Shown here: piece after piece, positions 1 through 64,000 of the stretch
How the letters are laid out: each line of letters starts with the position of its first letter
Numbering within the stretch: position 1 is the stretch's first letter
Assembly (NCBI GenBank): GCA_965242985.1
Contig: OZ251520.1
Span: 696,163 to 760,162 of the forward strand
Length of the DNA stretch: 64,000 nt
From: an uncultured candidatus Porisulfidus sp.
GTDB lineage: Bacteria; Pseudomonadota; Gammaproteobacteria; Poriferisulfidales; Poriferisulfidaceae
Direction: 5' to 3'
Translations under genes and position numbers: made by a program
Notes under the pieces: generated by a model
The model's database searches: none
The model's input: the letters and a program-made list of their open reading frames with translations, nothing else
What the model was told of the DNA's origin: nothing

Positions 1-2
1 AC

Positions 3-632
<630 letters not shown>

Positions 633-665
633 GCCGGCGGCCCCGGGCGGGGCGGCGCCGCCGCC

Positions 666-1625
666 GTGAGCCGCCTGCGCCGGGTCGCCGTGGTCATGGA
701 TCCGCCGGAGCGGATCCGCCCGGCCAAGGATTCGACCGTCGCCCTGATGCTGGCCGCGCAGGCGCGCGGCGCGGCGCTGTGCATGACGACCGCGGCGGCG
801 CTGCGCGCCGACGCCGGCGGCGCGGTCACGGCGCGCGTCCGGCCGGTGACGGTGGCGGACCGCGGCGACTGGTGCCGGGCGGGGGCCGGGGAGCGCGCCG
901 CGCTGGCCGACTTCGACGCGGTGCTGATGCGCAAGGACCCGCCGTTCGACCTGGGCTACCTGGCGGCGACCTGGCTGCTGGAGCGGGCGCGGGCGGACGG
1001 CGCCTGCGTGCTGAACGCGCCGGCGGCGCTGCGCGGCTGGAACGAGAAGCTGGCGGTGCTGGATTTCCCGGAGCTGGCGCCGCCGATGCGGGTCAGCGCG
1101 GACGCGGCGCAGCTGCGGGCGTTCCTGGACGAGTACAATGAAATCGTGATCAAGCCGCTGGACCGGATGGGCGGGGCGGGCGTGTTCCGCCTGCGGCGGG
1201 ACGATGCCGCGGCGCCCGCGGCGCTCGCGGCCGCCACGGCCGGCGGCGCGGTGCCGGTGGCGGCGCAGCGCTTCCTGCCGGAAGTCGCCGACGGCGACCG
1301 CCGGCTGCTGCTGATCGACGGCGAACTGGCGCCGCACGTCGTGGTGCGCGTGCCGCGCGCCGGCGAGTTCCGCGCCAACCTGGCCCGCGGGGGGAGCGCG
1401 CGCGTGGAGCCGGCCGACGACCGCGACCGGCGCGTCGCCGCGCGGCTGGCGGAGCCGCTGCGCGCCGCCGGCGTGTGCTTCGCCGGCGCCGACGTCATCG
1501 GCGACCGGCTGACCGAACTCAACATCACCTCGCCGACCTGCATGCGCGAAGTCGAGGCGCAGGCGGGCTGGCCGGCCGCGGCGCGCTTCTGGGACGCGGT
1601 CGAGGACCGCTGGCTGGGCGGCTGA
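666..1625 (+). CDS. gshB: Glutathione synthetase
   Basis: VMDP..KDST, MRKDPPFD, NEKL, FRANLARGG, ELNITSPT motifs. Confidence 0.95.
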   Translation: MSRLRRVAVVMDPPERIRPAKDSTVALMLAAQARGAALCMTTAAALRADAGGAVTARVRPVTVADRGDWCRAGAGERAALADFDAVLMRKDPPFDLGYLAATWLLERARADGACVLNAPAALRGWNEKLAVLDFPELAPPMRVSADAAQLRAFLDEYNEIVIKPLDRMGGAGVFRLRRDDAAAPAALAAATAGGAVPVAAQRFLPEVADGDRRLLLIDGELAPHVVVRVPRAGEFRANLARGGSARVEPADDRDRRVAARLAEPLRAAGVCFAGADVIGDRLTELNITSPTCMREVEAQAGWPAAARFWDAVEDRWLGG

Positions 1626-2186
1626 ATGGCGCGCCTGCGCCCCCCGGCCGCGGCGGCCGACCGCCTGGGCGTCTGCTTGGCGCTGGCGGCGGCCGCGCAT
1701 GCCGCCGCGATCCTGGGCGTCGCCTTCGCCGGCGCCGCGCCGGCGGCGCGGCCGGCGTTCGAACTGGTCTGGGCGGCGCCCGCGGGCGCGGCGGGCGCGG
1801 CGCTCGGGCGGCCGGCGCCGGCGGGAGACTGGCCGCTGCCGGCGGCGGGCGGCGGGCCGGACGCGGCGGCCGGGCTGCCGGCGCTGGAGCGCGCGTACGC
1901 GCGCGCCTGGGTGGCGCGCACCGAGCGCGTCGGCCGCCGCCGGGCGCCGGCGCTGGAAGGCGCCATCGCCGTCGCGGTCACGGTCGACGCCAGCGGCATG
2001 GTGCGCCGGGTCGCGCCGGGGCCGGGGCCCGCGGCGCTGGCCGCGGCGGCGCGCCGGATCGTCCGCTTGGCGCAGCCCTACCCGCCGTTCCCCGAGGGCC
2101 TGCGGGCGCGGCGCGAGCAGCTGCGCATCGAGCGGCGCTGGCTGTTCGGCGCGGCCGGGCCGCGCGCCGCGCCGGCGCCGTCGTGA
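1626..2186 (+). CDS. TonB C-terminal-domain-like protein (divergent)
   Basis: N-terminal hydrophobic segment with His; YARAWVARTERVG..AARRIVRLAQPYPPFP..LRIERRWLF; conserved position between gshB and yqgE. Confidence 0.65.
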   Translation: MARLRPPAAAADRLGVCLALAAAAHAAAILGVAFAGAAPAARPAFELVWAAPAGAAGAALGRPAPAGDWPLPAAGGGPDAAAGLPALERAYARAWVARTERVGRRRAPALEGAIAVAVTVDASGMVRRVAPGPGPAALAAAARRIVRLAQPYPPFPEGLRARREQLRIERRWLFGAAGPRAAPAPS

Positions 2187-2743
2187 AGTCCCTGCGCGGG
2201 CGCCTGCTGGTGGCGGTGCCGGAGATGACGGACACGCTGTTCGAGCGGTCCCTGGTGCTGGTCTGCGAGCACGAGGAGAAGAACGGCGCGCTGGGCTTCG
2301 TCATCAACCACCCGACCGACCTGACCCTGCGCGACCTGCTGCAGGATCTGCAGATCGAGCCCACGGTCCGCGAGGGGCTGTCGCAGCCCGTGTACCTCGG
2401 CGGGCCGGTGCAGCCGAACCGCGGCTTCGGCCTGTTCTCGGGCCGGGACGGCGGGGTGTCGGATTGCGTGGACGTGCTGGAGCACGTCAAGCTGACCGCC
2501 TCGCGCGAACTGCTGGTGCAGTGCGCCGCCGGGCAGAAGCCGGCGGAGATGATGATCGCGATCGGCTACGCCGGCTGGACGCCGGGGCAGCTCGAGGGCG
2601 AGATCGAGGCCGGCCGCTGGTGGCTGGCGGAGCCGTCCCGGGAACTGCTGTTCACGGTGCCGCCGGCGGAGCGCTGGCCGCGCGCGCTGCGGCAGCTGGG
2701 GCTGGACGCCGCCACGCTGTACCCCGGCAGCGGCCATGCCTGA
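2183..2743 (+). CDS. yqgE: YqgE/AlgH family protein
   Basis: GTG at 2183 overlapping the upstream stop; GRLLVAVPEMTDTLFERS, GALGFVIN, GGPVQ, GYAGWTPGQLEGEI. Confidence 0.93.
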   Translation: MKSLRGRLLVAVPEMTDTLFERSLVLVCEHEEKNGALGFVINHPTDLTLRDLLQDLQIEPTVREGLSQPVYLGGPVQPNRGFGLFSGRDGGVSDCVDVLEHVKLTASRELLVQCAAGQKPAEMMIAIGYAGWTPGQLEGEIEAGRWWLAEPSRELLFTVPPAERWPRALRQLGLDAATLYPGSGHA

Positions 2744-3188
2744 GGCGGGCGGGCTGGCGCTGGCGTTCGACTTCGGGCTGGCCCGGATCGGCGTCGCGGT
2801 GGGCTCGGCCGAGGCCGGCACGGCGAACGGCCTGGCGGTGGTCGCCAACCGCGCCGGGCGGGTCGACTGGCGCGCCATCGACCGGCTGGTGCGGGACTGG
2901 GCGCCGGCGGCGCTGGTGCTGGGCGAGCCCGCGGCGCAGGCCGGGGCCGGCGGCCCGCTGCCGCGCGCCCTGCGGCGCTTCGGCGCGCAATTGCGCGCCC
3001 GCTACGGGCTGCCGGTGGCGCGGGTGAACGAGGACTACACCTCGGCCTGCGCCCGCTTCGAGCTGCGCGCGCAGCGCCGCGCCGGGCGCCGCGGCCGGGC
3101 CGCGCCGGGCGCAACTGATATGATGGCCGCGACTTACTTGTTGCGCGCCTGGTACCAGCAGCCGGATGCCCCCGCCGGAGACGATTGA
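2736..3188 (+). CDS. yqgF: Holliday junction resolvase-like / pre-16S rRNA nuclease YqgF (RuvX)
   Basis: LAFDFGLARIGVAVG, NEDYTS, DMMAA; follows yqgE. Confidence 0.9.
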   Translation: MPEAGGLALAFDFGLARIGVAVGSAEAGTANGLAVVANRAGRVDWRAIDRLVRDWAPAALVLGEPAAQAGAGGPLPRALRRFGAQLRARYGLPVARVNEDYTSACARFELRAQRRAGRRGRAAPGATDMMAATYLLRAWYQQPDAPAGDD

Positions 3189-3702
3189 GATCGGCGCGGT
3201 GCTCGCCCATCTCGGCGATTCCCTCCGCTCTTTCCTGGTCACCCGCAAGCTGGACTGCCCGGTGCTGGCCGGCGTGCACACCGGCGGCGTGTGGGTGGCG
3301 CAGGCGCTGCACGCGCACTGCGCGATCGCCGAGCCGCTCGGCATGCTGGACGTGGGCTACCACCGCGACGACGTGGACGCGACCGGGGTGCGCCCGCTGC
3401 AGCCGGTGCGCATGCCGGCGTCGCTGGACGGCCGGCACGTGATCCTGGTCGACGACGTGCTCTACACCGGGCGCACCACCCGCGCCGCGCTCAACGAGCT
3501 GTTCGAGTACGGTCGGCCGGCCTCGGTGTCGCTGGTGGTGCTGGTGGTGCGCCCCGGGCGGCAGGTGCCGGTGGCGCCGGACCTGGCCGGCATGCGCCTC
3601 GAGCTCGGCGCGGACGACCGCGTCAAGCTGCGCGGCCCGGAGCCCCTGCGGCTGGTGGTCGCGCGCGCGGCGCCGCCGCTGACGCCGGAGCGGGCGCCGT
3701 GA
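3166..3702 (+). CDS. pyrR: Pyrimidine operon regulator / uracil phosphoribosyltransferase
   Basis: [41 protein letters not shown]. Confidence 0.93.
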
Positions 3703-4691
3703 AGCGCGCGCAGGCGCGCCTGTTCCCGGAATCGCCGACGGCGCGCTGCCAGCTGGATTCGGAAGGCCGGCTGCGCCACTTCCTGAGCATCGACGGCCTG
3801 CCGGCCGCGCTGCTGGAGGAGATCCTGCAGGTGGCGCGCTCGTTCCGCATGGAATCCGGGGCGGTGCGCAAGGTGCCGCTGCTGCGCGGCCGGACCATCG
3901 CCAACCTGTTCTTCGAGGCCAGCACCCGCACCCGCACCACGTTCGAGCTGGCGGCCAAGCGCCTGTCCGCGGACGTGCTCAACCTGGACCTGGCGACGGC
4001 GGCCACCGCCAAGGGCGAGAGCCTGCTGGACACGCTGCGCAGCCTGGAGGCGATGGACTGCGACATGTTCGTGGTGCGCCACCACGAGAGCGGGGCGGCG
4101 CACTTCATCGTCCGGCACGCGGCCGAGCACGTGAGCGTCATCAACGCCGGCGACGGCAGCCACGCGCACCCCACCCAGGCGATGCTCGACATGTTCACGC
4201 TGCGCCAGCGCTTCCCGGACTTCTCCCGCATCCGCGTGGCCATCGTCGGCGACATCCTGCACTCGCGGGTGGCGCGCTCCGAGATCCAGGCCCTGCGCGC
4301 CCTCGGCGCCGGCGAGATCCGGGTGGTCGCGCCGCGCACCCTGCTGCCGCCGTCGGTGGCGAGCCTGGGGGTGGCGCCGTGCCGCACCATGGAGGAGGGC
4401 CTGGCCGGGGCGCAGGCGGTGATCATGCTGCGGCTGCAGAAGGAGCGCATGCGCGGCGCGTTCGTGCCGAACGAGAGCGAGTACTACCGCCTGTACGGGC
4501 TGACCCGGGCGCGCGCCGAGCTGCTGGCGGACGACGGCGTGGTGATGCACCCCGGGCCGGTCAACCGCGGCGTGGAGATCGAGTCCGCGGTGGTCGACGG
4601 CCCGCGCTCGCTGATCCTGCAGCAGGTGCGCAACGGCCTCGCGGTGCGCATGGCGATCCTGTCGCTGGCGATGCGCCGGGGGGGCGGCTGA
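3699..4691 (+). CDS. pyrB: Aspartate carbamoyltransferase catalytic subunit
   Basis: [46 protein letters not shown]; GTG start overlaps the pyrR stop. Confidence 0.97.
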
Positions 4692-5977
4692 TGCGGCTCG
4701 CGGTGCGCGGCGGCTACGTGCTGGACCCCGGCGGCGGCACCGACGCGGTGCGCGACCTGTACTGCGCCGACGGGCGCGTGGTCGGCGTGGGCGCGGCGCC
4801 GGACGGCTGGCGCGCCGAGCGCGAGCTGGACGCCCGCGGCGGCCTGGTGATGCCGGGCGCGGTCGACCTCGCGGTCTGCCTGAGTCCGCCCGGCGGCCGG
4901 CGCGCCGGGGTCGCCAGCGAGACGCGGGCGGCGGCGGCCGGGGGGGTGACCACGGTGTGCGCGGTGCCGGAGACCCAGCCGGTGCCCGATTCCCCGGCCG
5001 TCGTGCGGCTGCTGATGGCGCAGGCGCGGCAGGCGGGCCACGCCCGGGTCGAGGTGCTGGGGGCGGCGATGCAGGGCCTGGGCGAGAGCCAGCTGGCGGG
5101 GCTGGGCGCGTTGCGCGAGGCCGGCTGCGCCGGCGTCAGCAACGGCCTGCATCCGTTCGCCAGCCTGCTGGTGCTGCGCCGCGCGATGGAGTACGCCGCG
5201 AGCCAGGGCCTGACGCTGTTCTACCATCCGCTCGACCCGTCGCTGGCGCCGCCGGGCGGGGTGCACGAGGGCGAGACCGCCGCCCGCCTGGGGCTGCCCG
5301 GGGTGCCGCCGGCGGCCGAGACCGCGGCCCTGGCGCAGATGCTGGCGCTGGTCGGGGACACCGGCGCGCGCGTGCACTTCTGCCGGCTGTCGTGCGCGCA
5401 GGCGGTGGACATCCTCGAGCACGGCCTGCAGCTCGGCCTGCCGGTGACCGCCGACGTGGCGGCGCACCAGCTGTTCCTGACCGAGGCCGCGGTCGAGGGC
5501 TTCGACGTGAACGCCCACGTCTGTCCGCCGCTGCGCACCATCGCCGACCGCGACCGGCTGCGCGCGGCGGTGCGCGACGGCCTGATCGCCGGCGTCTGCT
5601 CCGACCACCGGCCGCTCGACCCGGACGCGAAGACGGCGCCGTTCCCCGCCGCCCTGCCGGGCATCTCCGGGCTGGAGACGCTGGTGCCGCTGACCATGAA
5701 GCTGGTGGCCGACGGCGTGCTCACGCGCCGCCAGGCGGTGGAGCGGCTGAGCGTCCACCCGGCGCGCATCCTCGGCCGCGGCGGCGGCGCGCTGGCGGTG
5801 GGCGAGCGCGCCGACCTGTGCGTGCTGCGGGTGGACGAGCCGTGGCGGTTCGCGGCCGGCGGCATGCGCAGCGCCGGGCGCAACACGCCGTTCGACGGCT
5901 GGGAGTTCCCGGACCGGGTGCAGGCCACCGTGTGCGGCGGGCGGGTGGTGCACGGCGCGGCCGCGGAGGCCCCGTGA
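4691..5977 (+). CDS. pyrC: Dihydroorotase-like protein, probably inactive PyrC' subunit
   Basis: Amidohydrolase fold motifs (AAAGGVT, PPLR, SDHRP, GLETL, GRNTPFDG), but the metal-binding DxHxH reads DLAVC. Confidence 0.88.
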   Translation: MRLAVRGGYVLDPGGGTDAVRDLYCADGRVVGVGAAPDGWRAERELDARGGLVMPGAVDLAVCLSPPGGRRAGVASETRAAAAGGVTTVCAVPETQPVPDSPAVVRLLMAQARQAGHARVEVLGAAMQGLGESQLAGLGALREAGCAGVSNGLHPFASLLVLRRAMEYAASQGLTLFYHPLDPSLAPPGGVHEGETAARLGLPGVPPAAETAALAQMLALVGDTGARVHFCRLSCAQAVDILEHGLQLGLPVTADVAAHQLFLTEAAVEGFDVNAHVCPPLRTIADRDRLRAAVRDGLIAGVCSDHRPLDPDAKTAPFPAALPGISGLETLVPLTMKLVADGVLTRRQAVERLSVHPARILGRGGGALAVGERADLCVLRVDEPWRFAAGGMRSAGRNTPFDGWEFPDRVQATVCGGRVVHGAAAEAP

Positions 5978-6882
5978 CGGCGCCCGCGCCCGCGCCCGGC
6001 CCGATCCACCGCGTCGAGGCGCGGGTGCTGGAGAACCGGGAACTGCCCGCCGGGCAGCATCTCCTGCGCCTGGCGGCGGCGGCGGTCGCGCGCGACGCCG
6101 CGCCCGGCAGCTTCGTGCACCTGCGCCCGGAGGCGGGCGCGACCGCGTTGCCGCGGCCGCTGTCGATCCTGTGGGCCGACCGCGCGGCCGGCGCGGTCGA
6201 ACTGCTGTACAAGGTGGTGGGGCGGGGCACCGCCGCGCTGGCGCGGCTGCGGCCGGGCGAGAGCCGGCTCGCGCTGGGCCCGGTCGGCAACGGCTTCGCG
6301 CCGGCGCCGGGGAGGGACCGGCCGCTGCTGCTCGGCGGCGGCGTCGGCATGCCGCCGATCCTGTTCCTGGCGCGCGAACTGCGCGCCCGGGCCGCGCCGT
6401 TCGCGGTGCTGGGCTCGGAGATCCCGTTCCCGTTCCCGAGCCGGCCCTCCGCGATCCGGGTGCCGGGCGCGCCCGACGGCGCGATCGCCGCCATGGCGCT
6501 GCTCGAGGACCTGGGCGTGGCCTCGCGGCTGTGCTCGCTGCAGGATTATCCCGGCTGCCACCGCGGCTACGTGGACGACCTGGCGCGGCGCTGGCTCGCG
6601 GCCCAGGACGGCGAGCGCCTGCGCCGCGTCGCGGTGTACGCCTGCGGGCCGCCGGCGATGCTGCGCGCCGCCGCCCGCCTGGCCCGGGAATTCGAGCTGC
6701 CGTGCCAGGTCGCGGTGGAGGAGCGCATGGCCTGCGGCGTCGGCGGCTGCGCCGGCTGCGCGCTGCCGGTGCGGACCGCGGCGGGCCCGGCGATGCGGCG
6801 GGCGTGCGTCGACGGGCCGGTGTTCGACGCGCGGGAGGTGTTCTTCGACGATCCCGGCGGCGGCCCGGAAGGTTCCCTATAA
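5974..6882 (+). CDS. pyrK: Dihydroorotate dehydrogenase electron-transfer subunit
   Basis: RPLS, GGGVGMPP, YACGPPAML, EERMACGVGGCAGC..CVDGPVF. Confidence 0.9.
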   Translation: MTAPAPAPGPIHRVEARVLENRELPAGQHLLRLAAAAVARDAAPGSFVHLRPEAGATALPRPLSILWADRAAGAVELLYKVVGRGTAALARLRPGESRLALGPVGNGFAPAPGRDRPLLLGGGVGMPPILFLARELRARAAPFAVLGSEIPFPFPSRPSAIRVPGAPDGAIAAMALLEDLGVASRLCSLQDYPGCHRGYVDDLARRWLAAQDGERLRRVAVYACGPPAMLRAAARLAREFELPCQVAVEERMACGVGGCAGCALPVRTAAGPAMRRACVDGPVFDAREVFFDDPGGGPEGSL

Positions 6883-6889
6883 TGCCGGA

Positions 6890-7594
6890 ATGGCGGTTTC
6901 CGTGGGCGAGCGGCTGGCGCATCTGCGGCGGCGGATGCAGGCGGCGGAGCGGCGCTTCGGGCGGCCGCCCGGAAGCGTGCGGCTGCTGGCGGTCGGCAAG
7001 GAGCAGCCGCCGGGCGCGGTGCGCGCCGCCGCCGGACTGGGCGTGACCGACTTCGGCGAGAACCGGCTGCAGCCGGCGCTGGCGAAGATGGCGGCGCTGG
7101 CGGACCTGGACGTGACTTGGCATTTCATCGGCGCCATCCAGCGGCGCAAGGCGCGCGACGTCGCGCGGCACTTCGACTGGGTGCACAGCCTGGACCGGCT
7201 GGAGGTGGCCGAGCGCCTGGACCGGGCGCGCCCGGCCGGGCGCGCGCCGCTGCCGGTGTGCGTGCAGGTGAACCTCAGCGGCGAGGCCGGCAAGTCCGGC
7301 ATCGAGCGCGGCCGGCTGCTGGAGTTCCTCGCCGAACTGCGGCGCTTCCCGCGCCTGCGCCCGCGCGGCCTGATGACGCTCCCCGCGCCGGAGCGGGACT
7401 TCGCGGCGCAGCGCCGGGCGTTCGCGCAGCTGGGCGGCTGCGCGCGCCGCGCCCGGGCGGCGGGCTTCGGGCTGGACACCCTGTCCATGGGCATGAGCGG
7501 CGATTTCGAGGCGGCGATCGCCGAGGGCGCGACCTGGGTCCGCATCGGCGAAGCCCTGTTCGGGCCGCGGCCCGCGGCGGCGGCCGATGGCTGA
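6890..7594 (+). CDS. yggS: PLP homeostasis protein YggS family
   Basis: LLAVGK, FGENR, WHFIG, GLMTLP, LSMGMSGDFEAAIAEGATWVRIG. Confidence 0.95.
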   Translation: MAVSVGERLAHLRRRMQAAERRFGRPPGSVRLLAVGKEQPPGAVRAAAGLGVTDFGENRLQPALAKMAALADLDVTWHFIGAIQRRKARDVARHFDWVHSLDRLEVAERLDRARPAGRAPLPVCVQVNLSGEAGKSGIERGRLLEFLAELRRFPRLRPRGLMTLPAPERDFAAQRRAFAQLGGCARRARAAGFGLDTLSMGMSGDFEAAIAEGATWVRIGEALFGPRPAAAADG

Positions 7595-8429
7595 CGCGCC
7601 CGCGCTGCTGCTGGTCGGGGGCGGCAACATGGCCCGGGCCTTGGCCGGCGGCCTGCTGCGGCGGGGCTGGGCGCCGGAGCGGCTCGCGGCGGCCGACCCC
7701 GACCCGGCCGCGCGCGAGCGGCTGGCGCGCGACTGCGGCCTGGAGCGGCTGCACCGCTCGAACTCGGTGGCCTACGCCGAGCGCCCGCCGGCGGCGGTGC
7801 TGTTCGCGGTCAAGCCGGAGGCGCTGCCGGCCGCGGCCACCGAGCTCGCGCCCTGGATGGTGTCCGACCGGCCGCTGCTGCTCAGCATCGCCGCCGGCGT
7901 CCGCGCCGGCGACGTGGCGCGCTGGACCGGCGGGCACTGCCCGGTGGTGCGCGCCATGCCGAACACCCCGGCGCTGGTCGGCGCCGGGCTCAGCGCGCTG
8001 TACGCGGCGCCGGAGACGCCGGCCGCGCAGCGCGAACTGGCGGAGCGCGTGCTGGCGGCGGTCGGCCGGGTGCTGTGGGTGGCGGACGAGGCGCTGCTCG
8101 ACGCGGCCACCGCGGTGTCCGGCAGCGGCCCGGCGTATTTCTTCGAATTCCTCGATGCCCAGGCGGAGGCCGCGCAGGCGCTGGGGCTGGACGCCGCGCA
8201 GGCGCGGACGATGGTTCTGGAGACGGCGCGCGGCGCGCTGCAGCTGCTGGCGGCGGAGGCGGAAACCCCGCTGGCGGAGCTGCGCCGCCAGGTGACCTCG
8301 CCCGGCGGCACCACCGAGGCCGCCGTCCGGGCGCTCCGGGAGCGGGACTTCCGCGGCGCGGTGCGGGCGGCGCTGGAGGCGGCCTGCCGCCGCGCCCGCG
8401 AACTCGGCGACGAGCACGGCCGGGCCTGA
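7587..8429 (+). CDS. proC: Pyrroline-5-carboxylate reductase
   Basis: GGGNMA, AVKP, RAMPNTP, TAVSGSGPAY, VTSPGGTT. Confidence 0.96.
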   Translation: MADAPALLLVGGGNMARALAGGLLRRGWAPERLAAADPDPAARERLARDCGLERLHRSNSVAYAERPPAAVLFAVKPEALPAAATELAPWMVSDRPLLLSIAAGVRAGDVARWTGGHCPVVRAMPNTPALVGAGLSALYAAPETPAAQRELAERVLAAVGRVLWVADEALLDAATAVSGSGPAYFFEFLDAQAEAAQALGLDAAQARTMVLETARGALQLLAAEAETPLAELRRQVTSPGGTTEAAVRALRERDFRGAVRAALEAACRRARELGDEHGRA

Positions 8430-8431
8430 GC

Positions 8432-8971
8432 ATGGCGGAGCCGCTGGCGCTGCTGCTGCGGATCTGCCTGTTCGCGTTCCTGGCGCGCTTCCTGCTGGAG
8501 GCGCACGGCGCGGATCCGCGGCAGCCGCTGGCGGCGGCGCTGGCCCGCGTCACCGATCCGGCCTGCCGGCCGCTGCGGCGCGCGTTCGGGCGGCGGGTCG
8601 ACTGGCGGGCGCCGCTGCTGCTGATCGCGCTGCTGCTGGAGTTGGCGTCGCTGCATCTGCGCGGGGCGTTCGGGCATGCGTCGCCGCTCGGCGCCGCGCT
8701 GTGCGCCGCGGCGCGCCTGGGCGCCGACCTGCTGACGCTGTACTTGGTCTGCCTGCTCTTGGCGGTGGTCGCGAGCTGGGTGCAGCTGTCCGCCGCCGCG
8801 CAGTCCTACCTGGACCTGGTCCGCTGCGTCACCGCGCCGCTGCTGGGCCGCATCCGGGCGTTCCTGCCGGCCGCCGGGCCGCTGGATTTCTCGCCGATGA
8901 TCGCGCTGTTCGGCGTGTACTTCGCGCAGGCCGGGCTGGCCCGGCTGGGGCGCTGGGCGCTCGGCGTCTAG
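8432..8971 (+). CDS. yggT: YggT family membrane protein
   Basis: Two YggT-like repeats (VTDP..PLRR; VTAPLL..IRAFLP..LDFSPMI); yggS-proC-yggT synteny. Confidence 0.85.
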   Translation: MAEPLALLLRICLFAFLARFLLEAHGADPRQPLAAALARVTDPACRPLRRAFGRRVDWRAPLLLIALLLELASLHLRGAFGHASPLGAALCAAARLGADLLTLYLVCLLLAVVASWVQLSAAAQSYLDLVRCVTAPLLGRIRAFLPAAGPLDFSPMIALFGVYFAQAGLARLGRWALGV

Positions 8972-9005
8972 CGGGCCCGCGTTCCGGCCCCGGGCTGCGT
9001 GCCAC

Positions 9006-9052
9006 ATGTGCTGGCATCAGGCGGCGGCGTCGCCGCGCCGCTGGGGCATAAT
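9006..9052 (+). promoter_or_regulatory. Conserved upstream motif, copy 1 (ATGTGCTGGCA-N14-CGCCGCGCCG-N3-GGGCATAAT)
   Basis: Same three blocks recur at 10076-10123; ends in a -10-like CATAAT upstream of NHLP precursor 1. Confidence 0.55.
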
Positions 9053-9118
9053 GGGGTCGCTGGCGCGTTTGAAAAAGTGCAAAAGCGGATTTCATGAGTC
9101 GTATCGCGGAGGCGGACG

Positions 9119-9424
9119 ATGAGCGAGGGTTTTGAAGAAAGCATGCGCCGGTTGCGGGGAGATGCCGCATTCCGCGCGAAACTGCGCGCCGAGCCGGCGG
9201 CCGCGCTCGCGGAGCAGGGCGTGGACGTGCGGCCGGGAATCGAGTTCCGGGTGGTCGAGGATTCCGCCGACGTGCGCCACTTCGTGCTGCCGCCGGCGCG
9301 GAACAGCCGGCTGCCGGACGACATGCTGCGCGCGGTGGTGGGCGGCACGCGCCGCATCGGCGGGTTCGAAGTGTCGGACACGCAGTTGTGGCTGTTGCGG
9401 ATGCTGCTGCAGGGCCGGGCGTAG
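9119..9424 (+). CDS. NHLP-leader RiPP precursor 1 (core TRRIGGFEVSDTQLWLLRMLLQGRA)
   Basis: D..FRAKL..EP..AL..G..RVVED....HFVLPP leader and L..VVGG double-glycine site; GGAGG RBS. Confidence 0.82.
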   Translation: MSEGFEESMRRLRGDAAFRAKLRAEPAAALAEQGVDVRPGIEFRVVEDSADVRHFVLPPARNSRLPDDMLRAVVGGTRRIGGFEVSDTQLWLLRMLLQGRA

Positions 9425-9463
9425 GCTGGGGGTTTCCGGAATTTCGCTGCGGGAGAAACGGGC

Positions 9464-9733
9464 ATGGACAAATTTCTGGCAATCGTCGATCTGTGCCGGA
9501 ACGATTCCGGCTTCCGGGCGCAGATGCGCGCGGAGCCGGCCGCGGCGCTGGCCGGGCAGGGCGTCGCCGTGGCGGACGGAGTCGACCTCCGGCTGGTCGA
9601 GGACACGCCCGCGGTGCGCCACTTCGTGCTGCCGCCGGACCCGAACGCCCTGCTGGAAGACAGCGGCCTGGACGCGGTCTCCGGCGGGTCGACCGTGACC
9701 TGGAGTTCGTCCGGAAGTTACGGCTTCGTGTGA
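9464..9733 (+). CDS. NHLP-leader RiPP precursor 2 (core STVTWSSSGSYGFV)
   Basis: Same leader family, LEDSGLDAVSGG cleavage motif; GGGAG RBS. Confidence 0.87.
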   Translation: MDKFLAIVDLCRNDSGFRAQMRAEPAAALAGQGVAVADGVDLRLVEDTPAVRHFVLPPDPNALLEDSGLDAVSGGSTVTWSSSGSYGFV

Positions 9734-9770
9734 CCGGGCCCGGATGCGCCTTGCTTGGGAGGAACTGATC

Positions 9771-10055
9771 GTGGACAAGTTTCTGGAAATGGTCGCGTTG
9801 TGCCGGAGCGACCCGGGTTTCCGCGCGAAGTTGCGGGCGGAGCCGGCGGCCGCGCTCGCGGAGCGGGGCATCGTCGTGGCGCCTGGAATCGATTTCCGGT
9901 TGGCCGAGAACAGCGCCGCCGTGTACCACGTCGTGCTGCCGCCGGATCCGAACGTCCGGCTGTCGGACCATGGCCTGAGCGGCGTCGCGGGCGGCGCGTC
10001 CGCCGATTGCGTCGGTTGCGCCGACCGCCTGATCTTCGACTGCATCGGGCTCTGA
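9771..10055 (+). CDS. NHLP-leader RiPP precursor 3 (core ASADCVGCADRLIFDCIGL)
   Basis: GTG start giving MDKFL like precursor 2, with GGAGGA RBS; LSDHGLSGVAGG motif. Confidence 0.87.
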   Translation: MDKFLEMVALCRSDPGFRAKLRAEPAAALAERGIVVAPGIDFRLAENSAAVYHVVLPPDPNVRLSDHGLSGVAGGASADCVGCADRLIFDCIGL

Positions 10056-10075
10056 GCCCGCGCCGCGAATCCGAT

Positions 10076-10123
10076 ATGTGCTGGCACTTCCCGGCGCGGC
10101 CGCCGCGCCGTTTTGGGCATAAT
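10076..10123 (+). promoter_or_regulatory. Conserved upstream motif, copy 2 (ATGTGCTGGCA-N14-CGCCGCGCCG-N4-GGGCATAAT)
   Basis: Matches 9006-9052; lies upstream of NHLP precursor 4. Confidence 0.55.
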
Positions 10124-10201
10124 TAGCACTTGAACCGGCCGCCGGCGCGCCGCGCGGCCGACACTCGCACCTACCGAAACGGAATCCATCCGGGAGCAAT
10201 C

Positions 10202-10477
10202 ATGGACAAACTGACCGAAATGGCGCACCTGTCGCGGGACCCCGAGTTCCGGGCCAAGATGAAATCCGAGCCGGCCGCCGCGCTGGCCGGGCAGGGCGTG
10301 CACATCGCGCCCGGCGTGGAGCTGCGGGTGGTCGAGGACCGCGCCGACGTGCAGCACTTCGTGCTGCCGGCGGACCCGAACGCCCTGCTGGCGGACAGCA
10401 GCCTGGACGCGGTCGCGGGCGGCATCGGCCCGGCCGCCTGCCGCAGCTCGCTGGTGTCCTGCCTCGGCGGCTGCTGA
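10202..10477 (+). CDS. NHLP-leader RiPP precursor 4 (core IGPAACRSSLVSCLGGC)
   Basis: MDKL start with GGGAG RBS; DPEFRAKM..EP..HFVLP..LADSSLDAVAGG. Confidence 0.88.
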   Translation: MDKLTEMAHLSRDPEFRAKMKSEPAAALAGQGVHIAPGVELRVVEDRADVQHFVLPADPNALLADSSLDAVAGGIGPAACRSSLVSCLGGC

Positions 10478-10508
10478 TCTCCGGACGGCTTCCGCCGCGG
10501 CCGCGCGC

Positions 10509-11486
10509 CTAGGCCGGAAGCCCGTCCAGCCAGTTCCGGTACAGCGTCCGCGCGACCTCCCGCCAAGGCTCGCCGCAGCCGCGCGCGAGCCGTTCCTCCG
10601 GGAAATCCTCCGCGCGGACGCTTCGCGGCGCGGCCTCGGCCCGCCGCCGGAATTCCTCGGCGGCGCGCGCCGCCGCCGCATTCAAAGTGCGCTCCGGCAG
10701 CGGCGGGTAGTCGTCCCGCTCGCCGGCCAGGAAGCGCAGCGCCTCGCGCTTGTACTCCTTCACCAGACTGACCGCCTCGTATTCCGGGTGGCCCTGGAAG
10801 TAGACCCGCCGCCCGTCCGGTTCGGCCGCCACCTGCACGCCGGCCGCCGGGCCGGCGGCCAGCACCCGCACGCCGCGCGCCGCGAGGTCGGCCGCGGCGA
10901 CTTCGTTGAAGCGCGAATGCGGCATGTCGAAGCGCGCCGGCGCGCCCGCCAGCAGCGGATGCTCCGGCGCCAGCACCTCGTGCGCGAACACGCCCCAGCA
11001 TTTCCGCGGCAGGTGGCGGCGGCGGATGCCGTGGAACAGCTGCGCCGCCGCGTGCGTGGCCAGGCAGGAGCACACGGTCGGCAGCCGCGCGCGGTCGGCG
11101 CGCTCGAGCAGCCCGGCGAGCTCCGCCCAGAACGGCTCCCGGTCCAGGTCCGGACGGGTCACGTTGGCGCCGGTGACGATCAGGGCGTCGAGGCCGCCGG
11201 CGCCGATTTCGGCGCAGTCCCGGTAGTGCCGCGCCTGGTGCGCGGCGCCCTCGGCGCCGCGCGGGACGCCGCGGATGCCGTACAGCCGCACCGCGCAGCA
11301 GCGCCCGTCGTGCGCGTCCAGCAGGCGCAGGAACTGCCGCTCGGTCGCCTCCAGGGCGCGGTCCGGCATCATGTTGAGCAGGCCGACGCGCAACGCCCGG
11401 AGGCCGCGCGCCGCCGGCCGCACCCGAACGCCCTCCCGCGCCACCCGGGCCATGCTCGGCAGGTCCGGGAGCTGCAGCAGCGGCAT
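10509..11486 (-). CDS. metA: Homoserine O-succinyl/acetyltransferase (MetA family)
   Basis: GLLNMMPD..ATERQFLRLL, IVTGAN, SCLA, PHSR, QGHPEY. Confidence 0.92.
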   Translation of the reverse strand: MPLLQLPDLPSMARVAREGVRVRPAARGLRALRVGLLNMMPDRALEATERQFLRLLDAHDGRCCAVRLYGIRGVPRGAEGAAHQARHYRDCAEIGAGGLDALIVTGANVTRPDLDREPFWAELAGLLERADRARLPTVCSCLATHAAAQLFHGIRRRHLPRKCWGVFAHEVLAPEHPLLAGAPARFDMPHSRFNEVAAADLAARGVRVLAAGPAAGVQVAAEPDGRRVYFQGHPEYEAVSLVKEYKREALRFLAGERDDYPPLPERTLNAAAARAAEEFRRRAEAAPRSVRAEDFPEERLARGCGEPWREVARTLYRNWLDGLPA

Positions 11487-11493
11487 CGCCGGC

Positions 11494-12339
11494 TCAGGCG
11501 CCGCGGTCGATGGCGCGCGCGACCAGCTCGACGAAGTCCTCGGCGTTCCGCGCCGCCTGCGCCTCCTCCATGTCCGCGGTGTAGCCGTGCTCGCGGGCGA
11601 TGCCCTGGTAGCGCTCCAGCCGGTCGCGCGACAGCCGCGGGAAGGCCCAGCGGGTGAACTCGTCCGGGTCGATCCGGCCGTACGCGCCGACCGCGCGCTC
11701 GCGCCGGAACTCCTCCAGCGCCCGGTCCAGGAAGGCCTCCGGGTAGTACAGCGGCTTCGGGTTGCGCGCCTGGCGCCGGCACAGCTCCTCGATCTGCCGC
11801 TCGTCGGCGTGGATGTACAGGATCACGGTGTGCTCGGCCAGCAGCTCGAAGACGCTGGGGTCGCGCAGCTCGCACAGGCTGCCGCCGGCGTCGTTGACGA
11901 AGTGCGGGTAGCCGTAGACCTGCATGCCGCGCTGGATGAACGCCGGCACGTCGCGCATCGCCTGCACCTCGGCGTCGTGGTGCAGGCGCAGGCGGCGCTT
12001 GAACTCCGCCAGCGGCAGGCCGTCGCGCGCCGGGTCGCCCGGCTTGCCGAGGAAGGCCGTGACCGGCTCCAGGTTGTCGACCGTGATGTTGTTGCGGATG
12101 TAGATCGAATCCGAGCGCAGCAGCTCCGCCAGGAACGGCACCGACATCATCTTCAGCTTGAGCTTGTCGAGGATCTCCTCGTTCAGGTAGCGGGTGCCGA
12201 TCCGGTAGTCGCCCGAGTAGTTGAACCACGCGGTCTTGTCGAGCCGGTTGGCGAGCAGGGTCTTGCCGACCCCGGACATGCCGAGCAGGGTGACGGCCTT
12301 GCGCTCGAGGCCGCGGAATTCGTCGGCGGAGAGGCGCAC
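11494..12339 (-). CDS. Uncharacterised P-loop NTPase / kinase-like protein
   Basis: Walker A GMSGVGKT, DYRIGTRY, DAGGSLCE; codirectional with and 7 bp upstream of metA. Confidence 0.75.
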   Translation of the reverse strand: MRLSADEFRGLERKAVTLLGMSGVGKTLLANRLDKTAWFNYSGDYRIGTRYLNEEILDKLKLKMMSVPFLAELLRSDSIYIRNNITVDNLEPVTAFLGKPGDPARDGLPLAEFKRRLRLHHDAEVQAMRDVPAFIQRGMQVYGYPHFVNDAGGSLCELRDPSVFELLAEHTVILYIHADERQIEELCRRQARNPKPLYYPEAFLDRALEEFRRERAVGAYGRIDPDEFTRWAFPRLSRDRLERYQGIAREHGYTADMEEAQAARNAEDFVELVARAIDRGA

Positions 12340-12354
12340 GGCCGCCGGCGCGGC

Positions 12355-13818
12355 TCAGAGGGCCGGCGAACGCACCACCATCAGCTTGTCGACCTGCATG
12401 TCCTCGAACGTGTAAGGAATGCCGCCGACGCCGTGGCCCGACTGCTTGAGGCCGGCGAACGGCATCCAGTCGACCCGGAAGGCCGTGTGGTTGTTGATCA
12501 TCACGGTGGCCGCCTCGAGCTGGTGGTAGCAGTGCAGGGCGGTGTCCAGGCTGCGGCTGAACACCGCGGCCTGGAACGCGTACGGGCCGGCGTTGGCGCG
12601 GGCGATGCCGGCGTCGATGCCGTCGCAGGCGTAGACGCAGATCACCGGCCCGAACACCTCGCGCGCGCTGACCCGGGCGTCGTCCGGCGGGTCCAGCAGC
12701 ACGGTCGGCGCGTAGGCGGTGGCCGACAGCCGCTTGCCGCCGGCGATCAGCCGGGCGCCGCCGGCGACCGCCTCGCCGACCCAGGCCTCGACGCGGTCGA
12801 CCTCGGCCGGGCGGATGAGCGGGCCGACGGCGGTTTCCGGCAGCGTCGGATCGCCCACCGGCATGGCGTCGCCGGCGGCGGCCAAGCCCTCGGCGACGCG
12901 CTCGGCGAGCGCCCGCTCGGCGTACACGCGCTGCACCGACACGCACACCTGGCCGGCGTGGTAGAAGCCGCCCTTGGCCAGCAGCGGCAGGGCGTCGTCG
13001 ATGTCGGCGTCGGCGGCCACGATGACCGGCGCGATGCCGCCGTGCTCCAGCGCGCAGCGCGCCCCGGGGGCGAGCTCCGAGCGCAGCTTCCAGCCGACGG
13101 CGCCGCTGCCGATGAAGCTGAAGAACGCCACCCGCCCGTCGCGCGCCATGCGCGCCGAGATGTCGTGGTCGCGGATGTTGACCGCCTGCACGTAGTCCTC
13201 GGGCAGCCCCGCCTGGCGCAGCATCGCGACGAAGCGCATGCACGACAGCGGCGTGTTCAGCGCCGGCTTGATGATCGCCGGGCAGCCGGCGGCGATCGCC
13301 GGGCCGACCTGGTGCACGATCAGGTTCAGCGGATGGTTGAAGGCCGAGAAGCCGAGCACCACGCCGATCGGGTACTTGCGGGTGAAGGCCATGTGGCCGG
13401 CGGAGGCGGCGTTCAGGTTCATCGGGATCTCGCGCCCGGCCTCGGTGCGCAGCGCCTCCGCGCAGCTGTGCATGCCGTCGACGGCGCGCGCCACCTCGAC
13501 CCGCGAATCGGCCAGCGGCTTGCCGCCCTCGCGCGCCGCCTCGACCGCCAGCTCCTCGCCGCGCTCCGCCATCAGCGCCGCGGTCTTCTGCAGCACCTCG
13601 ATGCGCTGCGCCGGCGGCAGCCAGCGCGACTTGTCCCGGTAGACCGCGGACGCGGTTTCCAGCGCCTGGTCGGCCTGGTCGGCGTCGATGCAGTCGACCG
13701 TGCCGATGACGCCGCGGTCCCAGGGCGCTTCGACCTCGGCGCGCTCGGCGCAGGCGCCGATGCCGGGGGCGAGGACGGGGAAGTGTTCCATGGCGCGGGG
13801 CGCGGCGGCGGGCGCCAT
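12355..13818 (-). CDS. Aldehyde dehydrogenase family protein (EHGG type)
   Basis: FNHPL, FIGS, LEHGG, GQVC catalytic Cys, EVFGP; start at 13818 (TAATG overlap with tatD) or 13791. Confidence 0.9.
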   Translation of the reverse strand: MAPAAAPRAMEHFPVLAPGIGACAERAEVEAPWDRGVIGTVDCIDADQADQALETASAVYRDKSRWLPPAQRIEVLQKTAALMAERGEELAVEAAREGGKPLADSRVEVARAVDGMHSCAEALRTEAGREIPMNLNAASAGHMAFTRKYPIGVVLGFSAFNHPLNLIVHQVGPAIAAGCPAIIKPALNTPLSCMRFVAMLRQAGLPEDYVQAVNIRDHDISARMARDGRVAFFSFIGSGAVGWKLRSELAPGARCALEHGGIAPVIVAADADIDDALPLLAKGGFYHAGQVCVSVQRVYAERALAERVAEGLAAAGDAMPVGDPTLPETAVGPLIRPAEVDRVEAWVGEAVAGGARLIAGGKRLSATAYAPTVLLDPPDDARVSAREVFGPVICVYACDGIDAGIARANAGPYAFQAAVFSRSLDTALHCYHQLEAATVMINNHTAFRVDWMPFAGLKQSGHGVGGIPYTFEDMQVDKLMVVRSPAL

Positions 13819-14627
13819 TATATGCGCTGCGCGCCGCCGGCGGGCGGAAAACCGAACAACTCCCGGGCGCAGGCGGTGGTCTGGCGCGCCAGTTCCGCGA
13901 GCGTCTGGCCGCGGGCGGCGGCGACTTGTTCGGCGATGTGCGGCAGCCACATCGGCTCGTTGCGCCGGGTGGCGGGCCGCGGCCGCAGCGTGCGCGGCAG
14001 CAGGTACGGCGCGTCGGTCTCGAGCAGCAGCCGGTCGGCCGGGATGGCGGCGGCCAGCCCGGGCAGGTGGGCGCCGCGGCGCTCGTCGCAGAACCAGCCG
14101 GTGAGGCCGATGCGCAGGCCGCGCTCGAGGCAGGCCTCGAGCAGCGCGGCGCCGCCGGTGAAGCAATGCAGCACGGCGCGCGGGCGGCGCGCGCCGGCCG
14201 CGTCCAGCGCGGCCAGGAAATCGGCGTCGGCGTCGCGGCAGTGCAGCAGCGCCGGCAGGCCGAGCTCCCAGGCCAGCTCCAGCTGCGCGGCGAACGCGGC
14301 GCGCTGCGCCGGGCGCGGCGACAGGTCGCGGTGGTAGTCCAGCCCGCACTCGCCGATCGCGCATGCCGCGGGCGCGGCGGCCAGGGCGCGCAGTTCGGCG
14401 GCGGAGTCCGCGCTCCAGCTCCGGGCCTGGTGCGGGTGCACCCCGACCGCGGCGCGGCAGCCGTCGTGCCGCCCGGCGAGGGCGACGCAGGCGCGGCTCT
14501 CCGCCAGGTCGGCGCCGGCCAGCAGGAAGCGGGTGACCCCGGCGGCGCGGGCGCGCGCCAGCACCTGCTCGCGGTCGAGGTCGAAGGCCTCGTGCGTCAG
14601 GTTGCAGCAGATGTCAGTCAGTTCCAA
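13818..14627 (-). CDS. tatD: TatD family nuclease
   Basis: GVHPH, AIGECGLDY, HCRDA, HCFTG, LLETDAPYL, RNEP. Confidence 0.92.
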   Translation of the reverse strand: MELTDICCNLTHEAFDLDREQVLARARAAGVTRFLLAGADLAESRACVALAGRHDGCRAAVGVHPHQARSWSADSAAELRALAAAPAACAIGECGLDYHRDLSPRPAQRAAFAAQLELAWELGLPALLHCRDADADFLAALDAAGARRPRAVLHCFTGGAALLEACLERGLRIGLTGWFCDERRGAHLPGLAAAIPADRLLLETDAPYLLPRTLRPRPATRRNEPMWLPHIAEQVAAARGQTLAELARQTTACARELFGFPPAGGAQRI

Positions 14628-15405
14628 GCGGCGGCGCTCCGCAGTCCGGGCAGCGGTTTTCGTCGAGCGGGCGCTGGCAGCGCGGGCACAGGCGGGGGCG
14701 GGTCGCCCGCAGCGCGGCGTCGACCGCCAGGCGGTCGTCGAACACGAAGCAGTCGCCGCGCCAGTGCCGGCCGCCGCAGCGCTCGAAGTAGTGCAGGACG
14801 CCGCCGGACAGCTGCCGCACGTCGGCGTGGCCCCGCTCGCCGAGCCACGCGCTCGCCACCTCGCAGCGGATGCCGCCGGTGCAGTAGGTCACCAGCGGGC
14901 GGCCGTCGGGCGCCAGCCGCCCGGCGGCGGCGGGGAAGTCGCGGAAGCGCTCCAGCGGCAGGGTCTCGGCGGCGGCGAAGCGGCCGAGGCGGCTCTCGAA
15001 GCGGTTGCGCACGTCGAGCAGGCGCAGCGGCCGGCCCTCGTCCAGCCAGGCGCGCAGCCGCTCCGGCGGCAGGTGCCGGCCCGGGCGGCGGTCGGCCACC
15101 GGCGCCGCCAGCCGCAGCGCCAGCAGCGACGGCCGCTGCTGCACCCGCAGCCGCCGGAACGGCGGCGCGGCCGCGGCGCTGCGCCGGAAGCGCAGGCCGG
15201 CGAACGGCGTCTCCCGCTGCAGGTGGCGCTCCAGCCGGTCGAGGGCGCCGGCGCCGCCGGCCAGCGCCAGGTTGAGGCCTTCGGGCGCCACGGTCACGGT
15301 GCCGAGCAGGCGCTCGCGGGCGCACACCGCCGCGAGCTCCGCCGCGAGGGCGGCCGGGTCGGCGAGGTCGAGGAAGCGGTAGGCGGCGGCGCAGACGCAG
15401 GCCAC
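14614..15405 (-). CDS. trhO: Rhodanese-domain tRNA U34 hydroxylase TrhO (YceA family)
   Basis: YRF, GTVTVAPEGLN, DVRN.FE..GRF, YCTGGIRCE, LSGGVLHY, GDCFVFDDR; GTG start just after the fabA stop. Confidence 0.85.
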   Translation of the reverse strand: MACVCAAAYRFLDLADPAALAAELAAVCARERLLGTVTVAPEGLNLALAGGAGALDRLERHLQRETPFAGLRFRRSAAAAPPFRRLRVQQRPSLLALRLAAPVADRRPGRHLPPERLRAWLDEGRPLRLLDVRNRFESRLGRFAAAETLPLERFRDFPAAAGRLAPDGRPLVTYCTGGIRCEVASAWLGERGHADVRQLSGGVLHYFERCGGRHWRGDCFVFDDRLAVDAALRATRPRLCPRCQRPLDENRCPDCGAPPLGTD

Positions 15406-15407
15406 GA

Positions 15408-15935
15408 TCAGAGCTTCTCCAGGGGGCTTGCCATGCTGGTGAACAGGCCGACCCGCAGGTCCTGCGCCGCATAGATGGGCTGGCCGTCCGCCAGCACCTG
15501 GCCGTCGGCGATGCCCATGACCAGCGAGCGGGTGATCAGCCGGCGGACGTCGATCCGGTAGCTCACCAGGCGGTTCTCCGGGGTCACCTGGCCGGAGAAC
15601 TTGACGCGCCCGACGCCGAGCGCGCGGCCGCGCCCCGGGTGGCCGAGCCAGCCGAGGAAGAAGCCGACCAGCTGCCACAGCGCGTCCAGGCCGAGGCAGC
15701 CCGGCATGACCGGGTCGCCGGGGAAGTGGCAGGCGAAGAACCACAGGTCCGGGCGGATGTCGAGTTCGGCATGCAGTTCGCCCTGGCCGTGCGCGCCGCC
15801 GCTCCGGCGGATGCGGGTGATGCGGTCGAGCATCAGCATGTCGGGGCTCGGCAGCTGGGCGTTGCCGGGGCCGAACAGCTCGCCGCGCGCGCAGCGCAGC
15901 AGGTCTTCGCGGGAGTAGCGGTCGCGGGGTTCCAT
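15408..15935 (-). CDS. fabA: 3-hydroxyacyl-ACP dehydratase/isomerase
   Basis: [41 protein letters not shown]. Confidence 0.97.
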
Positions 15936-15988
15936 GGCGGACGGGCGGGCGGGGCGGCGGCGCCGGCCCGGCTATTTTATGCCGCCGC

Positions 15989-16936
15989 TCAGCCGGCGGC
16001 GGCGGCGCGCATGCGGTCGAGCGTCAGCCGCAGGCCGGCGAACTCCTGCACCGGCACCACGCCGATGTCGTCGATCACGGCCTTGAACGGGTCCAGGTTG
16101 GAGCCGAGCAGGAGCAGGGGATGCCCCTCGGGCGCGGCGCGGCGGATCTTGCGCAGCTCGTTCGGCAGCAGCTCGTCCTCGGCCGGCTCGGCGCTCAGCA
16201 GGGTGCAGCGCGCGCGGGCGCGCTCGACCGCGAAGGCGATCTCGTCGGCGGCCAGGCCCGCGCCCAGGTAGACCGGCTGCCAGCCGTAGGCGCGGGCGGC
16301 CACCGCCAGCCGCAGCAGCGGCAGGTCGTCGGCCTGCACGCACAGCCCGGCGACCACGAGCCGCGGCGCGCCCTCGGCCGCGCCCTCGGGCGGGCAGGCG
16401 GCGCGCGCCATGTGCCCGCGCAGCGCGTTCCGGGTCAGCCGCTCGTGGGCCATGCGCATGGTGCCGAGGCGGCACTCGTCGCGCACGTGCTCAAGCAGCG
16501 GCGCGATCAGCTCTTCCTGCGTGACCGGCTCGTCCAGGGCCCGCTCGGCGTGGCTCAGGGTGCGCGCCAGCAGCGCCGGGTCGAGCGCGTCGATGGCCTC
16601 CAGGCATTCGTCGAAATAGCCCATGACCGACTCGGTGCGCGGGCGCGCCGGGTCGGCGGCCGGCACCAGCAGGGCGGCCTGCTCGTCCTCCTCCACCATC
16701 GCCGCCAGCCGCGCGGCGGAGAGCTTCGCCAGTTCGCCGATGCGGCGCCCGGCGCGCGCGGCGCGGGCCAGCAGGCGCAGCCGCTCGATGTCCTCGTTGC
16801 GGTAGAGCCGGCGGCGGTTGCGGGCGCGCTTCGGCTTCACCGCCCGGTGGCGCCGCTCCCAGGCGCGGATGGTCTCGGCGCTCAGCCCGGTGCGCCGCGC
16901 CGCGACCTGGATCGGATGCAGGGTCTCCGCCGCCAT
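15989..16936 (-). CDS. MerR-family HTH regulator with degenerate cobalamin-binding domain (CarH/LitR-like)
   Basis: IRAWERRH..P.R..RRLY HTH, four-helix bundle (EELIAPLL..V) and Rossmann-type C-terminus (GW.PVYLG..L); B12 His ligands absent. Confidence 0.8.
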   Translation of the reverse strand: MAAETLHPIQVAARRTGLSAETIRAWERRHRAVKPKRARNRRRLYRNEDIERLRLLARAARAGRRIGELAKLSAARLAAMVEEDEQAALLVPAADPARPRTESVMGYFDECLEAIDALDPALLARTLSHAERALDEPVTQEELIAPLLEHVRDECRLGTMRMAHERLTRNALRGHMARAACPPEGAAEGAPRLVVAGLCVQADDLPLLRLAVAARAYGWQPVYLGAGLAADEIAFAVERARARCTLLSAEPAEDELLPNELRKIRRAAPEGHPLLLLGSNLDPFKAVIDDIGVVPVQEFAGLRLTLDRMRAAAAG

Positions 16937-16954
16937 GAAAAATCATCCAGCCTT

Positions 16955-17025
16955 TGTTCAGGTTTCCGTACAGCCATTATACAGCATATTTTCGGGAAAA
17001 TCGAACTCTGTTCATGCTTTGTCCA
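16955..17025. promoter_or_regulatory. Putative operator: TGTACA-like hexamers at 11-12 bp spacing
   Basis: TGTTCA 16955, CGTACA 16967, TATACA 16978; TGTTCA 17009, TGTCCA 17020, in an AT-rich divergent intergenic region. Confidence 0.4.
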
Positions 17026-17149
17026 GGAAAATAGGTCATGTTAATCCGCCATGACCGGCGGATGAGAGTGGATTGAAAGGGCGGTTTGTGCTAGATTACA
17101 GACACCGAATCGCGCCTGCGCGATTGTTTTCAAAAGGAGTTCACACCTC

Positions 17150-18298
17150 ATGAAGAAATTTTTCATCAATGTGCGCTACTTCCTCGCACCGCTGCTGATC
17201 CTGTCGGCGCTGTTCGGGGTCGTGGCCGGAGGCCCCTGGGTCTGGGTCGGCGTCGCGCTGATGGGCGTCGGCATCCTGGTCGACACCACCACGCCGCAGC
17301 GCACGATGGGCGCCGGCTTCGACCGGGAAGGCGACACCTACGGCGTCCCCGCGCTGCAGAACGGCGTCATGTACAGCATGCTGGGCGTCTTCGTCCTGCT
17401 GCAGTTGGCGATCTGCTGGCGCATCTACCAGTACGTCAACGGCGTTCCGTACACCGGCGCCACCGGCAGTTTCCTGGGCATGACCTACTACGAGGGCATC
17501 ACCGGGATGCAGCTGGCCGGCGCGGTCGTCTCGACCGGCATCTTCGCCGGCATCGGCATCATCTACGGCCACGAGCTGGCGCACACCAAGGGCTTCAGCT
17601 TCGTGATCGCGCGCTGGATGATGGCGCTGTCCGGCTCGTCGCACTTCTGCTACGCGCACGTGTACAACCATCATCTGGAACTGGGCTGCGACGACGATCC
17701 GGCCACCGCGCCGCGCGGCCGCAGCATGTACGCGCACCTGCCGAAGTCCTACTTCGGGCAGAGCAAGTTCCTGTACACGATGGAGAAGCACCGCCTGGAG
17801 CGTCTGGGCGTGCCGCTGCTGTCGTGGCAGAACCGCTGGATCCGCGGCTTCGCCATGAGCCTGCCGACGCTGTTCCTGTTCTGGCTGGCCGGCGGCTGGC
17901 TGGGCATCTGCGCCATGCTGCTGATCTGGATGATCTCCAACTTCGAGCTGGAGGCGCTCAACTACCTGGAGCACTACGGCCTGATCCGCGAGAAGGGCCA
18001 GCCGATCGATTACCGGCACAGCTGGGACAACAGCACCGCGTTCACCAGCTGGTTCTTCATCGAGATCGGCCGCCAGGCGGACCACCACGACCGCGGCGAG
18101 ACCCACTTCTGGGAGCTCGACGAGGTCGGCGCGCCGAACACGGGCATGGGGTACTTCACCCTGTTCGCCTTGGCGCTGGTGCCGCCGGTGTTCCATTCGT
18201 TCATGAAGCAGGAGCTGAAGAAGTGGGACGACAACGATGCCTCCGAGGGCGAGTTGGCCGTCTCGAACCGGATCAACAAGGTCGCGGGCTACGCGTAA
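17150..18298 (+). CDS. Membrane non-heme di-iron hydrocarbon monooxygenase (AlkB/XylM family)
   Basis: His boxes HELAH, HVYNHH, NYLEHYG, ADHH; DPATAPRG; multiple TM segments; AAGGAG RBS. Confidence 0.9.
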   Translation: MKKFFINVRYFLAPLLILSALFGVVAGGPWVWVGVALMGVGILVDTTTPQRTMGAGFDREGDTYGVPALQNGVMYSMLGVFVLLQLAICWRIYQYVNGVPYTGATGSFLGMTYYEGITGMQLAGAVVSTGIFAGIGIIYGHELAHTKGFSFVIARWMMALSGSSHFCYAHVYNHHLELGCDDDPATAPRGRSMYAHLPKSYFGQSKFLYTMEKHRLERLGVPLLSWQNRWIRGFAMSLPTLFLFWLAGGWLGICAMLLIWMISNFELEALNYLEHYGLIREKGQPIDYRHSWDNSTAFTSWFFIEIGRQADHHDRGETHFWELDEVGAPNTGMGYFTLFALALVPPVFHSFMKQELKKWDDNDASEGELAVSNRINKVAGYA

Positions 18299-18320
18299 GC
18301 GCCCCGCGGCTGCAACCGGC

Positions 18321-18352
18321 AGAAGCGCCCCCGTCCGGGGGCGCTTCTTTTT
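18321..18352 (+). terminator. Rho-independent terminator
   Basis: AGAAGCGCCCCCG / CGGGGGCGCTTCT inverted repeat followed by a T-tract, just after the monooxygenase stop. Confidence 0.85.
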
Positions 18353-18381
18353 GCGGGCGCGGCCGCGCATACAATGGCGGC

Positions 18382-19083
18382 ATGAACCAGCCCGGACAAA
18401 CCCGCCCGCTGCCGGACGGGCGGCTCAACGGCGGCTCCATCGAGGGGCAATCGGTCCTGCAGCGCCGCCGGCTGCAGCTGGAGGCGGAAGTGGCCGGCGC
18501 GGCGCCGGACGCCGGCGGGTCGCGGGAGGCGCGGCTGGAGCTGGCCGGCGTGCTGCTGGAGCTGCGGGAAGGGGCGGAGGCGTTCGCGCAGGCGCGGGCG
18601 GCGCTGGAGCCGGCGCTGGCGGCCGCGGACTACGGGGCGGCCGCGGCGGCCTGCCAGGCGATGTACCGCAGCGAACAGCCCGATTCCATCGCCGCGCTCG
18701 GCCACGGCATCTGGCTGGCGGTGGCCTGCCCGGTCGACCCGGACCTGAGCCTGCAGCTGCTGCGCCATCTGGTCGAGGAGACGCCGCCGGCCGCCGACGG
18801 CGCGGCGGTGGCGGCCATGCTCGGGTACTTCCTGATGGAGCGGCGCGCCCAGGGGCCGGAGCGCGAGCGGCTGGTGTTTCTGGCCCGGCAGCTGGTCGCG
18901 GAAGCGGCGCAGCGCCACCGCGGCATCGCCGGCGAGGAGGCGATCGGCATCTGGGTCCGCATGCACGAACTGGACGACGTGGACGTCCTGCTGGAGCGGA
19001 TGGGCCGGGTGCTGGACGCCATCACCCCGGCCTGGTGGTTCGACCGTGACGCGCTGCGACGCAAATTCGGATCCCCGGCCTGA
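18382..19083 (+). CDS. Hypothetical alpha-helical protein
   Basis: ORF with normal coding composition (ALGHGIWLAV.CPVDP.L..LVEETP..DGAAVAA), filling the gap between the terminator and dinB; TACAAT just upstream. Confidence 0.7.
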   Translation: MNQPGQTRPLPDGRLNGGSIEGQSVLQRRRLQLEAEVAGAAPDAGGSREARLELAGVLLELREGAEAFAQARAALEPALAAADYGAAAAACQAMYRSEQPDSIAALGHGIWLAVACPVDPDLSLQLLRHLVEETPPAADGAAVAAMLGYFLMERRAQGPERERLVFLARQLVAEAAQRHRGIAGEEAIGIWVRMHELDDVDVLLERMGRVLDAITPAWWFDRDALRRKFGSPA

Positions 19084-20173
19084 ACCGGCCGCGGCGGAGC
19101 CGTCCGCGCGCCGCATCATCCATGTGGACATGGACGCGTTCTACGCCGCGGTGGAGATGCGCGAAGTGCCGGCCTACCGCGGCCATCCGCTGATCGTCGG
19201 CGGCGCGCCGGACCGGCGCGGCACGGTGGCCACCTGCAACTACGAGGCGCGGAAGTTCGGCGTGCATTCGGCGATGCCGAGCGCCACGGCCCGGCGGCTG
19301 TGCCCGCAGGCGATCTTCGTCAAGCCCCGGTTCGACCTGTACCGGGCGGCGTCGGCGGAGATCCTGGAGCTCTTCCGCCGCTACACGGAGAAAGTCGAGC
19401 CGCTGTCCCTGGACGAGGCGTACTTGGACGTGACCGGCTGCCGCCTGTTCGGCGGGGTCGCCACCGACATCGCGCGCGACATCCGCCGGCGCATCGCCGA
19501 GCGCACCCGGCTGACCGCGTCGGCCGGCGTGTCCTACAACAAGTTCCTGGCCAAGATCGCCTCCGACATGAACAAGCCGGACGGCCTGACGGTGATCCGG
19601 CCGAGCGAGGCCCTCCGGCTGATCGCGGAGCTGCCGATCGGCAAGTTCTTCGGCATCGGGCCGGTGACCGAGCGCCGGATGAAGCGGCTGGGCATCCGCA
19701 CCGGCGCCGACCTGCGCCGGTGGCCGCTGGAGCGCCTGCGGCCGCTGTTCGGCAAGCACGCCGAGTTCTATCATCAAGCGGCCCGCGGCCTGGACCTGCG
19801 CGAGGTGCGGGCCGAGCGGCCGCGCAAGTCGGTGGGCTCGGAGACCACGTTCCTGCGCGACTTGGACGATTTCGGGCAGCAGCTGGAGCAGCTGCGGCTG
19901 CGCGCGCGGGAAGTGGCGCTGGATCTGCAGGAGCGGTGCCTGACCGGGAAGACGGTCACCGTGAAGGTCAAGTTCGCCGATTTCCGGCAGGTGACCCGCA
20001 GCCATTCCTTCGACCGGCCGCTCAGCTCGTACCGGGAGTTGGCCGAAATCCTGCCCGCGCTGCTGCGCCGGGCGGTTCCGGGGCGGAGCGCGGTGCGCCT
20101 GCTCGGCGTCACGGTGTCGAACCTGGTCCGGCACCCCGACGAAAGAGGCCCGGCCCAGCGGCAGCTGCTCTGA
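19046..20173 (+). CDS. dinB: DNA polymerase IV
   Basis: IIHVDMDAFYAAVE, YEARKFGVHSAM, SLDEAYLD, KIASDMNKPDG, RKSVGSE; exact start uncertain. Confidence 0.96.
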   Translation: MTRCDANSDPRPEPAAAEPSARRIIHVDMDAFYAAVEMREVPAYRGHPLIVGGAPDRRGTVATCNYEARKFGVHSAMPSATARRLCPQAIFVKPRFDLYRAASAEILELFRRYTEKVEPLSLDEAYLDVTGCRLFGGVATDIARDIRRRIAERTRLTASAGVSYNKFLAKIASDMNKPDGLTVIRPSEALRLIAELPIGKFFGIGPVTERRMKRLGIRTGADLRRWPLERLRPLFGKHAEFYHQAARGLDLREVRAERPRKSVGSETTFLRDLDDFGQQLEQLRLRAREVALDLQERCLTGKTVTVKVKFADFRQVTRSHSFDRPLSSYRELAEILPALLRRAVPGRSAVRLLGVTVSNLVRHPDERGPAQRQLL

Positions 20174-20222
20174 GGCCCTGTGCTAGACTTCCGGCAGCGG
20201 AAAATCGCGGATTGCGGAGACC

Positions 20223-21149
20223 ATGCAGGAACGATTCACCCCCTGTGCGGTGGCGGCGCTGCTGCTGGCGGTGTTGCTGGGCGCGGGTTACGCGCAGATG
20301 CGGCCGGAGCCGTTTTCGGAAGGCGTCTTCTGGCGCGTCAGCAAGGACGGGGAAGTGGTGGGGCACATCCTCGGCACCATCCACAGCAACGACGAGCGCA
20401 TCACCCGCGTTCCGGACCGGGTGATGGACGTGTTCGCCGAGGCCCGCGGCTACGCCATCGAAGCCTTTCCGGGCAGCGACCTGTGGAACCCCTACCACGG
20501 CTTCCAGAGCATCGCCGGGCGGATGATGCTGGAGGACGGGAAGACCTTGGCCGACGTGGCCGGCGAGGAAATCGCGTCCCAGGTGTACGTCATCCTCAAG
20601 CGCAACCACGCCGAAGAGAAGTTCGCGCGCCGGATCAAGCCGTGGGCGGCGATCCACAGCCTGTCCATCAAGTCGGAGCATCAGGGCCCGATCATCGACC
20701 AGAAGCTGCTGGATCTGGCGGTGGTGCAGGACAAGGACCTGTACCAGGTCGAAAGCCCGGAAGAGCTGCTGGCGGCGTTCTACGGCATGCCGATGGATTC
20801 CCAGGTGTCGCTTCTGGAAGACAAGCTGCGCGCCTATCCGTCCGCGCGCAGCACCATGGAGCGCATCATCCAGGCCTACGAGCGCGAAGACCTGCAGGAA
20901 ATGATGGACCTGTCCACCGAGTTCATCGACAAGAGCCCGGACAAGCGGCGGCACCGCCAGGCGTACGTGAAGCACGCGATCGACGTGCGCAGCGTGGTGA
21001 TGGCGCACTACATGCAGGAGCCGTTCCGGGACCGGGGCGCGTTCGTCGCCATCGGCGCGCTGCACCTGTACGGCAAGAACGGCGTGCTGGCCCTGATCGG
21101 CCAAGACCTGTTCGGCGGCTTCGACGTCGAGCGCGTCCTGATCAAGTAG
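20223..21149 (+). CDS. TraB/GumN (TIKI) family exported protein
   Basis: Signal peptide, FWRVS..ILGTIH, FVAIGALHLYG..GVL. Confidence 0.85.
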   Translation: MQERFTPCAVAALLLAVLLGAGYAQMRPEPFSEGVFWRVSKDGEVVGHILGTIHSNDERITRVPDRVMDVFAEARGYAIEAFPGSDLWNPYHGFQSIAGRMMLEDGKTLADVAGEEIASQVYVILKRNHAEEKFARRIKPWAAIHSLSIKSEHQGPIIDQKLLDLAVVQDKDLYQVESPEELLAAFYGMPMDSQVSLLEDKLRAYPSARSTMERIIQAYEREDLQEMMDLSTEFIDKSPDKRRHRQAYVKHAIDVRSVVMAHYMQEPFRDRGAFVAIGALHLYGKNGVLALIGQDLFGGFDVERVLIK

Positions 21150-21164
21150 CGCCCCGGGCGGGGC

Positions 21165-21863
21165 TCAGCTGCGCCCGTACACCGGCACGACGGCGCCGTT
21201 GACCGCGCGGTTGGCGGGATCCGCCAGCTGCGCGATGGCGACGGCCAGCTCCTCGGGCGGCACCCAGCGGGAATGATCCGCGTCCGGCATGTCGGCGCGG
21301 TTGCGCGGCGTGTCGATGGTGCCGGGCAGGACGCAGTTGGCGGTGACGCCGCTGTCGGCGCATTCCAGCGCGAGCACTTCGGTCAGGGTCACCACGGCCG
21401 CCTTGGACACGCAGTAGGGCGCCATCTTCGCGCCGGGGCGCCGCGCCGCCCGGGCGCCGATGTTGACGATGCGGCCGAAGCCCGCCGCGCGCATGGACGG
21501 CAGGGCGTGTTTGCAGGCCAGCCAGGCGGTGACCGCGTTGATCTCGAGCATGGCCCGCCAGTCGGCGGCGGTGGTCTCCTCGACCCGCGGCCCCATGGCG
21601 AAGCCGCCGGCGATGTTGGCCAGCACGTCGATGCGGTCCTGGTCTTTGCGGATGGCGGCGAAAGTGTCGCGCACGGCGTCCTCGTCGGTCAGGTCGCAGG
21701 CGTAGGCCGCGTCGGCGTCCGCGGCGCCGGCCAGCGCCTCGGCGCTGCGGTCGATGGCGGCGACGCGGGCGCCCAGGGCGCGGAAGCGCCGGACGACGGC
21801 TTGGCCGAGAACGCCGGCGGCGCCGGTGACCACGGCGGCGCGGCCGTCAAAGGGAAGCTTCAT
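21165..21863 (-). CDS. SDR family oxidoreductase
   Basis: TGAAGVLG, NIAGG, YCVSK, PGTIDTP. Confidence 0.92.
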   Translation of the reverse strand: MKLPFDGRAAVVTGAAGVLGQAVVRRFRALGARVAAIDRSAEALAGAADADAAYACDLTDEDAVRDTFAAIRKDQDRIDVLANIAGGFAMGPRVEETTAADWRAMLEINAVTAWLACKHALPSMRAAGFGRIVNIGARAARRPGAKMAPYCVSKAAVVTLTEVLALECADSGVTANCVLPGTIDTPRNRADMPDADHSRWVPPEELAVAIAQLADPANRAVNGAVVPVYGRS

Positions 21864-22905
21864 TTTCCGCTCGCTGTTCGTGAAAACCCCGGCTCGTCAG
21901 GACTTCCTCGATCAGGCTGCGCCGAAGGTTCAGCGCGCCGTTGGTGGACGGGAACGCGACTTGCTTCCAATCCTGATTCATCAAGATGCTCTCCACGCGG
22001 CGCTTGTCCCTGCGGATCACGATGCCGTATCCGCGCTTGTTCGGGAGCTCGCCGAAACTTCGGTACGCTTGCATGCCGGAAAAGCAGGTGGACGGCAGGT
22101 AAACGTCGCATTTGCCGATCATGCGCTTGTTTCGGGTGCTGCTCGGAGTGCCCCCGTTCGAAAGGGAGAACACGCGGATGTAGGACGAGCAGGTTTTGTG
22201 TGCGGGCATCCGGATGTGCCGGTGATGGACGGCGGTCCACACCTGAAAAACGGTGCTGATGTTGACCGGGCTTCCGTCCGGCTTCTCGAAAGAGGCGGCG
22301 GGCAGTTTCTCGCTGTGCGCCAGCCGGAGTCTCCGATCGACGCGCTTGCTCGGCACGCCTTTGCCGTCGCTTTCAAACAGCTGCGGCAGGATGAACGCCA
22401 CCATGTCGGCGAATGCGGCGGAGTGGTTGATGAACTGCAGGGCCAAGTGCCCGCGAAGGCCGAAAGGCGGATTGCCGATCACGATGTAGCGGTGGCCTTT
22501 CGGCGGCGTCCAGCGCAGGTAGTCGGCCTGGATCAGGTCCGGCCGTTTCGGTTCCAGGTCCACGCCGATCCTGCGTGCTTTCGGAAGCGCCTGGTAGAAC
22601 CGGCCGCATCCGGCCGACGGTTCTATGTACCGATGCCGCGACACATTCACCTTCATGGATTTCGCCACGTCCCGAAAAGTCCGGCAGCATTCCCGCGCCA
22701 CGGCAGGCTTAGTGTAGAACTGATCTTCCGCGTTGCCGTTCAGGCCGAGCATCCGGCGGAAGTCGCCCGCGTATTGCTCGGGCACGGACTGCATTTCCGC
22801 CCAGCGGTTGACCGTGTTCGGGTGCAGGCCGAGCAGGCAGGCGATTTCGGGCAGGGGCTTGACCTGCGCGACTTGCTGGAACAAGCGAAGTCCGTCCATG
22901 CTCAT
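21847..22905 (-). CDS. Amino (N6/N4) DNA methyltransferase-like protein with N-terminal HTH-like segment
   Basis: DQFYT, IEPSAGCG (motif I) before GNPPFG (motif IV); N-terminal IACLLGLHPNTVNRW; lower GC than flanks. Confidence 0.78.
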   Translation of the reverse strand: MSMDGLRLFQQVAQVKPLPEIACLLGLHPNTVNRWAEMQSVPEQYAGDFRRMLGLNGNAEDQFYTKPAVARECCRTFRDVAKSMKVNVSRHRYIEPSAGCGRFYQALPKARRIGVDLEPKRPDLIQADYLRWTPPKGHRYIVIGNPPFGLRGHLALQFINHSAAFADMVAFILPQLFESDGKGVPSKRVDRRLRLAHSEKLPAASFEKPDGSPVNISTVFQVWTAVHHRHIRMPAHKTCSSYIRVFSLSNGGTPSSTRNKRMIGKCDVYLPSTCFSGMQAYRSFGELPNKRGYGIVIRRDKRRVESILMNQDWKQVAFPSTNGALNLRRSLIEEVLTSRGFHEQRAENEASL

Positions 22906-22939
22906 GCGAACAAGCGGCGACCGTTTCTTCTCGCGCGGC

Positions 22940-23800
22940 TCAGAAGTTCAGCCACAGCGATTCCCGCCGCGGTTTCCGCACCGAGCGGCACAGACGCTCG
23001 GGCGCGTCGATCCGCTTCCATTCGGCGAACAGCCGGTCGTACAGATTCGTCCGGTAGCCGGACAGGATGGCGCGCCCGCGGATCCGATTCAGCGTTCCGG
23101 CAAGGTCCTCATGCTCCTCGTCGGTCATCTCGTGTCCGTAGGCGGCTGCGTCGCCGCGGGCGGCATGCATGTAAGGCGGATCCAGGTAGAACAGGGTGTC
23201 CTTAGTATCGTATCGGCGGATCACTTCCAGCGCGGGCGCGTGCTCGATCTGCACGCGCTGGAGCCGCTGCACGATCTGGGGCAGACCCTCTACCGACCCC
23301 AGCCAGCGGGACACGGCGCCGGCCATCCCGGCCCGGGAAGTGAGCACGCAGTGCGCCCAGCGGCCCTCGCTGCTCGTCTGCGCCAAGCCGGTGCGCGTTT
23401 GCCGGGCGCGGACGTAAAAGCGCCGGGCGCGCTCCAGGCGCGAGAGGCCCTTTTCCGGTTTGCAGGCGCGGATGAGCTCCTCGCGGGAAAACGGCGTCAG
23501 GCTGATGGCCTTGATCAGCCGGCCCCCTTGATTCCGCAGGGTCTGGAAAAAATTCACCAGTTCCGAATCGATGTCGTTGTAGGTTTCCGCCGGAAACGGC
23601 GGCAGGTTCACCAGCACGGCGGCGGAGCCGCCGTAAACGTCGCAGAAGTGCTGCGCGTCGTTCGGGATGCGGGGCAGGATGAAGTCGAGGTGGCTGTATT
23701 TGCCCCCGTACCAGCCGAAAGCGATCAGCTTTTTCGCCTGCCGATGCGCGGTGCGCCGGCCCGCGCCCGTCGGGTTGACTGCGGGAGCCGGCGGCCGCAT
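22940..23800 (-). CDS. Dam-like (D12 class) DNA adenine methyltransferase
   Basis: WYGGK, DVYGGS, YNDID, FYLDPPY, LSGY. Confidence 0.9.
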   Translation of the reverse strand: MRPPAPAVNPTGAGRRTAHRQAKKLIAFGWYGGKYSHLDFILPRIPNDAQHFCDVYGGSAAVLVNLPPFPAETYNDIDSELVNFFQTLRNQGGRLIKAISLTPFSREELIRACKPEKGLSRLERARRFYVRARQTRTGLAQTSSEGRWAHCVLTSRAGMAGAVSRWLGSVEGLPQIVQRLQRVQIEHAPALEVIRRYDTKDTLFYLDPPYMHAARGDAAAYGHEMTDEEHEDLAGTLNRIRGRAILSGYRTNLYDRLFAEWKRIDAPERLCRSVRKPRRESLWLNF

Positions 23801-23819
23801 GACTGGCGCGTTGGCCGCA

Positions 23820-25001
23820 TCAGTCCCAGTTCAGCGCGCCGCCGGTCTGGTATTCGGTCACCCGGGTCTCGAAGAAGTTCTTCTCCTTCTTGAGGTCGAG
23901 CGTCTCCGACATCCACTGGAACGGGTTCTGCGCGCCGGGGAACTGCGCCGGCAGGCCGATCTGCGCCAGCCGCCGGTTGGCGATGAACTGGACGTACTCC
24001 TCGAACACCGTCGCGTTCATGCCGAGGATGCCCCGCGGCATGGTGTCGTGGGCGTAGGCGACCTCGAGCTCCACTCCCTCCAGGACCAATTCCACCATCT
24101 TCTGCTGGAATTCCCCGGTCCACAACTGCGGGTTCTCGATCTTGATCTGGTTGATGACGTCGATGCCGAAGTTCATGTGCATGGACTCGTCGCGCAGGAT
24201 GTACTGGAACTGCTCCGCCACCCCGGTCAGCTTGTTGCGCCGGCCCATCGACAGGATCTGCGAGAAGCCGACATAGAAGAAGATGCCCTCGAACACCACG
24301 TAGAAGGCGATCAGGTCGCGCAGCAGCCGCTGGTCGTTCTCGAAGCTGCCGGTGCGGAAGTTGGGGTCGCCCAGGCTCTGGGTGAACGGCAGCGCCCATT
24401 CCGCCTTGAGCGCCACCGACGGCAGCTCGCGGTACATGTTGAACACCTCGCCCTGGTCCAGCCCGAGGGATTCCACGCAGTACTGGTAGGCGTGGGTGTG
24501 GATCGCCTCCTCGAACGCCTGGCGCAGCAGGTACTGGCGGCACTCGGGGTTGGTGATGTGGCGGTAGACCGCCAGCACCAGGTTGTTGGCCACCAGCGAA
24601 TCGGCGGTGGAGAAGAAGCCCAGGTTGCGCTTGACGATGGTGCGCTCGTCCTCGGTCAGGCCGTTCGGGTCCTTCCACAGCTCGATGTCCGCGGTCATGT
24701 TGATCTCCTGCGGCATCCAGTGGTTGTTGCAGGCCGCCAGGTACTTCTCCCAGGCCCAGGCGTACTTGAACGGCACCAGCTGGTTCAGGTCGGCGCGGCA
24801 GTTGATGATCTGCTTGTCGTCGACCTGGATGCGGGCGGCGCCCATCTCCAAGCTCTCCAGCCCGGTGGCGCCGGCGAGTTCCGCGGCCGCGTCCGGCGCG
24901 GGCGGCGCTTCGGGCAGAGGATCGAGCGCCGGCGCCGCGGCCGCGGCGTTCGGCGGGAAAGCCAGAGGGTCGTCCCAGTTGCTGGTGATTTGAGTCGTCA
25001 T
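23820..25001 (-). CDS. nrdB: Ribonucleotide reductase class Ia beta subunit
   Basis: [22 protein letters not shown] (radical Tyr present), EGIFFY, RDESMH, NFFETRV; GAGAGG RBS. Confidence 0.96.
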
Positions 25002-25018
25002 GATGCGCACCTCTCGGG

Positions 25019-27901
25019 TTACTGGCAGGCTTCGCAGTTTTCGTCCATGTCGCAGACCGCCGGGGCGGCCTCCGGCGTCTGCGGCGCGACCGAGTTGAGG
25101 CGGTTGCCGCGCTCGTCGCCGGTGCTCTTCTCGACGTGGGTCGCGCCCAGCGAACGCAGGTAGTAGGTGGTCTTCAGTCCGCGCACCCAAGCGAGCTTGT
25201 ACAGGTTGTCCAAGTCGCGGCCGGACGGCGCGGCCATGTACAGGTTCAGGGACTGCGCCTGGTCGATCCACTTCTGCCGGCGCGCCGCGGCCTCGACCAG
25301 CCAGCGCGGATCCAGCTCGAACGCAGTGGTGTACAGCTGCTTGAGGTCGTCCGGGATGCGGCCGATGTGCTGCACGCTGCCGTCGTAGTACTTGAGGTCG
25401 TTGATCATGACCTCGTCCCACAGCCCGCGCTCCTTCAGGTCGGCGACCAGGAACGGGTTGATCACGGTGAACTCGCCGGACAGGTTCGACTTGACGAACA
25501 GGTTCTGGTACGTCGGCTCGATGCTTTGCGTCACCCCGGTGATGTTGGAGATGGTGGCGGTGGGCGCGATCGCCATGGTGTTGGAGTTGCGCATGCCCCG
25601 GCGCGCCTTCTCGCGCAGGGCGTCCCAGTCGAGCGCGGCGGAGTCGTCGACCTGGAAGAAGCGCTCGTCGCCGCGCGCTTCGCGCACCCGCGCCAAGGAA
25701 TCGATCGGCAGCACGCCGTTCGCCCACAGGGAGCCCGCGAAGCTCGGGTAGGCGCCGCGCTCCTCGGCGAGGTCGGCGGAGGCGGCGATGGCGAAGTAGC
25801 TCACGGCCTCCATCGAGCGGTCGGCGAACGCGACCGCCTCGTCGCTGGCGTACGGCACGCGCAGCTTGTACAGCGCGTCCTGGAAGCCCATCACGCCGAG
25901 GCCGACCGGGCGGTGGCGCAGGTTCGAGTTGCGCGCCTTGGGGACGGTGTAGTAGTTGTAGTCGATGACGTTGTCGAGCATGCGCATGGCGGTGCGCACC
26001 GTGCGCTCGAGCTTGTCCATGTCCAGGCCCTGCTCGCCGACGTGCGCGGCCAGGTTGAGCGAGCCGAGGTTGCACACCGCGATCTCCTCGTCGGAGGTGT
26101 TGAGGGTGATCTCGGTGCACAGGTTGGACGAATGCACCACGCCCAAGTGCTGCTGCGGGGAGCGCAGGTTGCAGACGTCCTTGAACGTGATCCAAGGATG
26201 GCCGGTCTCGTACAGCATGCCGAGGATCTTGCGCCACAGGTCCTGGGCGCGCACTTCCTTGAACTGGGCGATCCGGCCGTCGGCGGCCATCGCCTCGTAT
26301 TCGGCGTAGCGCGCCGCGAACTCCGGCCCCACCAGGTCGTGCAGGTCGGCGGTGTCGCTCGGGCTGAACAGGGTCCAGGTCTCGTCGCCGACGACCCGCT
26401 GCATGAACAGGTCCGGCACCCAGTTGGCGGTGTTCATGTCGTGCGTGCGCCGCCGGTCGTCGCCGGTGTTCTTGCGCAGCTCGAGGAACTCCTCGATGTC
26501 CAGATGCCAGGTCTCCAGATAGGCGCACATCGCGCCCTTGCGCTTGCCGCCCTGGTTGACCGCCACCGCGGTGTCGTTGGCCACCTTGAGGAACGGCACC
26601 ACGCCCTGCGAGCGGCCGTTGGTGCCCTTGATGTGCGAGCCCATGGCGCGCACCCGGGTCCAGTCGTTGCCGAGGCCGCCGGCGAACTTCGACAGCATGG
26701 CGTCGTCCTTGATCGAACTGAAGATGCCCCCCAGGTCGTCCGGCACCGTGGTCAGGTAGCACGAGGACAGCTGCGGCCGGCGCGTGCCCGAGTTGAACAG
26801 CGTCGGCGTCGAGCTCATGAAGTCGAACGTCGACAGCAGGCGGTAGAACTCGATCGCCCGCTCCTCGCGGTCGACCTCGTTCGTCGCGAGGCCCATCGCG
26901 ACGCGCATAAAAAAGGCCTGAGGCATCTCGAAACGGGTGCTTTTCGAATGTATGAAATAACGGTCATACAGAGTCTGCAGGCCAAGATACGTGAACTGCA
27001 GGTCGCGTTCCGGCGCGAGCGCCTCGGCGAGCTTCGCAAGGTCGTACTCCTCCAGATGCGGGTTCAGCAGTTCCAGTTCGATCCCGCGGCGGATGTAGCG
27101 GGGGAAGTAGTCCAGGTAGCGCTCCGCCATCTCGGCGGCGCCGGTCTGCTGCGGCGCGCCGTACACGAAGTCCAGCGCCTCCCGGCGCAGGGTGTTCAGC
27201 AGCAGCCGCGCGGCGACGTGGGTGTAGGCGGGATCGGTCTCGATCAGGGTGCGCGCGCTGATGGTCAGCTGCGACGCGACGTCGGCCTCGTCCACGCCGT
27301 CGTAGAGGTTGCGCAGGGTCTCCTCCAGCACCGGCTCCGGGGCGGTGCCGTCCACGCCGCTGCAGGCCTCCTCGGCCAGTTGCCGCAGGCGCTCCTGGTC
27401 CAGCGGCCGCAGGCCGCCATCCGGCGTCCGCACCTGCAGCGGGGCGGCGTCGTCTTCCGGGCCGGGCTCGTCGGCCGCATCCGCGGCGCGCTCCTGCGCG
27501 CGCGCCTCGCGGTACAGGACGTATTCGCGCGCCGCCTTGTGGTGGCCGTCGCGCATCAGCGCCAGTTCGACCGCGTCCTGGATGTCCTCGATGTGGAACG
27601 TGCCGCCGTCGGAGCGGCTGCGGGTGATCGCGCTCACCACCTGCCGCGTCAAGGTCTCGACCGTCCGGTGCACCCGGCTGGAGGCGGCGGCGTTGCCGCC
27701 CTCGACGGCCAGGAACGCCTTGGTGATGGCGACCTGGATCTTCGACTCGTCAAACGGGGTCATCTGGTGGTTGCGCCGGATCACCCGGTACTTGCCGGGC
27801 GCGGCGGCGCGCAGCTCCGCCTCGAGCGGAGCGCCGGAGCCGGAGGCGCCGCGGGCGATGTCCGCGCCGGCGGCGGCAGGAATTTCCTGAGTTGCTTCCA
27901 T
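25019..27901 (-). CDS. nrdA: Ribonucleotide reductase class I alpha subunit with two ATP-cone-like domains
   Basis: [33 protein letters not shown]-terminal CEACQ. Confidence 0.97.
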
Positions 27902-28017
27902 GTTCGTGCCTTTTCGTTTTGGTTTGTGGCCTCGTTACGCCGCTCCGGCTAGCCAGTGGCGACGGATCAAAATGCTTCCCCGAAAACCTTGCGCCAAGTT
28001 CCAAGGGCATTTTCGCC

Positions 28018-28065
28018 TCACAATATATAGATTTTTCTAGTCTGTCAAATCACAATATATTGGAA
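28018..28065. promoter_or_regulatory. Tandem NrdR boxes
   Basis: CACAATATATAG at 28019 and CACAATATATTG at 28051, 32 bp apart, upstream of nrdA. Confidence 0.85.
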
Positions 28066-28080
28066 TTCCGTAGGAAATTC

Positions 28081-28089
28081 TGTGGATAA
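28081..28089 (-). promoter_or_regulatory. DnaA box in the nrdA promoter
   Basis: TGTGGATAA is the reverse complement of consensus TTATCCACA, next to the NrdR boxes. Confidence 0.7.
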
Positions 28090-28253
28090 CCGTTAGCAAC
28101 TATTGCAACTATTTGTAAATCATGAAACATTTATCTTCTTCTAGTCGGCCATTCCAGTTTTGAATGCCGATGCCGATGCCGATAATTTTTGTTTATGACA
28201 GCCCTGTTTCCCCCTTATTACAGGCCCCGGCCCGCCTCTGGTAAGGTGGCGGC

Positions 28254-29459
28254 ATGGATGCGCAAGACCTCCGCGCCGGCGCCGAGCAGTGCGTCAAGTG
28301 CGGGCTGTGCCTGCCGCGCTGCCCGACTTGGCGGCTGCGCCGCGAGGAGGGGGATTCGCCGCGCGGGCGGCTGACGCTGATCGCGGCGGCGGCGGGCGGG
28401 CTGCTGGACGCCGATGCCGCGCTGCGCGGCCACCTGGAAGGGTGCCTGCTGTGCCGCGCCTGCGAGGCGGCCTGCCCGGCGCAGGTGCCGTTCGGCCGGC
28501 TGATGGACCAAGCGCTGCGCCGCTGGCCGGCCCGGCCGGTGCTGTGGACGCGGCTGTTCCGCCATGCGGCGCTGCGCGGCCTCGCGCGGTTCGGATTGTG
28601 GCTGCTGACGGCCAGCGGCGCGGCGCGGGCGGGCGCCGCGCGCGGGCCCGCCTGGCTGCGGGACCGGCTCGCCATGCTGCCGGCGGCGACGGCGCTGCGC
28701 CGGCGCCGGCCGCGGGTTCGGAGCGGGCCGCGGGTGGGCCTGTTCCCGGGCTGCGTTACGGACGTGCTGGACCGCCGCACGCTCAACGACGCGGCGGCGC
28801 TGCTGGCGCGCGCCGGCGTCGCGGCGGAATGGCTCCCGGGCGCGGGCTGCTGCGGCGCGCTGGATCGGCACCAGGGCGCGCCGGCCGCGGCGGATCGGCA
28901 ACTGCGCCGCAATCTCGACCGCGCCGACCCCGCGCGCTACGCCGCGCTGCTGTCGGTGGCGACCGGCTGCGGGGCCGAGCTGTCGGATTACGCGGCGTTG
29001 TCGGAGCATCCGCGCGCGCGCGCTTGGAGCGACCGCCACCGCGACGCCGCGGACTACCTGGCGGGCGGCGCGGCCGACCGCCTGCGGTTCCGGCCGCTGT
29101 CCGGAACCGCGCTGGTGCACCAGCCGTGCAGCGCGCGGCAACTGCCGGGAGATCCGGCGGCGCCGGCGGCGCTGCTGCGGCGGATTCCGGGGCTGACGGT
29201 GCGCGCGTGCGCGCAGCGCGATTGCTGCGGCGCGGGCGGGACGGCCATGTTCCGCCGCCCGGAGCAGGCGGCGGCGCTGGCCGACGGCATCGTGCGCGAG
29301 TTGGCCGGCGGCGGCGCGCGCTGGCTGGTCACCGCCAACATCGGCTGCGCCCTGCACCTGCGCCGGGCGGCCGCCCGGGCGGGGTTGGCGGCGGAAGTGC
29401 TGCACCCGCTGAACCTGCTGCGCCGGCAGCTGGAGGAGGGGGCCGGTGCGCAGGCTTGA
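28254..29459 (+). CDS. GlcF-like Fe-S oxidoreductase (two 4Fe-4S motifs plus CCG domains)
   Basis: [30 protein letters not shown], two CCG motifs, TANIGC. Confidence 0.85.
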
Positions 29460-30072
29460 CTGGCGCGATCAGTTGCTGGGCGAGGCCGGGCGCTGGCTGG
29501 CCGCGGCCCGGCCGGCGGGCGGCGCGGACTATCCGGCCGGCGCGGCGGAGTCGCGCCTGAGCGAAGACGAGCGGCGGCGGGCGGCCGCCTGCATGCGGGT
29601 CAACCACGCCGGCGAGATCGCCGCCCAGGGCCTGTACCTGGGCCAAGCGCTGACCGCCCGCAGCGCGGCGACGCGCGCGCGGCTGCGCGGCGCGGCCGCG
29701 GCCGAGGCCGCGCACCTGCGCTGGTGCGAGCGGCGGCTGGCGGAGCTCGACGCGCGCGTCAGCCGGCTGACCCCGCTGTGGTACGCGGGCGCGGTGGCGA
29801 TCGGCGCCGCGGCCGGCGCCGCCGGCGACCGGCGCAGCCTGGGCTTCGTGGCGGAGACCGAGCGCCAGGTCGAGGCGCATCTCGAATCGCATCTGGCGCG
29901 GCTGCCCGCCGCGGACGCGCGCAGCCGGCGCATCGTCGAGCGCATGCGCGCGGACGAGGCGCAGCACCGCCGGGACGCGCTGGCGGCGGGCGGGCGGCCG
30001 CCGCCGCCGCCGGTGCCCGCGCTGATGGCCGCGCTGGCGCGGGTCATGACCGGCACCGCGGGGCGGATCTGA
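29446..30072 (+). CDS. coq7: Demethoxyubiquinone hydroxylase Coq7
   Basis: [38 protein letters not shown]. Confidence 0.93.
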
Positions 30073-30370
30073 AAAACCGATAGAAAACAAGCATTTCTTC
30101 GCTATTTCGGGAAGCGCTACGCCGCGGCGCCGGCGGCGTGCCTATCCCTTTGGTGTATATTCTCCGGCGGGCAAATCTATGCCTAATGGGGTACTTCGCT
30201 ATGCCGCGCCGAACCGCCGCTTTCCGCTCCGGGTTCCGCCGGCCGGGCGGCGGGCCGCGGCCGTCATCCATGCGCGGCGCCGGTCCGCGTTTTTTCCGCC
30301 GACGGGACACCGGGCGCGCATCCGCTTGCGCGCGGCCGCCGGCCTCTGTTTGGAAAGGGGTTCGACAACA

Positions 30371-31372
30371 ATGCCAACAAGGAACTTCATGCATCATGCG
30401 ATCTTCCATTTCATCGTGCGCTGCCAGCAGGAGGAAGACCGCGATGCGCTGCGGCGACTCGGCCTGGAGGCGGAACTCGGGCCGCGCCTCGGCCGCCTGA
30501 CGGCGGCCGAGACCAACCTGCTGGTCAGCGGCGCGGGGCGGTTCATCCGGCTCGAGTTCAAGGCGCCGGAGCTGCGCCGCGCCTACCGCCGGATGCTGGC
30601 GCTGGAGGAGCCGCCGGCGCCCGGCGCCAAGGAGGCGGATCTGTGCCGGGGCCTGTTCGCCTGCGTCGAGACCTTGTACCGGAAGAACGACCTCGACGGC
30701 CTGGCCGAACTCGGGCTGACGCCGCCGGACGCCGGCCTGGCCAGCACGCTGCCGGCCTCCTGCCTGCCGTCGCTCAGCCTGTTCTTCTGGGACTTCACGG
30801 ACATCCGCCTCGAATCGAGCCGCGTCCAGCGGGCGATGGACGGCGCGGTCTCGACCTGCAGCTGGATGCGGCAGTGCGTCCAGCTGGTGCGCGCCGGGGC
30901 GCCGCGGGAACTGATGGTCCGCCACTTCAGCATGAGCCGCCGGGAATACGCCGAGGCGCGCCGCATGCACCGCAGCCTGGCCGAGACGGGCCGGCCGGCG
31001 CGGCTGACGGACGAGATGCAGCACCGCATCTACCAGGAGCTGGTGCGCCAGTACCGCCGGCACGGCGACAAGGCGGAGCCGCTGCGCTATCCGTCGTTCT
31101 TCCTCGACATCTACGAGAGCCTGGAGCGGCAGGTGCCGGTGCGGCAGATCTGGGCGCTGGCCCGGGCCTGGCTGGGGGGCGCGCGGCGGGGGCCGAACGG
31201 GAACGCGACCGCGGCGGAGCTTCAGGCCGCGGCGCGCAGGCCGATAATGACGCCGGCGTCGCGCAGCCCCGAGACGGCGGCGCGGCCGGCCGCGATCACC
31301 GCCGCCGGCGACCGCTGCGGCATGTCGGCGGCCATGGCCTCGAGCTGGGAGCGCAGCGGCGCCGAGGGCTGA
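30371..31372 (+). CDS. DUF2857-like (ICE-associated) protein with duplicated N-terminal module
   Basis: ATG with GGAAAGGGG RBS; LVRAGAP..M..F.MS..EY...R..GRP..L and IW pattern recalled from DUF2857; the last ~50 codons overlap a convergent gene. Confidence 0.55.
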   Translation: MPTRNFMHHAIFHFIVRCQQEEDRDALRRLGLEAELGPRLGRLTAAETNLLVSGAGRFIRLEFKAPELRRAYRRMLALEEPPAPGAKEADLCRGLFACVETLYRKNDLDGLAELGLTPPDAGLASTLPASCLPSLSLFFWDFTDIRLESSRVQRAMDGAVSTCSWMRQCVQLVRAGAPRELMVRHFSMSRREYAEARRMHRSLAETGRPARLTDEMQHRIYQELVRQYRRHGDKAEPLRYPSFFLDIYESLERQVPVRQIWALARAWLGGARRGPNGNATAAELQAAARRPIMTPASRSPETAARPAAITAAGDRCGMSAAMASSWERSGAEG

Positions 31373-31992
31373 GCTGCCAGCCGCTCGAGCAGGCGGGCGG
31401 CGCCCGGGCTGAGCTCGAGATGGCGCACCCGGTCCGGGCCGCGGTGCACCAGCAGGAAGGTGGGCGCGGCGGGCGGCGCGGCCGGGCGCCAGCCGGGGCG
31501 GATGCGGTGCACCGGCCAGGCGTAGGCGCGCAGCGCCCGGTGCGGGTTCAGCACCGCGGCGCAGTCCAGCGGGTCGGCGCCGTCCGGCGCGGGCGGCGCC
31601 GCGGGCGGCGCCTCGCCGTCGCGGGTGGCGACCTCGGTCCCGGTCCATTCGTAGTCCGCCAGCTCGGCCAGGAACGGCGGCTCGCCGGGCCGGGGCCCGC
31701 GCGCCGCGAGGAACTCGGCGAACTCCCGGCCGAAGCGGTGGAAGTAGGGGGTGCGGCAGGCGTGCTCGGCGTAGAACGAGCGCGCCAGCGCGGCCAGCGC
31801 GTCGGCGCCGAGCAGGCGGGCGAGCACCGGGAACGAGGCGCGGATCAGGTTGAGGACGTTGCGGAAGAACAACTCGCGGTAGACCCGCATGCGGCGCTCC
31901 TCGACGCCGGCCGGCGGCGGCCGGCGCTCCGGGTCGCGCAGGTGCGCGCAGAACTCCTCCTGCACGCGGCGGAAGCCGCCGGCCCCGCTCAT
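31222..31992 (-). CDS. DUF2063 family partner protein (HvfC/BufC-like)
   Basis: [45 protein letters not shown]; ATGA overlap with the DUF692 gene. Confidence 0.9.
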
Positions 31993-32822
31993 GCGCGCGG
32001 CGCCGCGGCGCGGCTTTGGCAGTCGCGGATGCGGCCGACCTCCGCCAGCAGCCGCTCGGCGGGCGGGAAGCCGGAGTCGCGCTCCAGCAGCGTCGGCAGC
32101 GGCCCGAAGCGGGCGTAGGCGGCGTCGAGCAGCGCCCACACCGGCTCGATCACGTCCGCGCCGTGGGTGTCGACGATCAGGTCTTCCGCCTCGCGGCGGT
32201 GGCCGGCGATGTGGCAGTAGGCGACGCGCGCCGGCGGCAGCGCGTCCAGGTAGGCCTGCGGGTCGTAGCCGTGGTTGACCGCGTTCACGTAGACGTTGTT
32301 GACGTCCAGCAGCAGCAGGCAGTCGGCCTCCTCGAGCACGGCGCGCACGAAGTCGATCTCGTCCATCTCCCGTCCCGGGGCGGCGTAGTAGGAAACGTTT
32401 TCGACCGCGATCCGGCGCCGCAGCAGTTCCTGCGCGCGGCGGATGCGCGCCGCCGTGTGGCGGACCGCCTCCGCGGTGAAGGGGATCGGCGCCAGGTCGT
32501 ACAGCTGGCCGCCCGCGGCGCAGTAACTCAGGTGCTCGCTGTAGAGCGGCGCCCGGTAGCGGTCGAGAAAGCCGCCGATGTCGCGCAGCAGCTCCTCGTC
32601 CAGCGGGTCCGGCCCGCCGAGCGACAGCGACAGGCCGTGGGCGGCGACCGGGTAGCGCTCGGCCAGCCGCTCGAAGCGCGGCTTCAGCGTCCCGCCCAGG
32701 CCGATCCAGTTCTCCGGCGCGACCTCGAGGAAGTCGATGGCGCCGTCGGCGAACCCCAGGAACGGCTCCAGCAGGGCGCGGCGCAGGCCGAGCCCGGCGC
32801 CGCGCAGCGCGGCCTCAGCCAT
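31989..32822 (-). CDS. DUF692 multinuclear non-heme iron oxidase (MNIO; HvfB/BufB-like)
   Basis: [53 protein letters not shown]. Confidence 0.95.
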
Positions 32823-33420
32823 CGCCGGCGCGGCGCTTGATCCAGTAGTCCAGACTCAGGTAGCGGCCGCCGCCGTGGAAGAACAGCACCAGCAGCATGA
32901 GGAAGTAGGTGGCGGCGAACTCGATGCCGTTGTTGAGCACCGCGAACGAGCCGTGCTCGGTCAGCCAGGCGTAGTCGCCCTCCTCGCGCAGGATCTGCTT
33001 CGCCACCTGCAGCCGCTCGACGGCCGCGACGGTGCGCTCGGTGGCGAAGAAGCCGCCGCCCGCGGCGATCGCCAGCCAGCCGTTGTGCCAGTGCACGGTC
33101 GCGGCCGCCACCGCCATGGTCGCCAGTAGCGGGAGCGAGGCCAGCCGCACGGCCAGCCCGAGCAGCAGCAGGATGCCGCCGAAGAACTCGGCCCAGCCGG
33201 CCAGCGCCGCTAGCAGCGCGGGCGCCGGCAGGCCGAGCGAGTGCTCGAACCAGGCCACCGTGCCGGCGTTCGGCAGCAGGCTCGGCAGATCCAGCTTGCG
33301 GGCGCCGGCCTCGATGAAGATCGGCGCCAAGTACAGGCGCAGCAGCAGCGGCGCCAGGAAGTCGGCCGCGCGGGCGCGGTCCAGCCAGCGGCGCGAGCGG
33401 CCGGCGAGGCCGCGGATCAT
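32815..33420 (-). CDS. DoxX family membrane protein (HvfX-like)
   Basis: [43 protein letters not shown]. Confidence 0.9.
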
Positions 33421-33466
33421 GCCGGCGCGCCCGGCGGGCGGAGGGCCATCGCGCCCGCCTCAGCGC

Positions 33467-33781
33467 TCAGCCGTCGCCGCCGCACTTGCCCTCGCCGCAC
33501 TGGCCTTCGGCCGGCTTATCGCCGTCGCCGCCGCATTTGCCCTCGCCGCACTTGCCTTCGCCGCATTGGCCCTCGGCGGGCGCGGCGTCGTCGTCGCGCG
33601 GACAGGGTTCTTTTTCGCCGTCCTCCGCGCCGCCGTGGCTGTCGGCCACCATGTAGCCGCGGGAAAGCTCCGTGATGCGGAACGGGTCGTCGGCCGCCAG
33701 CGCGGCGGGGCCGGCCAGCGCGCCGCCGAGGGCGGTGGCGCCCAGGGCGAGGGCGAAGGGGTTGAGTTTGTTCTCGGGCAT
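33467..33781 (-). CDS. Sec-exported EG(K/Q)CG-repeat RiPP precursor (oxazolin/bufferin type)
   Basis: Signal peptide, DPF..EL..GY motif, five EG[KQ]CG repeats; AAAGGAG RBS. Confidence 0.92.
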   Translation of the reverse strand: MPENKLNPFALALGATALGGALAGPAALAADDPFRITELSRGYMVADSHGGAEDGEKEPCPRDDDAAPAEGQCGEGKCGEGKCGGDGDKPAEGQCGEGKCGGDG

Positions 33782-33830
33782 GGGATTTCTCCTTTCGGGT
33801 TGCGGGAATGCGGCGCGGGGGCGCCGGGCG

Positions 33831-33858
33831 TGGGACGCGCGCCGGCGGGGGAAGTTCC
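33831..33858 (-). promoter_or_regulatory. Putative ECF (sigmaE-like) promoter
   Basis: Minus strand GGAACTT-N16-TCCCA about 50 bp upstream of the precursor ATG. Confidence 0.5.
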
Positions 33859-33929
33859 CGCAATGCTCGTCCGCGCCAAGCACTATAGCCGTTCCGCGCC
33901 GCGCCGTCAAAAGCGCCGGGCGGGGCGGC

Positions 33930-36900
33930 CTAGAAAGTCAGCCGCAGTTTCGCCGCCGCGCCGAACTCCGGCGACGCCGCCGGGTCGTGTTCCGGCTCCA
34001 GCCGCAGGTAGCCGCCGATCGCCAGCGCCGCGCCCGGCGCGGCCTCGGCCTCGTACGCCAGCTGCAGCCGCAGTTCTCGCCCGCGCGGGGTGAGGCTCAC
34101 CCGGTGCCGCGTGTAGGCGACCACGCCGTCGGCGGGTTCGCGGTCCGGCACGTCCACCTGCAGCGCCGCGCCGCGCGCCCGGAACGGCGACGAGGCGGTG
34201 AGCGTCAGCCGGTCCGCGCGCCGCCACAGGTCCAGCCACTCGCCGCCGAGGGCGAACGCCTCGCCGCGCAGCCCGCTCCAGCCGGCGACCAGCGTGCCGG
34301 CGTCGGCCGCGGCCGCCCGCGTCCAGCCGCGGCTCAGGCCGCCGAACAGGGTCAGGCGGCCGAAGCGGCGCTCGGCGCTCAGCGCGAGGAAGTCGGTGGC
34401 CGCGTCGGCGAAGCCGCCGAAGGCGCCGCCGCCGCGCGCGCCGAGCAGGGAGCCGCGCTCGCGCAGCAGGCCGAAGCGCGCGCCCAGGGTCAGCGCGTCG
34501 CCGACGCGCCGCGCGGCGCCGAACGAGGCCAGCCGGGCGCGGCCGCCGCCGAAGTAGCCCGAAGAATCTTTGCCGGCGAAGTCCAGCCGCGTGCGCGGGT
34601 CCAGGTCCCAGACCGCGCCGAGCTCCGCGCCGGAGCCGGCCAAGGCCGCGAACGGGCCGGCGGCGAAGCCGTCATGCAGCGGCGCGCGCGCCAGCCGCCG
34701 GGCGACGAAGTCGCCGGAGGCGCCGGCCGCGCCGAAACCGCGGCCGAACGTCAGCCACAGTCCCGGCGCCGCCCGCGCCCGCAGGCGATAGGCGCCGAGT
34801 TCGCTTTCCTCGTCGCGCAGGTCTCGGTATGGGTCCTCTTTCGGCGAGGCGAACTCGATCGCGGTGTCTTCGCCGAGCCGCGCCTCGGTCCAAGCGCCGC
34901 CGAGCGAGGCCAGGAACTCCTCCATCGCGCGCGCCGCGGTGCGGCGCTCGCGGCGCTCGCGGAACGCGGGGTTCAGGTCGTGCAGGAACGGGAAGCCCTG
35001 GGTGTCGTAGACCACCGAGCCGGCCAGCGCCGAGCTCGGCCGCAGGCGGAAGCCCGGCGGCAGGTCGACGAAGCTCTGCCGCGTCGGCGCCAGGCGCCCG
35101 CCGGGCAGGACGGAGCTGGTGAAGCCGACCGGGTTCATCGCCGCGCCGAGGTCGAGCATGCCGTGGCCGTAGATGTCGGAGAGGCCGGTGACGGGGTCGT
35201 AGTTCCCGTTGGCGGCGTCGATCTGGCGGGCGGTGGTGAGCAGCCGCTCGACCACCTGCGCGCCGGTCTTGTTCGGGAACGCGGCCCAGACCGCCGCCGC
35301 CGCGCCGGCGACCATCGGCGTGGCGTAGGAAGTGCCGGCGACGGTGGCGTAGCCGCTGGGAGTGCTGAAGCCGTACCGGCCGTCGGTGGTGCGGACCTCG
35401 TTGCCGACCGCGAACATGCAGTAGCGCTTGACGGCGCCGCAGGCGCTGCTGAAGAGCGCCCGCCGCCGGCCGAGGTTGCTCGTCGCGCCGACCGCGATGG
35501 CGTTGCCGGCGATGCCGTCGTCCGCCGCCAAGGACGCCTGCAGCCCTTCCGGCTCGCTGCGGCCCCGGTTGCCGGTGCCGCCGACGATGATGCGGCCGGC
35601 GGCGGCGAGGATCTTCATGCCTTTCGTGAAGCTTTCGGCATGGCTGGTCACGTTGAGACTCAGGTTCACGATGTGGGAACTGCCCGCGGGCGAGTCGTCG
35701 GCGGTGCGGCCGCCCACCTCTTGGGGTCGTCCCGCCGCCGACGCCAGGATGGCGCCGATTTCGCCGCCGCCGCCCGCCTGCGTGAAGCCGACGATGTTGG
35801 CGTTGTACGCGACGCCGTGCATGCCCACGCCGTTGCGCCGCGCCGCGGCGACGCCGGCCACGCGCGTGCCGTGCGCGATGCCTGCGCTGTGTCCGTTGAG
35901 GGAGATCGCGCCCTGCAGGTCCGGATGGCCGGTGTTGGTGGCGGTGTCGACGTCCAGCGTGTCGTCGACGATGGCGATGGTCCGGCCGCCGCCGCCCGGC
36001 GCGCCCATGGTGCGGGCGGCGTAGCCCTCGGCCGCGTTGATGTGCACCAGATGGTGGCCCGCGAAGTACTCTTCGTTCAGCCATGAATCCGCGTTGCCCG
36101 GGTTGGACGGCTGCAGGGTCTCGGCCGGGTAGCGCGAGCCGCTGGGCGGCGAGGTCCATGCGCGGACCGTGGCGACCGCGGCATGAGAGGGCGGGGTCGG
36201 GGTGACGGTGCGCTCCGCCGACGGCAGTTCGGCGCCGCCGGACGGCACGGCGACCACGCGGAACGAGTACGGCCGGCCCGCGACCAGGCCGGTGATGGTG
36301 TGGCTGGTGCCGGTGACGGCGGCCTCCCGGTCGTCGTCGTCGTACGCCTGCTCGCTGGTGCGCCACTGCACCTTGTAGCTGGCCGCGCCCGGCGCCGCCG
36401 ACCACGACACGTTCAGCGCCTGCACCGCCGCGGTCGCGCCGACGCCCGCGGGCGCCCCGGCCGGCACCGCGTAGGTGGGCCGCCCCTCCACGTCGCCGGA
36501 TGGCAGATTGTCGCCGGGGTCGGTCGGCACGGTGAGCACCCGGACCTGGTACCTCTTGAACGCCTCCAGGCCGGTGATGGTGTGGGTGGTGCCCGCGGTG
36601 ACGTCGGCTTCGCGGCTGCTGCCGTACGCCTCGCTGCCGGACTTCCACTGCACCTTGTAGCTGGCCGCGTTCCGCGCCGCCGACCACGACACCCGCAGCC
36701 CGTTCGCCAGCGCCTCCGCGGTGACTCCCGCGGGCGCCGCCGCCGCGTTCAGGGAGGTGGGCGTCCCCGCCGCGTCGGGCGACGGGAGATTCTCGCCGCC
36801 GGTTGATTCGTTGACCACCCGGACCGTATACGGCCGGTTCGGGATCAGGCCGGAGATCGTGTGGCTGGTGCCGGTGACGAAAGCGCGCCGGCTCGGGCTG

Positions 36901-37667
36901 TAGCGCTCGCTGCCGGACTTCCACTGCACCCAGTAGCGCCCGGCGCTCGGCGCCGGCGACCACGACACCTGCAGGCCGTTCACCACGGCTTGCACGCTGA
37001 TCCCGGCGAGTCTCTTCGCCAACGCCCCGCTCGCATCGGCGGACGGCTGCGGGGCGCCGCCGTCGGCCGGGACGGCGAACACGCGAAACGTGAATTCCAA
37101 GTCGTCCTGTCCGACCAGGGGCTCGTGGTAATAGCCGTAGTCATATGCCGGAACGCCGTACCTCTCCTCGATGACGGCTTCGCGGCTGCTCTCGTACGTC
37201 TCGTCGCCGGACTTCCACTGCACCCGGTAGCGGCTCGCGCCCATGACTTCCGACCACACCACGGTCAGTCCCCCCGTGGCGGACAAGACTCGCACGTCCG
37301 TCGGCGCCGCGGGCGGCGGCGGCGCTGGCGGCGGCTGCTGCATGCCGCTGCCGGGATCATCCCCGCTTCCGTCTCCGGCATCGGGCGCCGGAGCCGGCGG
37401 TTGCGCGCCGCCGCCGGGGTCGGACCCGGGGTCGGGCGCGGGTGCGGGGTTCGTCGGCGAGGGTTCCGCGCCGCCGGGCCCGCGATCGGGCATTCGGGTC
37501 GTGGTGGGCGGGGGCGGGGACGGGTCTTGCTCCGCGCCGCCGGCGTCGCTTCCGCCCCCGCCGCCGCCACATGCGGACAGCGCGAGCGCGAGCAAGGCGG
37601 CGCCGGCTAAGCGCCGGTACAGCGCAGTCTCACGGGGGGGGGGGGGGCAAAACTGGAAAAGGGGCAT
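33930..37667 (-). CDS. Lipoprotein - 4xFN3 - S8 subtilase - C-terminal beta-barrel-like protein, copy 1
   Basis: Lipobox LSAC-GGGG, four Y.VQW[KR] FN3 repeats, IAIVD / HGT / GTSYATP triad, YGHG.LD, terminal Phe. Confidence 0.88.
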   Translation of the reverse strand: MPLFQFCPPPPRETALYRRLAGAALLALALSACGGGGGGSDAGGAEQDPSPPPPTTTRMPDRGPGGAEPSPTNPAPAPDPGSDPGGGAQPPAPAPDAGDGSGDDPGSGMQQPPPAPPPPAAPTDVRVLSATGGLTVVWSEVMGASRYRVQWKSGDETYESSREAVIEERYGVPAYDYGYYHEPLVGQDDLEFTFRVFAVPADGGAPQPSADASGALAKRLAGISVQAVVNGLQVSWSPAPSAGRYWVQWKSGSERYSPSRRAFVTGTSHTISGLIPNRPYTVRVVNESTGGENLPSPDAAGTPTSLNAAAAPAGVTAEALANGLRVSWSAARNAASYKVQWKSGSEAYGSSREADVTAGTTHTITGLEAFKRYQVRVLTVPTDPGDNLPSGDVEGRPTYAVPAGAPAGVGATAAVQALNVSWSAAPGAASYKVQWRTSEQAYDDDDREAAVTGTSHTITGLVAGRPYSFRVVAVPSGGAELPSAERTVTPTPPSHAAVATVRAWTSPPSGSRYPAETLQPSNPGNADSWLNEEYFAGHHLVHINAAEGYAARTMGAPGGGGRTIAIVDDTLDVDTATNTGHPDLQGAISLNGHSAGIAHGTRVAGVAAARRNGVGMHGVAYNANIVGFTQAGGGGEIGAILASAAGRPQEVGGRTADDSPAGSSHIVNLSLNVTSHAESFTKGMKILAAAGRIIVGGTGNRGRSEPEGLQASLAADDGIAGNAIAVGATSNLGRRRALFSSACGAVKRYCMFAVGNEVRTTDGRYGFSTPSGYATVAGTSYATPMVAGAAAAVWAAFPNKTGAQVVERLLTTARQIDAANGNYDPVTGLSDIYGHGMLDLGAAMNPVGFTSSVLPGGRLAPTRQSFVDLPPGFRLRPSSALAGSVVYDTQGFPFLHDLNPAFRERRERRTAARAMEEFLASLGGAWTEARLGEDTAIEFASPKEDPYRDLRDEESELGAYRLRARAAPGLWLTFGRGFGAAGASGDFVARRLARAPLHDGFAAGPFAALAGSGAELGAVWDLDPRTRLDFAGKDSSGYFGGGRARLASFGAARRVGDALTLGARFGLLRERGSLLGARGGGAFGGFADAATDFLALSAERRFGRLTLFGGLSRGWTRAAAADAGTLVAGWSGLRGEAFALGGEWLDLWRRADRLTLTASSPFRARGAALQVDVPDREPADGVVAYTRHRVSLTPRGRELRLQLAYEAEAAPGAALAIGGYLRLEPEHDPAASPEFGAAAKLRLTF
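37634..37647 (-). repeat. G14 homopolymer (C14 on coding strand) within the 5' coding region of S8 copy 1
   Basis: 14 consecutive G, 20 nt into the ORF and before the lipobox; frame is currently intact. Confidence 0.85.
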
Positions 37668-37745
37668 CGCCGCATCCGTTACGGCATGTTTCAGCCCTCT
37701 CTTGCGGGCGGAATATAGCACAGGGCCGGGGGAATCGCCGCCGCG

Positions 37746-37766
37746 GCTCAGCCCTTGTCCGGCCAT
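37746..37766. repeat. 3' end of nth, duplicated at 47980-48000
   Basis: GCTCAGCCCTTGTCCGGCCAT present at both sites, adjoining near-identical upstream regions of S8 copies 1 and 2. Confidence 0.85.
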
Positions 37767-38377
37767 TCGCACAGGTCGGCGATGACGCACGCGCCGCACT
37801 TCGGGCGGCGGGCGGTGCAGGTGTAGCGGCCGTGCAGGATCAGCCAGTGGTGCGCGTCCCGGCGGAACTCCTCGGGCACCCGCCGCATCAGCCCGTCCTC
37901 GACCGCGCGCGGGGTCTTGCCGGGCGCCAGCCCGGTGCGGTTGCCGACCCGGAAGATGTGGGTGTCGACCGCGATCACGGGCGCGCCGAACGCGGTGTTG
38001 AGGATCACGTTGGCGGTCTTGCGGCCGACCCCCGGCAGCGCCTCCAGCGCGGCGCGGTCGGCCGGCACCCGGCCGCGGTGGCGCTCGAGCAGCGCCCGGC
38101 AGGTGGCGATGATGTGCTCCGCCTTGCTGTTGTGCAGGCCGATGGAGCGGATGTAGGGCGTGAGCCCGGCGACGCCCAGGGCGAGCACGGATTTCGGCGC
38201 GCGGGCGCGCGCGAACAGCTTGCGCGTGGCCTTGTTGACCGCGACGTCGGTGCACTGCGCGGAGAGGATCACCGCCACCAGCAGCTCGAACGGCGTGCGG
38301 TAGCGCAGCTCGGTGGCCGGCCGCGGCCGCTCGGCGCGCAGCCGCCGGAACAGTTCGGCGCGCCGGGCCGGCTTCAT
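37748..38377 (-). CDS. nth: Endonuclease III
   Basis: LSAQCTD, LPGVGRKTA, VDTH, C-x6-C-x2-C-x5-C. Confidence 0.97.
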   Translation of the reverse strand: MKPARRAELFRRLRAERPRPATELRYRTPFELLVAVILSAQCTDVAVNKATRKLFARARAPKSVLALGVAGLTPYIRSIGLHNSKAEHIIATCRALLERHRGRVPADRAALEALPGVGRKTANVILNTAFGAPVIAVDTHIFRVGNRTGLAPGKTPRAVEDGLMRRVPEEFRRDAHHWLILHGRYTCTARRPKCGACVIADLCEWPDKG

Positions 38378-38715
38378 CCGCCGCGGGCCCGGAACGCCGC
38401 GTGCGCCTGCGCCAGCTGCTCGCGGCGCGCCGCGGCGCGCCGCTCGAGGCGTCGCCGCCGCCGCCGGACGCGGTCACGGGCGCGCTGCCGGTAGGCGCGG
38501 TCGCGCGGCGGATGCGCGGGGTCGGCCGCGGGCAGGATGCAGTCCACCGGGCAGGCCGGCAGGCACTTTCCGCAGTCCGTGCACAGGTCCGGCAGCACCA
38601 CGTGATTGCGCCGCGCCAGCCCGGCGATGGCGTCGAACGGGCAGGCCGGGAGGCAGCGCGCGCAGCCGACGCAGCGCGCCGCGTCGATCCGCACCACCGC
38701 GGCCGCGCCGCTCAC
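38374..38715 (-). CDS. rnfB: Short RnfB-like 2x[4Fe-4S] ferredoxin
   Basis: [16 protein letters not shown] and [16 protein letters not shown] plus Arg-rich tail; GTGA/ATGA coupling between metG and nth. Confidence 0.75.
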
Positions 38716-40715
38716 CGCACGCGCTGGCCCGGCGCCGCGCCCGCGTCGACCGTCAGCAGCGCCGCCCGTCCGCCGTCGCCGCCGGCGGCCAGGATCATGC
38801 CCTCGGAGACGCCGAAGCGCATCTGCCGCGGCTTCAGGTTGGCGACCACCACCACCAGCCGGCCCTGCAGCTCTTCCGGCGCGTACGCGCCGCGGATGCC
38901 GGCCAGCACCTGGCGGCGGGAATCGCCCAGGTCCAGCTCCAGGCGCAGCAGGCGGTCGGCGCCGGCCACGGCCTCGGCCCGCGCCACCCGCGCCACGCGC
39001 AGGTCGAGCTTGGCGAAGTCCTCGTGGGAGACGGTCGCGGCGGCGGCCGCGGCGCCCGCGTCCGTCTCCGCGCCGGCGGCGGCTTCTTTGGTCATGGCGG
39101 TCACCTGTTTCGGGTCGAGTCGGGTCAGCAGCGGCGCGAACGGCCGGACGGCGCGGTCGAGCAGGGGTTCGGGCGCGGCGGTCCACGCCAGCTCGCCGGC
39201 GTCCAGCCAGGCCTCGCCGCGCGCCGCCAGCCCCGGCAGCGCCGGCTTCAGGTACAGCGCCAGCAGGCGGTACAGGTTGACGCCCAGGGTGCAGACCGCG
39301 TGCGCCTCGCCGCGGGTCGCGGCGGCGCGCGCGAGCTCCCAGGGCCGGCGCTCGTGCACGTAGCGGTTGGCCTCGTCCGCCAGGCGCATGATCTCGCGCA
39401 TCGCCGCGGAGTAGCGCCGCGCCTCGTAGTGCGCGGCGACCGCCTCGCCGGCGGCGGCGGCCGCGGCGTACAGCTCCGGCCGGTCCAGGCGCGGCCCCAG
39501 GCGGTGCTCGAACTGCTTGTCGAGGAAGCCGGCGCAGCGGCTGGCGAGGTTGACCGCCTTGCCGACCAGGTCGCTGTTGACGCGGGCGACGAAGTCGTCG
39601 AGGTTGAGGTTCAGGTCGCTGATGTCGGGGCCGAGCTTGGCGGCGAAGTAGTAGCGCAGGTATTCCGGGTCGAGGTGGTTGAGGTAGGTGCGCGCCTCGA
39701 GGAAGGTGCCGGTGGACTTGGACATCTTCTGGCCGTTGACGGTGAGGAAGCCGTGGCACCAGACCGCGGTGGGCGCGCGATGGCCGGCGCCGTGCAGCAG
39801 CGCCGGCCAGAACAGGGTGTGGAAGTAGGCGATGTCCTTGCCGATGAAGTGGTGCAGCTCGACCTCCGAGTCCGGCGCCCAGACCTCCTCGAAGTCGAGC
39901 CCGCGCTCGGCGCACAGGCGGGCGTGGCTCGCCATGTAGCCGATCGGCGCGTCCAGCCACACGTAGAAGTACTTGCCCGGCGCGTCCGGGATGCCGAAGC
40001 CGAAGTAGGGCGCGTCGCGGCTGATGTCCCAGTCGCGCAGCCCGGCGGCGAACCACTCGTCGAGCTTGTTGCGGATCTCGTCCTGCACCCGGCCCGGCGC
40101 GGCCCACTCGCGCAGGAAATCGGCGAAATCGGCCAGCCGGAAGAAGAAGTGCTCGGTGTCGCGCAGCACCGGCGCGGCGCCGCTGAGCGCCGAGCGCGGG
40201 TTCTTCAGCGCGGTCGAGTCGTAGCTCGCGCCGCAGGCCTCGCAGGCGTCGCCGTACTGGTCGGCGGCGCCGCAGGCCGGGCATTCGCCGCGCAGGTAGC
40301 GGTCCGACAGGAACAGCCCGGCGCTTTCGTCGTAGTACTGCCGGATGGCGCGCCGCTCGATGTGGCCGGCGTCGCGCAGCCGGCGGTAGAGGCCGGCGGA
40401 CAGTTCGCGGTTCTCCTCGCTGTGGGTGCTGTGGTAGCAGTCGAAGGCGATGCCGAAGTCGGCGAAGTCGCGGCGGTGCGCGGCGCCGATCTCCTCGATC
40501 AGCGCCTCCGGCTCCAGGCCGCGGCGGCGCGCCAGCAGCATGATCGGCGTGCCGTGCGCGTCGTCGGCGCAGACGTACGCGCAGTCGTGCCCGCGCAGGC
40601 GCTGGAAGCGGGCCCAGATGTCGGTCTGGATGTACTCGACCAGGTGGCCCAGGTGGATGGGGCCGTTGGCGTAGGGCAGGGCGCTGGTGACGAGGATGCG
40701 GCGGCGGGCGGACAT
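38712..40715 (-). CDS. metG: Methionyl-tRNA synthetase
   Basis: ALPYANG.IHLGH, zinc knuckle, WDISRD, KMSKS, C-terminal tRNA-binding domain. Confidence 0.98.
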
Positions 40716-40740
40716 GGGCGGCGGGGACGGGCGCGGGCGC

Positions 40741-40787
40741 ATTGTACCGTCCGCCCGCGGCGGCGCCCGGCGGCGAGGGCGTACAAT
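40741..40787. promoter_or_regulatory. Divergent -10 elements for metG and apbC
   Basis: ATTGTA at 40741 (TACAAT on minus strand) and TACAAT at 40782 in an otherwise GC-rich spacer. Confidence 0.45.
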
Positions 40788-40837
40788 TGGCGCACGCATC
40801 CAACCGTCCCGCCCGCCGCGGGCAGGAGCAGGCGCCC

Positions 40838-41926
40838 ATGCCGCCGAGCGAAGAACAGATCAGGGAAGCCCTCAAGGAGGTGCAGGATCCGGCCACCGGC
40901 GTCGACCTGGCGGCCGCGGGCGCGGTGCGCGAGGCCGCGGCCGACGGCGACGCGGCGCGGGTGGCGGTGCGCCTGGGCTATCCGGCGAAGAGCCTGCGCG
41001 CGCAGCTGGCGGCCGAGGTCGAGGCCTGCCTGCTGCGGCTCGACGGCGTCCGGCGCGCCGAGGTCGATGTCGGCTGGGAGATCGAGGCCCGCTCGGTGCA
41101 GAAGAACCTCAAGCCGATGCAGAACATCAAGAACGTGCTGGCGGTGGCCTCCGGCAAGGGCGGCGTGGGCAAGTCCACCACCGCGGTCAACCTGGCGCTG
41201 GCGCTGTCGGCGGAGGGCGCCGTCGTCGGCGTGCTGGACGCCGACATCTACGGCCCCAGCCAGCCGCGCATGCTGGGCGTCTCCGGGCAGCCCGATTCGC
41301 AGGACGGCAAGAGCCTGGAGCCGATGATGAACCACGGCCTGCAGGCGATGTCGATCGGCTTCCTGATCGACGAGGAGACGCCGATGATCTGGCGCGGCCC
41401 GATGGTGACCCAGGCGCTCGAGCAGTTGCTCAACGACACCCGCTGGCGCAACCTGGACTACCTGGTGGTGGATCTGCCGCCCGGCACCGGCGACGTGCAG
41501 CTGACCCTGGCGCAGAAGATCCCGGTCAGCGGCGCGCTGATCGTCACCACGCCGCAGGACATCGCGTTGCTGGACGCGCGCAAGGGCCTGAAGATGTTCC
41601 GCAAGGTCGAGGTGCCGGTGCTCGGCGTGGTCGAGAACATGAGCCTGCACATCTGCGGCCAGTGCGGCCACGAGGAGCCGATCTTCGGCTCCGGCGGCGG
41701 CGAGCGCCTGGCGCGGGAGAGCGAGGTGGAGCTGCTCGGCCAGCTGCCGCTCGACCGGCGCATCCGCGAGGAGACCGACGGCGGCGCGCCGACCGTGGCG
41801 GCGGACCCGGACGGGCGCATCGCCGAGCTGTACCGCGGCATCGCCCGGCGCGCCGCGGCCAAGCTGGCGCAGCAGGCGCGCGACTACAGCGCCAAGTTCC
41901 CGCGCATCGTCATCCAGAACGACTGA
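40838..41926 (+). CDS. apbC: Fe-S cluster carrier ApbC/Mrp
   Basis: [31 protein letters not shown], CxxC. Confidence 0.96.
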
Positions 41927-41927
41927 G

Positions 41928-42491
41928 GTGGGCGTCAAACCGGACCGCTGGATCCGGCGCATGGCGGCGGCCGGCATGATCGAGCCGTTCGAGCCCGGGC
42001 AGGTGCGCCGCCTGGACGGCCGCCCGGCGGTGTCCTACGGCACCTCCAGCTACGGCTACGACATCCGCTGCTCGACGCACTTCAAGATCTTCACCAACAT
42101 CAACTCGGCGGTGGTCGACCCCAAGGCCTTCGCCGCCGACGGCTTCGTCGACTACGAGGGCGACAGCTGCATCATCCCGCCCAACTCCTTCGCCCTGGCC
42201 AGCACCGTCGAGTACCTGCGCGTGCCGCGCTCGGTGCTGGCGGTGTGCCTCGGCAAGTCCACCTACGCGCGCTGCGGGATCATCGTCAACGTGACGCCGC
42301 TGGAGCCGGAGTGGGAGGGGCACGTGACGCTCGAGTTCTCCAACACCACGCCGCTGCCGGCCAAGGTGTACGCCAACGAGGGGGTCGCCCAGCTGGTGTT
42401 CTTCGAGGCCGACGGCGAGTGCGAGACCTCGTACGCGGACCGCGGCGGCAAGTACCAGCGGCAGCAAGGCGTCACCCTGCCGCGCGCCTGA
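41928..42491 (+). CDS. dcd: dCTP deaminase
   Basis: [31 protein letters not shown]. Confidence 0.96.
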
Positions 42492-42718
42492 TGCTGCGGC
42501 GCCTGGCGGTGCTGGCGGTCGGCTCCTGCGTGACGCTGGCCGGGGTGGTGATGCTGTTCACGCCGGGGCCGGCGGTGCTGGTGATCCCGCTCGGGCTGGC
42601 GATCCTGGCGCGCGAGTTCGCGTGGGCGCAGCGCCTGCTGGAGCGCTTCCGGAGCGCCGCGGCGCGGCGCGGCCGGGAGGCCCGCGGCTGGTGGCGGCGG
42701 CGGCGCGACCCCGGCTGA
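42491..42718 (+). CDS. Small membrane protein (PGPGW-like family)
   Basis: GVVMLFTPGPA..IPLGLAILAREFAWA; TGATG coupling to dcd. Confidence 0.75.
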   Translation: MLRRLAVLAVGSCVTLAGVVMLFTPGPAVLVIPLGLAILAREFAWAQRLLERFRSAAARRGREARGWWRRRRDPG

Positions 42719-42739
42719 GGCGGCCGCCGTGCGCGCCGT

Positions 42740-44095
42740 TCAGAGCAGCAGCAGCGTGCCGAGGGCCAGGAAGACGACGAAGCCGACCACGTCGGTGATG
42801 GTGGTGAGCGCCACGCTCCCGGCCAGCGCCGGATCGATGCCGGCGCGCTTCAGCGCCGGCGGCAGCAGCACCCCGGCGAACGCCGCGAACACGAGGTTGG
42901 CGGTCAGCGCCAGCGCCAGCGTCGCGCCGATCAGCCAGTCGCCGAACCACAGCCCGGCGGCCAGCGCCACCACGCCGCTCCACAGCAGGCTGTTGAGCAG
43001 GCCGACCGCGAGCTCCTTGCCGAGCAGGGCGCGCATGTTCTGCCACCCGACCTGGCCGAGCGCCAGGCCGCGGATGACCAGCACCAGGGTCTGGCTGCCG
43101 GCGACGCCGCCCATGCTGGCGACCACCGGCATCAGCACCGCCAGCGCCACCACGCGCTCCAGGGTGTCCTCGAACAGGCCGATCGCGGCCGCGGCGAGGA
43201 ACGCGGTGACCAGGTTGACGCCGAGCCACACCGCGCGCCGGCGGGACGCCGGCAGCACCGCGTCGAACAGGTCCTCGTCCTCGCTCAGGCCCACGTAGCT
43301 GTGCAGGGCGCCGGCGCCCTCGTCGCGGATCACGTCGACCACGTCGTCGACCGTGATGCGCCCGAGCAGCAGGCTGCGCTCGTCGACCACCGCCGCCGAC
43401 ACCAGGTCGCGGTCCTCGAAGATCGCGGCCACCACGCGCGCCGGCATGTCCGCCAGGATCGGCGGCGTCACGGTCTCCATCGCCTCGCCGACCAGGGTCT
43501 CCGGGCCGCGCAGCAGCAGGGCGCTGATCGGCAGCACCCCGAGGTAGTGCTCGAAGCGGTCGACCACCATCAGCACGTCGGTGTGGTCCGGGATGTCGCC
43601 GCGCCGGCGCAGGTAGCGGAACACCACTTCCAGGGTCACGTCGGCGCGCACCGTGATCACGCTGGTGTCCATCAGGCCGCCGGCGGTGTCGCGCTCGTAG
43701 GTGAGCACCGATTCCAGCCGCTTGCGGTAATGCTGGTCCATGTCGCTCAGCACCCGCGCGCTGACCGCCTCCGGCAGGTCGACCAGCAGGTCGGCCAAGT
43801 CGTCGACCTCGAGGCCCTCGGCGGCCGCCACCAGCGCGCCTTCGTCCATCTCGCCGATCAGCGAGGCGCGCACCTCGTCGCCGACCTCCAGCAGCACCTC
43901 GCCGTCGTGTCCGCGGTCGAGCATGTCCCAGAGGACGAAGCGCTGCGCGCGCGGCAGCGATTCCAGCAGCTGCGCGGTCTCGGCCGGGTGCAGCGCGCGC
44001 ACCATGCGGCGCGCCGACTGCATGGCCCCGGATTGCAGCGCCGCGGTCAGCGCCCGCACCCGGGCGTTCGGCGTCTCAGCGGCGGGCTGGGTCAT
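42740..44095 (-). CDS. mgtE: Magnesium transporter MgtE
   Basis: TAGGLM, CBS pair, GRITVDD, MGGVAG.Q, DPALA, TTITD. Confidence 0.95.
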   Translation of the reverse strand: MTQPAAETPNARVRALTAALQSGAMQSARRMVRALHPAETAQLLESLPRAQRFVLWDMLDRGHDGEVLLEVGDEVRASLIGEMDEGALVAAAEGLEVDDLADLLVDLPEAVSARVLSDMDQHYRKRLESVLTYERDTAGGLMDTSVITVRADVTLEVVFRYLRRRGDIPDHTDVLMVVDRFEHYLGVLPISALLLRGPETLVGEAMETVTPPILADMPARVVAAIFEDRDLVSAAVVDERSLLLGRITVDDVVDVIRDEGAGALHSYVGLSEDEDLFDAVLPASRRRAVWLGVNLVTAFLAAAAIGLFEDTLERVVALAVLMPVVASMGGVAGSQTLVLVIRGLALGQVGWQNMRALLGKELAVGLLNSLLWSGVVALAAGLWFGDWLIGATLALALTANLVFAAFAGVLLPPALKRAGIDPALAGSVALTTITDVVGFVVFLALGTLLLL

Positions 44096-44183
44096 GGCGG
44101 CGTCCGGGGCGGCGGCGCGCCAAGTGTACAGGTTCCGGCGCGCGGAACGCGCGGCCGGGCTCCCGCCGGGCGGGCGGGGCGGT

Positions 44184-47100
44184 CTAGAAGTCCAGCTGCA
44201 GTTTCGCCGCCGCGCCGAACTCCGGCGACGCCGCCGGGTCGTGCTCCGGCTCCAGCCGCAGATAGCCGCCGATCGCCAGCGCCGCGCCCGGCGCGGCCTC
44301 GGCCTCGTACGCCAGCTGCAGCCGCAGCTCCCGCCCGCGCGGGGCGAGGCTCACCCGATGCCGCGTGTACGCGACCACGCCGTCGGCGGGCTCGCGGTCC
44401 GGCACGTCCACCTGCAGCGCCGCGCCGCGCGCCCGGAACGGCGACGAGGCGGCGAGCGTCAGCCGGTCCGAACGCCGCCACAGATCCAGCCATTCGCCGC
44501 CGAAGGCGAACGCGTCGCCGCGCAGCCCGCTCCAGCCGGCGACCAGCGTGCCGGCGCCGGCCGCGGCCGCCCGCGTCCAGCCGCGGCTCGCGCCGCCGAA
44601 CAGGGTCAGGCGGCCGAAGCGCCGCTCGGCGCTCAGCTCGAGGAAGTCGGTGGCCGCGTCGGCGAAGCCGCCGAAGGCGCCGCCGCCGCGCGCGCCCAGC
44701 AGGGAGCCGCGCTCGCGCAGCAGGCCGAAGCGCGCGCCCAGGGTCAGCGCGTCGCCGACGCGCCGCGCGGCGCCGAACGACGCCAGCCGGGCGCGGCCGC
44801 CGCCGAAGTAGCCCGAAGCATCCTTGCCGGCGAAGTCCAGCCGCGTGCGCGGGTCCAGGTCCCAGACCGCGCCCAGTTCCGCGCCGGAGCCGGCCAAGGC
44901 CGCGAACGGGCCGGCGGCGAAGCCGTCATGCAGCGGCGTTCGCGCCAAGCGGCGGGCGACGAAGTCGCCGGAAGCGCCGGCCGCGCCGAAGCCGCGGCCG
45001 AGCGTCAGCCACAGCCCCGGCGCCGCCCGCGCCCGCAGGCGATAAGCGCCGAGCTCGCCCTCCTCGTCGCGCAGGTCCCGGTGCGGGTCTTCTTCCGCCG
45101 AGGCGAACTCGACCGCGATGCCCTCGCCGAGCCGCGCCTCGGTCCAGGCGCCGCCGAGCGAGGCCAGGAACTCCTCCATCGCGCGCGATGCGGTGCGGCG
45201 CTCGCGGCGCTCGCGGAACGCGGGGTTCAAGTCGTGCAGGAACGGGAAGCCCTGGGTGTCGTAGACCACCGAGGCGGCCAGCGCCGTGCTCGGCCGCAGG
45301 CGGAAGCCCGGCGGCAGGTCGACGAAGCTCTGCCGCGTCGGCACCAGGCGGCCGCCGGGCAGGACGGAGCTGGTGAAGCCGACCGGGTTCATCGCCGCGC
45401 CGAGGTCGAGCATGCCGTGGCCGTAGATGTCGGACAGGCCGGTGACGGGATCGTAGTTCCCGTTGGCGGCGTCGATCTGGGACGCGGTGGTGAGCAGCCG
45501 CTCGACCACCTGCGCGCCGCTCTTGTTCGGGAAGGCGGCCCAGACCACGGCCGCCGCGCCGGCGACCATCGGCGCGGCGAAGGAAGTGCCGGCGACGGTG
45601 GCGTAGTCGCCGGGAGTGCTGAAGCCGTACCGGCCGTCGGTGGTGCGGACCTCGTTGCCGACCGCGAACATGCAGTAGCGCTTGACGGCGCCGCAGGCGT
45701 TGCTGAAGTGCGCCCGCCGCCGGCCGAGGTTGCTCGTCGCGCCGACCGCGATGGCGTTGCCGGCGATGCCTTCCTCCGCCACCAGGGAGCCCTGCAGCGT
45801 ATCCGGCGTGCTTTGGCCTCGGTTGCCGGCGGCGGTGACGATGATGCGGCCGGCGCCGGCGGCGATCTTCATGCCTTTCTTGAAGCTCTCGGCGTGTTCC
45901 GTCACCTTGAGACTCAGGTTCACGATGTGGGAGCTGCCCGCGGGCGAGTCGTCGGCGACATGGCCGCCCACCTCTTGGGGCCGTCCCGCCGCCGACGCCA
46001 GGATGGCGCCGAGTTCGGCGCGGGTCGCCAGCGTGAAGCCGACGATGTTGGCGTTGTACGCGACGCCGTGCATGCCCGCGCCGTTGCGCCGCGCCGCGGC
46101 GACGCCGGCCACGCGCGTTTCATGCGCGAAGTCCAACTGATGTCCGTTGAGGGCGATCGCGCCCTGCAGGTCCGGGTGGCCGGTGTTGGTGGCGGTGTCG
46201 ACGTCCAGCGTGTCGCCGACGACGGCGATGGTCCGGCCGCCGCCGCCCGGCTCGCCCATGGTGCGGGCGGCGTAGCCCGCGGCCGCGTTGATGTGCGCCA
46301 GATGAATGCCGCGGAAGTATTCCTCGGTCAGCCATTCGCCCGCGTCGCTCGGGTCGGACGGCTGCAGGGTCTCGGCCGGGTAGCGCGAGCCGCTGGGCGG
46401 CGAGGTCCACGCGCGGACCGTGGCGACCGCGGCGTGCGAGGGCGCGGTCGGGGTGGCGGTGCGCTCCGCCGACGGCAGTTCGGCGCCGCCGGACGGCACG
46501 GCGACCACGCGGAACGAGTACGGCCGGCCCGCGACGAGGCCGGTGATGGTGTGGCTGGTGCCGGTGACGGACGCTTCCCGGTCGTCGTCGCCGTACGCTT
46601 GTTCGCTGGCGCGCCACTGCACCTTGTAGCTGGCCGCCCCCGCCGCCGCCGTCCACGACACGTTCAGCGCCCGCGTCGCCGCGGTCGCGCCGACCCCCGT
46701 GGGCGCCCCGGCCGGCACCGCGTAGGTGGGCCGCCCCTCCACGTCGCCGGACGGCAGATTGTCGCCGGGGTCGGTCGGCACGGTGAGCACCCGGACCTGG
46801 TACCTCTTGAACGCCTCCAGGCCGGTGATGGTGTGGCTGGTGCCGGCGGTGACGTCGGCTTCGCGGCTGCTGCCGTACGCCTCGCTGCCGGACTTCCACT
46901 GCACCTTGTAGCTGGCCGCGTTCCGCGCCGCCGACCACGACACAAGCAGCCCGTTCGCCACTGCCTCCGCGGCGACTCCCGCGGGCGCCGCCGCCGCGTT
47001 CGGGGAGGTGGGCGTTCCCGCCGCGTCGGGCGACGGGAGATTCTCGCCGCCGGTCGCTTCGTTGATCACCCGGACCGTGTACGGCCGGTTCGGGGTCAGG

Positions 47101-47894
47101 CCGGAGATCGTGTGGCTGGTGCCGGTGACGAAAGCGCGCCGGCTCAGGCTGTAGCGCTCGCTGCCGGACTTCCACTGCACCCAGTAGCGCCCGGCGCCCG
47201 GCGCCGGCGACCACGACACCTGCAGGCCGTCCACCACGGCTTGCGCGCGGACTCCCGTGGGCCTCTTCGCCAGCGCCCCGCTCGCATCGGCGGACGGTTG
47301 CGGGGCGCCGCCGTCGGACGGGATGGCGAATACCCGGAACGTGAATTCCCGGTCGTCTTGCCCAACAGGGGGCTCGTAGTGATGGCCGTAGTCTATGCCG
47401 GATACGCCGTACCTCTCCTCGACAATGGCTTCGCGGCTGCCGTCGTACGGCTCGTCGCCGGACTTCCACTGCACCCGGTAGCGGCTCGCGCCCATGACTT
47501 CCGACCACGCCACGGTTAGTCCTCCCTGAGCGGACAAGACCCGCACGTCCGTCGGCGCCGCGGGCGGCGACGGTGCCGGCGGCGGCTGCATGCCGCTGCC
47601 GGGATTGTCTCCGCTTCCGTCTCCGGCATCGGGCGCCGGGGGCGGCGGTTGCGCGCCGCCGCCGGGATTGTTTCCGCTTCCGCCTCCGGCATCGGGCGCC
47701 GGGGGCGGCGGTTGCGCGCCGCCGCCGGGATTGTTTCCGCTTCCGCCTCCGGCATCAGGCACCGGCGGCGGCGGTTGCGCGCCGCCGCCGCCGCCTCCGC
47801 CGCATGCGGACAGCGCGAGCGCGAGCAGGGCGGCGCCGGCTACGGCGCTACCTTTCCGGCGCGGGGGAGGGGGGCAAGACTGGAAAGGGGGCAT
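44184..47894 (-). CDS. Lipoprotein - 4xFN3 - S8 subtilase - beta-barrel-like protein, copy 2
   Basis: Close paralogue of copy 1; IAVVG / HET / GTSFAAP; terminal Phe. Confidence 0.88.
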   Translation of the reverse strand: MPPFQSCPPPPRRKGSAVAGAALLALALSACGGGGGGGAQPPPPVPDAGGGSGNNPGGGAQPPPPAPDAGGGSGNNPGGGAQPPPPAPDAGDGSGDNPGSGMQPPPAPSPPAAPTDVRVLSAQGGLTVAWSEVMGASRYRVQWKSGDEPYDGSREAIVEERYGVSGIDYGHHYEPPVGQDDREFTFRVFAIPSDGGAPQPSADASGALAKRPTGVRAQAVVDGLQVSWSPAPGAGRYWVQWKSGSERYSLSRRAFVTGTSHTISGLTPNRPYTVRVINEATGGENLPSPDAAGTPTSPNAAAAPAGVAAEAVANGLLVSWSAARNAASYKVQWKSGSEAYGSSREADVTAGTSHTITGLEAFKRYQVRVLTVPTDPGDNLPSGDVEGRPTYAVPAGAPTGVGATAATRALNVSWTAAAGAASYKVQWRASEQAYGDDDREASVTGTSHTITGLVAGRPYSFRVVAVPSGGAELPSAERTATPTAPSHAAVATVRAWTSPPSGSRYPAETLQPSDPSDAGEWLTEEYFRGIHLAHINAAAGYAARTMGEPGGGGRTIAVVGDTLDVDTATNTGHPDLQGAIALNGHQLDFAHETRVAGVAAARRNGAGMHGVAYNANIVGFTLATRAELGAILASAAGRPQEVGGHVADDSPAGSSHIVNLSLKVTEHAESFKKGMKIAAGAGRIIVTAAGNRGQSTPDTLQGSLVAEEGIAGNAIAVGATSNLGRRRAHFSNACGAVKRYCMFAVGNEVRTTDGRYGFSTPGDYATVAGTSFAAPMVAGAAAVVWAAFPNKSGAQVVERLLTTASQIDAANGNYDPVTGLSDIYGHGMLDLGAAMNPVGFTSSVLPGGRLVPTRQSFVDLPPGFRLRPSTALAASVVYDTQGFPFLHDLNPAFRERRERRTASRAMEEFLASLGGAWTEARLGEGIAVEFASAEEDPHRDLRDEEGELGAYRLRARAAPGLWLTLGRGFGAAGASGDFVARRLARTPLHDGFAAGPFAALAGSGAELGAVWDLDPRTRLDFAGKDASGYFGGGRARLASFGAARRVGDALTLGARFGLLRERGSLLGARGGGAFGGFADAATDFLELSAERRFGRLTLFGGASRGWTRAAAAGAGTLVAGWSGLRGDAFAFGGEWLDLWRRSDRLTLAASSPFRARGAALQVDVPDREPADGVVAYTRHRVSLAPRGRELRLQLAYEAEAAPGAALAIGGYLRLEPEHDPAASPEFGAAAKLQLDF
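47599..47787 (-). repeat. 63-bp tandem repeat, about 3 units (GGGAQPPPPAPDAGGGSGNNP)
   Basis: CCGGGATTG recurs at 47599, 47662 and 47725. Confidence 0.85.
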
Positions 47895-48044
47895 CAAAGC
47901 ATCTGTTACGCAATGCTTCAGCCCTCTCTTCCGGCCGGAATATAGCACAGGGCCGGGGGAATCGCCGCCGGCCGCGGCCGCTCAGCCCTTGTCCGGCCAT
48001 GGCGGAGTATCGAAGCGTCGGGGTCGGAGGCCGGACGGGGCGGT

Positions 48045-51000
48045 CTAGAAGTCCAGCCGCAGTTTCGCCGCCGCGCCGAACTCCGGCGACGCGGCCGGAT
48101 CGTGCTCCGGCTCCAGCCGCAGGTAGCCGCCGACCGCCAGCGCCGCGCCCGGCGCGGCCTCGGCCTCGTACGCCAGCTGCAGCCGCAGTTCCCGCCCGCG
48201 CGGGGTGAGGCTCACCCGGTGCCGCGCGTACGCGACCACGCCGTCGGCGGGTTCGCGGTCCGGCACGTCCACCTGCAGCGCCGCGCCGCGCGCCCGGAAC
48301 GGCGACGAGGCGGTGAGGGTCAGCCGGTCCGAACGCCGCCACAGGTCCAGCCACTCGCCGCCGAACGCGAGCGCCTCGCCGCGCAGCCCGCTCCAGCCGG
48401 CGACCAGCGTGCTGGCGTCGGCCGCGGCCGCCCGCGTCCAGCCGCGGCTCGCGCCGCCGAACAGGGTCAGGTTTCCGAAGCGTCGTTCGGCGCTCAGCTC
48501 GAGAAAGTCGGTGGCCGCGTCGGCGAAGCCGCCGAAGGCGCCGCCGCCGCGCGCGCCGAGCAGGGAGCCGCGCTCGCGCAGCAGGCCGAAGCGCGCGCCC
48601 AGGGTCAGCGCGTCGCCGACGCGCCGCGCGGCGCCGAACGAGGCCAGCCGGGCGCGGCCGCCGCCGAAGTAGCCCGAAGCATCCTTGCCGGCGAAATCCA
48701 GCCGCGTGCGCGGGTCCAGGTCCCAGACCGCGCCCAGCTCCGCGCCGGCACCGGCCAAGGCCGCGAACGGGCCGGCCGCGAAGCCGTCATGCAGCGGCGC
48801 GCGCGCCAGGCGGCGGGCGACGAAGTCGTTGGAAACGCCGGAAGCGCCGAAGCCGCGGCCGAGCGTGAGCGACAAATTTGGTAACAGTCGCGTCCGCAGG
48901 CGATAGGCGCCGAGCTCGCTGTCTTCGTCGCGCAGGTCCCGGTGCGGATCTTTCTCCGCCGAGGCGAACTCGACCGCGGTGTCTTCGCCGAGCCGCGCCT
49001 CGGTCCAGGCGCCGCCGAGCGAGGCCAGGAACTCCTCCATCGCGCGCGCCGCGGAACGGTGCGCGCGGTGCGCGCGGAACGCCGGGTTCAGGTCATGCAG
49101 GAACGGGAAGCCCTGCGTGTCGTAGACCACTGAATCGGCCAACGCCGAACTCGGCCGCAGACGGAAGCCCGGCGGCAGGTCGACGAAGCTTTGCCGCGTC
49201 GGCGCCCGGCGGCCGTCGGGCAGGGCGGAGCTGGTGAAGCCGACCGGGTTCATCGCCGCGCCCAAGTCGAGCTTGCCGTGGCCGTAGATGTCGGACAGGC
49301 CGGTTTCGGCGTCGTAGTTGCCGTTGGCGGCATCGACCTGGGACGCGGTGGTGAGCAGGCGCTCGACCACTTGCGCGCCGTTCTTGTTCGGAAACGCGGC
49401 CAAGACCACCGCCGCCGCGCCGGCGACCATCGGCGCGGCGTAGGAAGTGCCGGCGACGGAGGCGTAGCCGTGCGTGGTGCTGAAATACCGTCCGGTGGTG
49501 GTGTAGGTGAACTCGCCGGGCGCGAACAGGCAGTACGCCTTGACGGCGCCGCAGGCGCTGCTGCCGTTGCCGGGGCCGCCGTAGGACCGCGCCGTGCCGG
49601 CTGCGTTCAGTTCGCCGACCGCGATGGCGTGCCCGGCGATGCCCTCGTCCGCCACCGCCAGGGCCGGGTAGAGGTCCGGCTGGGAGTTGTAGGTGTTCCC
49701 GGCGGAGGCGACCATGATGCGCCCCGCGGCGGCGGCGATCTTCATGCCCGTGATGGTGCCGGCGGTGTTCCTGCGCGCGCCGAAACTCATGTTCGCCACG
49801 TGGGCGCTGCCGCGGGCAGAGTCGTCGGCGGTGTGGCCGCCGACTTCTTGGGGGCGCCCCGCGACGGACGCCAAGATGGCGCCGAGATCTGCGCGGTGGT
49901 CCTGTTGCACCGAGAAGCCGACGAGGTTGGCGTTGAATGCGACGCCGTGCATGCCCACGCCGTTGCGCCGCGCCGCGGCGACGCCGGCGACGCGCGTTTC
50001 GTGCGCGCCTGTGATGCCCCGCCCGTTGACGATGATCGAGCCCTGCAGATCCGGGTGGCCGGTGTTTTCGTTGGTGTCGGCGTCCAGCGTCTGTCCGATC
50101 ACGGCGATGGTCTTGCCGCCGCCGCCCGGCTCGCCCATGGTGCGGGCGGCGTAGCCCGCGGCCGCGTTGATCGTGTCCAGCGCCACCGCGCAGGTGGAGC
50201 AGGTCGACGGTTTGATGGCGTTGTATTCGGCGGTCCGCCATGAAGCCGCGCTGCTCGGGTTGGACGGCTGCAGGGTCTCGGCCGGGTAGCGCGATCCGTC
50301 CGGTCGCGTCGTCCACGCGCGGACGGCGGTGGACGCACGGTGGGTGGGCGGCGTCGGCGAGGCGGTTTGCTCCGACGACGGCGCTTCGGCGCCGCCGCCG
50401 GCCGGGACGGCGAGCACCCGCACCGTGTACTGGCGGCCCGCGACGAGGCCGGAGATCGTGTGCATGGTGCCGGCGGCGACGGCGGCTTCCCGATCGGCGC
50501 CGTACGCCTGGGTGCCGGACTTCCACTGCACCTTGTAGTTGGCGGCGCCCGCGGCCGCCGACCACGAAACGGTCAGTCCCTGCACGGCGGGCGCCGCGGT
50601 TACGCCCGCGGGCGCTGCCGGCGCGGTCGGAGAGGGCTGCTGCGGCTGCGGCTCCGGTTCCGGCTGCGGTTGCGGTTCCGGCTGGGGCTGCGGTTGCGGC
50701 TGGGGCTGCGGCTGCGGTTGTGGTCCCGGTTGCGGTTCTGGTTCCGGCTGCGGTTGTGTTCCCGGTTCCGGTTGCGGCGAGGGCGGGCCCGAGGCGACAG
50801 GGGCGCTGGGTATGTTGATCCCTTCCTCTGACGGCGGGCCGGAGTCGCCGGCGGCGGAGACGGCGAACACCCGCACCGTGTATCTCTGTTCCGCGGTCAA
50901 GCCGGGGATCGTGTGCCTCGTGCTGGAGACGACGGCTTCCCGGTCGGCGCTGTACGTCTGGTCGCCGGACTTCCACTGCACCCGGTAGCGGACCGCGCCT

Positions 51001-51311
51001 GCGGCTTGTGTCCACGACACGACCAGTTGCTGCGTGGCGCTCCTGATTGCGATATCCGTTGGCGCTGCAGGCGCCGGCGCGCCGCCGCTGCCGGGCTCGG
51101 GTTCGATTTCCGGCTGGGGAGTCTTCGGGCGGGGCAGTTCCATGGCGCCGCCGCCGCTGCCCCCGCCGCCGCCGCACGCGGCCAGAACGAGCAGGAACAG
51201 GGTGGCCGCCGCCGGCGACAAGCGGCTCGTCCGGCGAGACGAACGCGGAACAAGGGCGCCGGTCATGAACTGGTCGTCAGCGAGATGCGGCAGAGAGACA
51301 TTGCGCGGCAT
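48045..51311 (-). CDS. Lipoprotein - 2xFN3 - S8 subtilase - beta-barrel-like protein, copy 3
   Basis: AGAGAGG RBS, LAAC lipobox, two FN3 repeats, IAVIG / HET / GTSYAAP, C-terminal region near-identical to copies 1 and 2. Confidence 0.88.
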   Translation of the reverse strand: MPRNVSLPHLADDQFMTGALVPRSSRRTSRLSPAAATLFLLVLAACGGGGGSGGGAMELPRPKTPQPEIEPEPGSGGAPAPAAPTDIAIRSATQQLVVSWTQAAGAVRYRVQWKSGDQTYSADREAVVSSTRHTIPGLTAEQRYTVRVFAVSAAGDSGPPSEEGINIPSAPVASGPPSPQPEPGTQPQPEPEPQPGPQPQPQPQPQPQPQPEPQPQPEPEPQPQQPSPTAPAAPAGVTAAPAVQGLTVSWSAAAGAANYKVQWKSGTQAYGADREAAVAAGTMHTISGLVAGRQYTVRVLAVPAGGGAEAPSSEQTASPTPPTHRASTAVRAWTTRPDGSRYPAETLQPSNPSSAASWRTAEYNAIKPSTCSTCAVALDTINAAAGYAARTMGEPGGGGKTIAVIGQTLDADTNENTGHPDLQGSIIVNGRGITGAHETRVAGVAAARRNGVGMHGVAFNANLVGFSVQQDHRADLGAILASVAGRPQEVGGHTADDSARGSAHVANMSFGARRNTAGTITGMKIAAAAGRIMVASAGNTYNSQPDLYPALAVADEGIAGHAIAVGELNAAGTARSYGGPGNGSSACGAVKAYCLFAPGEFTYTTTGRYFSTTHGYASVAGTSYAAPMVAGAAAVVLAAFPNKNGAQVVERLLTTASQVDAANGNYDAETGLSDIYGHGKLDLGAAMNPVGFTSSALPDGRRAPTRQSFVDLPPGFRLRPSSALADSVVYDTQGFPFLHDLNPAFRAHRAHRSAARAMEEFLASLGGAWTEARLGEDTAVEFASAEKDPHRDLRDEDSELGAYRLRTRLLPNLSLTLGRGFGASGVSNDFVARRLARAPLHDGFAAGPFAALAGAGAELGAVWDLDPRTRLDFAGKDASGYFGGGRARLASFGAARRVGDALTLGARFGLLRERGSLLGARGGGAFGGFADAATDFLELSAERRFGNLTLFGGASRGWTRAAAADASTLVAGWSGLRGEALAFGGEWLDLWRRSDRLTLTASSPFRARGAALQVDVPDREPADGVVAYARHRVSLTPRGRELRLQLAYEAEAAPGAALAVGGYLRLEPEHDPAASPEFGAAAKLRLDF
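50636..50778 (-). repeat. Low-complexity (PQ/PE)n linker
   Basis: Degenerate 6-bp repeats (GGCTGC/GGTTGC/GGTTCC) between the two FN3 domains. Confidence 0.8.
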
Positions 51312-51408
51312 GCAAATGGCCCTCTCTAGGCGGAGTATAGCAACGGCGCCGGGGCCCGGGAGCGGGGCGGCCTAGACGCGCAGCCGCGGGTTCGCCGCCG
51401 CGCCGCGC

Positions 51409-53136
51409 TCAGGCGCGGTTCAGGTTCTCGACCAGGCCGTGGATCTGGTCCGGGTGCTCGCAGTGCAGGATCCGCTCGGCCTGCTCGCGCAGCTCCTCGG
51501 CCGAGGACTCGCGGATGATGCGCTTGATCTCCAGCAGGATGTTCGGGTGGGTGCTGAACTCGCGCAGGCCGAGGCCGACCAGCAACCGGGTCAGGCGCGG
51601 GTTGCTGGCCATCTCGCCGCACAGGCTGACCGGCTTGCCGGCCTTGCGCCCGGCGTGGATGGTGTGGTGGATCAGGAACAGCACCGCCGGGTGCAGCGGG
51701 TCGAACAGGTAGTTGACCTGGTCGTCCACGCGGTCGATGGCGAGGGTGTACTGGATCAGGTCGTTGGTGCCGATCGACAGGAAGTCCAGCTTGCTGGCGA
51801 AGGTGGCGGCCGCCAGCGCCGCCGCCGGCACCTCGATCATGCCGCCGATCTTGATCTCGGGGTCGTACTCCTCGCCGGCGTCGCCCAGCTCCCGCATGCA
51901 CTGCTGGATCAGCTTCCGGCACTGCCGCAGCTCGGAGTCGTTGGTCAGCATCGGCAGCATCATCTGCACCGGGCCGTGCGCCGAGGCGCGCAGGATCGCC
52001 CGCAGCTGCGCCGAGAACTTCTGCTTGTCCTGCAGCGAGCGGCGGATGGCGCGCAGGCCGAGCGCGGGGTTCGGCGCGATCGCGCCCTGGTAGTCCGGGT
52101 CGAATTCCTTGTCGGCGCCGAGGTCCAGGGTGCGGATGGTCAGCGGCTTGCCGTCCAGCGCCGCCACCAGGTCGCGGTACACCTCGTACTGCTCCTCGGC
52201 GCCGGCCTGCGACTCGCGGTTCAGGTAGAAGAACTCGGTGCGGTACAGGCCGACGCCGCTGGCGCGCACCTCGTGCACGCTGGAGACCTCCTCGACCAGG
52301 TCGATGTTGCACTTCAGCGTGATGGCCTCCTCGTCGCGGGTGACGGCCGGCTCGTCGCGCAGCAGCAGCAGGCTCTCCATGTGCTCCTGCTCGCGCCGCT
52401 GGTAGCTGCGGTAGTGGTCGATCAGCCAGTCGCTGCCGGCGCACAGCAGGGTGCCGCCGTGGCCGTCGACCAGCAGGGTCTCATCGTCGCGCAGCAGCTC
52501 CGCCGCGTCGTGGATGCCGACCACCGCCGGGATGTTCAGGCTGCGGGCGAGGATCGCGGTGTGCGACATGGAGCTGCCGAACTGGGTCACGAACGCGGCC
52601 ACGTTCTGGCTCTGGATCACCACCGTGTCGGCCGGGGTCAGGTCGTCGGCCACCACCACGCAGCCGGTCAGGTCGCGGCCCTGCATGGCGGGGGCGTCGT
52701 CGAGCAGGTTCTCCAGCACCTTCTTGATCACGTGCGAGACGTCGTTGCAGCGCGTGCGCAGGTAGGCGTCGTCCATCTTCATGAACTCGTCCACCAGCTG
52801 CACGCGGGTCTGCTCCAGCGCCCACTCGATGTTGCAGCGCTGGCTGCGCACCATCTCGCTCGGCATCTCCGTCAGCAGCGCGTCGTCGAGCATCAGCAGG
52901 TGGGCGTCGAGGAAGCTCTGCACCTCCTGGCTCATGGTCTCCGGCACCAGGCCGCGCACCTCGGTCAGCTGCGTCCGCGCCTGCTCGATCGCCTCGCCCA
53001 GGCGCGCCAGCTCCGGCTCGACCTGCTCCGGCGCCAGCTCGCGCTTGGCGATGTTGCCGCCGCTGCGCTTGAGCATGTGCACCCGGCCCTGGGCGGTGCC
53101 CCGGGAGACGCCGATGCCGTTGATGATCATGGGCAT
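51409..53136 (-). CDS. ptsI: PTS Enzyme I
   Basis: SHTAILAR phospho-His, GLYRTEF, IRTLDLGADK, MIEVP, SIGTNDL, CGE. Confidence 0.96.
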   Translation of the reverse strand: MPMIINGIGVSRGTAQGRVHMLKRSGGNIAKRELAPEQVEPELARLGEAIEQARTQLTEVRGLVPETMSQEVQSFLDAHLLMLDDALLTEMPSEMVRSQRCNIEWALEQTRVQLVDEFMKMDDAYLRTRCNDVSHVIKKVLENLLDDAPAMQGRDLTGCVVVADDLTPADTVVIQSQNVAAFVTQFGSSMSHTAILARSLNIPAVVGIHDAAELLRDDETLLVDGHGGTLLCAGSDWLIDHYRSYQRREQEHMESLLLLRDEPAVTRDEEAITLKCNIDLVEEVSSVHEVRASGVGLYRTEFFYLNRESQAGAEEQYEVYRDLVAALDGKPLTIRTLDLGADKEFDPDYQGAIAPNPALGLRAIRRSLQDKQKFSAQLRAILRASAHGPVQMMLPMLTNDSELRQCRKLIQQCMRELGDAGEEYDPEIKIGGMIEVPAAALAAATFASKLDFLSIGTNDLIQYTLAIDRVDDQVNYLFDPLHPAVLFLIHHTIHAGRKAGKPVSLCGEMASNPRLTRLLVGLGLREFSTHPNILLEIKRIIRESSAEELREQAERILHCEHPDQIHGLVENLNRA

Positions 53137-53408
53137 GGTTCGGCGCCCTCCCCGAAGCCCCCGGCGAACAGGTCCAGCAGCGCCTGCATGGCCTGCTCCT
53201 CGTCGTCGCCGTCGGCGAACAGCCGCACCTGCGTGCAGTGCGAGGCGGCCAGCATCATCACGCTCATGATGCTCTTGGCGTTGGCCCGCTTGCCCTCCTT
53301 CTCGATCTCCAGCTGGGCGCGGAACCCGCTCGCGGTGCCGACCAGCTTGGCGGCGGCGCGGGCGTGGATGCCGAGCTTGTTGACCACGGTCGCGGATTTT
53401 TCGATCAT
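53127..53408 (-). CDS. ptsH: HPr/NPr phosphocarrier
   Basis: NKLGIHARAA, NAKSIM. Confidence 0.92.
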   Translation of the reverse strand: MIEKSATVVNKLGIHARAAAKLVGTASGFRAQLEIEKEGKRANAKSIMSVMMLAASHCTQVRLFADGDDEEQAMQALLDLFAGGFGEGAEPCP

Positions 53409-53410
53409 AC

Positions 53411-53806
53411 TCAGTCTCCGGCTTCTGCGAGGATGCCCATGCGGGCGTTCAGCGCGATGCTGTCGGCCAGCTGGGCGTGGTTCTGCCGTTCGACGCTGAA
53501 CAGCTTGAGCGCCATCGGCAGGTTCAGGCCCGACACCAGGCTGGCCGGCGCCGGGCCGTCCAGCAGCCGCTTGGCGATGTTGTGCGGCGTCGCGCCGCAC
53601 AGGTCGGTGATGATCAGCAGGCCGCCGCCGCAGTCGAGGCCGTCGCGCAGCGCGCACAGCTCGGCGTAGGCGGCCTCCGGGTCGTAGTCGGTGGCCATGG
53701 CGTAGCAGGCGAGGTTGTCCGGCTCGGCGGCGAAGATCTGCGCCGCGGCGTCGATCAGCGCGCCGCCGATCGGGCCGTGCGTGACCACCAGCACGCCGAC
53801 GGTCAC
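53411..53806 (-). CDS. PTS EIIA, mannose/fructose family
   Basis: VVTHG, TDL.GATP.N, GLNLPM. Confidence 0.88.
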   Translation of the reverse strand: MTVGVLVVTHGPIGGALIDAAAQIFAAEPDNLACYAMATDYDPEAAYAELCALRDGLDCGGGLLIITDLCGATPHNIAKRLLDGPAPASLVSGLNLPMALKLFSVERQNHAQLADSIALNARMGILAEAGD

Positions 53807-54672
53807 GGCCGCGCCTCCTCCAGGTCGCGGTGGCGCACGGTGACCGCCAATTGCCGGTCGTCCGCCAGCGCCGCCGCCAGCTGCTCGGCCAGGTACACCG
53901 AGCGGTGCTGGCCGCCGGTGCAGCCGATCGAGATGTTCAGGTAGTGGCGGCTGGCGGCGAGGAAGTCCGGCAGCCAGCGGCGCAGGAAGCCGAGCAGCTC
54001 GTCGCGCATCCGCCGGCTCGCCGGCTGCGCGTCCAGGTATTCGCCGACCGCCGGGTCGGTGCCCTTGCGCGCGCGCAGCTCCGGCACCCAGTGCGGGTTC
54101 GGCAGGCAGCGCGAATCGAACACGAAGTCGGAATCGTTGGGCACGCCGCGGCGGTAGGCGAAGGACTGCAGCAGCACCGACAGCGGCCGCCGCGCGCGCG
54201 CCAGGCGGTCGCGCACCAGCGCCCGCAGCTGGTGGACGTTGGTGCCGGTGGTGTCGAGGCGCAGGTCGGCGCGCTCGGCGAGCGCCGCCAGCGTCCGGCG
54301 CTCCTGCGCCACCGCCTCGCGCAGGGTCGGCGCGCGGTCGGCCAGCGGGTGGCGGCGGCGGGTGTCGCTGTAGCGGCGCAGCAGGACCTCGTCGTCGGCG
54401 TCGAGGAACGCCAGCGTCACCTCGCAGGGCAGGGCGCGCGCCTGCTCCAGCAGCTCCGGGAAGCCGGCCAGATCTTCCGTCCCGGCGCGCGCGTCGATGC
54501 CGATCGCGGCCTGCTCGGCGCGCGGCGCGCCCGGGCGCAGCAGCCAGCGCACGTAGTCCAGCAGCAGCGGCGGCGGGATGTTGTCCACGCAGCGCGCGCC
54601 GCAGTCCTCCAGCGTGTCGAGGGCCACCGACTTGCCGGAGCCGGACAGGCCGCTGACGATGACGATCTGCAT
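53803..54672 (-). CDS. rapZ: RNase adapter RapZ
   Basis: SGLSGSGKS, TRRRHPL, LPNPHW, GCTGGQHRSV. Confidence 0.95.
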   Translation of the reverse strand: MQIVIVSGLSGSGKSVALDTLEDCGARCVDNIPPPLLLDYVRWLLRPGAPRAEQAAIGIDARAGTEDLAGFPELLEQARALPCEVTLAFLDADDEVLLRRYSDTRRRHPLADRAPTLREAVAQERRTLAALAERADLRLDTTGTNVHQLRALVRDRLARARRPLSVLLQSFAYRRGVPNDSDFVFDSRCLPNPHWVPELRARKGTDPAVGEYLDAQPASRRMRDELLGFLRRWLPDFLAASRHYLNISIGCTGGQHRSVYLAEQLAAALADDRQLAVTVRHRDLEEARP

Positions 54673-55121
54673 CAGGCCGCCGCCAGCGCGCGCAGCAGCG
54701 CGGCCGGGTCGCGGCCGCCGCGCAGCCGCCGGACCACGTCCGGCGCGTCCAGCAGGCGGGCCAGCTCCGCCATGTAGCCCAGGTGCGTCTCGCCGGCGTC
54801 CTCGGGCACCGCCAGGGCGAAGAACACGTCGACCGCGCGCTCGTCGTCGGCGCCGAACTCGACGCCGTCTTGCAGCGTCAGCAGCGCGGCGGCGCTGCGC
54901 CCGCCCGCCGGCACCCGGCAGTGGGGGATGGCCAGGCCGCCGCCGAGCGCGGTGCTGCCCAGGCGCTCGCGCGCGCCGAGCAGCTCCAGCAGGGCGCGCG
55001 CCTCGCCGGCGCCGCCGCCGGCGAGCGCCCCGCTCAGCGCCTCCAGCACCCGCTTCTTGCTGCCGAGCGGCTGGTGAAGCAGGACGTTGTCGGGGCGCAG
55101 CAGTTCCAGGATGCCCGGCAT
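54672..55121 (-). CDS. ptsN: PTS EIIA-Ntr
   Basis: SKKR.LE, RERLGST, AIPHCR. Confidence 0.9.
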   Translation of the reverse strand: MPGILELLRPDNVLLHQPLGSKKRVLEALSGALAGGGAGEARALLELLGARERLGSTALGGGLAIPHCRVPAGGRSAAALLTLQDGVEFGADDERAVDVFFALAVPEDAGETHLGYMAELARLLDAPDVVRRLRGGRDPAALLRALAAA

Positions 55122-55129
55122 GGCGGCGG

Positions 55130-55450
55130 TCAGTTCAGCTGGTGGTGGGTGACCTGCGCCTGGTGGTGGTCCTTGCGTTTTTCCTTGTGCTTCAGGATCT
55201 GCCGGTCGAGCTTGTCGGCCAGCAGGTCGATCGCCGCGTACATGTCGGCGCCCTCGGCGCCGGCGTGCAGCCGGTTGCCGCGCACCTGCAGGGTGGCCTC
55301 GGCGCGGTGCGCGCCGTGCTCGACCGCCAGCGTCACCTGGGCGTCGAGCACGTGGTCGAAATGCCGCCGCAGGCGCTCGAGGCGCTGCGCGACGTGCTGG
55401 CGCAGGGACGGGGTGATCTCCAGGTGGTGGCCGGTGAGCTTGAGATTCAT
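55130..55450 (-). CDS. hpf: Ribosome hibernation promoting factor
   Basis: LTGHHLEITPSLR, DMYAAID.L.DKLDRQ. Confidence 0.95.
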   Translation of the reverse strand: MNLKLTGHHLEITPSLRQHVAQRLERLRRHFDHVLDAQVTLAVEHGAHRAEATLQVRGNRLHAGAEGADMYAAIDLLADKLDRQILKHKEKRKDHHQAQVTHHQLN

Positions 55451-55499
55451 AGGCGGGCGGCGCGCCGGGCGCGGTTCGCCCGGCGATTATACAAGGCGG

Positions 55500-56222
<723 letters not shown>

Positions 56223-56226
56223 CGGC

Positions 56227-57291
56227 TCAGTCCCCGCCGCGCGGCCGCAGCCGCAGCCGCACGCGTTCGTCGCCGCCCGCCGCCGGCGCGGTCTCGACGC
56301 GCTCTTCGTCGAGCAGGTACACCAGCCGCGCGCCGCGGAACTCGTGGCCGCCGCTGTCGAGCCGCACCCGGCGCTCCAGCACCGCGCGCCGCTCCTGCGG
56401 CAGGTAGCGGATGCTGTCCGCCTCGGCCTGCAGCGCCTGGCCCGAGGCCAGCGTCTGCCGCCAGCGGCCGCGGCCCTCGGCGTGCAGTTCGCGCACCGCG
56501 TCGGCCTCGTCCAGGCGCACGGTGAGCCGGTCCGCGCTCAGCCGCAGGCTGCCCTGGGCGGCGCGCACCCGGCCGCGGTAGACCGCGGTCCGGCGGGCGC
56601 GGTCCCACTCCACCCGGTCGGCGCTCAGGTCCAGCGGCGCCTCCGCGTCGGGCACCGCGGGCGCCTCGCCGGCGGCCCGGGCCGCGGCCAGCGGGAACGA
56701 CAGGATGCGCGCCAGGAGCGCCCGGTAGTCGGAGCCGCCCGGGCGCGGATAGCGGCGGCTGCGCACCGCGCTCTCGAGCCGCCCGGAGCCCGCGGCCAGG
56801 TCGTAGTCGAGGCCGGTGCCGCGCAGCACCGCGCCGGCGTCGCCGAGCGCCACCGGGCGCGCGGTGCGCAGCCGCTCGGCGCGCATGTCCAAGGTCAGGT
56901 CCGGGCTGCGGATCAGCGCCGGCGCCCGCTCCGGCGCGACCAGCAGGATCTCCACCGCCTCCTGCAGCCGGATCTCCGGCTCCTGGATCTCGCCGCGGCG
57001 GGCGGTGGCCCAGGAATCGCGGAAGCCGGGCCGCAGCCAGCGCAGCTGCGGGCGCGTCAGCCGCACGCGGCGGCTGCCGAGGTACTGGTCGAGCTCGCCG
57101 GCGCGGATCTCGTACTGCAGCCGGCCCTCGGGGCCGCGCACCCGGTAGCGCACCCGCTCGTAGCTGCTGTCGGCGTCGACCCGGCCGACCGGCGCCGGCG
57201 CGGCCTCGCCGCCGCCGCCGCCGCGCAGGAGCAGCAGCAGCGCCGCGCTGGCCGCGAGCAGGAGCAGCAGCAGCGCGCGCGGGCTCAGCAT
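56227..57291 (-). CDS. Apparent LptC-LptA fusion protein
   Basis: One ORF between kdsC and lptB: TM anchor plus LptC-like domain, then LptA-like domain (PLDLSAD, YRG.V...QG..LSAD.L, RVRL.L.P). Confidence 0.8.
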
Positions 57292-57758
57292 GCGCCCAGG
57301 ATCCAGTCGCAGACGTCGCGCACCGCGCCGCGGCCGCCGGCGCAGGGGGTGGTCCAGTCGGCGGCCGCCCGGGCCGGGGCGCGGGCGTCGGCCGGCGCCA
57401 CGCCGAGGCCGGCGGCGCGCAGCAGCGGCGCGTCGCCGGCGTCGTCGCCGACGCACACCGTCTGCTCCCAGCCGACCCCCAGCCGGGCCAGCACCGCCTC
57501 GGCGGCCGCGAACTTGTCGGCGCAGCCGAACGCCATCTCGGCCACGCCCAGCTCGCGCAGCCGCGCCTCGGCCGCGCCGCCGGCGCGCGCGCTCAGCACC
57601 GCGACCTGCACGCCGGCCGCCAGCAGCGCGACCAGCCCCTGGCCGTCGTGGACGTGGAAGCTGCGCGCCTCGGCGCCGTCCGCGGCCAGCAGCAGGCGGC
57701 CGTCGGTCAGCACGCCGTCGACGTCCAGCAGCAGCAGGCGGACGTCGCGCGGGCTCAT
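57285..57758 (-). CDS. kdsC: KDO 8-phosphate phosphatase
   Basis: DVDGVLTDG, F.V.DG.G, VGDD, GG.GAVR. Confidence 0.93.
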   Translation of the reverse strand: MSPRDVRLLLLDVDGVLTDGRLLLAADGAEARSFHVHDGQGLVALLAAGVQVAVLSARAGGAAEARLRELGVAEMAFGCADKFAAAEAVLARLGVGWEQTVCVGDDAGDAPLLRAAGLGVAPADARAPARAAADWTTPCAGGRGAVRDVCDWILGAC

Positions 57759-58765
57759 CGGATGCCGGCCGCGATCAGGTCGTGCATGTTGAGCGCGCCG
57801 GCCAGCGCGCCGCCGCGCAGCACCGGCACCGCGGTGACGCGCCGGTCGCGCATGCGCAGCAGCACGTCGACCGCCAGCTCGTCGGCGTCGACGCTCAGGA
57901 ATTCGCGCGTCATCACGCCGTCGATCGCGGTGGCGTGGACGTCCACCGCCTCGGCCAGGCAGCGGCGCAGGTCGCCGTCGGTGAACACGCCGGCCAGCGC
58001 GCCGCCGGCGTCCAGCACGGTGGTCATGCCGAGGCCCTTCTCGGAGATCTCCGGCAGCGCGTCGCGCAGCAGGGTGCCGAGCGCCACCCGCGGCGTGCGC
58101 TCGAGGCCGCGCATCAGGTCGCCGGCGGTGGTCAGCAGGCGGCGCCCGAGGTCGCCGCCCGGATGGCTGCGCGCGAAGTCCTCGGCGCGGAAGCCGCGCA
58201 TGTGCATCAGGGCGACCGCCAGCGCGTCGCCGAGCGCCAGCGCGGCGGTGGTGCTGGCGGTGGGGGCGAGGTTGAGCGGGCAGGCCTCGCGCGCCACGGC
58301 CGCGTCCAGGCACAGGTCGGCGCGGCGCGCCAGGGTGGACTCGGGGTTGCCGGTGAGCGCGATCAGCGGGATCTTGAGCCGGCGCAGCTGCGGGATCAGC
58401 TCCAGCAGTTCCGGCGTCTCGCCGGAGTTCGACAGCGCCAGCGCCGCGTCGCCCGGCGCGAGCATGCCGAGGTCGCCGTGGCCGGCCTCCGCCGGGTGCA
58501 CGAAGAAGGCCAGGGTGCCGGTGCTGGCGAAAGTGGCGGCGAGCTTCTGCGCCACGTGCCCGGACTTGCCCATGCCGAGCACCGCCACCCGCCCTTCGCA
58601 GCCGGCCAGCAGCCGGCAGCAGGCGGCGAAGCTGTCGTCCAGGCGCTCGGCCAGGGCGGCGACCGCGTCGGCCTCGGTGCGCAGCACCTCGCGCGCGGCG
58701 TCGAGCAGTTCGGCGGAGTCGGTCACGGGCGGGGCGGCGGCATCGGGCGGGGCGGCGGCACTCAT
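57755..58765 (-). CDS. kdsD: Arabinose 5-phosphate isomerase
   Basis: GMGKSG, HGDLG, SNSGET, APTAST, HPGG, CBS pair. Confidence 0.95.
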   Translation of the reverse strand: MSAAAPPDAAAPPVTDSAELLDAAREVLRTEADAVAALAERLDDSFAACCRLLAGCEGRVAVLGMGKSGHVAQKLAATFASTGTLAFFVHPAEAGHGDLGMLAPGDAALALSNSGETPELLELIPQLRRLKIPLIALTGNPESTLARRADLCLDAAVAREACPLNLAPTASTTAALALGDALAVALMHMRGFRAEDFARSHPGGDLGRRLLTTAGDLMRGLERTPRVALGTLLRDALPEISEKGLGMTTVLDAGGALAGVFTDGDLRRCLAEAVDVHATAIDGVMTREFLSVDADELAVDVLLRMRDRRVTAVPVLRGGALAGALNMHDLIAAGIR

Positions 58766-59088
58766 CTCGGCGCGGGCGGGGACGCGGCCGGAAACAGCAA
58801 GAGCAATAGCGTCAAAAACAATTACTTAGAGAGAATATTTAGGATGGTTCTCAATGCGGGAACCCGCGCCGGCCGGCACGGCATGCCTATTCTACTCATT
58901 CGCCGCAGGCGCATGGCGCGCAGGTCTTCGCCGGGCCGGGACTTCGCGCCGGGGCTGCTTTCGCGGCTTCCCTTGGCAGGCAGAATTGCAGTCGGGAAGT
59001 CCGCGGCTTTGCTTAGTAAAGCGCGAACCTCGCTCGCCATTTTGCAGTTGTTTTCTGGCGCACGGTCAAACTAGCGCATCTTCCGAGT

Positions 59089-60570
59089 TCATATCAAAGT
59101 CTGCGCGTCATCGTTGAACAGATCTTTCTTCAGCCGAGCGTCTTTGCGGAATTTCAACGGCGGCAATTTCGGCTTTTCGTTGTTCAGCAGCTGCTCGATG
59201 CTGAATCCCTGGATCACCGGATATTCCCCGGTGCCGTCTTCGAAGGTCTTTTTGATCCGGTTGTTCTCGACCGTTTTCATGTGCTTCTCGAAGCACACGA
59301 AAATGCCGGCGGTCGCGTCGTATCTTTCCATCGTGGCGTAGAGCGCCCGGACCGAATCGGCGGTCACCCGGCCGCCTTTCACCTGCACGATCGCGTACGT
59401 CTTCCGGACTTTCTCCTCGAGGCCGGTGAAGAGGCCGAATTCAATGATCCCGTCCACGCCGCCGTCCGGCCCTTTGTCGCCCGGGTCGTGGAACATGCCG
59501 TGCGCTCCGATGGCGCCGCACACCCACTTCTCGAACTCGAATTTGTCTTTCTTGGCAAGCGCTTTGGCCGCCGCGACGTCGTAGGGGATGCCGTGACTGG
59601 TGATGTCTTCCAGCGTCAGTTTCGGGATATTATTCGCGAGCCTCTCGCGGATCAGCCCGACGGCGAAATTGGAGATGTCGATGCCGATCCAATTGCGCTT
59701 CAATGCTTCCGCCGCATGCACCGTGGTGCCGCAGCCGCAAAACGGATCCAGCACCAGATCCCCCTCGTCGGAGGACGCCCGGATGATGCGCTCCAGCAGA
59801 GCGAGCGGCTTCTGAGTGGGATAGCCGAGCTTCTCTGTCGAGAAGCTTTTGATCATGATGGAGTCCAGAACGTCGCCCGAATGGCAATTCCACGAGTCCT
59901 CGAGCGGGAAGCCTTTCCCTGTGGGCGGCTTGCCGTCCCTCCGCACGTATCCTTCCGGATACGCGAGGTACTCCTTGTTGAATTTCGCCACGGCTTTTTG
60001 CGTCTTGATGTAATACAGGATTATGTCGTGATTTCTGATCCAGCCTTTCTTCTGGGTCTTGTATCCGCTGACCCATCCGATCCTCCACAGGATTTCATTC
60101 CTGAAATTCCTTTCTCCGAAGATGAAGTCCATCGTCAGTTTCAGGTAATGGCCGGCTGCGGGGTCGCAATGCAGATAGATGGACCCGGTGTCTTTCAGGA
60201 TGCGCTTCATCGGCAGCAGGCGCACGGCCATGTTGATGAGGTACGCGGAAAGGCTCACGCCCCGCGGTCCTTCGTTTTTGCGTATCAAATCGACGAACTC
60301 GGCCAATTTCTTCCGCGTGCTGTACAGGCTGCTGTCGTGCAGTTCTTCCAGATGCTCATCCTGCTGCTTGCCCCATCGCCATGTGTCGGTGAACGCCTCC
60401 ACCGGCTTCGCGTTCTTGTACTTCCCCTTGAAGGGCAGGTTGTAGTCGCTTTTCGAGTTGAATGGCGGGTCCAAGTAAATGAGATCGACGCTCTCGGACG
60501 GCAATACGGCCTCGTCCGTCAACACGTCCAGACAATCATCCGCGTAAAGAATTCTGTTTCCGATGCTCAC
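59089..60570 (-). CDS. Beta-class N4/N6 DNA methyltransferase fused to an Mrr-like PD-(D/E)xK nuclease domain
   Basis: YLDPPF, YPTQKP, LDPFCGCGT; C-terminal FE.W..DGGVDG..VQVK; lower GC than flanks. Confidence 0.85.
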   Translation of the reverse strand: MSIGNRILYADDCLDVLTDEAVLPSESVDLIYLDPPFNSKSDYNLPFKGKYKNAKPVEAFTDTWRWGKQQDEHLEELHDSSLYSTRKKLAEFVDLIRKNEGPRGVSLSAYLINMAVRLLPMKRILKDTGSIYLHCDPAAGHYLKLTMDFIFGERNFRNEILWRIGWVSGYKTQKKGWIRNHDIILYYIKTQKAVAKFNKEYLAYPEGYVRRDGKPPTGKGFPLEDSWNCHSGDVLDSIMIKSFSTEKLGYPTQKPLALLERIIRASSDEGDLVLDPFCGCGTTVHAAEALKRNWIGIDISNFAVGLIRERLANNIPKLTLEDITSHGIPYDVAAAKALAKKDKFEFEKWVCGAIGAHGMFHDPGDKGPDGGVDGIIEFGLFTGLEEKVRKTYAIVQVKGGRVTADSVRALYATMERYDATAGIFVCFEKHMKTVENNRIKKTFEDGTGEYPVIQGFSIEQLLNNEKPKLPPLKFRKDARLKKDLFNDDAQTLI

Positions 60571-60717
60571 GACGCAAATTCCTCGGAAGTGATGCTCTTT
60601 TCCGGCGCGGCGCGGGATAAAGTTGCGGATGCGGCGCCATTATAAGCCCGCGCCGACCGCCGCTTGCCGCGAAAGCGGGGCGGCGGCTGGCGGACCGCCT
60701 TTGCGGGATGCCCGCGC

Positions 60718-61674
60718 TTAGCTGGGACCGACGACGGTGCTCCCCATCCAGGTCAAGTAACCCAAGTAGCAGGCGAGCAGCAGCGCGCCCGCGCCGCGCC
60801 CGAGCGTGCGCCTGGGCCGGGAAGCCAGCAGCAGCGCCGCGAGCAGCGCCGTCAGCGCCAGCATGAGCAGCGCGCTCGGCCAGAGTTCGGCGTCGACCGC
60901 GAACGGCCGCACCACCGCCGGCAGCCCGACCACCCCCAGCGTGTTGAACAGGTTCGAGCCGACCACGTTGCCGAGCACCAGCCCGCCGTCGCGCAACCGG
61001 CGCAGCGCCGCCAGCGAGGCCGCCAGCTCCGGCAGCGAGGTGCCGATGGCGATCAGGGTCAGGCCGATCAGCAGTTCGCTGACGCCGAGCGCGCGCGCCA
61101 GCCCGACCGCGCCCCACACCAGCGCCCAGGCGCTCGCCAGCAGCAACGCCAGCCCGAGCAGCGTCAGCGCGAGCGCCGCGCCCGCGCCGAGCTCCCCGCC
61201 GGGGCCGGGCAGGATCGGGGCGGGGCCCTGGCGGCGGCGCACCAGCCAGGCGATCACGCCCGCCAGCGCGGCGAGCAGCAGCAATCCTTCCCAGCGGGCC
61301 AGGTGCAGGTCGTCCAGGGCGAGGAAGGCGGCGGCGGCGGCGAGCAGGAGCAGCGGCAGGTCGCGGCGCAGCAGCTCCGGCGCGGCGGCCAGCGGCAGGA
61401 GCAGCGCCGACACGCCGAGGATCAGGGCGATGTTGGCGAGGTTGGAGCCGAACGCGTTGCCGATGGCGATGCCGCCGCTGCCGCGGGCCGCGGCCAGCGC
61501 CGACACCAGCAGTTCCGGCAGGCTGGTGCCGAAGCCCAGGATCACCACGCCGATGGCGAAGCTCGAGACCCGCAGCCGGCGGGCGAGGGTGGCGGCGCCC
61601 TCGACCAGGCGGTCGGCGGACCAGGCCAGCAGCAGGAAGCCGCCGGCGACGGCGCCGAGTTGGAGCAGCAGCAT
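60718..61674 (-). CDS. yrbG: Calcium/sodium antiporter family protein
   Basis: Two GTSLPE...GN..GSN repeats; usual neighbour of kdsD. Confidence 0.92.
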   Translation of the reverse strand: MLLLQLGAVAGGFLLLAWSADRLVEGAATLARRLRVSSFAIGVVILGFGTSLPELLVSALAAARGSGGIAIGNAFGSNLANIALILGVSALLLPLAAAPELLRRDLPLLLLAAAAAFLALDDLHLARWEGLLLLAALAGVIAWLVRRRQGPAPILPGPGGELGAGAALALTLLGLALLLASAWALVWGAVGLARALGVSELLIGLTLIAIGTSLPELAASLAALRRLRDGGLVLGNVVGSNLFNTLGVVGLPAVVRPFAVDAELWPSALLMLALTALLAALLLASRPRRTLGRGAGALLLACYLGYLTWMGSTVVGPS

Positions 61675-61796
61675 GCGGGCGGTCGGAGGCGGGAGCCGGA
61701 GACGGCGCGCCTAGTATAAGTTCCCGCGCCCGGGCGGGCGGTGCCGTATACTCTGGGCGCGCGCCGGCCGCGCGCTTCCGGAAAGATCGTCACGGC

Positions 61797-64000
61797 ATGC
61801 TCGAACGCCTGCGCGCGCTGTACGAACGGCTGGTGCTGGACGCGCCGTGGGCGGCGCTGGCGCTGGCCGCGGGCGCGCTGCTGCTGGCCGCCTCCCAGCT
61901 CGGCGGCTTCCGCCTCGACGCCTCGGCCGATTCGCTGCTGCTCGAGGACGACCCCGACCTGCGCTACTTCCGCGGCGTGCTGGAGCGCTACGGCAGCCGC
62001 GACTTCCTCGCGGTCACCTGGCGCCCGGACGCGCCGCCCTTGGCGGCCGCGAGCCGGGCGCGCCTCGACGCGCTGCGCGCCGACCTGCTGGCGCTGCCGG
62101 CGATCGAGGACGTGGTTACCATCCTCGACGTGCCGCTGCTCACCGCGCCGCCGATCGAGTTCGCCGAGCTCGGCCGGGTGACGCGCACGCTGCGCTCGCC
62201 GGACGTCGACCTCGAGCTGGCCGCCCGGGAGCTGGCGGCGAGCCCGTTCTACGCCGACCTGCTGATGAGCCGCGACGGGCGCACCACCGCGCTGATCGCC
62301 TACCTGCGCGCCGACGCGGCCGGGGCGGCGCTGCTGCGCGACCGCACCCGGCTGCGCGACGCCCGCCGCGCCGGGACCCTGGACGCCGCGGGGCGGGCCG
62401 AGCTCGACGCCGCCGAGCGCCGCTACGCGGCGCGCGCCGCGGCGGCCGCGGACGAGCGCGGGCGGACCATCGCCGCGGTGCGCGCGGTGCTCGACGAACA
62501 CCGCGCGGGCGCGCGCATCTTCCTCGGCGGGGTGGCCATGATCGCCGCCGACATGATCGACTTCATCGCCCGCGACCTGGAGCTGTTCGGCGCCGCGGTG
62601 TTCCTGTTCCTGGTCGGCATGCTCACCGCGATCTTCCGCCGCCCGCGCTGGGTGCTGCTGCCGCTCGCCGCCTGCGCCGGCGCGGCGCTGCTGACGGCCG
62701 GGGCGCTGGCGGCGGCGCGCTGGCCGGTGACGGTGATCTCCTCGAACTTCGTCGCGCTGCTGCTGATCATCGCCATGTCGATGACCGTGCACCTGACCGT
62801 GCGCTGCCGCGAGCTGCAGGCGGCGGAGCCCGGGCTCGCGCCGCGCGAGCTGGCCGGGCGCACGGCGCGCTTCATGTTCACGCCGATCCTGTACGCGGCG
62901 CTGACCACCATGGTGGCGTTCGTCTCGCTGCTGGTCAGCGGCATCCGCCCGGTGATCGACTTCGGCTACATGATGACCGCCGGCATCGCGCTGGCCTTCG
63001 CGCTGATCTTCGTGCTGTTCCCGGCGGCGGTGGCGCTGCTGCCGCCGGCCGCCGGCCGCGACCGCGACTTCACCCGCGGCGCGACCCGGGCCTTCGCGCG
63101 CCTGGCGCTCGGCCGCCCGCGCGGCGTCGCCGCGGCGGCGCTGCTGCTGGCGCTCGGCAGCGCCTTCGGCATCGCCCGCCTGGACGTGGAGAACCGCTTC
63201 ATCGACTACTTCGACCCCGGCACCGAGATCTACCAGGGCATGCTCGAGCTCGACCGCGAGCTCGGCGGCACCACCACTCTCGACGTGCTGCTGGAGGCCG
63301 ACCCGGCGGCGGCCGCCGCGGCGGCGGAGGAGGACGAGTTCTACGCCGAGTTCGAGGACGAGGCGGGCGCGGCCGGGCCGGGCTACTGGTTCAACCCGCT
63401 GCGGCTGGCGGAGCTGCGGCGGGTGCACGACTGGCTGGCGGCGCAGCCGGAGATCGGCAAGGTGCTGTCGCTGGACACGCTGGTGCGCATGGCCGAGTCG
63501 GTCAACCGCGGCGCGCCGCTCGACGACCTCAAGCTGAGCCTGCTGCGCGCCGGCGCCGAGCGGCTGCCGGAGAACCTGCAGGACGTGCTGCTGCGGCCGT
63601 TCCTGTCGGCCGACGGCGACACCCTGCGGGTGCTGGTGCGGGTGATCGATTCCGATCCCGGGCTGCGTCGCGCCGAGCTGCTCGCGCGCATCGACCGCTT
63701 CCTGCGCGCGGAGATGGGCTACGGCCCGGAGCGGTTCCGCCTGAGCGGCCTGCTGGTGCTGTACAACAACATGCTGCAGAGCCTGTTCGCCTCGCAGATC
63801 CTCACCGTCGGCTTCGTCTTCCTCGCCATCCTCGGCATGTTCCTGGTGCTGTTCCGCTCGCTGTTCCTGGCGCTGGTCGCGATCGTGCCGAACATGCTGC
63901 CGGCGGCGCTGGTGCTGGGCGCGATGGGCTGGCTCGGCATCCCGCTCGACCTGATGACCATCACCATCGCCGCGATCAGCGTCGGCATCGCGGTGGACAA
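61797..64000 (+). CDS. MMPL/RND superfamily transporter (3'-truncated at window edge)
   Basis: Translated by hand because it is absent from the ORF track: MLERLRALYERLVL.., LDASADSLLLEDD, ALTTMVAFVSL..SGIRPVIDFG, VENRFIDYF, TITIAAISVGIAVD. Confidence 0.88.
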   Translation, partial: MLERLRALYERLVLDAPWAALALAAGALLLAASQLGGFRLDASADSLLLEDDPDLRYFRGVLERYGSRDFLAVTWRPDAPPLAAASRARLDALRADLLALPAIEDVVTILDVPLLTAPPIEFAELGRVTRTLRSPDVDLELAARELAASPFYADLLMSRDGRTTALIAYLRADAAGAALLRDRTRLRDARRAGTLDAAGRAELDAAERRYAARAAAAADERGRTIAAVRAVLDEHRAGARIFLGGVAMIAADMIDFIARDLELFGAAVFLFLVGMLTAIFRRPRWVLLPLAACAGAALLTAGALAAARWPVTVISSNFVALLLIIAMSMTVHLTVRCRELQAAEPGLAPRELAGRTARFMFTPILYAALTTMVAFVSLLVSGIRPVIDFGYMMTAGIALAFALIFVLFPAAVALLPPAAGRDRDFTRGATRAFARLALGRPRGVAAAALLLALGSAFGIARLDVENRFIDYFDPGTEIYQGMLELDRELGGTTTLDVLLEADPAAAAAAAEEDEFYAEFEDEAGAAGPGYWFNPLRLAELRRVHDWLAAQPEIGKVLSLDTLVRMAESVNRGAPLDDLKLSLLRAGAERLPENLQDVLLRPFLSADGDTLRVLVRVIDSDPGLRRAELLARIDRFLRAEMGYGPERFRLSGLLVLYNNMLQSLFASQILTVGFVFLAILGMFLVLFRSLFLALVAIVPNMLPAALVLGAMGWLGIPLDLMTITIAAISVGIAVD

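Follow-up and report, generated by a model that had tools for sequence, protein, structure and literature searches.

Four tandem genes at positions 9119–10477 of the 64,000-nucleotide stretch of DNA that we analysed (hereafter the window) are likely to be functional NHLP-leader RiPP precursors that lie in two boxed units, belong to one locus of a 62-member library, and are matured and exported in trans. The library as a whole is probably co-regulated and trans-matured.

Four tandem genes encode precursors with NHLP-type leaders

All four genes are on the forward strand. In the longest reading they occupy 9119–9424 (pre1, 101 aa), 9464–9733 (pre2, 89 aa), 9744–10055 (pre3, 103 aa, from an ATG), and 10130–10477 (pre4, 115 aa, from a TTG). 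Later starts are favoured for pre3 (GTG at 9771, giving 9771–10055 and 94 aa) and pre4 (ATG at 10202, giving 10202–10477 and 91 aa) because of Shine–Dalgarno-like GGAG motifs and the alignment. The sequence GGGAGGA precedes the GTG of pre3, and GGAGG lies 8 nt 5′ of the pre1 start. The original prediction was of four tandem precursor ORFs with a shared leader and divergent cores, and this was borne out by profile searches, in which all four matched the leader_NHLP model TIGR03793 with E values of 5e-12 to 5e-15. The individual values were E 5.4e-12 (45.4 bits) for pre1, 4.9e-15 (55.2 bits) for pre2, 1e-12 (47.7 bits) for pre3, and 1.7e-14 (53.5 bits) for pre4. The curated cut-off of this model is 50.9 bits, which pre2 and pre4 pass and pre1 and pre3 narrowly miss. 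The Pfam model NHase_alpha (PF02979) also matches the four precursors (E 7e-7 to 5e-3). In sequence comparisons, pre4 matched the solved NHLP leader 8tb1, which is that of MprE7, with E 1.2e-10 and nitrile hydratases with about E 1e-6.

The four precursors align along the entire leader with the 62-member family described below. At the DNA level, a 250-nt unit is repeated four times in direct orientation; the copies are 64–74% identical and stop a few bases past the GG codons. Pairwise leader identity is 53–64% and the cores are mutually unalignable. All four leaders end in GG, and the motif Lx4L-x4-GG is found in its strict form in 4/4. The core of pre1, TRRIGGFEVSDTQLWLLRMLLQGRA, consists of 25 aa, lacks Cys, and is hydrophobic in its C-terminal half. 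The core of pre2, STVTWSSSGSYGFV, has 7 Ser/Thr in 14 residues, and the cores of pre3, ASADCVGCADRLIFDCIGL, and pre4, IGPAACRSSLVSCLGGC, have 3 Cys each. Taken together, the cores are 14–25 aa long with a Ser+Thr fraction of 0.19 and a Cys fraction of 0.08. Base composition is of the coding type in all four frames, cores included (GC3 0.88–0.96, GC2 about 0.5), and the GC content of the array is 0.70–0.74 versus 0.76–0.80 in the flanks. An Rfam search of the window gave no match.

The array lies between yggT and metA

The flanks of the array hold the genes for YggS, ProC, YggT, and MetA. The upstream neighbour yggT (8435–8971, + strand, start codon not fixed) matches PF02325 (YGGT) with 78.8 bits, and the downstream neighbour metA (10509–11486, − strand, convergent with the array) matches NF003776 with 357.6 bits (cut-off 358). 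These matches confirm the placement that had been proposed. We also compared the yggT–metA interval across relatives. A metA gene is present in 15/15 congeners (55–63% identity) and yggT adjoins it in 7/15, so we regard the array as an insertion. A 281-aa P-loop protein encoded beside metA has no family match and was considered as a hidden maturase. This candidate was rejected because the protein is kept next to metA in 15/15 congeners without the array (64–73% identity) and is therefore not array-specific.

The genome contains a dispersed family of NHLP precursors

Six-frame searches of the 1.88 Mb genome with TIGR03793 gave 63 matches, 17 of which are above the cut-off. There were matches in 0/14 control genomes and between 0 and 5 per genome in the congeners (n=15). 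The 63 matches group into 18 loci, and 62 of them have a core of 14–43 aa. The precursor genes amount to 21.8 kb, or about 1.2% of the genome, and other arrays are likewise situated among housekeeping genes. Lx4L-x4-GG occurs in its strict form in 29/62 precursors and in a relaxed form in 59/62.

In a leader tree, the window leaders and those of an array at C1:1.11 Mb form one clade (support 97/90), and a separate clade of 24 leaders (support 100/99) holds most of the precursors encoded next to the enzymes discussed below. The Ser+Thr fraction of the cores is 0.33–0.49 near the enzymes, as compared with 0.19 for the window and 0.10 for the array at 1.11 Mb, and the cores of the window/1.11 Mb clade are the least rich in Ser/Thr/Cys. 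The nearest paralogue of pre1 is at C1:1112740, and its similarity extends into the core. The 1.11 Mb sister array contains an IS element and is flanked by genes for RecJ, an IS transposase, and an autotransporter-like protein.

Cores are kept across metagenome orthologues

The cores had been called hypervariable. This holds between paralogues, but in pre2 and pre4 the core is better kept than the leader across metagenome orthologues. Eight metagenome orthologues of pre2 are 72–93% identical to it and have a nearly invariant core; the eight comparisons show 6 differing cells out of 112 in the core and 123 out of 600 in the leader. In the comparison of pre4 with one orthologue (P0010), 15/17 core residues and 58/74 leader residues are identical. 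For pre3, the C-terminal G.LIFDCIGL is exact in 7/8 full-length sequences and there are indels in mid-core; relative to its closest orthologue the core (15/19 identical) differs more than the leader (70/75). The Cys residues of pre3 and pre4 are kept across orthologues, and the pre2 core stays rich in Ser/Thr. A search of the protein collection with pre1 found only its own copy and one weak match. Such conservation of cores between populations speaks for a separate target for each peptide and is relevant to the purpose of such libraries.

A contig from another study spans positions 8900–10600 with 31 differences and 4 gaps (98% identity) and keeps the placement between yggT and metA. The array stretch is present in runs of five studies, several of which are labelled sponge metagenome, and no RNA data set was among those found to contain positions 8900–10600. 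A search of JGI metagenome contigs with the leader alignment found distant relatives only (33–51% identity) and no orthologous array.

These data bear on the idea that the array is in decay, a leftover of precursor gene duplication that now has no function. The failure to find a pre1 orthologue besides its own copy in the protein collection would fit such decay, as would the IS element in the sister array and a GC content below that of the flanks. However, the four frames are intact, each with a Shine–Dalgarno-like motif and coding-type GC3, the cores are kept across orthologues from several metagenomes, and the array is found at 98% identity between the same neighbours in the other study's contig. 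We therefore regard decay as extremely improbable and take the four genes to be functional precursors in what follows.

A promoter box precedes most precursor loci

Two similar promoter boxes on the + strand, both belonging to repeat D3, precede pre1 and pre4. Box 1 has 28 nt (8996–9023; PWM score 28.2 bits) and contains ATGTGCTGGCA at 9006–9016, and box 2 (10066–10093; 26.2 bits) contains the same sequence at 10076–10086. The window contains two exact copies of this 11-mer versus 0.01 expected. By reading the sequence, we located a −10-like hexamer, CATAAT, 30 nt past the TGGCA of box 1 (9047–9052, +) and another 31 nt past the TGGCA of box 2 (10118–10123, +). The layout of box 1 recurs at the other boxes, with a TATAAT-like hexamer about 30 nt downstream. 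This arrangement suggests that the array is split into two transcription units with one box each, the first comprising pre1, pre2, and pre3 and the second pre4. Consensus scans for sigma-70 promoters and intrinsic terminators between 8700 and 10700 returned 0 and 0 sites. The TGGCAC of the box was also considered as a sigma-54 element, but this was rejected because its GG-to-GC spacing, judged by eye, departs from that of the sigma-54 consensus and because of the TATAAT-like hexamer about 30 nt downstream.

Genome-wide, the box precedes precursors at 17/18 NHLP loci. It is also found 5′ of four precursors that lead into the YcaO–epimerase–dehydrogenase–dehydratase operon. The 8-mer TGGCACCG occurs in 16/63 precursor upstream regions versus 0.14 expected. 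There are 37 PWM matches of ≥22 bits in the genome versus none of ≥20 bits in a Markov control. Of these 37, 33 precede precursors and one more is parted from its precursor by an IS element; because the PWM was trained on regex-picked sites upstream of precursors, the 33 follow by construction and the specificity counts alone are independent of the training. Three strong boxes precede unrelated genes, which encode a TonB-dependent receptor, a DUF6866 protein, and a thioredoxin. No box of ≥14 bits was found before the HlyD/ABC exporter operon. Allowing ≤3 mismatches, a 20-mer of the box occurs 33 times in this genome, 0–2 times in each of 40 relatives, and 0–1 times in the control. On these counts the box was not found in the 40 relatives searched.

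Six or seven boxed promoters have a poly-C or poly-G run of 10–14 nt between the box and the −10 hexamer; the two promoters in the window are without such a run. It is conceivable, albeit rather doubtful, that the 62 precursors form a single regulon in which slipped-strand changes in these runs could switch arrays on and off while the window promoters are constitutively wired. If this is true, a sponge symbiont with a reduced genome would have a combinatorially variable, centrally matured peptide repertoire.

A single set of maturation and export genes is encoded elsewhere

Six-frame HMM searches of the whole genome found no YcaO, LanC-like, DUF4135, radical SAM, or C39 match in the window, where there is also no LanM gene, and no Trp halogenase above the cut-off anywhere in the genome. 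This agrees with the gene content that had been described for the 64 kb. A single maturation cluster is present about 631 kb from the array (C1:1337524–1356349). Four enzyme genes lie side by side within it (C1:1337524–1345157) and encode a fused YcaO protein (TIGR03604, 255 bits; TIGR03882, 130 bits), a SagB-type dehydrogenase (TIGR03605, 154 bits), a PoyD-type epimerase (TIGR04517, 323 bits over the full length of the model, slightly under the cut-off of 325), and a DUF4135 dehydratase. The NHLM exporters, likewise encoded in this cluster 631 kb from the array, all exceed their cut-offs: ABC1/C39 (TIGR03796) with 1013 bits, ABC2 (TIGR03797) with 824 bits, and HlyD (TIGR03794) with 228 bits. 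The genome has one YcaO, one C39, and one DUF4135 in six-frame HMM searches, and tblastn found no paralogue of the four enzymes in it. Thus, the array is an orphan in that no maturase is encoded locally, but it is one of 18 loci in a genome where the RiPP enzymes and the NHLM/C39 exporters are each present as a single set. Two outcomes that would have refuted the original proposal, no match to the NHLP model and no maturase or C39 transporter in the whole genome, were therefore not obtained.

The match of the LanM model to the dehydratase is confined to positions 90–700 of 932 (197 bits versus a cut-off of 304). No LanC-like match was found in the genome, no LanC Pfam match in the dehydratase, and no Pfam match in its C-terminal 340 aa. 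The model of this tail matched LicM2 (E 1.3e-7) and LanCL1 (probability 0.96), but a TM score of ≤0.38 makes this likeness weak. The invariant columns in an alignment of the tail include a single Cys, which, set against the LanC motifs, may mean that zinc ligands are missing. A predicted complex of residues 1–400 of the fused YcaO with the precursor alignment scored 0.00 and gave no evidence either way. Two other candidates were rejected. A supposed Trp halogenase near an array at C1:1.40 Mb is a weak match to what is a flavocytochrome c sulfide dehydrogenase, and a supposed second RiPP ABC transporter at C1:1.365 Mb is a housekeeping gene of the MsbA–LpxK type.

Among 41 genomes, the PoyD-type epimerase is found only in this one (63 NHLP matches) and in two others (G026 and G038, with 27 and 25 matches). 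An NHLM ABC1 gene is present in 11/15 congeners and the epimerase in 0/15. Where coordinates were compared, the ABC1 gene is 1–3 kb from an NHLP gene of the same genome, as in congener G007. The closest relatives of the fused YcaO (40–76% identity) come from MAGs whose titles name several other phyla; 35/38 of their loci have precursor arrays. This distribution points to a peptide-library cassette that may be exchanged among co-resident bacteria.

We also considered that the window clade and the 1.11 Mb array are matured by an enzyme family, encoded elsewhere in the genome, that is not yet recognised as a RiPP maturase; this would amount to an undescribed modification system. The distinct leader clade and the atypical core composition are consistent with it, and there are unannotated genes that might serve, such as that for the P-loop protein beside metA or the DUF6866 protein behind a strong promoter box. 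However, the P-loop protein stands beside metA in all the array-free congeners, the flanks of the sister array hold only the three kinds of protein named above, and there is no positive pointer to a second enzyme set. We consider this explanation very unlikely and favour maturation by the single cluster.

A proposed pathway for maturation and export

Maturation in trans by a promiscuous enzyme set, as originally predicted, is the best reading for a genome with one such set, and the modification itself is something that we infer. Transcription of pre1-pre2-pre3 and of pre4 would be driven by the boxes and their −10-like hexamers. The NHLP-type leader, about 75 aa long with Lx4L-x4-GG at its end, would then be the handle by which the only RiPP enzymes of the genome accept the peptides. 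The fused docking/YcaO cyclodehydratase and the SagB-type dehydrogenase would form azol(in)es at Cys/Ser/Thr, the PoyD-type radical SAM epimerase would introduce D-residues, and the LanM-type DUF4135 dehydratase would yield dehydro-residues. Finally, the leader would be cut off after GG by the C39 peptidase of NHLM ABC1, and this transporter would export the core in concert with ABC2, HlyD, and a TolC-like protein. Judging by core composition, pre2, pre3, and pre4 are plausible substrates for azole or dehydro chemistry. Because it has no Cys and a hydrophobic tail, pre1 may be only epimerised or only exported.

Both Leu residues of the NHLP motif are needed for YcaO processing in a described system (PMC12455567). 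Some NHLP enzymes are described as strictly leader-specific, and DprM refuses foreign NHLPs (PMC12537861). Since the window leaders are in a clade of their own, such specificity means that acceptance of the pre1–pre4 leaders by the enzymes is not a given.

This leads to the question of whether the window peptides use the export branch only, with a leader that marks them for secretion and cleavage by the NHLM C39 transporter and with cores that undergo little or no modification, as in double-glycine bacteriocins or signalling peptides. In line with this, the window leaders are apart from most enzyme-proximal leaders, the cores are short (14–25 aa) and poorer in Ser/Thr/Cys than enzyme-adjacent cores, pre1 has the composition just noted, and most congeners have the NHLM ABC1 gene without the epimerase. 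By contrast, the Cys residues of pre3 and pre4 and the Ser/Thr-rich core of pre2 are kept in orthologues, which suits azole/dehydro chemistry. Furthermore, the Lx4L motif that YcaO enzymes are described to use (PMC12455567) is in all four leaders, and the window shares its box with the precursors that head the maturase operon. On balance we think export alone is unlikely, and enzymatic maturation followed by export remains our preferred explanation.

Comparison with known systems

The array had been put forward as the best candidate for an undescribed system. This view is not upheld because the enzyme set is of the published dehydrazole type (PMC10676384), the action of one YcaO on ten NHLP precursors has been published (PMC12455567), and a single enzyme that serves scattered precursors is known from the prochlorosins (PMC10783134). 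At the same time, a literature search, with most subscription journals outside its scope, found no published description of this NHLP expansion.

The dehydrazole proteusins, as described for carnazolamide (cca), are made with a YcaO, an azoline dehydrogenase, a radical SAM epimerase, a DUF4135 dehydratase, and an NHLP precursor (PMC10676384). The same enzyme set is encoded here by four adjacent genes, and in both cases the DUF4135 dehydratase has a cyclase-like tail without the normal LanC signature. A Thioglobus cluster with several precursors that bear divergent leaders is described in the same source. The cca cluster has one precursor beside the enzymes, whereas here there are 62 at 18 loci, with the four in the window 631 kb away. 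Leader removal would fall to the NHLM C39 transporter here versus an S8 peptidase in cca, and the methyltransferase candidate here is MT-A70-like, unlike that of cca (PMC10676384). An in-cluster precursor with a Ser/Thr/Cys-rich core is a further dehydrazole feature; pre1–pre4 are not of this kind, but other precursors in the genome are (Ser+Thr 0.33–0.49).

In the mpr system, the MprC YcaO/dehydrogenase pair processes ten NHLP precursors, MprE1–E10, that have different cores and require Lx4L (PMC12455567). These ten are described in a single gene cluster, whereas the family here is dispersed, six times larger, and made up of several leader clades. An epimerase and a dehydratase are encoded beside the YcaO and dehydrogenase here, in contrast to mpr as described in PMC12455567.

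The one-enzyme-set, many-precursor strategy is best known from marine picocyanobacterial lanthipeptides, for which 29 substrates of ProcM and 79 putative precursors for SyncM are described (PMC10783134). The present family resembles the prochlorosins and synechococsins in having scattered single or tandem precursors in a small marine genome, one promiscuous enzyme set, and long leaders that end in GG before divergent cores (PMC10783134). The leader in those systems is of the Nif11 type and their LanM is complete, zinc cyclase included (PMC10783134), whereas no LanC-like domain was found here. Their products are lanthionine peptides, whereas azoles, dehydro-residues, and D-residues are the chemistry expected here. 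No Nif11 model was among the NCBIfam matches of the four precursors at E ≤10. The library strategy seems to have emerged anew, with proteusin/dehydrazole chemistry, in this gammaproteobacterium-like genome of 1.88 Mb. In practical terms, the genome is a source of 62 natural substrates for a compact toolkit of four enzymes, and its defined box is a means of finding the regulator.

A last comparison is with the srp peptides, which similarly combine NHLP precursors and YcaO chemistry in sponge-microbiome bacteria of several phyla (PMC10858898; bioRxiv 10.1101/2023.06.09.544420). The srp cores are described as highly conserved (LCCCW) and brominated (PMC10858898), whereas the cores here are divergent and no halogenase passes the cut-off. 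No LCCCW-type core was found among the 62 precursors. In congener G007, an srp-like precursor ending in LCCCL is encoded close to the NHLM transporter gene.

NHLP Precursor Genes Between yggT and metA

The original prediction held that four tandem ORFs in the window encode NHLP-leader RiPP precursors. A search with TIGR03793, the NCBIfam NHLP leader model (cut-off 50.9 bits), matched all four, with E-values from 5.4e-12 to 4.9e-15. These are pre1 (9119–9424; E 5.4e-12, 45.4 bits), pre2 (9464–9733; E 4.9e-15, 55.2 bits), pre3 (9744–10055; E 1e-12, 47.7 bits), and pre4 (10130–10477; E 1.7e-14, 53.5 bits), all on the same strand and flanked by genes for YggS, ProC, YggT, and MetA. Pfam NHase_alpha was a second match for each ORF, and pre4 also matched the solved NHLP leader 8tb1 (E 1.2e-10). 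The starts GTG 9771 (pre3) and ATG 10202 (pre4) are favored by an SD-like GGAG 5–9 nt upstream and by alignment. At the DNA level, a 250-nt unit occurs in four direct copies that are 64–74% identical and end just past the GG codons. The leaders share 53–64% identity and all four keep Lx4L-x4-GG; the cores do not align with each other. GC3 is 0.88–0.96 and GC2 about 0.5 in all four frames, cores included, which indicates that these are coding frames. The four ORFs are real NHLP RiPP precursors.

We compared the yggT–metA interval across relatives. Seven of the 15 congeners have ProC-YggT next to MetA, about 15–330 bp apart; in the other eight, metA is followed by DNA unrelated to that of our genome, as at L024:382–1426 in congener G007 and L032:1–1236 in congener G015. 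The array is thus an insertion at a variable junction, and the 3' junction of metA looks like a hot spot for insertions in this genus. MetA itself is only 55–63% identical to its congener counterparts. Judged by eye, L024:382–1426 holds a candidate HTH antitoxin and PIN toxin pair. A 281-aa P-loop protein beside metA (11494–12339, minus strand), without a Pfam or NCBIfam family, is conserved in 15/15 congeners at 64–73% identity.

A Genome-Wide Precursor Family

The genome is one contig (C1) of 1,877,398 bases, 70.7% GC, and 98.5% complete. A six-frame TIGR03793 search of it gave 63 matches at E ≤0.01, 17 of them over the cut-off, and none of 14 control genomes matched. Extending the frames gave 62 precursors, each with a leader roughly 85 aa long that ends in GG (60) or AG (two) and a core of 14–43 aa. 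Precursor genes occupy 18 loci and 21.8 kb (1.2% of the genome), and other arrays also lie between housekeeping genes (RecJ, IMPDH, BioB, aminotransferase, RsmI, LpoA). An additional ORF (C1:1347396–1347569, plus strand; model positions 3–60 matched) is leader-only: it stops two residues past the match and lacks any tail, GG, or core. An M16 (insulinase-type) peptidase gene (C1:1598602–1601172, plus strand; L019:7602–10169) directly follows a five-member array at C1:1.596 Mb.

A maximum-likelihood tree built from the 62 leader sequences groups them strongly by locus (20 label changes versus 46.2 in shuffles). The four window leaders and eight from the array at C1:1.11 Mb form a clade (support 97/90), and most enzyme-adjacent precursors fall in another, 24-member clade (support 100/99). 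The likeness of pre1 to the precursor at C1:1112740 (54% identity over 98 aa) reaches into the start of the core. Core composition tracks leader clade, with Ser+Thr at 0.19 for the window array and 0.10 for its sister array at C1:1.11 Mb, versus 0.33–0.49 near the enzymes. The neighboring precursors at C1:1113206 and 1113661 have identical 39-aa cores (SGHHHEAG...) and near-identical leaders, which points to recent tandem duplication.

Among the 40 relatives searched, the 15 congeners have 0–5 NHLP matches each, mostly one; three genomes from a single genus, which belongs to a different family within the order, have 6, 27, and 25, and the remaining 22 have none.

Maturation and Export Genes

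The array had been described as an orphan. This holds within the window, where we found no YcaO, C39, DUF4135, or radical SAM match, but not for the genome, which has one maturase and export cluster (C1:1337524–1356349) about 631 kb from the array. The original prediction depended on a RiPP maturase or C39 transporter somewhere in the genome, and exactly one YcaO, one C39 peptidase, and one DUF4135 are present. Genome-wide there are eight radical SAM matches, no LanC-like match, no Trp halogenase over cut-off, and, by tblastn, no paralogs of the four maturase-type proteins. The cluster encodes an 858-aa DUF4135/LanM-type dehydratase (TIGR03897, 197 bits versus a cut-off of 304, model positions 90–700 of 932), a SagB-type dehydrogenase (TIGR03605, 154 bits), a PoyD-type epimerase (TIGR04517, 323 bits versus a cut-off of 325), a fused leader-binding/YcaO protein (TIGR03882, 130 bits; TIGR03604, 255 bits), an MT-A70-like protein, four precursors, a divergent TolC-like gene, NHLM ABC2 (824 bits), NHLM ABC1 with C39 (1013 bits), and NHLM HlyD (228 bits). 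No Pfam family matched the tail of the dehydratase; the predicted model of this tail (mean pLDDT 78.8) gave high Foldseek probability for LicM2, CylM, and LanC-like proteins at TM ≤0.38.

In this genome and the 40 relatives, the epimerase occurs only here, in the more distant relative G026, and, in part, in G038, another distant relative; an NHLM ABC1 gene is found in 11/15 congeners. The nearest relatives of the fused YcaO protein (40–76% identity) lie at 38 MAG loci titled Vicinamibacterales, Alphaproteobacteria, Gammaproteobacteria, candidatus Porisulfidus, Binatia, Nitrospirales, and Marinacidobacterium. At 35 of the 38, 1–14 NHLP leaders (153 in total) lie within 10 kb, and 22 keep a full-length dehydratase.

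The system had also been proposed as undescribed. This did not stand. The enzymes are the set of the dehydrazoles (PMC10676384). Among published systems, MprC handles ten NHLP precursors and requires Lx4L (PMC12455567), DprM accepts only its own NHLP leaders (PMC12537861), and ProcM serves 29 scattered Nif11 precursors and SyncM 79 (PMC10783134). No description of this NHLP precursor expansion was found in the literature searched. The system seen here is a new form of a known strategy. The srp proteusins from sponge microbiomes share a conserved LCCCW core (10.1101/2023.06.09.544420). The sole NHLP precursor of G007 (L090:6390–6665, minus strand), about 2 kb from an ABC transporter gene, ends ...LNEEQLETIAAGLCCCL, with an LCCCL terminus that is srp-like; our genome lacks a precursor of this type.

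A Shared Promoter-Like Box

A repeat search of the window found a 35-nt repeat upstream of both pre1 and pre4. Its core, ATGTGCTGGCA, lies within the genome-wide consensus gCCGTCCCGCATGTGCTGGCACCGg, 75–205 nt upstream of start codons and about 26–31 nt upstream of a TATAAT-like hexamer, and we infer that the box acts as a promoter. The 8-mer TGGCACCG occurs in 16/63 upstream regions (0.14 expected) and an exact 11-mer of the box twice in the window (0.01 expected). A 28-nt PWM gave 37 hits of at least 22 bits in the genome versus none of at least 20 bits in a Markov-shuffled genome; 33 of the 37 match by construction, being the training sites chosen by regex upstream of precursors. Of the remaining four, one is cut off by an ISL3 transposase from its precursor, C1:1110772, and the others, all on the plus strand, precede genes for a TonB-dependent receptor (C1:261183, 32.3 bits), a DUF6866 protein (C1:531007, 28.1 bits), and thioredoxin (C1:544704, 25.6 bits). 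The transposase (PF01610, 224 bits; C1:1111034–1112335, minus strand; L016:6037–7335) lies inside the eight-member sister array, and the box it separates is strong (C1:1112493, 30.4 bits). With up to three mismatches, a 20-mer of the box occurs 33 times in this genome, 0–2 times in each of the 40 relatives, and 0–1 times for the reversed control; related YcaO loci totaling 835 kb gave no box of at least 18 bits.

At least one strong box is present at 17/18 precursor loci. Four precursors lead into the YcaO operon, with the box at C1:1347173 at their head. A weak box (18.2 bits) points toward the leader-only ORF and, directly downstream, the TolC-like gene. No such box turned up ahead of the HlyD/ABC operon, which counts against a single regulon. 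Family membership, leader motif, and shared box tie the window precursors, at the sequence level, to the single distant cluster as their putative dehydrazole-type maturation and NHLM export machinery.

Six or seven precursor promoters (C1:565775, 1000703, 1001474, 1112463, 1337462, 1452861, and 1368208) carry poly-C/poly-G runs of 10–14 nt between the box and the −10-like hexamer. Across the genome, 53 homopolymers reach at least 8 nt, mostly as runs of 11–16 C or G. Slipped-strand phase variation at these runs is possible, with homopolymer assembly error as another possible source.

Core Conservation in Metagenomes

The cores had been called hypervariable. This is true between paralogs, but across orthologs it mostly is not. 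When pre2 was compared with eight metagenome proteins (72–93% identical), 123/600 leader cells differed versus 6/112 core cells, and 36/75 leader versus 2/14 core columns varied; these sequences are related to each other, so the counts are given without a probability. Likewise, pre4 and its metagenome ortholog P0010 are identical at 58/74 leader and 15/17 core positions. Between pre3 and its closest ortholog, 15/19 core positions are identical versus 70/75 leader positions, a larger difference in the core. Its eight full-length orthologs have mid-core indels, and the C-terminal G.LIFDCIGL is exact in seven and near-exact in the eighth. For pre1, no ortholog turned up in the protein collection besides the own-genome copy and one weak match.

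The array stretch is present in runs of five studies, several labeled sponge metagenome, and in one run a contig covers 8900–10600 with 31 differences and four gaps. The array is conserved in sponge-associated populations. In four metagenome runs, summed contig depth rises several-fold over the conserved leader segments 9185–9298, 9584–9697, and 10268–10381, where many short, divergent contig pieces match; the samples apparently contain numerous related NHLP leaders, whether of this organism or of others.
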